In this document: one piece after another, positions 1-41,569 of the stretch
Position numbering within the stretch: the first letter of the stretch is position 1
Layout: every line of letters begins with the position of its first letter
NCBI GenBank assembly: GCA_003971905.1
Contig: RSEE01000098.1
Span: 186,001-227,569 of the forward strand
Length of the DNA: 41,569 bases
Reading direction: 5' to 3'
DNA from: Moniliella sp. 'wahieum'
Lineage: Eukaryota
The notes under the pieces: model-generated
What the model saw: only the letters and a program-made list of their open reading frames with translations
Database searches by the model: none
Told to the model about the DNA's origin: nothing
Translations under genes and position numbers: made by a program

Positions 1-336
1 GGGGTGCTGCGCTTGGTGAGCCCCACACGGTGCCGATGAAGGTCAGCGGCAAGACGGCGTCGGTCATGTGCCGTCTCGTCCCCGCCCCCCGCGGCACGGG
101 CATTGTTGCTGCCCCGGCCTCGAAGCGTATGCTCCAGCTTGCCGTGTCACCGACTGCTACACCCAGTCGTCCGGCCAGACTGCACCATGGGCAACTTTAT
201 CAAGGCTACGTTTGAGGCGGTGTCCAAGACCTACGGCTTCCTCACCCCCAACCTGTGGAACAACATCCCACCCCCCTCCTACTCCCTTTGTAGTACTCTC
301 GGCCACCTGGCCAAGGCCGCCAAGAAGGCCCTCTAA
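1..336 (+). CDS. RPS2: 40S ribosomal protein S2 (uS5), 3' part, runs off the window start
   Basis: Stitched frames give [79 protein letters not shown], the eukaryotic uS5 C-terminal half. Stop TAA at 334-336. The indels are probably sequencing errors. Confidence 0.95.
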
Positions 337-574
337 GTGGTGTACCGCTTCAATGTCATTTAAAATTCCTTGCCTTGTCTAGGCCCCCCCCCTTTATTAT
401 GTGAACGGCAGATGATAGCTCGTCTGTAGAAATTTCTAGACACGATATATCGACGGATTGAATACGGTTTGCAGGTGCTTCGGGTGGTGAGGATATTGTT
501 TCCTGTGCTCAGCTTGAACTCGCGGTTAGGGTTCGTTGATGGTGGGAGATCCAAGTTGTGTGGGTCGCAAAAAT

Positions 575-660
575 TGGACGAATAGGGAATCGAACCCCAG
601 ACCTCACACAAATGCACAGGTGATGCGAAGCGTGCGCTCTACCAACTGAGCTATCCGCCC
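575..660 (-). tRNA. tRNA-Ala(CGC) with a 13-nt canonical intron (611-623)
   Basis: Reverse complement reads GGGCGGA TA GCTC AGTTGGTA GAGC G CACGC TT CGC A [TCACCTGTGCATT] T GTGTG AGGTC TGGGG TTCGATT CCCTA TTCGTCC A. It forms a full cloverleaf with the G3:U70 alanine determinant and an intron after position 37. A T5 Pol III terminator lies just downstream (569-573). Confidence 0.95.
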
Positions 661-847
661 GGATATAACCTACCAGGCAGATGGCAGTTTATCAGCATGA
701 GCACAGAAAATCATGCTGTTCACCGTGCCAATAGGGTTCGTGCTGGTATCTCCGTTAGAGTGCTACGCATGACGATGACTGGAGGCACCAACCTTCCACG
801 GCCTGCGCTCGGAACCACCTCACCACCACCTTCACTCTTCTAAGAGG

Positions 848-1997
848 ATGAACTTGCACATTGTTGGTGTCGGTTCCGTAGGGGGCCTGTTTGCCTTCTT
901 TGCCAAGCGTGCTCTCCGGTTGGAGGGGGCCCAGCGCTTCCGTTCCCCGGGGGCATCTCTTCCAGGAAAGCACGGTGACCCTGCACTTGAACCGGCCTCC
1001 GCCCCCCTCGGCCATGGCCGCGGATGGGACGGCGACTCTGACGCGTGAACAACCCGATGGAAAGTGGAGAAAGAGAGCGGGTTTCTTCTCGAGCTGTCCC
1101 CGGGGAGACGAGCACGATTGACGTGTTGGTAATTGCACTCAAGTCGGACTTGACCCTGTCCGTTGTCGGTCCCTTGATCCAACGTTTCCGCAAGGCCGAC
1201 CACCCCAATGGTCCCTCGACCGTTGTCTTTCTCCAGAATGGGGTTGGGAACGATGAGTTGTTTCTCTCCCACTTCTTTTCCAGTCCGAACAGCCCGGTGG
1301 GACGGCCGTTTGTGTTTGCTCAACAGCAATAGTCATGGTACGGGACGCAAGGAACCCCTTTGGGTTCGCCACCTCGGCTTCAACCCTTTCACTTTGGCCT
1401 GCCGCGCGCGAAACGGCGGAACGTGCGGGGGGAGAAGAGTCACTGTTTGCCCACTGGAAGGATGCTAGCCCACCGCTGCACTGGAACACAGACGCTGTCA
1501 GACTTGATCCAACTCTTGGCCAGCGCGCCGATGGCTACCCCGGCACTTGCTCAATCACGCTCGAGACTGGGGACAAGTTTGCGCTGCGGGCCCTGCAGAA
1601 ATTGGTGGTCAACTGCTGCGCCAATGCGATTGGTGCCGGTGCACGACGTGAGAATGGGGGTGCTGGATCGGCCGGAGCTGAATGCTCTCCGACAAGAAGT
1701 GACTGTGGAATGTGCTGCGGTGCTGCGTGCGCGTTGGCTTGCTGAGCATCCGGGTACGAGCCAAGTGCCCAAAGATCCAGGTCGAGGCCCTGCACGATGC
1801 TGTGTTCAACCTGATTGATCGCAACCGGATCAACAGGTGAGCATGCTCCAGGACATTTACTCGGGCCGGGGCCGACGGAGATTGACCTGCTTAATGGCAC
1901 CGTTGCCGCTTGGGGCGCCAAATACGGAGTGCCGACACCGTTGAACGACATGCTCATCGCCCAGGTCAAGCAGCGGGCCAAGGAGAGCAAAAAGTGA
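848..1997 (+). CDS. Ketopantoate reductase (PanE/ApbA/PAN5 family), frameshifted in this assembly
   Basis: Motifs in order: N-terminal Rossmann LHIVGVGSVGG, DVLVIALKS, VVFLQNGVG, LQKLVVNCCAN, SMLQD (across a frameshift near 1840), TEIDLLNG and GVPTPLN. Confidence 0.85.
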
Positions 1998-3530
1998 AGG
2001 GATGCGTTGTCGCAAGTGGCACTACTTAGAGGTTATGGCCAACATTCAATGGCCTCCATCCGTACTCCATCCTCACGCGCCTCACGCCCCATCTCGCTGA
2101 CGGTGCGGCTATGGCATGTATTGTGTGCATGGCACAATGACAGGAAGGATGAACGTGATGAACGATGACGCGGATGACGGCGGTTCGATTGGGCAGATCT
2201 CTTGGCATCGTTCGTGGCCGTGGCAAGCTCATGTGTGTCCCAGCCGTAGAATTAAAATGTGGATCGCACAACATGTGCCGAGTGTGGGGATGCATGTGAC
2301 ATGTGAGACCTCTGGCGGCGCCACACTGGGCCACATGCATCGCGAGTTGATCGTCGTGCCCAGCGCCCGAGCAGCATGGCCACGCGTCCCACCTCAGACC
2401 TGTCGCAGCTCTGGCGAGGCGAGGCGCTGCTGGCTGGAGAGTGGCGAGCACAGGCGAGAGCGAGTCGAGTGACTTTCACTGGGCTGGCAGCCGACCAGTC
2501 GATCGCCGGCGGCCATGTGGCCGGGAAGCCGAGCCACCGCCCGCCATCTGCCGGCTCAGCACGCACTCCACTGCGCCCCAGACCACGCCAGTAAGAGGCT
2601 CGACTTGGTGGGCACACGCGCCTCGCCGCTCGCCGCTCGTGTCGCCTCGTACCCTCGCTCGCGCCCCGCAGCCTCGTGCGGCTGAGCGCTGGAGAGGCTG
2701 AGCGCTTGGCGCTCAGCGCGCCGCCTTGGCGTCTGCCCGGCACAGCCCCTCAACGTCATGCCCAGCCACACACATGGCCGCCAAGACTGGCGCCCATGTG
2801 GCGACGAGGTGTTGCATGTTGCAGGCCAGCCGCTGGCCTCCGGCTGGCCCTCACGCCTCCCGTTGCGACGCCAGGTCCGGTGCCTCGCGCCCTGCCGCTG
2901 CCGCCGCATGCGGCCATGCACGGCGTCATGGATCATCCTCCGTCCTATCGTAGCCGCCCCGCCCACCGCAGGGCACCCCTCTCCCCTGGAAGGCACGCCC
3001 TGCCGCTCGTCTCGCATCTCAGATCTTATCGCATCCCTGTTTGTCGGGCGGTTGGCGTGCTGCCCGGGGGCACGATCCTGCATGCAGGGCAGGGCAGGCA
3101 AGCCATGGCAGATACCAGGTGCTTCGGAGGTTCGGGCACGAGGTTCACGCCTGTTCTGCGCCTCGCCATGATGCGCAGGAGCTACGATACCCTCCCCTCA
3201 GGCCCTACCGCCGGCCCCGAAGGCGCACGAGTCGCTACTGAGGTTGGGGCGCGGTGGGCAGCGTGTGCCGGCCAGCATGGATCCCACCAACACACCATGC
3301 GTTGAGCCACACCCCCCTCCCTACTCCGGGCTCACCTGCGCACCAGAGTGGCATGGAGTACAGCAAGGCATCAAGTCAACCGGACAGAGGGCCCCGTTCC
3401 CTCTCGACCAGGGCGATGGCTACTTAAACACCCCATCCTGTCCCAGTAGCGTCATTTCCTCACCATCCCTCTTCCCCCTCCACCTCTCTACGCCCTTCCT
3501 CACACACTCTCTCCACGCTAACGACCCGTC

Positions 3531-5095
3531 ATGCAACTTACTTCCAACTTCCTCGCTCTTTCGGCTCTGCTCGGCGCGCTGGCCGTGTCCGCTCAGCCTA
3601 CGGCCGCCACGGCCAGAAATCCCCATGAAGCGCGGCGTTCGCGGCAACCTTCTCGATTCGAATGGCCATGTGTCGTACGAGAAGATCGCCAAGGAGGTCG
3701 ACCACCTGCGGCCAAGTACGTCCGCAACATGAAGGCCTACGAGGCCAACACGGGCTCCAAGCATGCGATGGACGCCCTCCACCTTCTTTCGCCGGCCCAG
3801 CGCCGTGGAACGGGAAGCGTGTCGCTTACCGACACGGAGAACCAGGAACTGTGGGTGGGCAACATTGGCTTCGGCACGCCTGTGCAGCAGATTCCCATTG
3901 GTACGTTTACCTCTCCCTATTCTCCGCTTTATATCTCAACACTGACATGATAATTTTGGACCAGACTTCGACACTGGTTCGTCCGACACGCTCGTCAACC
4001 CGTCGGCTTACTCGCCGTCCAAGTCGAGCAGCTCGAAGGACACCCACACCACCTTCCAGGACTCGTACGGCGACGGCACCACCGCCTCGGGTGAGGTCTA
4101 CTCGGACAAGCTGAGCATTGGTGGTCTGACGGCCAACACGGCGTACATTGGCCTTTCGCAGCAACAGTTCATTAAGAACGAAGGTTCGAGCCAAGGCATC
4201 ATGGTATGGCTTTCCCTCGCTCGCCTCCTTCCAGCAAAAGGAGCCCTACTTCTTCTCCCTGATCAAGGCCAACGCGGTGGATGCGCAGGCTTTCCAGATG
4301 AAGCTCCGCAAGCAGGGTTCTACGCTTACCCTCGGCGCGCCAGGCGCCACCTACACGCCGGTTACCGATGCTGCCTACTGGTCCGTCTCGGGCTCCATCA
4401 GCCACGGGGGCTCCGGCAGCTCCAAGAAGGACAAGGCCCGCGCCCGTAAGAACCGCCGCCAGTTTGGTTCCGACTCTGGCTGGGACGATGGCTCGTACGG
4501 ATCGGAGGGCTCGGAGGCTCGTACGGTCGGGTTCGTACGGCTCTGGTTCGTACGGCTCGGGCTCGTACGGCTCTGGTTCGTACGGTTACGGCTCGTACGG
4601 ATCGGGCTCGTACGGCTCGGGCTCGTACGGCTCGGGCTCGTACGGTTCGGGTTCCGGCTCGTACCCTGGATCTGGCTCGTACGGTGGTTCGGGCTCGACC
4701 GGTGCCGGCTCTGGCGGTGCTGCTCTGGCTGCTCCGGTTCCGGCAACGGGAGCCAGGTCAACGGCATCATCGACTCGGGCACGACGCTGATTGTTGCGCC
4801 TACGAGCGATGCGCAGGCGCTCTTCTCTTCGATGGGCCTCAAGACGTCCAACCAGCAGGGCCAGTTGACTGCGACGTACCCTTGCTCGCAGCAGCCCAAC
4901 GTGAGCTTCACCTTTGGCGGCAAGACCATCCCGCTCGGCGACACGACCTCGTTCGGTACCGCGTCGGACGGCTCGTGTGTGTTTGCGGTGGTCGGTGCCG
5001 ATGTGGGCAGCGCTGGCTGGATCGTGGGCGACCCGCTGTTCCAGCAGACGACGGTCACCTTTGACGTTGGCGGCAAGCGCGTCGGCTTTGACTAA
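3531..5095 (+). CDS. Secreted pepsin-like (A1) aspartic protease with an internal low-complexity insertion; intron 3901-3964
   Basis: Signal peptide MQLTSNFLALSALLGALAVSA, then a propeptide. GFGTPVQQIPI|DFDTGSSD spans a GTACGT..CTGAC..CAG intron. Flap SYGDG, second catalytic motif IIDSGTT, and C-terminal WIVGDPLFQQTTVTFDVGGKRVGF. Confidence 0.92.
4490..4690 (+). repeat. 15-bp coding tandem repeat (GGCTCGTACGGCTCG; Gly-Ser-Tyr-Gly-Ser), about 12 units
   Basis: TCGTAC recurs 12 times, mostly at 15-bp spacing, with third-position variation. Confidence 0.9.
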
Positions 5096-5795
5096 GTGTC
5101 CTCTTTCCGGCATGCGATCCGTCGCTTCATCGGGCCGGGTCCTCCACTACTTACGACAGATAGACGCTGGACCCCCCTCTGCCCCTCTCGCTCTTATTGT
5201 CTCTTCTCTCTTCTCGCTCTCTTGTTGCTTTCCTGGCTCTCCACTCTCTTGATGGGATGGTTGGCCACATTAATGCAAAAGCTTGTTGCATCGTATCCGT
5301 GGGTATAACCGGTAACCCCGCTTTTTATAGACACCGTTCGTGGGGTGCTCATCGATCGCGCTCATCGGGAGCAGATATTGGGAACGACAGGCGCATTAGT
5401 AGTCAGTGCCCCGACTCGACGCGAAATCGAGGCAATATACCGGACACCCCGGTGAAAACACTCTAGGGATGGGCATCGGAGAGACAGTCGGTGGCGGTGG
5501 GGGGAGGGACAGAATTGGCTGTTGTAGAGAGAGACTCGTAGTTTGTCTCTCTTGCACATCGCATGCCTGCGGGTAGGAAGCAAGGCGGTTGCCACCCCGC
5601 GTCAGTAGCTATAGGTTGATTTCCCCAGGGGCTGGCTATTCGTGATCGAGTTATCGTTCTCGGTTACTTCTACGTTATGATGAGGCTATCCATGGATAGC
5701 ATCAACACGACCGCGACGACTACTACCACAGCTGAGTAGATAATAACACAAACATCATATATCGACCATTTTTTTGCAGTTGCCAGCACAGAGCC

Positions 5796-8700
5796 TCAAG
5801 CCTCCTCCATCTCCTCATCTTCATCCTCCTCCTCCTCCTCGCTGCTCTCTTCTCCCTCGGCAACGACGAGAGAGGGGAGCGGCAAGACCCGGTCCGCTCC
5901 TTGGTACGAGTCGCAGACCAGGTAGAGCTGCAGCCGGTCATGCGTGCCGGCAGGCAGGCTGAACTCGAGCCGGACCGAAAGCGACTTGCCCACCATGGCC
6001 ACCCGCTTAATCCCGAGCAAACTTTGCTGCCTGGGTCGCCAACGAGGAGCCACCAATGGACAAGTTTGCGCTGGGAGAAGGGCGCAACGGCCAGGCCATC
6101 ATCCTCTTCTTCTTCTTCTTCTTCCTCCTCTTCTTCCTCCTCGTCGCCCTTTTGTACCGTGACACGCATCACCACCGGCTCGGACGAGCTCAGCTCCTCC
6201 TGATCAGCAATCTCAAACGCCATCTCGAGGTAGGGGAACGTATTGGTAAATGAGCCACCGCATTGAGCTGCTTGAGATCCATGCGCAGGAGATCGTCCCG
6301 TTCCTTCTCCTCCATCTCTGCCAGCGCATCCGCCAGCTCATACACATCCGTAATCTTGCGTGCTTGGCAGCGTTCAATGGTACCCGCGTCAAAGAAGGGG
6401 ACTTGGCGCAGCGGCGAGTCGCGTTCCCACACCGCCTGCACACACATCTGGGCCAATTCCATGGCCAGAATGGCTTTGAGGTGCGCATTGGAACTCATCA
6501 CGTCCACCGCGCGCTGAGGAGCGTGATGATCTTGCCCAGGATCATCTTCTGGTCCAATGCCAGGTCGGTGGGAAGCGTGAGGCGGGCAAAGTGGGCTTGC
6601 AGCAGGACAAAGCCTTGTGGTACGGGTTGAGGAAACTGATCTTGTCCAGCTTATACGGCACACGGTTGTAGATCCGCCGCAACACAATCTCCTCGTGCTG
6701 GCGGATGGGCAGGTCATCAAACTCGGCGGCACTGGTGATGATCTCGAGCAAGTGCCGCATCTTGGTCGCTCATTCAGTGACAAGTTGAACACATCCACCG
6801 TCAAGTACGACACATTGTAGAAGCTGGCAATCATGCCCAAGTTGAGCGGGAAATGTCCACTTCGTTTTCGATCGCGATGCACTTGCTCTCCTCCAAGTCG
6901 CCCAGGGTGTTTTCCACCAGCTCCGACAGGTAGTCCGACAAGTGGTCGCGCGAGCGGCCTTGGCAGCGGTACGCTTGCGGGTTCTGCTGCAGTCGACGGA
7001 ACATGAGCGTCCAGGTAAGAATGTCGACGGCTTCTTGTTTGTTTTCGACCGTGCGGGCCACAACCTCGGCATTGAAAAGTCGTGAGCATACTCGTACAAC
7101 CTAGACTCGAGCGGGTAGGCCTCGGTCAAGAATTTGCGGAAGAAGTCCTTGCGCGTGGCCTGGGCCAGCAGGAGCGCTTTGGACGCGCCCCCTCGGAGAA
7201 GGCAAGGTACTCTTCCCCACCATTTGCAGTACCTCAGGCACAGTGTAGTCGACGTAGCGGTGCTCCTTGCCCTCGTACGCCTGAAGGAGAGCAGGATGAC
7301 CAAGTGCGCAGAAAATGGCATGCTCCACACCGTTTCCTTGCTGGCCAGCACCACCTGGATCGCCCCGAGCTGAACAGCTGTTCGACCAACCCTCCGGTCC
7401 CGCTCCGACATACCCTCGTAGTACAGCCCAATTCCTTGCGGAAGCGTCTCTTTCAAATCCGGGTCATCGACAGTGACCAGGCGCGGCATCAACGTCGCCT
7501 CGAGGTCCGCTGAGTCAATGTGGAGGAACGGAGAGGGAGGAGGAGCGAGGTCCCCATCGTTGCTTCCTGGATCGGCAGCTGCGTCGGCGTCAGCCTGGAC
7601 GTACGTCAGCAGGTCCGTCGCCGTCGCCTTGGCCTGCTTGCGGCTGGGCACAAACAGCAGCGCCGGCTGGTCGCCCGCCTGCTCCAACAGCGCCAGGTAC
7701 GCCGGCTTGGCCATCGCCAGCATCATCGATGGGTAATGCGGGATGGAGAAGGACTGCACTGAACCTCGAGCGGCGTAGGCCGCGAAGCCGGGGAGAAGTT
7801 GAAGCGTGCCTGTGCATTCGTCACGCCCAGCCAGTCGCTGACGTCCTTTGCGTTCGCCAGTGGCACGCTCAACGCGACAATGCGCATCGGACGGCCCGTC
7901 TGGGCGGCCACAAAACGAGCCCGAGCAAGCACCACCTCGTACGTCGGCCCCACCTTCCAGTCCCCCACCAGGTGCACATCGTCCGCAATGTACAGCTCGA
8001 CGAGCTGCACATGTTTCCGCTGCCGCCACCGACGCGACAGCACGTCCCACTGCGTCGGCGTACACACCACCACGTCCGCCGCCTCAAGCGTACGCCGGCA
8101 CTGGTCTCTCCGGACAGAGGGAGATGGTTTTGCCGCCTTGGTACGTCCCAAACTTGCTCTTCCACTCCTTGATCCGCGGCGCGACCATGCTCTCAAACGG
8201 AACGAGACAGACAAGTGCCCCCGCTCGGCATCGGGATCGTCCTTCAAGGCAAGCGCTTGCTTGCGCCACGATCGGACCATGGCCAGTTCCGCACACACCG
8301 TCTTTCCACTCCCGGCCGGGCAGCGACAGAGTCGTGTCGTCCGTGTCAAAGAGTGTGTGGTGCGTTTGGGACTGGATCTTGTTGAGGTGCGGGAAGAGCT
8401 GCGTGTACACTTGGCGCAGGTGGGCGTCCTTGAGCGTCGCCAGCGACTGATCCTCCAGTCCAAGAAGCACCGTGTGCGCTTCAAACTTGTCGGGCAAAAT
8501 CAAGTTGAGGAACGAGATGGGCAAGCGCGTCTCCGAGTGGAGCCAGCGGTCCTCACAACGCTGATGTAGTAGTTGGGCGGAGTGGGGTCGGTCAGGGGGA
8601 TGGTAAAGGTGACCGTGTGCGGGTCTTCGGCGTATTTGGCCAGGAGGACAAACGTGTCGTGGTACAACACCATCTCGCCATCGCAGTCCTCGACCAGGAT

Positions 8701-11700
8701 GTGGAACAGCTGCGCCCCGCCGTGCACGACAGGGTCCCACATAAAGTCGGGTGTCAGCGTGAGTTGGACATGAGAAGCGAGCGGGTGATGGGCTGGAAAA
8801 ACGCCTGCAGCTCCAGGCGAGGGAACTGGTTGACCAGCTTATGGAGCAAGCGCCCGGCCTTGGGAAGATTGACCAGCTCCCCCAGCTCGTTCGGCTCGAG
8901 GTCCCGCAGCCGGTTCCACGGTACTCCTTCGCTCGAGCCGGCGGATGAGCTCGGGCGGGACATGCGGGTACTGCCGGAGAGGCGTCATCGACCCCCACAT
9001 GCGATGCTGCGTCATCTTGCACAGGTCGAGGCCAGGCGCGCCAGACGCGCGTACCCGCGCTTGACGCAGATCTCAAACAGCGCCCGGAGGATTCCGTCCG
9101 GCGCTCTGCGTCACGTAACCATGTCGGCCGCCAAGACGTAGCCATCGAGCTTCAGCTGGCTGATCCACGCCTGGAGCAGCACGTTGATTTTGGCCACTGG
9201 GTCCTCAACCGTCTCCTTGACCGGCACAGGCACGCGCTCCAGCAGCTTGCCCATCTCCAGCTTCTCGTCCTGCCGCACCACTTGGAACTTGAACTCGTCC
9301 GAGAGAGCAAAGATGCGCAGGAGCTCAATCATGCCGAGTAGGGCTTGAGCTGGGTGTTGTAGGTGGCCATGCTGGTGTGGGCAATTAGAAGTGCGAGGCG
9401 ATGCGGCCAACGTCGTTGGTGGTGAAGGTGCCGCGCTTGCGGTCGTAGGCGATCATCCCACTCTTCTCGAGCAGCGCGGCGGCCGAGTGAACAATGTCGG
9501 CGCGCTTCTGCTCGAGGAACGGATCGTCTTCCATATAGTCGGCCGTGACCGAGTACAGACAGGCGTGCGGAGCATACGGACATAGAGGTACGTGTACCCC
9601 AACCACGCACCCCTCGTCCCGGTTGCGCACCGTGCCCAGCACAATCTCTGCATTCAGATTGTCCGCGAGCGCGAGACAAACTGCGACTCGATGGGGAGCT
9701 GCTCATTGAGCAGCTGAGGTAGTAGCCCAGCTCGGTGTGGTTCGTGATGATGATGCCCTCTCCGAACGTGTCGTACTGCGGCCGCCCGGCACGCCCCAGC
9801 ATCTGCAGCATATCCTGAGTCGACAGTTCCACCCACCGTCCCTTCTCGGGGTACACCTGCGTGCCCTTGATGATGACAGTGTGGGCGGGCAAGTTGACAC
9901 CCCATGCCTACAAACAAACGAGTCAGCGTGCAATCCATGACAAAAAAAGAGAGGTCAAAACGTACCAGCGTCGCCGTCGAGACGAGCACCTTCAACACGC
10001 CCTTCCGGAACAGCTCCTCCACCAAGTCGCGGTCGGCGCGGGCCATACCTGCGTGGTGGATGCCAAACCCATATGGATCAGTTCGCGCAATTCGGGATCA
10101 GCCACCAGAGGCTCGCCTTGGTCTCCAGTCCCATTGGATAGGTCCAGCAGCATCTGCCTTGTCCCTGCGGCTCAATCGGGAGGAAGCGAGCCAGCTCATC
10201 CTTCTCGGTAGCCGTCTTTGATATGCCTCGCCGTCTTTCCCGTTTCCTTGCGTGAGTGGACAAAGATAAGAACTTGGTTATCCACCACATGTCTGAGGTC
10301 TTTTCGTACGTCGCCTCGTTCATCACGTGCAGCCGCTTGATCGCTTTGGTCGCCTTGATGCCCACATACAGCTGGGCGAGAGGGGCGGGACGGTAGGAGC
10401 CGTCAAAGTAGAACAGTCCCTTGGAAGGGTTGACACGCAAAAACGTCGCCACATCCCGATAGTTGGGTAGTGTGGCCGACAATCCCACCAGCCGCACCGG
10501 TTCACCCACATGCTCCATCCGCCGAATCGTGCGGGCCACAATCGCTTCCAACGGGACCGCGGTCGTCGTGCAAGAGATGGATCTCGTCAATGATCATGAG
10601 GCGCACGAGGTTGGTGTAGGACGTGTCGGAAGACTTGCGGCTGACCACATCCCATTTTTCTGGCGTGGTCACAATGACATGGGTCTCGGCGATTTGGGCT
10701 TTGGTCAACTGGCTATCACCCGTCAACTCATTGACCACGATCCCATAGGGGGCAAGTCGTTCGCGGAAGCCCTGGGCCTGTTCGGCGACAAGGGCCTTCA
10801 TGGGGCAACATAGACCATCTTGCAGGCTGCCAGGTCAAACGTGTCGGTCGCCGGATCGCGCCATTTCTCCACTCATGAAGAATGGTGAGCATCGCCACAT
10901 TGGTCTTACCCGCACCCGTAGGCGCACAGAGCAGCATGGGCTCGTCCGACCTGAACGCAATGGGATAGCACTTGCTTTGCACCGGGTTCAACCGGGACGC
11001 GGTGGGGAAGGCCTTGTGGGTCCAAGGGGGCATACTCGCAATCGGCACCAGCTCCTTCTCTCCTACCGTGCGCTTGATGGGAGCGGGCACATGGATCTCC
11101 TCCCATGCGGGTTTATCTTTGCGGATCGTATTGGCGGGTAGCTTGGTGGGCGTTGAGGGCTTGAGCCGCGCGCCCTCAGCAAACGCCATAGCGCTTAGGT
11201 CGACCACTTTGCGTGGCTGAACCATCGTTCCTGGCTTCAACGTGGCGCGGGCTGTCAGCCGGCGCGCACGCTCAGCTGCCTCGGGCCGAGCGAAGCCCCC
11301 TTTTCCTGCGCCCCTCCGCGAAGCGCTTTGAGAATCGAACCGAATCCGCCTTCGCGCATGGCAACCTCAACATTCACGCGCTCGTCTTCGTCGGCACGTG
11401 CGAGGCGGGTGCACCATACGATCACCTCCCTGTTGGCCGTAAGGAGCTTGACGATGGGCAAGTGGTCATAGTCAAACAAATCCATCAACTCGTTCTCCAC
11501 ATCCCGCACGCTCGTCTCTGGCCCAGGATCGATAATGCAGTATCTGCCTTCTCTGACGCTTCGTTCTCGTCCGCGTAAACCGTTCCGAGTAGACGTTGCA
11601 AGTAAAACGCATCCACCTCTGATGGCTGCACGGTCGACTTGTCCTTCCCCTCGAATTCGCGAGAGCCATGGGAACCAATGACCAGTCCTTCCTGATCAGG

Positions 11701-12501
11701 CTCCTTCTCTTCACCATCCAGGTCGACCTGTTGATCTGGGGATGCCTCTTCCTCTTCCTCTTCTGGTTCGTCATCTTCATCGTCATCGTCATCGGTCAAG
11801 CGTTCGTGGTAGACCTCGCTCTCGCCATCGCTAGCTTCCTCCTCGTCGCGGTCAAACATGACCGCCACACGGGTATCCTCTTCCACCGGCGCATCATCTG
11901 GTGCGGCCGAGGTGGGGTCGGGCTCGTCATAGTCAAACAGTTTCTTGCTCAATGCCAAGAGCTGGGTGTACACGTCGGAGGAAACGTCCGTGTCGACTGC
12001 CTCGGAGATCTGAGCACGCTTGGCATGGTCCTGCAGCTCGGGGTCTTGAGGGTCTGGATGACCAAGTCGGCACCGGAGCGGACAACGTCGGAAGGCATGT
12101 CGCCCACAAGACGGTGCACGAGTGCCAGCAGCAGCTCGTACGTCGTGTTTCGGCGGTGGGGGGGCGGGGGGGAGGCGCTCCTCCGGTGGCAGCGAGCACG
12201 TCGGTGGGCCCGCGCGGGGCGCGGCGGCGGCGCGCTTGGCGGGCGGCGGGCCGGCAGGGGCGGAGTCCTGGTTCGGCTGGCGCTCGAGCGCGCGCGCGCG
12301 TTTCTTTTCCAGGTCCTGGATGCCCTCGCGGCCGGCACGGCTGCCCATCGCGCGCGGGTCGATGCGGCCGACCAGCGACTCGGCCTCGCCGGTGGGCTCG
12401 TGCTGGCGGCGGCCGATGAGGGAGCGGTCGGCGGTGGTGACCTGGCTCGACAGGGCCGAGTACTGGTACCCGGCCAGGTCCACCGTCTTCTTGGGCGGCA
12501 T
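5796..12501 (-). CDS. BRR2: U5 snRNP 200-kDa RNA helicase Brr2 (two Ski2-like/Sec63 cassettes); intron 9908-9965
   Basis: N-terminal [38 protein letters not shown]. Cassette 1: [55 protein letters not shown]. Cassette 2: [17 protein letters not shown]. Sec63-type C-terminus [12 protein letters not shown] and an acidic tail. Many single-base indels. Confidence 0.95.
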
Positions 12502-12572
12502 GGGGTGGCGGTGGTGGGGTGGCGGGGGGGGGGGGGCGGCGTGCATGCCGGCTGGGCAGAGAAGGGGGCGGG

Positions 12573-12584
12573 GCTGACGTCAGC
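12573..12584. promoter_or_regulatory. Perfect 12-bp palindrome containing a CRE/ATF site (TGACGTCA) about 75 bp upstream of BRR2
   Basis: GCTGACGTCAGC lies in the 220-bp gap between the HPC2 stop and the BRR2 start. Function is inferred only. Confidence 0.35.
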
Positions 12585-12721
12585 GGGGGGCGCTGGGCGT
12601 TATGTCAGCGGCGGGCGTGGCGTGTGGCAGGGGCGGTGAAATGTACGAATGGGCGATGCTCTACGGACTACTCGTATGACACTCGGAGCAATGCGCATTC
12701 GGAGGGATAAACGCTCACTAG

Positions 12722-14924
12722 TCACTCCTCCGCCAGACGCTCCATCAGGCGGTCGCGCTTCTTCTTGGCGCTGTTGAACTGCGTCGCAATCAGCGTCGAC
12801 GTCACCCACCCGTCCTCCGGCCACTTCTCCGCGATCTGTGTGGTGTCAGCCGTGTGCCGCGCATCGCCAGCAGACTCACCTTGCGGTACACGCCCTTGCG
12901 CGAGCGGATGTCGCTGATGCCCTCGGTCTTCTCGAGCGAGTGCTTGTCGTTCTGCAGCTCCGTCATCGCATCCCCAATCGTCACCACCAGCCAGATCTCC
13001 TCCTTGTCGTCCTCGCTGAACCGCCACTTCTTCGTCGGGTACGCCTCCCCCTCCGCCCCGGCTGCCACATGCGCCGCCACCGCCGCGCTCCACTCGGCCT
13101 TGTGCTGCGCCAGGCTGCCCTCGGCCCGCGTAACCAGCCGCGCGATCGCCTCCTGCTGCAGGCCCTCGAGCAGCGCCAGCTCCTCCGCAAAGAATTCCCG
13201 GATGGTGAGTTTCTGCGATCGGTTAGCCCCCCCCACGCACGCACGCAAACACAGCACATAACATACCCGCAGCGTAAACCGGTTGTAGGGAAACAGACTC
13301 GGCAGCCAGTCGAAAAAATGTTGTTGTACACGCCCAAATCGAGCGCCAGACGCCACACGCAACAGCGGTTGCTTGAGCGCCGGCGGGAACTTGGATTTGA
13401 CAGCAAAACTTTCCTGCTTGACCAGTGCATACAGCGCCGCCAGGCCCACCACCAGCAACCCGGGCAGCGGCTTGGGGTCGTACGTCCGCTTTTTCGCCCC
13501 GGCCTCGACCGCCTCCGTTGGCAGCTCCACCCGCTCATCGATCCGATGCGCCAGATGCACGAGACAGCCAGGCCCTGCCAGGCCTTTGACCGCCCCACGA
13601 ATGGCCTCCTCCGCTTGCGCCTTGGACTCGGCATCCGGCGGCGCAGCCAGGATGCGCTCCGCCTCGGCCCGGCTGATCTCGACAGCTTCCTTGGCCAGGG
13701 AGGCTTGCGCGTCCACTCCCGTGGGCAGGTTGGGCGGTCGATCTGGATCGGTCCATCTTGCAGCACACGTTCATGCCAGAAGAGCTGGGCGATCGGCATG
13801 GGCCCCGAATCCGTACCTTCCACCCGCAGGGCGGTGGTCATGATCGGAGATAGATTGACGAGGATACTAGGTTCATGGTGTTTGGTAGGCTTGCTGGCCG
13901 GTTCAGGCAGACGCTTCTTTTCTGCGGCGGGTAGGCAAGGTTCGCAGCACCTTGGGAGACGAAAAAGCCGCGCGTACTGCGCGCAAAGTACGTCGGTTCG
14001 TCCACCACCAGCTCCGAGTCGTCGACAAAGGGATCCTTGGTATCGTACGCGCCCACATCGTACGGATCATCCCCTTTTTCTTGCGCTTCTTTTTCTCAAC
14101 CGGATGGCGCGCCAGCAGACCCGCCAAGTCACCCAGATCCTCCATCCCCTCGGGTGCGCGGCAGGCGAGGGCGGCACGATCGGGAGCGATGCCGGGGCGG
14201 ACGTTTGCCCCTCAAACCAAGTGGCCCACTTGTCTCCTTTGGGCTTCAAGTGGGCCACCAGCAGCTTGGGAAAGTCCATGACGTAGGCATCCGGCGTGGT
14301 ATGGTCGGGTCGACGTCAAACGCAAGCGCCATTCGAACCGTCGGCCTGGTAGGCGCCGAGACGGGCATCGCAATCTGGTCCTATCCACCGAAGGCGAGCG
14401 AGCGGCGCGTTTCTTGGTGCCCTTGCGGACTGGTGTGCCGTCTCCTTCCTGATATTGCATGCTCACGTCCGTCAGCATCGGGTCGATGTGAATGGGACTC
14501 GTCGCGTTCATTCCCAGAATCCTCATCCTCGTCCTCGTTCGTCTCGTCCTCTTCATCCTCTTCCCATCCTCATCCCCTTGCTCTTGCTCTTCTCCTCTTG
14601 CTCTTCCCCTTGCTCTTCTTCCTCTTCCTGCTCGTCCTCCTGCGCTTCCTCCTCATCCCCACTGTTGTCCTCCTCCTCCTCCTCCTCGCCAGAAGGCGAA
14701 GCAGAATGGGGCGACGGAGTACCTCCGTTCTGCAGCTCGTGCTCGTCGCGTCGTGGGTCGCCGTTTGCCTCCGCCTCCTTCTCCTGCTCTGCGGGCGACG
14801 CAGAGCGGGTGTGGGAGGGCGAGCGGGAAGGGGAGTGCGCAGGAGAGAGTGGCAATGCATGGGGGCTAGGCTCGTCGGGCTCATCGTCGCTGATGACAAT
14901 CTGCTGCTGGGCATCGAGCGTCAT
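12722..14924 (-). CDS. HPC2: Hpc2/ubinuclein-like HIR complex subunit (HUN domain); introns 12836-12879 and 13213-13266
   Basis: HUN motif YDTKDPFVDDSEL...GFFVSQG preceded by KKKRKKK. Acidic disordered N-terminus from ccgccATG (MTLDAQQQIVISDDE). Ubinuclein-middle-like region FPPALKQPL..LPSLFPYNRFTL. Both GT-AG introns have CTRAC branch points. Confidence 0.8.
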
Positions 14925-16875
14925 GGCGGGATGGCCGCTGGAGCTGGTACGGGTACTGGTACTGGCAAGGGCCATGCTGTGCCGCGCGACAGGCCGCGGC
15001 GGGTGGGGAGCGGGCGAGAGGCGCAGATGCCATGCGCGTAGGCGGGGTCGAGCCGGAGCCGAGAGGGATGGCGGGCATGCCAGCCGGTGGAGGTGCAGAT
15101 GGAGGTGGAGGTGGCGATGGAGGTGGAAGTGGAGATGGAGGGCGAGGTGGAGCAGCAGGCGCGCCCACCGCCGACCTACATCGCTTCCTGCGCTGCCGTC
15201 GGTTGGATGGGCCAGCGCACTGGAATTTGAAAGTTCAACCTTCAATTCCACCACGCGCCCCCAATTTCACATTGGAGCGCGTGGCCGAGCATCGATCATC
15301 AGGCCGTCTGGCAAGGTCACGTGTCGTCATTCGATGGGGCTTTGGATGTGGGCTGCGCCTCACCCCATGTCCGTGCTGTGGGATCTACGAACCCCCCCAC
15401 CTCTTTCGACCGCGCCATCTCCTCTCGCCCCGTCCGCTCTTCTCCATTCCCCATCGCAGTGCGGCCATCGTTGCCCTCCAGGGACGCCTCTTACTCTGTA
15501 CGCAGGCCAAGCTGTGCCACATGCAGGCACCGTGTGTGCTATGCAGATCAAGCGCGAGCTGGACGATGGGGGCCGAGTGACGCGTTCACTTGTACCGTCG
15601 GGGTTTCGACGCAGCGGACGGGACGAGAACCCTCCTCAAGGTAGAAAAGACGATCGCGTTGACACGCTCTTGAGAGCCTGCCTGATCGAATGGGAGAATG
15701 TGGCAGCCCGCTCTACTCGTAAGTCATTGCACCCTACGCACGCGGGCTGCGGCCCACACGAGGTCAACGACTATCTTATTCATTTTGTTGCCCCCCTCTG
15801 GACGCACACCCGAAGAACGAATTTACGACGCAGCGTAAGTGCTGTCTGGAGATGTGGGAGAAGAGACGACAGGAACTGATGAGCAGCTCAGCAACGCGAC
15901 GGGTTTAATGTGGTCGAGCACAACGTCTTTGCGTTCAACTACTCGTAGCTTTCCGCAATCGCATCGGCCTCGTGCGTCTGGCTCCCCGACAAGCAGGTTC
16001 TGATTGGTCTCCAGTGTCGCAGCCTGTTCCTGCTCCTCGCGCAGCAAGTGGGCAAGTGTGGTGCCATATGTCTCGCTGGAACGCATCTTGGCTTGCACCC
16101 CCAGCCAATTCACGCTACGTTTGGTGCATTGCACGAGGCTGGGTGGGAGCCGATCCTCAAGCTCGTGGCCTCATCCGGGACACCCTATCAGGACGAGACG
16201 AGGCGAGGCGTGGGCGGAAGGTGATGAAGCGTTCGGATTGCCGACGAGTGCTACTAGGGCCTGCCAGGTGCATTAGGAGGGTATCAGGAGAATGGATTGG
16301 ATGAGGCGGACCACATCTTGAGGAGGTTGGGCACAAAGGCTGATGAGAGGCGCTGGTTGCGTACTGGACGGAGCTATACCCATGGGAAGTGCAATGCCAT
16401 TGGAACGCCCGAGGGAGAAGGTGCCGTGCTGCTTCGACTGCTGGACCAACTGGTGGGGGATGCGGCAAGAAGGCGAAATAACAGGTAAGCCCTCAGTCGT
16501 ACTCAGGAGCCATATTTTCCTAACCCCCCTGGTCGCTAGCATGCTCCTCCGTCTCCATGTGCGCCACACCCGGATTGAATTAATGGAAGCGAAGGGCAGG
16601 CAGCAGAGTGTGCTGTGACCTGTGCTGATGGCTGCCCCGCTGGATTCCGAATTGGGCTTTGGGAGCCACCAAGCAGCAGCACGCAGCACACGCCCGGATG
16701 AGCGGGCCGGGTTAGGCGCAGCGTTCTCTGTGTCCTCTCGGCTGTAGATGATATACCAGGGCAAAAACAATATATGGCACGTTGCTATCGATGGGCAGGC
16801 CTCGGCTGCGCCACATTCGCCGGCACTTGCAGGTGGCCAGCACGCCGCTTGGGACGAGGCGCCCCCCCCACCACG

Positions 16876-19635
16876 ATGGCCGTGCTGGACGAGCAGGACG
16901 AGCCCGCGCGGCGGCAGCGACGCAACCGCGCCTTTGTCAGCGCCCTCCACCGCCGCCGCCGCACCAGCCCGCGCACCAGCCCGCGCACCAGCCCGCGCAC
17001 CAGCCCGGCACCAGCCCGCGCACCAGCCCCACACCACTCACAGCCCCCGCACCAGCCCGCCCCTGCTCGTCCTGCCCGCCATCCCGACCGCTCCGCCCGG
17101 CCTTGGTCTCTCGCCGCCCGCCCCGCGCTCGCCGCCGACGCACAGACCACCCTCCCGCCCATCCCGCACCCCGCCAGCAGCCTCCCCCCGACCTGCCCTG
17201 CCTCCGCTGCCCCCCGCGCCCCACACCGCCCTTCGCGCCCTCGCAGCCAGTGTGGCCAGCTTGCACGGCACCCTCTCGCGCCCGCCGCCTCGCGTCGAGC
17301 CACTCGTCGCACCACCATCTTTGCCGTGTCGGCCGCCACTGCCACCGCTCCCCCTGCCTCCGCTCGCATCCCCCCCCAGCAACTAGCCGTAGAACGAGCT
17401 TCACCCGTGCACCCCTCGGGTCCCCCCGCTCCCCTGCCAGTTCGCGATGCGCGCCCGCGAACAAGCGCCGCGTGACCCCCGCCAACCAGCCATCGCGGGC
17501 GCCACCCCCCCAGACCTATCCCCATACCGAGGCCTACATCCAGACGCTGGAGCAACTGGAAGGCGAGCGCCCGAGAACGCGGACCGTCGGATCCGTTCCC
17601 TCCCTGCCTCCGCTGCCCGAGGGAGGGTCCTGTGGCCATTCCCTCCTCACCTCCCGCCAGTCCTGCTCCCCGCCACCCGACCACCCTTCCCAGCACGGCG
17701 GCCCAGGGAGGGTCTGCACCCCAAGCCACAGCGGGCCAGCCACGCCGAGGCGGGGGGTCGCGAGCGGAGGGCCGAAGATGCCTTCTCCTTTTTGGATGTA
17801 ATCGAACACGAAGATGGAAGAATCGGCAGTCACGACAGTAGCGTGGCATCCTCCGCTGTCTCTTATTGTTTTCCAGCCACCATACCTCACGTACCCCCAC
17901 CGCCCTCCCCCCACCACCAAGTATACCGCTTCCTGCCGCCCCACGCACAGGCGAGCAAGAGGTCGAACGGTGTCCCACCCCCCTGTGCCTACATCCCAGC
18001 GCATCCAATCCGGCATGGGGCCCCTGGCTCCCGATCCGCTTTCAGCGCGTCCGGCATCGTGGGGTACCCCCACGCGCAACGTCGCTCACCCACACGAGCT
18101 CCACCAGTCCCCACCCTTCTCCCACCGAGCCTTTTATCCCGCACACAACAGCCGCGATGGGGCATCCATTGCGGGGTCGGACTCGCTGGCTGAAGAACCC
18201 CGCGTGAGCTCGGGACAGAGGAGTATACGCTACTCCAGTGGGAGTGCTGCGTCGTGAGCGTGTCGCTGCGTACGTTGGAACGGCCGTTATCCGAAGTGAC
18301 CAACCCTTCCTCCGTTACCCGTCGTCCCTACACGCAGAAGAAAGCAAAGATGTGCTAGAAAGACGACTTGTATGATATGTTTTCTTCTCCGTTGTCTCGG
18401 GTTCAGGTGAGCTTCATTTCCTTGCTTTCCCTTGCTTTGCTTGTTCCACTCAGCCACCACATCCCCGGTATTTGGGAAACGGTGCGAATACTAACGCTTC
18501 CTCTCATCTCTTTTACTCTATACACAGAATTGCAGTTTCAGCGCACCTTTCTCACCTATTACCGTACATTTGCCCCCACGGATCTGTTTCAAGCAATGGA
18601 CGCACGGTGGGACGCCCTCGCCCGGGCCGAACCCGGTCCAGTGGCCCAGCGATCCATGGCCCGCTTGGCCCGCTTTGTTTTGCACTGGGGCCAGACCTAT
18701 CCTTCGGATTTGGCATCGCCTCGGTTTCCGTCCTTGTGTGCGCAAGATGAAAACGCATCCTTCCACGCCCTTGCACGTGCGACACCTGCTTGCCTCGCTC
18801 CCTGCCCCACCCAACCCACCGAACGTGACCTGTGGACTGAACCCCGCCTGCCCCCGCCCATCTGCGTATCCACCAGCCCAGCTGACGTACAGATCTTGCG
18901 AGCGACCGGCACCTTCATCCTCGATCTGTCCTCGCCAACGATCGTCGCCGACACGTTGACCGCACGCGCCGATGCGCTGCTACGCCCCGTGCGCGAGCGC
19001 GACGTGGTGCAGTACCTAGTCACGGGACAGGGCGCCCTACGCGCAGCACGGGACCACCAAACGCGTCTCACCGCCTGGGTCATCGGCTTGGTACTGTCCC
19101 AACCGCGCTCGCGCAACCGAGCGCGCATGGCAACCGCCTTGGTCGCCGTCGCGGATGCCTTGCGCTCGGCTGGCGACTTGTTTTCGTTCGCGTGCGTGAT
19201 GCGCGGCCTGACGGTCGAATCTGTGGCGCGGCTGACGCGCGTGCACAGCGCACTGACTCGCACGCCGTCGTACGCTTTGCTCGTGCAGATTGCGCACGAA
19301 GAGGGCGGGTGGGAGAACCTACTTGATGGGGTACCGCTACCCCGACTTGGAACGCGCGTTGCGCCACCTGGTCGGGCTCGCGCCCCTGACCACGGATACG
19401 GCAACAGTAAGCGCTCGCCACGTGAATTGGCGCGTGGTGCGTCAGTTTGCCCTGGCCGTCAACAGGTTGTGTGCGCCACTGCCGACCTGCGGCGCCACCC
19501 ACCTCGGCCTGTGTGGAAATGGATGCCCTGCTGGGTCGCGTGCCCGGCATGGACGAGGCGACGCAGTGGGCTTATTCTCTCGACGCTGAGCCGGCCCGCG
19601 GTCATGCGGCCCCCCCTCCCGGCCCTGTTGGCTAA
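16876..19635 (+). CDS. Divergent CDC25-type Ras guanine nucleotide exchange factor with a long Pro/Ser-rich N-terminus; probable introns about 18254-18337 and 18407-18527
   Basis: REM-like FQRTFLTYYRTF..FVLHWGQTYPSD. CDC25-like LTAWVIGLVLS..RARMATALVAVADAL..GDLFSFACVMRGL..VARL, VNW and a terminal YSLDAEP. The start and the N-terminal frame are uncertain because of indels. Confidence 0.65.
16962..17058 (+). repeat. 12-bp tandem repeat CACCAGCCCGCG (Arg-Thr-Ser-Pro in the proposed frame)
   Basis: CACCAGCCC occurs six times, mostly at about 12-bp spacing, plus a seventh copy near 17050. Confidence 0.8.
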
Positions 19636-20135
19636 GATCCGATGAGGTGGGATGAGTAATGAGTGGGCATGGGCACTGGGGTCAGCGTACCTCTATGTAT
19701 GTTGTACTTGGTCAGCATTTTTTTCTCTGCAACAAAGGGGGAGGCAATCACGCCGGGTTGTTGTATAGCGTTTCTGATCTGTTTGAGCCACTATTGCCTT
19801 TGCATCATTCCTCTTTCTCCATTTACCCTGATCCCACCATCATCTCCCATCTCTCTTTGTTTGGCTTCCTATGATGGTCTATCTCAAGTGGCTGTATCCG
19901 TGTGGCGTGAATAGTACATCCGCAAGAAAGAGATGATATGGAGAGCGATACAATCATATCAATGCGACATTCGGTTTCGTAACGATGCCCCCTGGAGCCG
20001 AAGCAAACAAAAAAAAAGTGCGACAAAAAAAGAGAGAGAGAAGAAACGAAAAGTGTCCATCCAAAAAGAGCATTTTGTTGAGGCGGCGGGGGGGACAGAA
20101 AAGAGGACAACGTGCATACAGGAGAGCTACCAGGT

Positions 20136-22137
20136 TTACTGGTTGTCTTGCAAAATCAGCTCGGCCCCAATCTCAGCGAGGCCGTACGTGATGGTCATCA
20201 GGTGCTGCGACATGGACAGCGGCGGACGGACGCATCAATCACACGCAAGCCCTCCGTATTGTACACCCGCAACCGCTCGTCCACCACTCCACCGTAGTTG
20301 AGTGGCAACTGGGAACACGACGAGCTGGGGTGGTACTCGGTGCCAAAGTTGGACTGGATGTAGTTGTTCCAATCGGCGTTGGACTGCACCCCGGTTCCAG
20401 GCGAGGATTCTTCACCGGTATAGTCGCTCAGCGGGGCCGACGTGCCAATCTGGCGCGCAAGCTGGCACCCATGCCGCAGGATCTGCAGGTCAATCGTATT
20501 GCGCACATAGGCCGCGTCAATGTCCGGCTTGTCAAACGCATTGGTCGAAGTAATCTTGACTGAACCTTGCGACGTGGGGTGCTGCAGACCACACTGCACG
20601 TTCATGTTACCAAACGAAATCGACCACAAAATTTCCACCGCCGGCACATCCTGCTGGTACACATCCGCAATCTGTTGCAGCGATGCACGGTAGCCTTCCT
20701 TGACCGTCGCGGGCGCATCGTAGTCGTCGACCCACGCGTCGGTGGACGAGCTGATGTTACCAACGATCCGGTCCACGCTCATCAGCTTCGACAGCGGCGT
20801 ATACGCCACTGCACTATTCACAAACGAATCCGTCACCGCGTCGCCCGTCACGCTCTGCGCCGGCATGGCCACCGAACTGTCCTTGGGAGGGAAGGTGACC
20901 GCACCACTCAGATGGTCCTGCAAATGGAACCCGACCCCAGGCACATTCGCCACCTGCGCAATGTTGAGTGGATCCAGCACCGACGAATCCGCCACCCCAG
21001 ACAACTGCAGCAGCTGAGGCGAACCAATCACGCCGGCAGCCAGGATGACCTCCTTGGACGCCATCACGCTGCGCACCTTCGCGCTGGACGACTGGGCAAA
21101 CTGCACCCCGGTCGCACGCGGCGTCGAGCCAGAGGTGTTGAACAAAATTTTCGTGGCCTGGTGCTCGGTGAGAATGTGGAGATTGCCGCGCGCAATCGGA
21201 TCCAGGTAGCCCGTACGCGAAAAGGAACGGGTCCAGTTGCTGGGGTTGATGCTGCTCAAGGAGAGGAAGGGACCCGTGTTATTGCCATTGTACGGATCGT
21301 GGTTGACATTGATGCCAAGCGTGGTCTGGGCCGTCTGGAGGAAGGCGCCAACAGAAGCGTACTCGACGGCGGGCCAGGAATGATGAATGGGGCCAGAGGA
21401 TCCATGGGAGGAGGACTGGTACGGCAACAGCGTGTGCTGCCGCCCCGGTGCTCCCTCGTGCATTTCCCCTTCAATCTTACCGACCGGCGTAAACGTTTCG
21501 GATTTCTTCATTGCGGACAACACATTGTCCCAGCCCCAGAGCTGCTGCGCCTCCTGCCCAAGCGATTCCAGCAGGTTCGCCCATGCAGCTTGCTCCGCCG
21601 CCGGTTGGCGCACCATGTAGAGCCCGTTGATGGCACTGGACCCGCCAAGCGTCTTGCCGCGCGCCCACGGCACCGAGCGCCCTCCCAGACCAGACTGGTC
21701 CACCGTCTTGTACTGCCAGTCGCGCGACGTGCCCACCGAGCTGTCGTACAGATCCGCATTGGGCGTCGTGAGCGAGCTCACATCCAGATCCGCCTCGCCC
21801 GCCTCGATCACAACGACCGAATTGGACGAGTTGGCCGACAAGCGGTTCGCCAGCACCAGCCCGGCCGTGCCACCGCCGACAATGACTGTGGGAAAACGGC
21901 GGAAACCGGACAGGAACAGGTTAGTCTTTGCTTTGTCCAAAACGGGAGGCAGGAGAGACGTACCATAGTCGAAGGTCTGGCCGTCAAACTCGGCTCCGCT
22001 GGTGGAGATGCCGCCCGGGACGGCGCGGGGGGCATAGCGGGTGCGTTGGTTGATTGACGCAGCAGCAGCGGAGCGGCGAGGCGAGGGCGGCGAGCATCAG
22101 CCAGCGGCGGCGGCGGGGAGCAGCGGCGATGAGGCAT
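20136..22137 (-). CDS. Secreted GMC oxidoreductase (AA3; glucose oxidase/dehydrogenase or aryl-alcohol oxidase-like); intron 21886-21963
   Basis: FDY|VIVGGGTAGLVLANRLS FAD-binding motif, GKTLGGSSAING, EVILAAGVIGSPQLLQLSGV, GFHLQDH, EYHPSSSC, GGVVDERLRVYNTEGLRVIDAS and SQHLM. Hydrophobic leader. TATA-like element near 22277-22282. Confidence 0.93.
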
Positions 22138-22669
22138 GGCGCTCAGGAAGAGTGGAGTAGGATGGGGGGGGGGGGGGAGGAGGGAGAGGTGGAGGTGTGG
22201 CGGGCGGTACTTGTAGTCGGGGTGCGATGGCTACTCAGCTGGGTGGCGACCGGTGGGGCCAGAGGTGAGCTGGACTATATACGTCGCGTGTAAACATGTA
22301 CATGTAAACGTAGCTGAGCAGCCAGAGTTGGCCTGTGCGGGCCTGTGCGGGCCTGTGCTGGCCTGCACTGCAACCAAGTCTTATTCATGCGGGCACCGCG
22401 GCTGTGTGATCGGCGCATCGGTCGGAGAGCGGCGTCGGCGTAAGCTGCCACTGGCGCTGTGCTGCCCCGGTCGCCCCAACTCCACCGCCGAACGCCACAC
22501 TGCCTGCAGGGCTTCCGACGACGCCCTCGGGCAGAGGCACTGCAGCGCCCTGCGCCCGCTGCTGATGCACCGAGGCAAGGGGCACTCAGCAGCGCTCAGC
22601 ACCAGTGGCGCCCAGGAGCGACGCTAGCCGGGCCGGCCAGCAGGGTGCACCCAGCTTAAGCTGGTTAAA

Positions 22670-22964
22670 TCTCCCTTCTTATATCGCAGACCCCCTTTTT
22701 ACTTACGTAAAATTACACAAGCATGCCACCTGGCACGTTTCACCCGGCGCGTTCCAGGCGGGCGCAGCCAGGCGGATGCACATGGGTGATAAAATTCCGC
22801 CCGAGGCGTAGTGGTGAATACTATTCCGCTCTCCAGCGTGGAACGGTGGACCGGTGGCTACGGTGGCGAAGGCGGACCCGGTGGCTAAGATGGCGACGGT
22901 GCACCAAGCATCAAGCTGGGGCGAAGCCACAGCTGACCGGGCCGTAGGCCCGGTGGTCTTCTAG
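22670..22964 (+). mobile_element. Non-autonomous Helitron, 295 bp
   Basis: A|TC 5' end (TCTCCCTTCTTATATCGCAGAC). Perfect hairpin ACCGGGCC-GTA-GGCCCGGT (22936-22954) lies 6 nt before CTAG|T. A/T target, no TSD. A second copy is at 24240-24752. Confidence 0.8.
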
Positions 22965-24239
22965 TGTAAGTTAAACGGTAAACGCTAGGGTGTCCTAGCC
23001 AGGGTGCAGTGCTCTGGTGGGGCGATCTGGAGATCGCCCTCGGCGCAATGCAGTCACTCGTCTCATGTCACATGTCACATGTCACATGTCACCCCATGTC
23101 TCTGTGACCTGGCCAAGCCAAGGCAACATGCCGCTGTTATTCCAATGGGTTGTGCACCGCCTCGCCTGCCTCGCTCTCTCCCGCTCATTAGTCCCAGGCA
23201 CTCCTGCTCCGGGCGAGCGTTACGTACAGCGAGGCTCTCAGGTCTCGGATCTCACCATCTGACCACGGTCAGCTGGTCAGGCCCAGGTACCCAGCGCTCA
23301 CCTACTCAGTGCACTCAGCTCAGGCAGACAGCCTCTGCCCTGGCAAGTATATACCCTCCCCAGACCCTGCCAAACCACCGCCTCCGCCGGCAATCTCACA
23401 TTCCTGTAGCCACCCCCGCACGTCCTTCGAACCCGCTGGGCTTGGTGCGCCAACTTGATCTGCTGTCGGTGTGCTTTTGTTGGTGGAGCGAGATGTGTAT
23501 ATCTGGACTACTATTAGCACGAGGTTTATACTGAGGTGATCACGGCAAGGGAATTTTACACGTGACCGTGTCCGAAGAGGCGAAAACAGTTCTGCTATGA
23601 TATATGTCCTTGGAGAGATGTCCCTCTGTAGTCGCTCTGTTCCTGTAGCCAGAGAGCGACTTTGATCAGTCGATCCTGCACGACGCCCTTTTGCATTCCA
23701 GTACGATACTGTTACGATGGTTCATCCTCTGAGATCTGAGCCCTCATACTACTGCGGTCCTGTCTGCCAAAGTGCTTCCCCAATGCGCCCACAGGGGACT
23801 CAACATTCCTAGGCTGTGCTCCTATCGGATGCAGACACCCTGGGCCTCATCCGTATTAGCTACGGGTTTTCCCATTGGTAGGCGCGGTGGGGAACTTCCA
23901 GGCAGGACAATAGCACTTTTGATGACCGAGCCGCGCGTTCACTACTGCAGGACCACGTATAACGGAGCGGGGAGAGGCTTAGTAGCTGGGCTGTCAATCC
24001 GAACCTATAGCTGGGGCTTGGTTTCTAGTTGCGCGATCAAGCGCGTATTGTACCCGCACTAATGCTGTGCGACTTGCCAGGGACCCCCCGTCGCGTCAGA
24101 TGCCGCATTGTGTTCGGCGGGTGGCACATCGGTCGGGTTGGGGAAGGATCTTCTATTACCATATGGCAGGACCCACCAAAAAGTGTGCAACCCTACTGCT
24201 CCCCGACCTGCACGTGACGGGGGCTGGCTGCGCCAAGTA

Positions 24240-24752
24240 TCTTCTTCTACAAATTCATAACGCAGACCCCCTTTTACTTTACGTAAAATTACACAAGCAT
24301 GCCACCTGGCACGTTTCACCCGGCGCGTTCCAGGCGGGCGCAGCCAGGCGGATGCACATCTACAAATTCATAACGCAGACCCCCTTTTTACTTTACGTAA
24401 AATTACACAAGCATGCCACCTGGCACGTTTCACCGGCGCGTCCAGGCGGGCGCAGCCAGGCGGATGCACATGGGTGATAAAAATTCCGCCCGAGGCGTAG
24501 TGGTGAATACTATTCCGCTCTCCAGCGTGGAAACGGTGGACGGTGGCTACGGTGGCGACGGGGAACGGTGGCTAAGGTGGCGACAAGCACCCTCCAGCGT
24601 GGAACGGTGGACCGGTGGCTAAGGTGGCGATGGGGGGAACGGTGGCTACGGTGGGGAAGGCGGACCCGGTGGCTAAGATGGCGACGGTGCACCAAGCATC
24701 AAGCTGGGGCGAAGCCCCAGCTGACCGGGCCGTAGGCCCGGTGGTCTTCTAG
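24240..24752 (+). mobile_element. Non-autonomous Helitron of the same family, with a duplicated 5' segment (second A|TC start at 24359) and an expanded GGTGGCTA minisatellite
   Basis: Starts A|TCTTCTTCTACAAATTCATAACGCAGAC and has the same body as 22670-22964. Two hairpins (AGCTGGGGC-GAA-GCCCCAGCT and ACCGGGCC-GTA-GGCCCGGT) precede CTAG|T at 24749-24753. Confidence 0.8.
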
Positions 24753-24762
24753 TATTACCATA

Positions 24763-25452
24763 CGAGGAGGACCACCGGCCTACGGCCCGGTCGGCTGGGG
24801 CTTCGCCCCAGCTTGGTGCTGCGTCGCCACCTTAGCCACCGTTCCCCCTTCGCCACCTTAGCCACCGTTCCCCCGTCGCTACCGTTCCACGCTGGAACCC
24901 TTCCACGCTGGAGAGGGCAAATAATATCACCGACAAGGAGGACCACCGGCCTACGGCCCGGTCAGCTGCTGGTCGCCACCTTAGCCACCGTTCCCCTTCG
25001 CCACCGTAGCCACCGTTCCCCGGTCCACCGTTCCACGCTGGAACCCTTCCACGCTGGAGAGGGCAAATAATATCACCGACGAGGAGACCACCGGGCCTAC
25101 GGCCCGGTCTGCGGTGTCGCCACTTAGCCACCGTTCCCCGTCGCCAACCTTAGCACCGTTCCCCTTCGCCACCTTAGCCACCGTCCACCGTCGCTACCGT
25201 TCCACGCGGAACCCTTCCACGCTGGAGAGGGCAAATAATATCACCGATTCTCTGGCTGGGGTGGCTGGGGTGGCTGGCTGCGCCGGTGGCTACGCAATGC
25301 TGATGTAAAAGAGTGGTGCACACCCCGTTGGGATTCTAAATAGTATAGAGATTTCTGGCTGCGGGTGGCTGGGAACGTGGCACCGGTCGGCACGTGCCTA
25401 TGACGTAACAGTGTGCAGGATTTCCCAGCCGATCTTATGACATAGAGAGAGA
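24763..25452 (-). mobile_element. Non-autonomous Helitron in opposite orientation, with three tandem 3'-end modules and two candidate 5' ends (25351, 25452)
   Basis: Minus strand has starts A|TCTCTCTCTATG and A|TCTCTATACTATTTAG. Three about 150-170 bp modules each end with the GGCC-GTA-GGCC hairpin followed by CTCG/CTTG|T (near 25080, 24934, 24763). Confidence 0.7.
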
Positions 25453-25836
25453 TACGCCTGAGACCAAATGACCTACCTGGGCTACGGGCGCCGGGCCCCA
25501 GGCCGCGTCCTACGAAGATGGGGTGATGTTCCATGAGCGGTGACCTGAACCAAGCCACAGCGGCGCTGTGCCGCCCGAGCGGTGCATGATGCATGACACA
25601 ATCGGCAGCGGAGCCGGGCAGGAGGGCGCAGGCGGCGCGTGGGTCCCGTCGGCGTCTGCCGCGTCACCGGTCACCCAGCCCAAACTGGCCCGCTTGGATC
25701 AGGCCCGGGCGCAGACGGCCGAGAGCTGGCCCGCAGCTGACACACGCCCCAGGTCACACGTCATGCACGTCATGCCGCCGCCTCGCCGCGCCCGTCCACA
25801 TCCGCTTATAAGTCGCCCGTCCCAGCCACCCCGGCC

Positions 25837-27728
25837 TTGTCCTGCCCGCCTCCGCCCCTCCCCCCTCCCTTGGCCTGCACACCATGCGCTTCCCTCGATC
25901 GCTGGCCGTCCGGTGACCATCATTGGCGCTGGAACGCTCGGCCGCCGCATGGCGCTCATGTGGATGACCCGTGGCGGCGCCGTCAACCTCTAGTACGCAT
26001 GCCCGGCCTTGCCTGCTTGCGGACGCGTCCCTAACCCTCGTCTGCGCAGCGACCCCTCCTCCTCCCAGCTGCAGTCGGCCCAGAAGTACGCGCTCGGCGC
26101 GCTTCCAAGCGTCATTTCCGACCACGTCCCCGGCGGCTCCCCCGGCAAGCTCAACCTGTTCAACCAGTCTTCTCCCTCGGCTGCCTTGGCCGACTCTTGG
26201 ATGGTGATTGAGGCGGTGCCCGAGGAGATCCAGCTGAAGCACAAGGTGCTCAGCAGCATCAGCGCTGCCTCCCTACGGATGCGATCGTCGCCCAGCAACT
26301 CCTCCTCCTTCTCGGGTGCCGAGCTGCGTGATGCCATCCCCAGCTCGCATAGCCCCAGTTCCTTTGCACGCACTACTATTCGCCTCCGGAGATCAACCTC
26401 CTGGAGATTATGCCCAACTCTCGACCGACAAGGACATCACTCCCTTTCTTGCCAAGGTTGCTGCCGAACATGGACTCAAGCCGATTCAGGTCAAGAAGGA
26501 TTCGGTTGGCTTGGTTGGCAACCGGGTATGGGCAGCGATCAAGCGCGAGGCACTCAAGGTTGCCGCCGAGGGCGTCAGCACACCGGCCGACATTGACATT
26601 GCGCTGAACCAATTTGTTCCGGGGCTCAAACCCTTTGCTCTGATGGACAAGGTGGGACTCAACACGGTGCTGAATGTGGAAAAGCATTACCATGCTATCT
26701 ACCCCAGTCTTGCCAAGGAATATGGCGATGTGCTTTCATATGTGGATGCGAAGGTGCAAAAGAACGAGTTGGGCTGGCCGACGGACAAGGGCTTCTTTGA
26801 CTACGTTCCCCTCGACAAGCAGAAGCACATTCTTGTTCTCGACGTTTACAAGGGCTATGCCCCGTTGCTCCGTCGACGGCCGCCAAACCGAACACATTTC
26901 CCAAAATCTCCACATGCCCGATGGCGTGGGTGGCCGCGCACGATGGCTCAGTCTTTGTGGGGTGCATGGGCGCGGTGCCAGCAGAGGAGGATGGGTACCT
27001 GGTCCGTGTCTTCCCACCCACCGAAGAAGGCGGGGAATGGACGACCAAGGTGATTGTCCCCAAGGGCATTGCGTTTACGCCTAAGCAGCTGGCCTTGGAC
27101 GAGAAGCGCGAGAAGCTCTACTGGTCCGACCGTGAGGCGGCGGGGGTGTGGCGGTCCAACTACGACGGCTCGGAGGTGGAGATCCTGTTCCAAACCGTGC
27201 CCGACGGCACTGCGCGCCCATCCCGGACCAGACCAAGCACTGTGTCGGCTGCACGGTGGACAGCGAAAAGGGCTGGGTGTATTGGACACTCAAGGGCCCC
27301 GCGCGCGGCGGCCACGGCTCCATTCTACGTGCGCCCATTGACCAAAAGGGCGTGCATCCATTGAGCGCAAGGACATTGAGGTCTTGTATGAAAACCTGCC
27401 GGAACCATCGACCTGCACTTGGCCGAGGGCGGCAAGCGGCGCTCTACTGGACCGACCGTGGGGTCGGCGGCTTGTTCACCGCGCTTGTTCCAGAACAGTT
27501 GACCCCAAGCACGACGGCGACCATCAAGGAGGCTCCCAAGTTGCTTTCTGACCATTTCCACCAGACCATCGGCCTCACCGTCGACGAAGAGGCCGGCTAC
27601 ATTTACGTGGCTGACCTGGTGGCGCTGTGTACCGTACCAACCTGGATGGCTCGGACAAGATCCGCTGCCGGTCAACGGACACCAACGTGTACACGGGCCT
27701 GGCTCTCCAGCTGCCTGCATCTAATTAA
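25837..27728 (+). CDS. 3-hydroxyacyl-CoA dehydrogenase fused to a C-terminal YWTD/LDL-receptor class B-type beta-propeller; intron 25993-26049
   Basis: Dehydrogenase motifs RPVTIIGAGTLGRR, VIEAVPE, SNSSS, catalytic THYYSPPEINLLEI and GLVGNRVWAAIKREAL. Propeller blades KQLALDEKREKLYWSDRE..RSNYDGS, VGCTVDSEKGWVYWT, EPIDL..LYWTDRG and IGLTVDEEAGYIYVADL. No clear ATG (gccTTGtcc at 25837, just after TATAA), so the start is approximate. Confidence 0.85.
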
Positions 27729-28117
27729 TCAGCCTGCCTGTCTGGCTGACGGGGTTGTTTGTGTCTTGATAATAATCGTCCATCGCGTTGCCATTCATAC
27801 CGTGTGTAGTTGGAACCGTGGAAGGTGCCCCGTATGGCTTGCTTGCAAACAGGGACTCGTGAATGGCAATGGTTAGTGGGCCCACCTCTCAGTTTGAGGG
27901 CGTAGGTAGGGTTCCTGCGTAGGTTAATTACCAAAGTTGGTACTAGCCAGTGGATGCTATTGTGCTATCGTCACTGCATGTTGCGCGAGGTTGCGCGCTA
28001 CTGCGTTTCGAATATTTCATGTTGTGCCGCTTTGTAAGCCTGTGCCACCCCAGGCCGCCGGTTGAAACTTTGGCAAAAAAATTACCTAAGATCCGGATTT
28101 TGGGGGATTCATCTACC

Positions 28118-28251
28118 ATTTTGCACCCCTGAACGGGATGTGCCACCCTTTTTTGCCCATTTTAGCCCCTAAATTTTGCACCCCCAACGGGATGTGCCGG
28201 CACTTTTTTGGCCCTGCGGGGCCCAAATTTGCACCCCGAACGGGACGTGCC
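28118..28251 (+). repeat. Degenerate tandem repeat, 3 units of about 54 bp, core TTTGCACCCC..AACGGGAYGTGCC
   Basis: Cores at 28120, 28175 and 28228. The intervening segments are also similar to one another. Confidence 0.75.
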
Positions 28252-28799
28252 TCCACCGATGAGCAATGGGTGATGTCCGGGGTCCTCGCGTACCCTTTCC
28301 CGGTTACCCTTTACCCCCGTCGGTGCACGTTGCAACGTTGGGGTGGCAACTGGCTGGGTTAAACATTCAACGGTAATTATTACAGCCCATCTCACAAACA
28401 TCTGCCATCGGCTTTGGGGTGGGTGTATCGGGTAAGTACTCACTGAGTACCAGACAGAGTGAGTAGACACCAAGTAGGCATCGCCGCCGGTCCGTTTTTC
28501 TGTGGGTTGGTGTCAGAGAGCTGATCTCAGCCATCTCTCCACTCAGTATTCGGTCCCGACGTGCCGAGTGGACAAAAAGTGCAGCCGCCGGACCACTCGC
28601 CCATCGCTTGCGGACTGCGTTGGGAATTGGAATTCCCAAGTTTTGGCACCCAAGTCGACCCTCTCATCTCGGTTTTTTCTTTGGTTGCCCAGCTGTGTTC
28701 TGCACCACCAGCACCAGCACCAGCACCACCGTCCCATCCACGCTGGACCGGCCCCAGTTCCCCCCCCCCCACGCCGCCAACCCACCACAAACCAGACCA

Positions 28800-29217
28800 A
28801 TGCGTGTACTTCCAATGCGTGCGCTTCCCGCGACGGACGATGCCGAGGTGGAGGAGCGCGCACGGATTTGCGTCGACTACCTGTCGCACCAATGGGTGGG
28901 CGAAGAAGATGTGTGGGCAAGTTGGCGCGCAATGAGCAAGCACAAGTATCGACTGGTAATGGTGTCCGATTGGAAAATGCTTCGTGGCGGACTTGGGCCC
29001 AACACCGCGCGAGCCTGCCTACGGTCTACCCAAGGACACTCAATTGGTACGTTTTTGTCTTTTTGGGTTTTGCGGGTTTGCGGGTTTGCCTCCCACCCCC
29101 TGTGGCTCGGCGTGGCTCGGGGTCTGGGTTCTAGGCTCTGGGCTCTTTCTGGGTCTTGGCCTCGTGGTTTGTTGGGCTCCACTAACCACCCCGTTTGGTT
29201 GGGTCTGTGTTTGTGTT

Positions 29218-29258
<41 letters not shown>

Positions 29259-30750
29259 GTCTTGGGTGGTTCCTCCTTTTGGGGGGTGTATTGGGTCACG
29301 TTTGCATTTGCCTTTACCTTTACGTTTACCTTGCCCTTGCCCTTGCCTTTGCCCTTTACATCTACATTTTACCTTTGACGACCTCTCCCCCCAAAGGCTG
29401 AAAGACAGCGACGTGACTTGGCTGTACGGACCACTCCACGCGCGTCCGGCGGCCGTGCCAGCACGTAAGCCCACTTCTCTCGCCGCCCGAGCGCGTCGCG
29501 ACCCGACACTCTCACTTGGTTCCCGGCGCTCGGTCTCTAGGTCCGTCTCCGGTTCGGAACCCCCGTCTCACACCGTCACCCTCCGCGCACTCGCACCACC
29601 CGCCCCGCCCCCCCCCTCCCCACCCGACACAGCCCATACAGAAACGGTCGAACGAGGCGTAGAAGAGGGGGAGGAGAGTAAGGGGGGAGCCGTGCGGTTG
29701 AGCGAGGACGAGGACGAGTACGCGTGCGGGGTCGAGGGTGAGGGGGAGTGCGAGAAGGAGGGATCGAGGGTGTTGGAGTCCGAGTCCGAGTCCGAGTACA
29801 AGTGCGAGATGGCGTTGGTGCATGCGGGGTTTGGTGGGTACGTGAATGCGAGTGGGCAAAAGTCCATTCTCAAGCACCGCACCATTGGTCAGCTGTTGCT
29901 CTCTGACGGACCGATGCGTACTAAGGCCGGTGTGGGGCCTGGTGTGAGTGTGGGTGAGGGTGTGGGTACACCAATGGTCTTGCCTCCTTCTCCCTCCCCC
30001 TCGTCTCCCTCTCTCTCTTCTCCTTGTTCTCCTTGTTCTTCTTCTTGTTCTTCTCCCTCGTCCCCTTATTCTCCCTCTCTCCCTCATCCGCTTGCCCGCC
30101 TGACTCCCCACCCTATCCCGTCTGTTCGCCTACGAACTGCGCATCTGCATCGGCATCTACACCTGCATCTGCACCTGCACGCGCACCGTACACTTCTACT
30201 TCTCCTGGGTGTAGGTCCGTCGCGACATGCTGCGCGCAAGCTGAGCCGGCTGCGCGCCCGAGCCCGACCAAACGTATCACGTTCAATCCCCATGTGGAAC
30301 AGTGCATTGCCCTCCCGCCTCGCTCGGTCCACCCTGACCGCGAAGCATGGGGTGAGGAATGCACCGACGATTGCGCAGACGGATGGGGCGACGGGTGGAC
30401 GACGGATGGAGCGGCGGATGGAGCGGCGGCGGTACGGGACCCTTCCCTTCCCCGATCCGTACGATTGCACGCTTGGCGCCTACGCGGCTCAAGCAAGACG
30501 AAGGCCAAGCCGACGCCCAAGGCGAAGAAGAAAGGAGGAACAGGATGATGGGGGGAAGGACTGATGGGGTCCTGGTTGGCTCGGTGGACGCTACCGGCCC
30601 AAGGAGGACAAGTAGCGGTGCGAGGACGAGGGCGCGGAGGGAACGCTGGCACAGGGACGTCTGAGGTCCCATCTGCACCTGCACCTGCGGCGGTAGTGGA
30701 CACGCAGTCCCCTATCTCGGACTCGGTTTCTATGGTTGGATGGTACGGTA
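28800..30750 (+). CDS. Reg1-like protein phosphatase 1 regulatory subunit (DUF1752 family); 350-nt intron 29047-29396; 3' end uncertain
   Basis: VDYLSHQW..EDVWASWR, GVRLENASWRTW, TLNW|LKDSDVTWLYGPL, SILK motif (KSILKHRT), RVxF-like KRITFNPHVEQCIAL and TIARLAPTRLK. Confidence 0.8.
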
Positions 30751-31311
30751 CGTTGAATCTCCCTCCCCACTTCCCGTTCTCATCTCCCTGTGGTCTCATA
30801 TCTCCCGTCCGCGGGGCACGGGTGAGGTAGGACATGGACATGTACATGTACACGTCTCTGTGCCAACCCTGGAGAAACAGAGCGACGGCAAGGTACTGAC
30901 CAGTATGGGCCTTTTGTCTCTCTTTGTACTATCTTTTTGTTCTGTTCTGTGTGGTTTTACTTGGTTGGTTTGTTGCGGACCACGTCGACCTGTAACCTAC
31001 AACCTACGATGTATGTCGTACGACGTACGACCTACAACTTACGACATACGACCGGTGACCTTGCGGGGCGGGGGGGGGGGGGCGAGCAGCTGTTGGACGA
31101 ACAATAGGGTGGACCGAGCGGTGGACCAAGCGCTGGACCAGTGGCTGGACCGAGCAGCATGTCCGTTCCCAGCCGGACTTGACCCACGACACGCATCACA
31201 CGCTCGACTGGGACCCCCAGAACCACAAGCACGATGACAAGGACCACCAGGACCCCAAGGACCCGAATCTGACGCCGAAGCAAACCGAGTCCCAGACACA
31301 ACCCCAGACCC

Positions 31312-31706
31312 TAGTCTTATATTGGCGTGTGATGAGTCCTGTCAAAACGCGGCTCAATTAGTACTGAGACAGGTATTTTAGCCCAAACTGGGACACCCCA
31401 CGAAAAGTCAGCCACCACAGTGTGATGGGGACCAAAATGTGGTGCCTGACGTTTGGTGATCTCTGACATTTCGGGTGGGGCTTAGTCCTGGAATGCGGTA
31501 TTCACGCTGTCACGCCTGGAATGTGACATGTGAGGAGGGCAAAATGCGGGGTCTGACGTTTGGTGAGCTCTGACATTCTTTGATGGCGTTCCTTGCGGAA
31601 ACGTAGCGGGCCCTGCCACGCTGCTTGCGCCGTGCCCGGTCCCGACTCTGGCCTGTGTGGCGCCTGGGCCAGCGCTCCGTGGGGGATCGGCAACGACGAT
31701 AGGGCC
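31312..31706 (+). mobile_element. Subtelomeric module X, copy 1 (395 bp, truncated)
   Basis: Matches 31879-32273 essentially base for base. Begins CC|TAGTCTTATATT and is cut at a CC where module Y begins. Confidence 0.7.
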
Positions 31707-31878
31707 TAGACATATGTTCATTGATACATCTGGTATGAGTGACCTAGACGTATGTTCAGTGATACATTTGGTACGGCTGATCGATGATATGACGGCCACA
31801 AATGCAATTTGACACTAGTGTCGATTTCTATTTGTTTCCAGCCTACAGTTGGTACGGATCCTATTTGTGGTCGAGGCC
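31707..31878 (+). repeat. Subtelomeric module Y (two TAGAC-headed units at 31707 and 31745)
   Basis: TAGACATATGTTCATTGATACATCTGGTATGAGTGACC is repeated at 36205-36242. TAGACGTATGTTCAGTGATACA is repeated at 36264. Confidence 0.75.
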
Positions 31879-34800
31879 TAGTCTTATATTGGCGTGTGAT
31901 GAGTCCTGTCAAAACGCGGCTCAATTAGTACTGAGACAGGTATTTTAGCCCAAACTGGGACACCCCACGAAAAGTCAGCCACCACAGTGTGATGGGGACC
32001 AAAATGTGGTGCCTGACGTTTGGTGATCTCTGACATTTCGGGTGGGGCTTAGTCCTGGAATGCGGTATTCACGCTGTCACGCCTGGAATGTGACATGTGA
32101 GGAGGGCAAAATGCGGGGTCTGACGTTTGGTGAGCTCTGACATTCTTTGATGGCGTTCCTTGCGGAAACGTAGCGGGCCCTGCCACGCTGCTTGCGCCGT
32201 GCCCGGTCCCGACTCTGGCCTGTGTGGCGCCTGGGCCAGCGCTCCGTGGGGGATCGGCAACGACGATAGGGCCATTCGCGACCAAGGTAATTGTTTCTTT
32301 CTGGTCGAGGGGCGGGTGACGGGCGTGCCGGCCCGGACCGTGGCTAGGTGCGCTCGGTGATGGGTCCTGGGCGTGCCGACTTGGGCCGTGGCTGGGTCCG
32401 CTTGGTGACAGGTCCTCGGCGGCTGGGGCCGTTGCTGGGTCCGCTTGGTGACTGGTCCTGCATTGGGCCGAAGAGCCGCTTGTCACAAGTGGTCAGGCCT
32501 GTCTTTACCTTGCATTCTGGGTCAATCCGCCAAGCGGGCCCTGCCACGCTGCTTGCGCCGTGCCCGGTCCCGACTTTGCTCTGTGTGGCGCCTGGGCCAG
32601 CGCTCCGTGGGGGATCGGCAACGACGATAGGGCCATTCGCGACCAAGGTAATTGTTTGCTTTCTGGTCGAGGGGCGGGTGACGGGGCGTGCCGGCCCGGA
32701 CCATGGCTAGGTGCGCTCGGTGATGGGTCTTGGCGTGCCGACTTGGGCCGTGGCTGGGTCCGCTTGGTGACAGGTCCTCGGCGGGGCGGCTGGGGCCGTT
32801 GCTGGGTCCGCTTGGTGACTGGTCCTGCATTGGGCCGAAGAGCCGCTTGTCACATGTGGCCCGTCCTGTCTCGATATCCTTGCGTTCTGGGCCAATCCGC
32901 CTCACATCTTGTTTCTGACGGCCACCACCCTGATACTTGTCTCTACTCCAGCCCTTCTTGGTTCGTCCTCAGGTCTCACCCCATCTCAAGGCGTTCGCCA
33001 TGCGCCATCTTCAATCACTTGTGCAGCTGCTAGTCTGTCTCTTCCACCTTGCCGTTAGGCCTTTCGGATTTGCGTCCCAGGGGCCGGTACCGAAAGCGTA
33101 GCATCTTTGGTTCTCGCACACCACCCGTTGAGCCCCTCGTGCTGCTTAACCTCCGTGCCGGGCTCTTCCCCTGAAGAGGCGAGCGCGGCAGCCAGTGCAT
33201 CCGCCGATGTTTGGTCTGTGATTCTCTCCCTCTGACTCTCATTGCCTGTGGCGCTGGCGTTTGGGCCAGGTGCTCACGACTTTGTTTTATCGCCCAGGTC
33301 GAAGGTGGTGCCGGGGCGCGTCGTGCCACTAGGTTGGAACAAGTGACTTGCTTATGTTTCGGCCCGGGTGGACACGGCCATCATTGCAACGACGGAGAAG
33401 GCCATTGGTTCTACGTACGAGACGCCACTGTGGATGACAGAAGAGGGTAGGGCTGGATTGTGCGTGGGGGACAGGGGGTTTGGCTCTACCTGGGGGGGTG
33501 ATGGATCATCAGACTTGCGCCTGAACTTTGTCTGACTCTGGTCCGGGCCTGGCCAGTGGACTCGCGCTGGCTCGGGCTGGGGTCCGAGATCAAGACCACT
33601 GATGTGTTGATTAGCTCGAGTGCGCACTGTGTTCCCCTGCCCTTTGCTTTTGCCATACACGCTCGGTGGTTCATGGGTGTATAGGAGCAGTGCAAGCGGC
33701 AGAGGCCCGGAAGGAGAGTGTGCTTCCCCAGCCAAGACGGAAACGCTGGCTGTTACTTTTCCCTCCGTTCGTATTGGCTCAGTGTCCACGTAATGGCCAT
33801 CATTGATTGGAACACTCTGAGTCAGACTAGGAAGGTGTGCTGCCACACTGGCATGAAAGATGTGTTGGGGATGGAGTGTGTGCATCGGAACGTGTTCCTG
33901 CTCAGAGCAGTGCTCACTGGCCTGAGCGTGAGCTTTGATGGCGTTCCTTGCGGAAACGTAGTGGGCCCTGCAACGCTGCTTGCGCCGTGTCTGGTCTCGA
34001 CTCTGGCATGTGTGGAGCCTGTGGCCCAGCGGTAAGTTGGGGAACGCCAATGATGATAGAGCCATTCGCGGCCAAGGTAAAGGTTTGCTTTCAGCTCGAG
34101 GGGCGCGTGACGCCGCGTGCCGGTTTGGGCCGTGGCTGGGTGCACTTGGTGATGGGTCCTGCATTGGACCAAAGAGCCGCTTGTCATAGTGGGGACTCAT
34201 GGTCTGCGCAACGCTGCCGGCGGAGAGCAGAGCTAGAGCGGGGTGCATCTGCGGTGTGTTCCGCGGCGGGCGAGACCGGGCAATGGGGCAGGGGCAACGA
34301 CGGTGGTGGTCAACAGCAGACACGGGGCGCGAGGACACAGGCCAAGCGGACGGCGGCGGGTCGGCGCAAAGGAATCATCCACCGCGCCGAGTCAGCGGTG
34401 AGGTGAGCGGTGAGCGTGTGGGTTGGTGATCGGTGATCGGTGTCGTGTCCCGGGGCCGTGCGCGGCGGTGGCGCTCGTGCCTGTTGGTCTGCCTGACCAC
34501 CATCGTCCCCCGGCATGCGCTCGGCCTGGTAGCGGGGTGGGCGCCGTACCTGAGCCTCCCCGCTGCCCGGCACCTTCCCGCACGGGGGACGCACCAGCCT
34601 GCATGGGCGCCAGCTGGCCTGGGGGTCTGCCCCAACCAGCAAGCCGGCTCTTTAACCCCACGCATCCTTGCCCTGTCCCCCCCCCGCCCCTCACTCCCAC
34701 CCCCCCCACCCATCGCACTGTGCTTCACGCCCACCCGCATCCCACCATGTCCACTTCTCCCATCCCCGCCCACAATCCCCGCGGCAATCCTGCCCATTCA

Positions 34801-36204
34801 CGCGCCCCGTCCCCGACGCCTTCGACGCCTCCTGCCCGTCCGGCCGCTACTCCGCCGTCTGCTCAGCCCGCTCGTGCTGGTTCGCAGTCTCCCCCGTCGG
34901 CCATCGCTCGTCCCACTTACGCTCAGGCTGCTCGGGCTGGTGCCCAGTCTCCCCCGCCGGGCATCGCTCGTGCAGCCCCTCCGGAGCCTGCTCCGGAGGG
35001 TGCGCAGTCTCCATCGCCTGCCTTGTCTCCCGTTGGCCCAGGTCAGCATGTCCATACTGGTCCGCCTAGCACGCCTGGTGGTTCCAGAGTAGCTTCTTTG
35101 GGATCCAAGCCAAACGCTCCCCAGGGTGACTCAGATCAGATTAAGGTGACGATAATCCTGTCTGAGCGGCTAGACCCAGTTGATATTACCATCGGTTTAA
35201 ATGAGTGCCGTAGTACGTGCCTGCCCCCCCTCCCCCTTCGTCCCCCTCTCGGTGCTAACTTCCACACACTTTTTCCAGAGTACTCGTGTCCTGGATGCAG
35301 TTACTCTCACCGTAAGCCGGACAAAATTCGGAACCATGCGGAAAGCTGCTTCGATCTCAAATCGTTCCTTGCTGCTAGCATTTACAATACTCCTTGGATC
35401 CACGTTAAACATGCCCTGGAAAAGGTCGACTTGGAGTATTGTGACCGCCTGCGCCTCCTCTTCTGCAAAGCGTGTCAATCGTATGTTTCTCCATCCCATT
35501 TGTTAAAGGCCACAAGGATCGCACGCCTCGGAAATCACCCCACCTTTACCGCGGAGCGGGCCAAAGAGGCCCGCTCCGTGTTGCGTGCCATGCCCGAAAA
35601 CATGCAACCACGCACACCTTCGGAGGATATGTTTCCTTTGCCTCTTACGGAGCCTGTGGATAGGGTGCCTGTCCGCGATAAGCACCTTGTGTGCAGGAAG
35701 TGTTTCCGGGTGTTGGGTTACCGGAGAATCAGGAACACCATCAACGTTCTTTCGGCCATCGATACGTCAGCGTGCGCATGACGACGCAAAATGTGGCATA
35801 CGGGATCAAGCGTGCCATCCTTAGGGCCGATGGTAGTTGCCTGGGTTTTTCTAACCCCGCCACGACGGTTGGGCTGGCGAGTCCTACGAACGATGCGGCC
35901 ACAAGGAACCAGCAGGAGGACAATGAGGAACAGAATGCTCTCGAACCCTTTGAAAATGGCGTTCGCGCGGTGGAGTCTACAAGCAGCGGCCGCGGGCGCG
36001 TCGGGGTGCGGGTACAGGTGCTTCGGAATCCGCTGAGGTGACCGCCAAAGAGGTTGATGCTCCACCGGGTCCCGGCCAGACTCCGCCCGCTCGTCCAGCA
36101 GCCCCCCGTCCGGCCCGTGTGGGTGAGCAGGACCTTCCGCGGGCAAACGACCTTGGACGGATCAGACGAGGGCCTCTGAGGTATTTTTTGAGGTCGAAGA
36201 AGCC
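31879..36204 (+). mobile_element. Subtelomeric module X, copy 2 (4.3 kb): terminus, about 361-bp internal tandem repeats and a truncated DUF3505-type gene
   Basis: Starts CC|TAGTCTTATATT. Repeat units at about 32172-32490 and 32533-32853, with a diverged unit at about 33933-34186. Ends at CC|TAGAC inside the ORF. Treating the whole span as one element is inference. Confidence 0.55.
34747..36204 (+). pseudogene. 5' fragment of a DUF3505/OrsD zinc-binding protein resembling the N-terminus of fungal telomere-linked RecQ helicases; intron 35213-35278; truncated
   Basis: Starts cccaccATG with a Pro-rich leader and has an in-frame 66-nt GTACGT..CTAAC..CAG intron. Then YSCPGC..NHAESC, LEYCDRLRLLFCKACQSYVSPSHL, PLPLTEPVDRVPV..LVCRKC and, after one indel, EHHQRSFGH. 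No helicase motifs appear before module Y interrupts. Family assigned by pattern recognition only. Confidence 0.6.
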
Positions 36205-36295
36205 TAGACATATGTTCATTGATACATCTGGTATGAGTGACCGATGAAACGATCACCGGAGCCTAGACGTATGTTCAGTGATACAGTTGGTATGG
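36205..36295 (+). repeat. Subtelomeric module Y, second occurrence
   Basis: Same two TAGAC-headed units as 31707-31780, with 21 extra bp between them. Confidence 0.75.
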
Positions 36296-36469
36296 CTTAC
36301 AAGGGCATGCCCACCCCACCCATTCAGGGTTGAGACAACTTTTGACTGGCAGACCGGGGGAGTGAGTTTTTTTGAATAGCCCCAGGCCGTAGCTTTCCAA
36401 CGATCCCACTCTCACTCCACTCCGATCTGACGCCTGGTCTTGCGTCGCGTGGGCACCCTAGCGTAGCCC

Positions 36470-37672
36470 TAGTCAGATATTCACGTGAAGGACTGCATAA
36501 CTCCGTCGATTTTCTCTATGAAAATGACGTTTTTCGTCTCAGAATTGCAGAGGTTGCAAAATGTCAGGCACCACAGTGTGTAAGTGCGAAAATGTGGCGC
36601 CTGACAGATGGTGACCTCTGACAGTTTGGGCGCGGGGCCTGTGTGCTGGAATGCAGAGTTTACGCTGGCCCGTCTGAAACGTGCGGAGGGCGAAGGGAGG
36701 TGCCTGACGGTTGGTGACCTCTGACAGTTTGGGTGCGGGGCCAGTGTCCTGTCGCGGTGCCAGCTCGAAAGGATCGGCATGGGGGCTACTTACTAATTAG
36801 CCCGCATGTGCCGCCCGCTAACACCGCATGTGCCATGTGACATGTGACACACGCTAACGCCGCATGCGGCAACGGATGTGACAGGTCCGGGGCGGGGAAT
36901 GTTCCGTGCGGGGTGGAGCCAGAGTGCAACCGCGGTGGCATGACCCGGGATGGGGCATTGCATGTACGTGTGAGGGTGGGTTACAATGGGTGTGTGACAT
37001 GCGACGCGCTGTGGACGCCGCGGTTTGGTGACGATAGTACGCCCGACAGGCGACCGCATCCACGTGCGTTACCGGGGAGCGTTGAATGTTGAACGCCGGG
37101 CTGGCCTGGAGCTGCAAAAGCGTGACGCGCAATGCTTGCAGCTGCTGCCAAGATGCCGCGTGCCGGAGCGGGGGGGGCGGCCTCCTGCGGAGGAGGACGC
37201 AGTGGCGCAGGGTGTGCGCTCAGGTACATCGTTGGCAGCGCGCTCCCGCACGTCCCTCAGGCCCAGCGCTCAGTCTGAGCTGCCAGTGCTGAACGCCCAG
37301 CGCCCAGGCCTCAGGCCTTCAACGTTCAGGCCTTCGGTCCAGCTCGGTTGGGATTCACTGCAAAAGTGCGGCCCTGCTGTACTGCCGGGTGGGCCTGGGG
37401 TGCAAATGCCAACTGTGGTTCGATGCATGCTGCAGATCAGGACAGTGCACACCAGTGCGCTGAGCTTGCCCTGAGCAAATATAGCCGGCCCTCCAACGCT
37501 GCTTGCGCCGTGTCCAGTCCCGACTCTGGCCTGTGGCCATCCGACCGCTGTCCACCGCTGTGCGCTGCCGGCGCAGCGCATCTGATGTTGGTGTGCGCAA
37601 ACCATTAATCCAGCGCCGCCACCGCCACCACCACCACCACCACCACCACCACTTTCACCACCACCACCACCC
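36470..37672 (+). mobile_element. Diverged X-family module (copy 3)
   Basis: Starts CC|TAGTCAGATATT. The block GTCAGGCACCACAGTGTG..AAAATGTGGCGCCTGAC..TGGTGACCTCTGACA sits 93 bp from the terminus, versus 95 bp in X. Its last about 180 bp match 37945-38107. Confidence 0.55.
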
Positions 37673-38107
37673 TAGTCTTATATTGGCGTGTGATGAGTCC
37701 TGTCAAAACGCGGCTCAATTAGTACTGAGACAGGTATTTTAGCACAAACTGGGACACCCCACGAAAAGTCAGCCACCACAGTGTGATGGGGACCAACATG
37801 TGGTGCCTGACGTTTGGTGATCTCTCACATTTCGGGTGGGGGCTGAGTCCTGGAATGCGGTATTCACGCCTGGAATGTGAGGAGGGCAAAATGAGCTCTG
37901 ACATTCTTTGATGGCGTTGGTTGCGCCAACGTAGCGGGCCCTGCCACGCTGCTTGCGCCGTGTCCAGTCCCAACTCTGGCCTGTGGCCATCCGACCGCTG
38001 TCCACCGCTGTGCGCGCTGCCGGCGCAGCGCATCTGATGTTGGTGTGCGCAAACCATTAATCCAGCGCCGCCACCGCCACCACCACTTTCACACACCACC
38101 ACCACCC
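37673..38107 (+). mobile_element. Subtelomeric module X, copy 4 (distal boundary unknown)
   Basis: The first about 190 bp are nearly identical to 31312 and 31879 onward, followed by internal deletions relative to those copies. Confidence 0.65.
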
Positions 38108-38459
38108 ATGTCACCATGCATGGCCGTCTCGTGGTGAGCATCGTCCATATCCGTGCTTCATTTGGCGCTAGCACACCTCTATGCGCGTTGCCCCTGACCG
38201 TGAGGCAGATGGAGGATCTGATGCATGCCTCCAACAGTGCTTGCTCACTGTTGGTAGCATGCCAATGTGAGTCAGAACGGATGAGAGACGGCTGAGATAT
38301 CGCCATTTTGGTCCCGCCGGCGTACGCCACCATCTCATCCCAGCATGCATCGATCCCAGCCGCTCCCGCTCAGGTGCACGCCTCATCCAAGCCTCCCGCT
38401 GCAGCGTACTCCCTCGCCTTCCACCAGGGCAGGCCTACATCGACTACCATCTGCATCTG

Positions 38460-38950
38460 TCCACCAGCTGAAGCGATGGTGCACAGCAGGTCCAAACACG
38501 GGCAGGTGGGTGTTGATGGCGCCGCCGCTCCACCAGTTGTCGTCGGATGCCAGAGATCGTCGCGCCCCATCGTGCACTACAAGCAGGGCTTCCAGGGGAG
38601 GTAAGGCGCTCCAGGATTGGTCCAGCATTGAGGTCAGAACACGCCCCAACATCTGATGTTAGCTTGATTCGGATGAAGGTCTATGTTGACGGCGCCGGCA
38701 CAGCACCAATCCTCATCAAACAATAGATTGCATACATGCCCATCTTGCTTCAGAAGCAGGGCTTCCATGGGAGGTCGGGGGCACGCAGATTGGGCCCGGA
38801 TTGGGGTCACACCACATGTGAACATCAGAGGTTAGGTCCAAACAGCGGATGGTCGATGTTGATGCTGCCGGCGTTCAACCAATTCTGGACGAATCAGAGA
38901 TCTGTCAACGGTGTAGCGTAGCCCAGAATCAAGGCTTTCAAGAATGATGA
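38460..38950 (-). pseudogene. Decayed reading frame with three about 58-aa repeats, unknown family
   Basis: Repeats at 173-bp spacing translate as LKALIL..NWLNAGSINIDHPLFGP, MEALLL..DWCCAGAVNIDLHP and LEALLV..NWWSGGAINTHLPVFGP. In-frame TGA stops are present. Confidence 0.45.
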
Positions 38951-40254
38951 TGCGCTTTTGATTCGGTCCAGGATTGAGGTTACAACCACATGCAATTACC
39001 TCAGGTGCGGTCCAGACGGCGCACGGTCCCAACAAACAGCGTCGGTGCCCCACCCATATGGGACGAGTCAGAGCACGAGTGGTGGCGTAGCGTGCCCCAG
39101 GTATCCTCTTTCAGACGCGCACGCGTGGGGCGCAAGACGATGCACCGCGATGGAGAACGGGCGTGTGGCGGTGGATGCGTTGGTGGTGGTGGCGGCTTGG
39201 TCGATTTGGTGGCGGCCGAGCCAATCTGACCGCGCAGGCTGCGCGTGCATCGGTGCAATTGCAAATGTTAATATTTTCAGCCCGCGGCGGATGAATGCAC
39301 GGGCCAGGCGACGGATCTGGTTGGTTTCTTACCACGCCCCCCCCCAACCCGGCTGGCTTTGCCCGCCCCCCAAGGTCTGTTGCCTCGTTTAGCCCCTCGT
39401 TCTGAGCCTCCTTTCCCCCATTCGGTGCCTCCCGCGCCTCATCTTCCACACACCGGCCCTCTACTACTGCGCTCTCGCCTCTGTGTCTTCTGTCCAGCTT
39501 CTGGGTCTCTGCAGGTACTGCCCGCCACCCCGGGGCTCTTTCCCACGCCCCCCTGCCTCCCGACCCGTCCCAGCGCCGCGCTCCCACCTCCCACGCACGC
39601 CCAGGCCATCCCCGCCATTGACTCGGCCACCACCGCCATTCATTCGGCCACCACCATCATTCCTTCGGCCATCGCCACCGTCGGGTCGGGCAAGCGGAAG
39701 CATGGGATGGTGCAGGGGATGGTGCATGCCTGCTGGCCTCAGTCTGGCGCGCTGGCCGTCCATGGTCACAGCCTCGCCTGCCCCCACCACTGCCGCGCTT
39801 GAGTTGGTTGTCTGGACGCTTGGCTTGGCCATCCGGATCCTCGTCTTGGCCATCTTCGTTCCAGGCTCGGCCATGCCAACGCATACCGTGCAGCGTGCCA
39901 TGCCGTCCCGTTTGGACGCTCTGCCGGCCCATGTGCACTCGCTTGGCGAACCTGCTGTCACCCTGCTTGGGATGCTCATCCCAACCGCCGTCTTGGCCAT
40001 GTGCAACCTGAGCGCATCGGTACGCATCCCATCCCATTCCATCCCATGCCACCCTGCCTCATTCTGACCCGCTCTTGCACCAGCGTTCTGCCACTCATCC
40101 CTCCGCTCTCCGCCATCATTGCCCCCATCTCAACGCTCGTCAGGGCCATGCTCAAGCTCGAGCAGCCCATGGGCCAGTACAACGTCGTGCTCTGTCTGTC
40201 TGTCGCGTCCACCCTTGCGCTCCCCCGACGGCCCCTGTTGTTTCCACCTTGTGC

Positions 40255-40830
40255 CAGGCATCTCCAAGCTTGCGCCGGCCACGTCCAAGCACGCGCCCAC
40301 CGCCTCGCAGCCTGTGCTTGCCATGTGCTTGTGCCCATCGTCTTTATCCTTGTGCCCGCCATGAGCAAGCATGTGCCACCGCTTCCAAGCCTGCACTCCG
40401 CATCTCCAAGCTTGTACCCGCCACCAAGCCGGTGCTCCCCATCCCCAAGCCTGTCGTCCCCACCAAGCCTGTGCTCGCCATCTTCAGCCTGTGCTCGGGA
40501 CCAAGCTTGGGCTCGCGATCAACCTGGTGCTCATCATCTCCGAGCCTGCGCTCTGTCCTCAAGCTTGTGCTCGCGAACAAGCCTGTGCTCATCATCTCCA
40601 AGCCTGCCCTCACCACCAAGCATGTGCTCATCATCTCCAAACCTGGGCTGCGCACCAAGCTTGTGCTCGTCATCCCCAAGCTTGTACTCGCCACCAACCT
40701 CTGCCCATCATCTCCAAGCCTGCGCCCTCCACCCACGCTCTCCATCCCCAAGCCTGTGCTCGTCATCTCCAAGCCTGCGCTCCCCATCAAGCCTCTGCTC
40801 GCCATCTCCACGCCTCTGCTCCCCGTCGTC
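40255..40830. repeat. Minisatellite of 18/21-bp units (CATCTCCAAGCCTGTGCTC-like)
   Basis: CCAAGC(C/T)TG recurs roughly every 18-21 bp across about 570 bp. Confidence 0.85.
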
Positions 40831-41045
40831 AACATCAAGCATGTATAGGAACATAGCAATGCATACCATCATTCAGCCTACCTCTCCATGCACTCTAGTA
40901 CATGCACCACAGAAGCATCCGAGCGCCTGTCATAGATGTTGAAGCGTACAATGACGACGACCATCGTGGGTCTTTGAGGCGAACGTAACGACTGTCCCCC
41001 TTTGTCAAGCGCATCATGGCATGCACTTGCATAGATGATCAACAG

Positions 41046-41449
41046 GTGTGGGTGGTGGGTCGGGTGGGTAGGGTTAGGGATGGGTGGGTGTAACTTTTGA
41101 ACGGTGCGTCGGATCGAAAAACGGAGGCCATATGCTGCAACGAGCGGACGATTTCGTAGCGAGCTATCGTCGAGGCCATCGGAGGGTGGGTGTTGTGGGT
41201 CGGGGTGGGTAGGGTTAGGGATGGGGGGTGTAACTTTTGAACGGTGGGTCGGATGGCGAATCTGAGGCCATATGCTGCATAGAGCGGACGATTTCGTAGC
41301 GAGCTATCGTCGAGGCCATCGGGGTGGGGTGGGTTGGGTCGGGTGGGTAGGGTTAGGGATGGGGGGGTGTAACTTTTGAACGGGTGGTCCAATCGAAAAA
41401 CGGAGGGCATATGCTGCATAGAGCGGACGATTTTATAGCGAGCTATCGC
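41046..41449 (+). repeat. Telomere-associated tandem repeat, 3 x about 140 bp, each unit containing TAGGGTTAGGG
   Basis: GTAACTTTTGAACGG occurs near 41090, 41230 and 41369, each preceded by GGGTGGGTAGGGTTAGGGATGGG. Confidence 0.9.
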
Positions 41450-41527
41450 CTCGGCATAACTCTCTCCCCTTCGGGTAGCTCGCTATCGCCTCGGCATAAC
41501 TCTCTCCCCTTCGGGTAGCTCGCTATC
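41442..41527 (+). repeat. 40-bp direct tandem duplication next to the telomere
   Basis: GCTATCGCCTCGGCATAACTCTCTCCCCTTCGGGTAGCTC occurs twice, plus a partial third copy. Confidence 0.9.
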
Positions 41528-41544
41528 TACCCTCGGCCCTCCCC

Positions 41545-41569
41545 TAGGGTTAGGGTAGGTTAGGGTTAG
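41545..41569 (+). repeat. Start of the telomeric (TTAGGG)n tract
   Basis: TAGGGTTAGGGTAGGTTAGGGTTAG at the very end of the sequence, with the G-rich strand pointing outward. Only about 4 units are visible. Confidence 0.8.

Follow-up and report, generated by a model that had tools for sequence, protein, structure and literature searches.

The window analysed here, that is, the whole stretch of 41,569 nt from contig RSEE01000098.1 of the Moniliella sp. 'wahieum' assembly (GCA_003971905.1), ends at a telomere: its plus strand finishes in TTAGGG repeats, and the contig passes from single-copy genes into a proper telomere. A stack of repeat copies, flanked by ordinary fungal genes and by the TTAGGG telomere, is confined to the last 10 kb of the window, and self-BLAST of the window finds no module copies in positions 1-31000. 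The whole array is known from this one chromosome end of a single assembly. Every module has a start on the centromere side that is fixed at the same nucleotide after CC and a telomere-side end that is cut short at a variable position, the retained lengths being 395, 38, 134, 4,326, 59, 206, and 1,203 nt, and the module order X, Y1, Y2 is found twice in the array. The features are the following, the junctions being numbered J1 to J8 in the direction of the telomere:

31312..31706, plus strand: X-A, the first 395 nt of X, ending at J2
31407..31450, no strand assigned: hairpin with a 13-bp stem, about 95 nt from the terminus
31707..31744, plus strand: short copy of Y1, 38 nt, equal to the first 38 nt of the Y1 at 36205
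31745..31878, plus strand: Y2', 134 nt, with a Y-type start, departing from Y2 after about 36 nt
31879..36204, plus strand: X-B, 4,326 nt, head and DUF3505 gene, ending at J5
34747..35781, plus strand: DUF3505/OrsD gene within X-B, with a Pro/Ala-rich N-terminus and a zinc-finger-like domain
36205..36263, plus strand: long copy of Y1, 59 nt
36264..36469, plus strand: Y2, 206 nt
36470..37672, plus strand: Z, 1,203 nt, with a head about 75% like X, cut short at J8
37673..41544, plus strand: X-C, the outermost copy, reaching the telomere, with a head 86% like X-A/X-B
41545..41569, plus strand: terminal telomere tract, TAGGGTTAGGG..., with TAG directly behind CC

Module families and their internal features

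A sequence-only reading of this DNA had distinguished three sequence types, but self-BLAST reveals X (31312, 31879, 37673) and Z (36470) to be homologous at 75-86% over the first ~170-360 bp, and the array therefore consists of only two unrelated families, X/Z and Y. At J1 (31311|31312), X-A is joined to unique chromosomal DNA after CC; similarity between the DNA upstream of J1 and the modules was considered and rejected as not significant. The region 31310-31706 is 100% identical to 31877-32273, and the left edge of this X-A/X-B duplication falls exactly on the terminus, while the two Y1 starts are 100% identical over 41 nt. X-B contains internal repeats, namely a ~361-bp tandem duplication (32172-32901) and a third partial head block (33933-34161), and it ends 423 nt past the DUF3505 open reading frame. 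In Y2, an extra CCTAG at 36457 precedes the final 11 nt (36459-36469), which may represent an abortive Y-like start, a mini-module. The distal block of Z (37482-37660) is 93% like X-C at 37932-38116. X-C itself carries a decayed DUF3505-like stretch (38638-38832), repeats of 39-nt period (40386-40820) and three ~140-bp repeats (41045-41463), each of which holds a GGGTAGGGTTAGGG tract, and its body gives no protein-family matches. Telomere-like 12-mers occur in the window at only 41068, 41209, 41347, and 41544.

The hairpin of the X head is conserved both among the X copies and in Z (36563-36605), and two copies of a CTGACnnnTGGTGAnCTCTGACA box lie behind it. In minimum-energy folds of the minus sense, the last ~15 nt are unpaired in four out of five tested module ends, whereas in Y2' the terminal GG is paired with the 5' end; the folds of X and Z show no hairpin within ~40 nt of the terminus, and for Y no fold was better than those of shuffles. 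Rfam, searched in 31000-41569 at E up to 10, revealed no ribozyme or telomerase RNA and only six weak unrelated matches. A right end common to X-B and Y2' was also considered (28/2,000 shuffles) and rejected, as other real windows score as high. The exact X-head 27-mer has no match in the genome and viral contig collections, both of which are without fungal genomes. A scan of metagenomes for the X/Z head box gave two loci, which are chance matches since neither shows BLAST similarity to the window, and a literature search for six terminal 12-mers listed matches that, judged from title and abstract, appear unrelated.

The shared terminus and its CC joints

The pattern CCTAGWCNNATRTT has eight matches in the window, at 31310, 31705, 31743, 31877, 36203, 36262, 36468, and 37671, all of them (8/8) on the plus strand, where none is expected; among 100 dinucleotide shuffles, 0/100 contained any match. 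The module starts thus lie at 31312, 31707, 31745, 31879, 36205, 36264, 36470, and 37673, and because TTAGGG repeats close the window on the plus strand, all eight copies face the telomere. Searching the terminus without its CC and allowing one mismatch returns the same eight sites against 2.29 expected, and allowing two mismatches returns nine against 3.57 expected, the extra one, at 10676 on the minus strand, being at chance level. As the terminus has no reverse-strand copy in the window at up to one mismatch, there is no second inverted terminus, and neither a target site duplication (TSD) nor a second element end was found at the eight junctions. On the eight starts, their orientation, the CC in front of each of them and the missing TSD and second terminus, the sequence-only reading was correct. 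Between X and Y, 9 of the 12 terminal positions are invariant and similarity is lost after ~14 nt, a pattern to be expected of a functional template end.

At J8, the CC that precedes all starts (8/8) is also present in the uninterrupted recipient (CACCC|ATG at 38107 vs. CACCC|TAG at 37672) and constitutes a 2-nt microhomology. The earlier reading had used this comparison together with two others, for J2 (GGGCC|ATT at 32273 vs. GGGCC|TAG at 31706) and for J3 (TGACC|GAT at 36242 vs. TGACC|TAG at 31744). All three had been read correctly, and if J2 and J3 are independent, CC is likewise part of the uninterrupted recipient there; however, J2 could have arisen from the X-B|Y1 joint (J5) by loss of 3.9 kb between two GCC, and J3 from the Y1|Y2 joint (J6) by loss of 21 bp between two CC. 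At least six junctions are independent, these being J1, J4, J5, J6, J7, and J8. Y1 vs. Y2' was tried as a fourth comparison with an uninterrupted copy and abandoned for its ambiguous alignment. Self-BLAST agrees with the earlier statement that the interrupted sequence never resumes, as no resumption of any interrupted module is found, and 0/8 junctions carry TTAGGG, CCCTAA, or poly(A). The motif CCTAG is present in nine consecutive joints, including the telomere joint at 41543, where the telomere tract, too, begins with CC|TAG. It flanks both sides of every module, which is automatic in such an array, and the interrupted modules never resume. In positions 1-31000 it is rare, with four occurrences on the plus strand and nine on the minus strand vs. 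34.5 expected per strand.

Three further origins of the joints were considered and set aside: a telomere-telomere fusion, as CCCTAA tracts are absent, an artefact of ligation at restriction sites, as the recipients are without the half-site, and telomerase template read-through, as the minus strand is not readable as telomerase template. An assembly artefact, in which a repeat-rich end was mis-joined from reads of several ends, is very unlikely. The array does contain numerous short repeats as well as perfect (100%) repeats spaced by 567 bp, yet mis-joins arise inside shared repeats and not at a 12-nt motif of otherwise unrelated sequences, the joints lie at the same nucleotide with CC in 8/8 cases, and the contig is continuous from single-copy genes to a proper telomere.

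More weight has to be given to an ordinary subtelomeric mosaic, in which paralogous, telomere-adjacent blocks are rearranged through break-induced replication, unequal exchange, and microhomology-mediated deletions, and in which the common terminus is an inherited block boundary. J2 and J3 are derivable from J5 and J6 by deletions between GCC or CC repeats, the order X-Y1-Y2 is repeated, X-B has internal tandem duplications with three head-block copies, and in Pyricularia tandem subtelomeric arrays with truncated copies are reported to arise after telomere failure (PMC8381367). The Pyricularia arrays described there are, however, bounded by interstitial telomere tracts (PMC8381367), which are found at 0/8 joints here. 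Furthermore, a mosaic would have to place at least six joints with differing upstream partners at one donor nucleotide and the X-A/X-B duplication edge exactly at the terminus, and common block descent does not predict that the similarity between X and Y is limited to the 12-14 terminal nt. We therefore regard a mosaic alone as improbable. The array combines a polar geometry, a common 12-nt end, a preceding CC and distal truncation with the lack of TSD and of resumption, and a polar stack with a single defined end is easily explained only by copying or joining from a fixed point. This suggests that a sequence-defined copying or joining process, beyond ordinary recombination alone, rebuilds chromosome ends here.

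The DUF3505 gene and candidate enzymes

The sole protein domain detected in the array is DUF3505/OrsD (Pfam, E 4.2e-6, 27.6 bits vs. a cut-off of 26.6). The gene has an in-frame 66-nt intron (35213-35278; GTACGT...CTAAC...CAG), which is retained on the plus strand, and its exon 2 matches residues 17-162 of the protein P0002 (E 4.5e-9), its nearest long relative, with 29% identity over 149 residues. P0002 shares this N-terminal domain and continues, after ~900 unannotated residues, into a RecQ-type helicase; it has DEAD/ResIII and matches RECQ5 (E 1.2e-11), and the helicase is RecQ-like and not Pif1-like. Since P0002 combines DUF3505 with a RecQ-type helicase, module X is probably, as judged from this relationship, a telomere-linked-helicase (TLH) subtelomeric element. 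No helicase domain was found in 31312-41569, a word-based protein search gave no longer relatives of the DUF3505 part, and the same type of search with residues 740-1080 of P0002 retrieved only the protein itself among those of near length and none among shorter proteins.

An enzyme that could act at the terminus was sought in the stop-to-stop frames of at least 35 aa in 31312-41569. Reverse transcriptase (RT) or endonuclease families were matched by 0/88 frames on the minus strand and 0/86 on the plus strand, and no tyrosine-recombinase, HUH, or nuclease domain was detected in the window. In P0002, no HUH Rep nuclease was found at E up to 10. The boxes of a tyrosine recombinase, picked by eye at residues ~822-1043 of P0002, failed every computed test and were rejected: Pfam, PHROGs, and NCBIfam (E up to 10) matched it to neither recombinases nor integrases, with two weak unrelated Pfam matches, phmmer against the PDB gave no recombinase match, hhalign against a profile of six recombinases a probability of 0.35%, hmmsearch --max a score of -0.9 bits, which is no better than 500 shuffles, and Smith-Waterman alignment a z of at most 1.4. 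For the middle stretch of P0002, the nearest named language-model clusters are Phage_integrase (0.84, 0.83), NDC10_II (0.82), and Integrase_2 (0.81), all of them below 0.9 and to be taken as leads only. A single-sequence AlphaFold2 model made in these protein tests has a pLDDT of 38.4, too low for use. A literature search gave nothing joining a telomere-linked helicase to a tyrosine recombinase, and among the matches listed for Cryptons, tyrosine recombinases, and NDC10, none has DUF3505. The role as enzyme that the sequence-only reading had suggested for the full-length DUF3505 protein is not established: the gene is related to the N-terminal part of a RecQ-type helicase protein, and no tyrosine-recombinase, HUH, or RT domain was detected in the window or, in any computed test, in P0002.

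These data bear on a DNA-level, site-specific joining by an element-encoded nickase or recombinase that would cut at CC|TAG, with CC or CCTAG as core, a possibility that is close to the idea of the sequence-only reading and forms the main rival of the reading preferred below, but that we consider rather unlikely. Either a strand starting at TAG would be transferred onto a 3'-OH ending in CC, or TAG...CC units would be inserted into CC|TAG joints that are already present, among them the original telomere joint, with assistance from the RecQ-type helicase that the full-length element encodes. A fixed short sequence 5' of the element, the lack of TSD and one-ended, variable products are HUH-like, and CCTAG is scarce in the rest of the window (1-31000). 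X resembles an autonomous DNA element in its terminus-to-gene orientation, the heads of X and Z, with their conserved hairpin and repeated boxes, recall subterminal binding sites, and the unannotated part of P0002 has integrase-type clusters as its nearest neighbours, albeit below the threshold named above. Moreover, the nine CCTAG joints can be set beside the 4-6-bp direct repeats reported for Cryptons (PMC3212892). Against such joining stand the lack of a recombinase or nuclease domain in the window, the failure of the P0002 boxes in computed tests, and the low identity of P0002 to the window's gene. In addition, no interrupted target resumes, so that a classical Crypton-type insertion into the break points in X, Y1, and Z is not seen, pieces of 11-59 nt would be odd recombinase products, and the joints have no inverted second binding arm.

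A wider claim, which we rate as improbable, is that DUF3505-RecQ TLH repeats, far from being passive DNA, are autonomous chromosome-end mobile elements with the sequence-defined origin CC|TAGWCNNATRTT, at which their own protein nicks or recombines. If this were true, the protein would have an as yet unrecognised nuclease or recombinase region situated between its zinc finger and its helicase, other ends would receive the element or its short non-autonomous relatives together with a telomere, and the repeats would form a new class of eukaryotic mobile element and a builder of subtelomeres.

Proposed copy-choice synthesis and comparison with known systems

The reading that we prefer, if only tentatively, is that copy-choice synthesis at an uncapped chromosome end gave rise to the array; for this process we infer the template strand, the template chemistry, the enzyme, and the number of episodes. 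A chromosomal 3' end in CC would pair with the GG that ends a linear minus-sense template (...AAYATNNGWCUAGG-3') and would be extended from this fixed template end toward the template 5' end. Synthesis would stop, having covered between 11 and 4,326 nt, where the new strand finishes in CC, and the new end would re-prime on the end of the next template, until a copy gains a telomere-bearing or healable end. The simplest template would be RNA and the simplest enzyme an RT supplied in trans, which would amount to target-primed reverse transcription with template jumps, of the kind known from the HeT-A/TART, MoTeR/FoTeR, and Cnl1 arrays; alternatively, a repair polymerase that copies a nicked DNA strand would lead to an identical product. 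The sequence-only reading had proposed that each event replaces everything distal with an element and a telomere. This is one reading only: retained pieces of 38, 59, 134, 206, and 395 nt are better accounted for by abortive copying, repeated within a single repair episode or a few of them, than by eight rounds of capture and erosion. Such short pieces come naturally from abortive synthesis and re-priming, and erosion of captured ends several kb long is unlikely to have left them. Furthermore, the intron retained on the plus strand fits a minus-sense intermediate, whether of RNA or of DNA, and speaks against a spliced mRNA of plus sense in that role.

Copy-choice synthesis is favoured by the placement of all eight starts on one strand and at one nucleotide, by the CC microhomology, by the terminal ~15 nt that are mostly unpaired in minus-sense folds, and by the distal tandem repeats of X-C with their telomere-like tracts, which adjoin the telomere. 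The fixed centromere-side and variable telomere-side ends are also the geometry published for MoTeR arrays (PMC7367193). Against it speak the lack of an RT or endonuclease in the 10 kb and of telomere repeats or poly(A) at all eight junctions. As the gene in module X is of plus sense, any RNA template would need to be an antisense transcript of great length with its end exactly at the terminus, and Rfam gave no ribozyme that could define such an RNA end. The twice-seen order X, Y1, Y2 hints at inherited composites and not at free template choice, and the CC|TAG start of the telomere tract is explained more directly by site-specific insertion.

By what route helicase-bearing subtelomeric repeats such as fungal TLH and yeast Y' pass from one chromosome end to another is a long-standing question, to which the usual answer is homologous recombination, Y' being a subtelomeric helicase-type repeat comparable to TLH. 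A 12-nt end that unrelated modules share, used in all joints at the same nucleotide and with a CC overlap, would offer a concrete handle on this spread. If the process is of the retro type, telomere-retroelement biology would extend to elements that need no telomere repeats, and if it is of the DNA type, a new kind of mobile element would be at hand; either way, the array is relevant to the repair of lost telomeres and the diversification of subtelomeric genes in fungi.

Among known systems, HUH elements (IS91, IS200/IS605, Helitrons) sit 3' of a fixed short host sequence and give one-ended products of variable length without TSD, which resembles the 8/8 modules that follow CC with neither TSD nor second end. 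Helitrons, however, have the ends 5'-TC...CTRR-3', an A|T target and a hairpin about 10 nt from the 3' end, whereas the modules here end in TAG... and ...CC on the plus strand and read CTAG and then G on the minus strand (8/8), and no Rep (HUH) nuclease was found in the window or in P0002. In Drosophila, the retroelements HeT-A, TART, and TAHRE attach with their 3' ends to receding chromosome ends without TSD. LINE template-switch chimeras such as U6-L1 and Magnaporthe MINE arise when the RT switches precisely onto the 3' end of another RNA, so that the product is composed of several parts and is 5'-truncated to a variable extent. The joints of HeT-A/TART and of LINE chimeras carry oligo(A), unlike the array in the window, which has a 2-nt CC/GG overlap instead. 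Cryptons are described as having no terminal inverted repeats and no TSD and as being bounded by 4-6-bp direct repeats (PMC3212892); the array differs in that no tyrosine-recombinase gene was found in the window and that interrupted targets never resume.

The closest geometry is that of MoTeR (Pyricularia), FoTeR (Fusarium), and Cnl1 (Cryptococcus), reported as head-to-tail arrays at chromosome ends with the fixed 3' end centromere-ward and truncation end-ward, with non-autonomous partners that have only the 3' border in common, and with distal tandem repeats and telomere-like tracts as in X-C (PMC7367193; PMC12857005; bioRxiv 10.1101/2021.08.11.455996). This likeness holds when the window's modules are read on the minus strand (8/8). 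MoTeR arrays are described as head-to-tail and 5'-truncated with the 5' ends nearest the chromosome end (PMC7367193), and FoTeRs are reported with variable tandem repeats upstream (PMC12857005). MoTeR, FoTeR, and Cnl1 are reported to encode RT and to sit in or between TTAGGG tracts, and the junctions of MoTeR and FoTeR to carry telomere repeats or poly(A) (PMC12857005); the array in the window, in contrast, has no RT found and 0/8 joints with telomere repeats, and it has a CC|TAG joint and a largest module with a plus-sense DUF3505 gene. TLH repeats with DUF3505 and a RecQ-type helicase are reported from Colletotrichum higginsianum and Fusarium oxysporum (PMC5576322; bioRxiv 10.1101/2023.02.05.527183), and, as in the window, the DUF3505 gene lies in a repeat between unique DNA and the telomere, the published repeats being in constant orientation. 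The published TLH repeats are presented either as full-length copies that occur singly or as regions that homologous recombination has spread, the available parts of these reports describing neither a sequence-defined proximal end nor a CC-joined stack of truncated copies (PMC5576322; bioRxiv 10.1101/2023.02.05.527183), and the helicase part is absent from this window. The view that no described system bears this signature goes too far: the MoTeR/FoTeR, Cnl1, and HeT-A/TART arrays match the geometry, although they lack the CC|TAG joint.

Joints of the array and their chromosomal setting

The terminus with which every module of the telomere-facing array begins, searched as CCTAGWCNNATRTT, matches the window eight times, and 8/8 matches lie on the + strand, which bears out the eight same-strand module starts claimed by the sequence-only reading; dinucleotide-type shuffled controls gave no match in 100 shuffles. 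Searching the terminus without its CC and with one mismatch permitted recovered the same eight sites. With two mismatches permitted a single match at chance level was added (10676, - strand), and beyond it no reverse-strand copy was found in the window in searches up to two mismatches.

Joints between modules (+ strand; left partner, right partner)
J1, 31311/12: unique DNA, X-A
J2, 31706/07: X-A, Y1
J3, 31744/45: Y1, Y2'
J4, 31878/79: Y2', X-B
J5, 36204/05: X-B, Y1
J6, 36263/64: Y1, Y2
J7, 36469/70: Y2, Z
J8, 37672/73: Z, X-C

The three comparisons by which the earlier reading had placed the break directly after a CC are correct to the base, and self-BLAST agrees that interrupted modules never resume. 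However, to obtain J2 from J5 it is enough to lose 3.9 kb between two GCC, and J3 likewise follows from J6 if 21 bp between two CC are lost; two of these three checks are therefore not independent proofs. The module order X, Y1, Y2 is seen twice, and at least six joints (J1, J4, J5, J6, J7 and J8) are independent. In self-BLAST the perfect X-A/X-B duplication has its left edge exactly at the terminus, a coincidence that would not be expected of a random duplication. The 10-mer ATCTGACGCC occurs at 31267–31276 and 36425–36434, exactly -45 from J1 and J7; it resembles TCTGACG, the core of the head boxes in X/Z, and the flanks around both sites are otherwise unrelated.

All results are drawn from one chromosome end. 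The G+C content of the window is 55–71%, and ordinary eukaryotic genes occupy the arm, in which self-BLAST found no module copies (1–31000).

Genes of the arm (1 to ~31 kb)
Aspartyl protease
Brr2-type helicase pieces (Sec63, Helicase_PWI and DEAD domains)
RasGEF
GMC oxidoreductase
3-hydroxyacyl-CoA dehydrogenase
One tRNA

A G run of ~17 nt (31067–31083) lies in the last unique DNA, ~230 nt before J1. Since the + strand ends in TTAGGG repeats, it is the G strand, and the chromosome terminates at the right end. The telomere tract (41543–41569) opens with TAG directly after CCCC, in the CC/TAG form (slash, joint) of J1–J8, so that nine consecutive joints read CC/TAG; for the telomere joint alone, a rough post hoc estimate puts this at a few percent by chance. 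This joint creates a CCTAGG palindrome. CCTAG is strongly depleted in 1–31000, with 4 (+) and 9 (-) copies where base composition predicts 34.5 per strand; the + strand of the last 10.5 kb (31001–41569) shows no such depletion, and 9 of its 11 copies are joints. An extra CCTAG lies at 36457, 11 nt upstream of J7 and the Z start. The 11 nt behind its CC (36459–36469) look loosely like a Y2 start that lacks two bases, and the extra CCTAG may be the trace of an abortive Y-like initiation of 11 nt.

Module anatomy and the DUF3505 gene

Three sequence types had been proposed to share the terminus. The sharing holds, but X and Z are homologous and form one superfamily, as the Z head is ~75% like X and the distal Z block 93% like the matching X-C block (self-BLAST). 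X-A and X-B starts are 100% identical over 397 nt, and X-C is 86% like both (self-BLAST). Outside the terminus, Y has nothing in common with X/Z. When all eight starts are aligned, CCTAG, C, AT, TT and three scattered positions are the only invariant ones, and similarity ends after ~14 nt. X and Z heads have in common a hairpin with a 13-bp stem, ~95 nt from the terminus, and a CTGAC...TGGTGA.CTCTGACA box that is present twice. In X-B, 361 bp are duplicated in tandem and part of the head block recurs a third time, and X-C extends 3.9 kb to the telomere. Its end (41045–41527) consists of three ~140-bp tandem repeats, each with a GGGTAGGGTTAGGG telomere-like tract, possibly the trace of several rounds of healing and re-extension or else a VNTR like those reported upstream of FoTeRs; a 40-bp repeat pair with short inverted repeats follows just inside the telomere. 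Eight copies of a 39-nt-period repeat (40386–40820) lie within long open frames on both strands, and these frames matched no protein family.

OrsD/DUF3505 was the Pfam family found, in 1 of 23 long ORFs (31–41.5 kb), and it alone exceeded the cut-off among the 86 plus-strand frames. None of 88 minus-strand frames of at least 35 aa matched a reverse transcriptase, endonuclease, integrase or transposase; eight gave weak unrelated matches under the cut-off.

34747–35781, +: DUF3505 gene in X-B, with a 66-nt intron (GTACGT...CTAAC...CAG)

The Pro/Ala-rich N-terminal coding part of this gene holds three 60-nt repeats (34845–35024). Together, the intron sequence and the DUF3505 family suggest that the DNA comes from a filamentous ascomycete. 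An HMMER search of exon 2 (166 aa) over 1.84 billion representatives found three proteins.

P0001: 110 aa, E 3.6e-10
P0002: 1,373 aa, E 4.5e-9, residues 17–162 matched
P0003: unrelated LRR protein, E 2.8e-4

DEAD/ResIII lies at residues 1114–1276 of P0002, and the protein shows sequence matches to RECQ5 and RecQ structures (E 1.2e-11). Published accounts describe DUF3505 with helicase domains in subtelomeric repeats at all 24 chromosome ends of C. higginsianum (PMC5576322) and in the subtelomeres of F. oxysporum (bioRxiv 10.1101/2023.02.05.527183). Judged from these sequence relationships, module X is most likely a telomere-linked-helicase-type element, of whose gene X-B carries the N-terminal part only. 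A decayed second DUF3505-like stretch (X-C, 38638–38832, +; tblastn with P0001, E 7e-4) sits within a trio of ~190-bp repeats.

Possible origins of the array

Any mechanism has to explain why unrelated sequences start at one fixed nucleotide, why the joints overlap by 2 nt (CC), why truncation is confined to the telomere side and why all modules have a single orientation. Successive end capture had been proposed, in which an element plus a telomere replaces everything distal. The retained lengths (395, 38, 134, 4,326, 59, 206 and 1,203 nt) argue against eight cycles of capturing a full element plus telomere followed by erosion, because erosion would repeatedly have to halt within the first 38–395 nt. 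These lengths fit a poorly processive polymerase that would use a linear, minus-sense template and restart each time at its physical 3' end, with synthesis primed by pairing of CC with GG and copy-choice between templates, RNA being the simplest version. Non-LTR reverse transcriptases make template jumps to RNA 3' ends. The same polarity is described for fungal telomeric retroelements in PMC7367193, and on these grounds copy-choice synthesis is preferred, tentatively, as the process that built the array. Against it stand the lack of a reverse transcriptase in the window, of telomere repeats or poly(A) at the joints, and the plus-sense gene in module X.

The main rival is a nickase or recombinase that would work at the DNA level on CC or a CCTAG core. 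It would account for the CC/TAG telomere joint and for the layout from terminus to gene, but no such enzyme was detected, and we consider this reading rather unlikely. In P0002, tyrosine-recombinase-like boxes noted by eye (~822–1043) were supported by no computation. No recombinase or integrase turned up in Pfam, PHROGs or NCBIfam at E up to 10, where Pfam returned two weak unrelated matches, and PDB sequence matches contained no recombinase. Furthermore, an hhalign comparison with a profile built from XerD, XerC, FimB, FimE, lambda Int and Cre reached a probability of 0.35%, hmmsearch without filters gave -0.9 bits, no better than 500 shuffles, and pairwise z-scores were at most 1.4. A single-sequence structure model was unusable (pLDDT 38). 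In a language-model atlas the nearest named clusters were Phage_integrase, NDC10_II and Integrase_2 (0.81–0.84, below the 0.9 lead threshold), and this proximity is the sole remaining lead for a candidate recombinase. In P0002, ~900 residues (~163–1110), flanked by the DUF3505-like zinc finger on one side and the RecQ-type helicase on the other, have no family assigned. In the atlas this middle part lies near ascomycete 'hypothetical protein' clusters (0.95–0.96) and an OrsD-bearing 912-aa cluster (0.83), and the P0002 architecture may be common in Ascomycota.

An ordinary recombination mosaic appears improbable and a misassembly more improbable still, because the same donor nucleotide is joined to at least six different upstream partners.

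Comparison with known systems

Metagenome relatives of the array were not found, and a literature search found no mention of the module termini. A Crypton does not fit because targets here do not resume, and a Helitron does not fit because the termini and target are wrong. As an observation, the array of chromosome-end repeats that meet at joints of defined sequence is real and merits genome-wide follow-up; the mechanisms put forward for it are proposals. The geometry is the same as in the telomeric retroelement arrays of MoTeR/FoTeR/Cnl1 and HeT-A, and the gene content is the same as in telomere-linked helicase (TLH) repeats; unlike in all of these, the joint reads CC/TAGWCNNATRTT and carries no telomere repeats.
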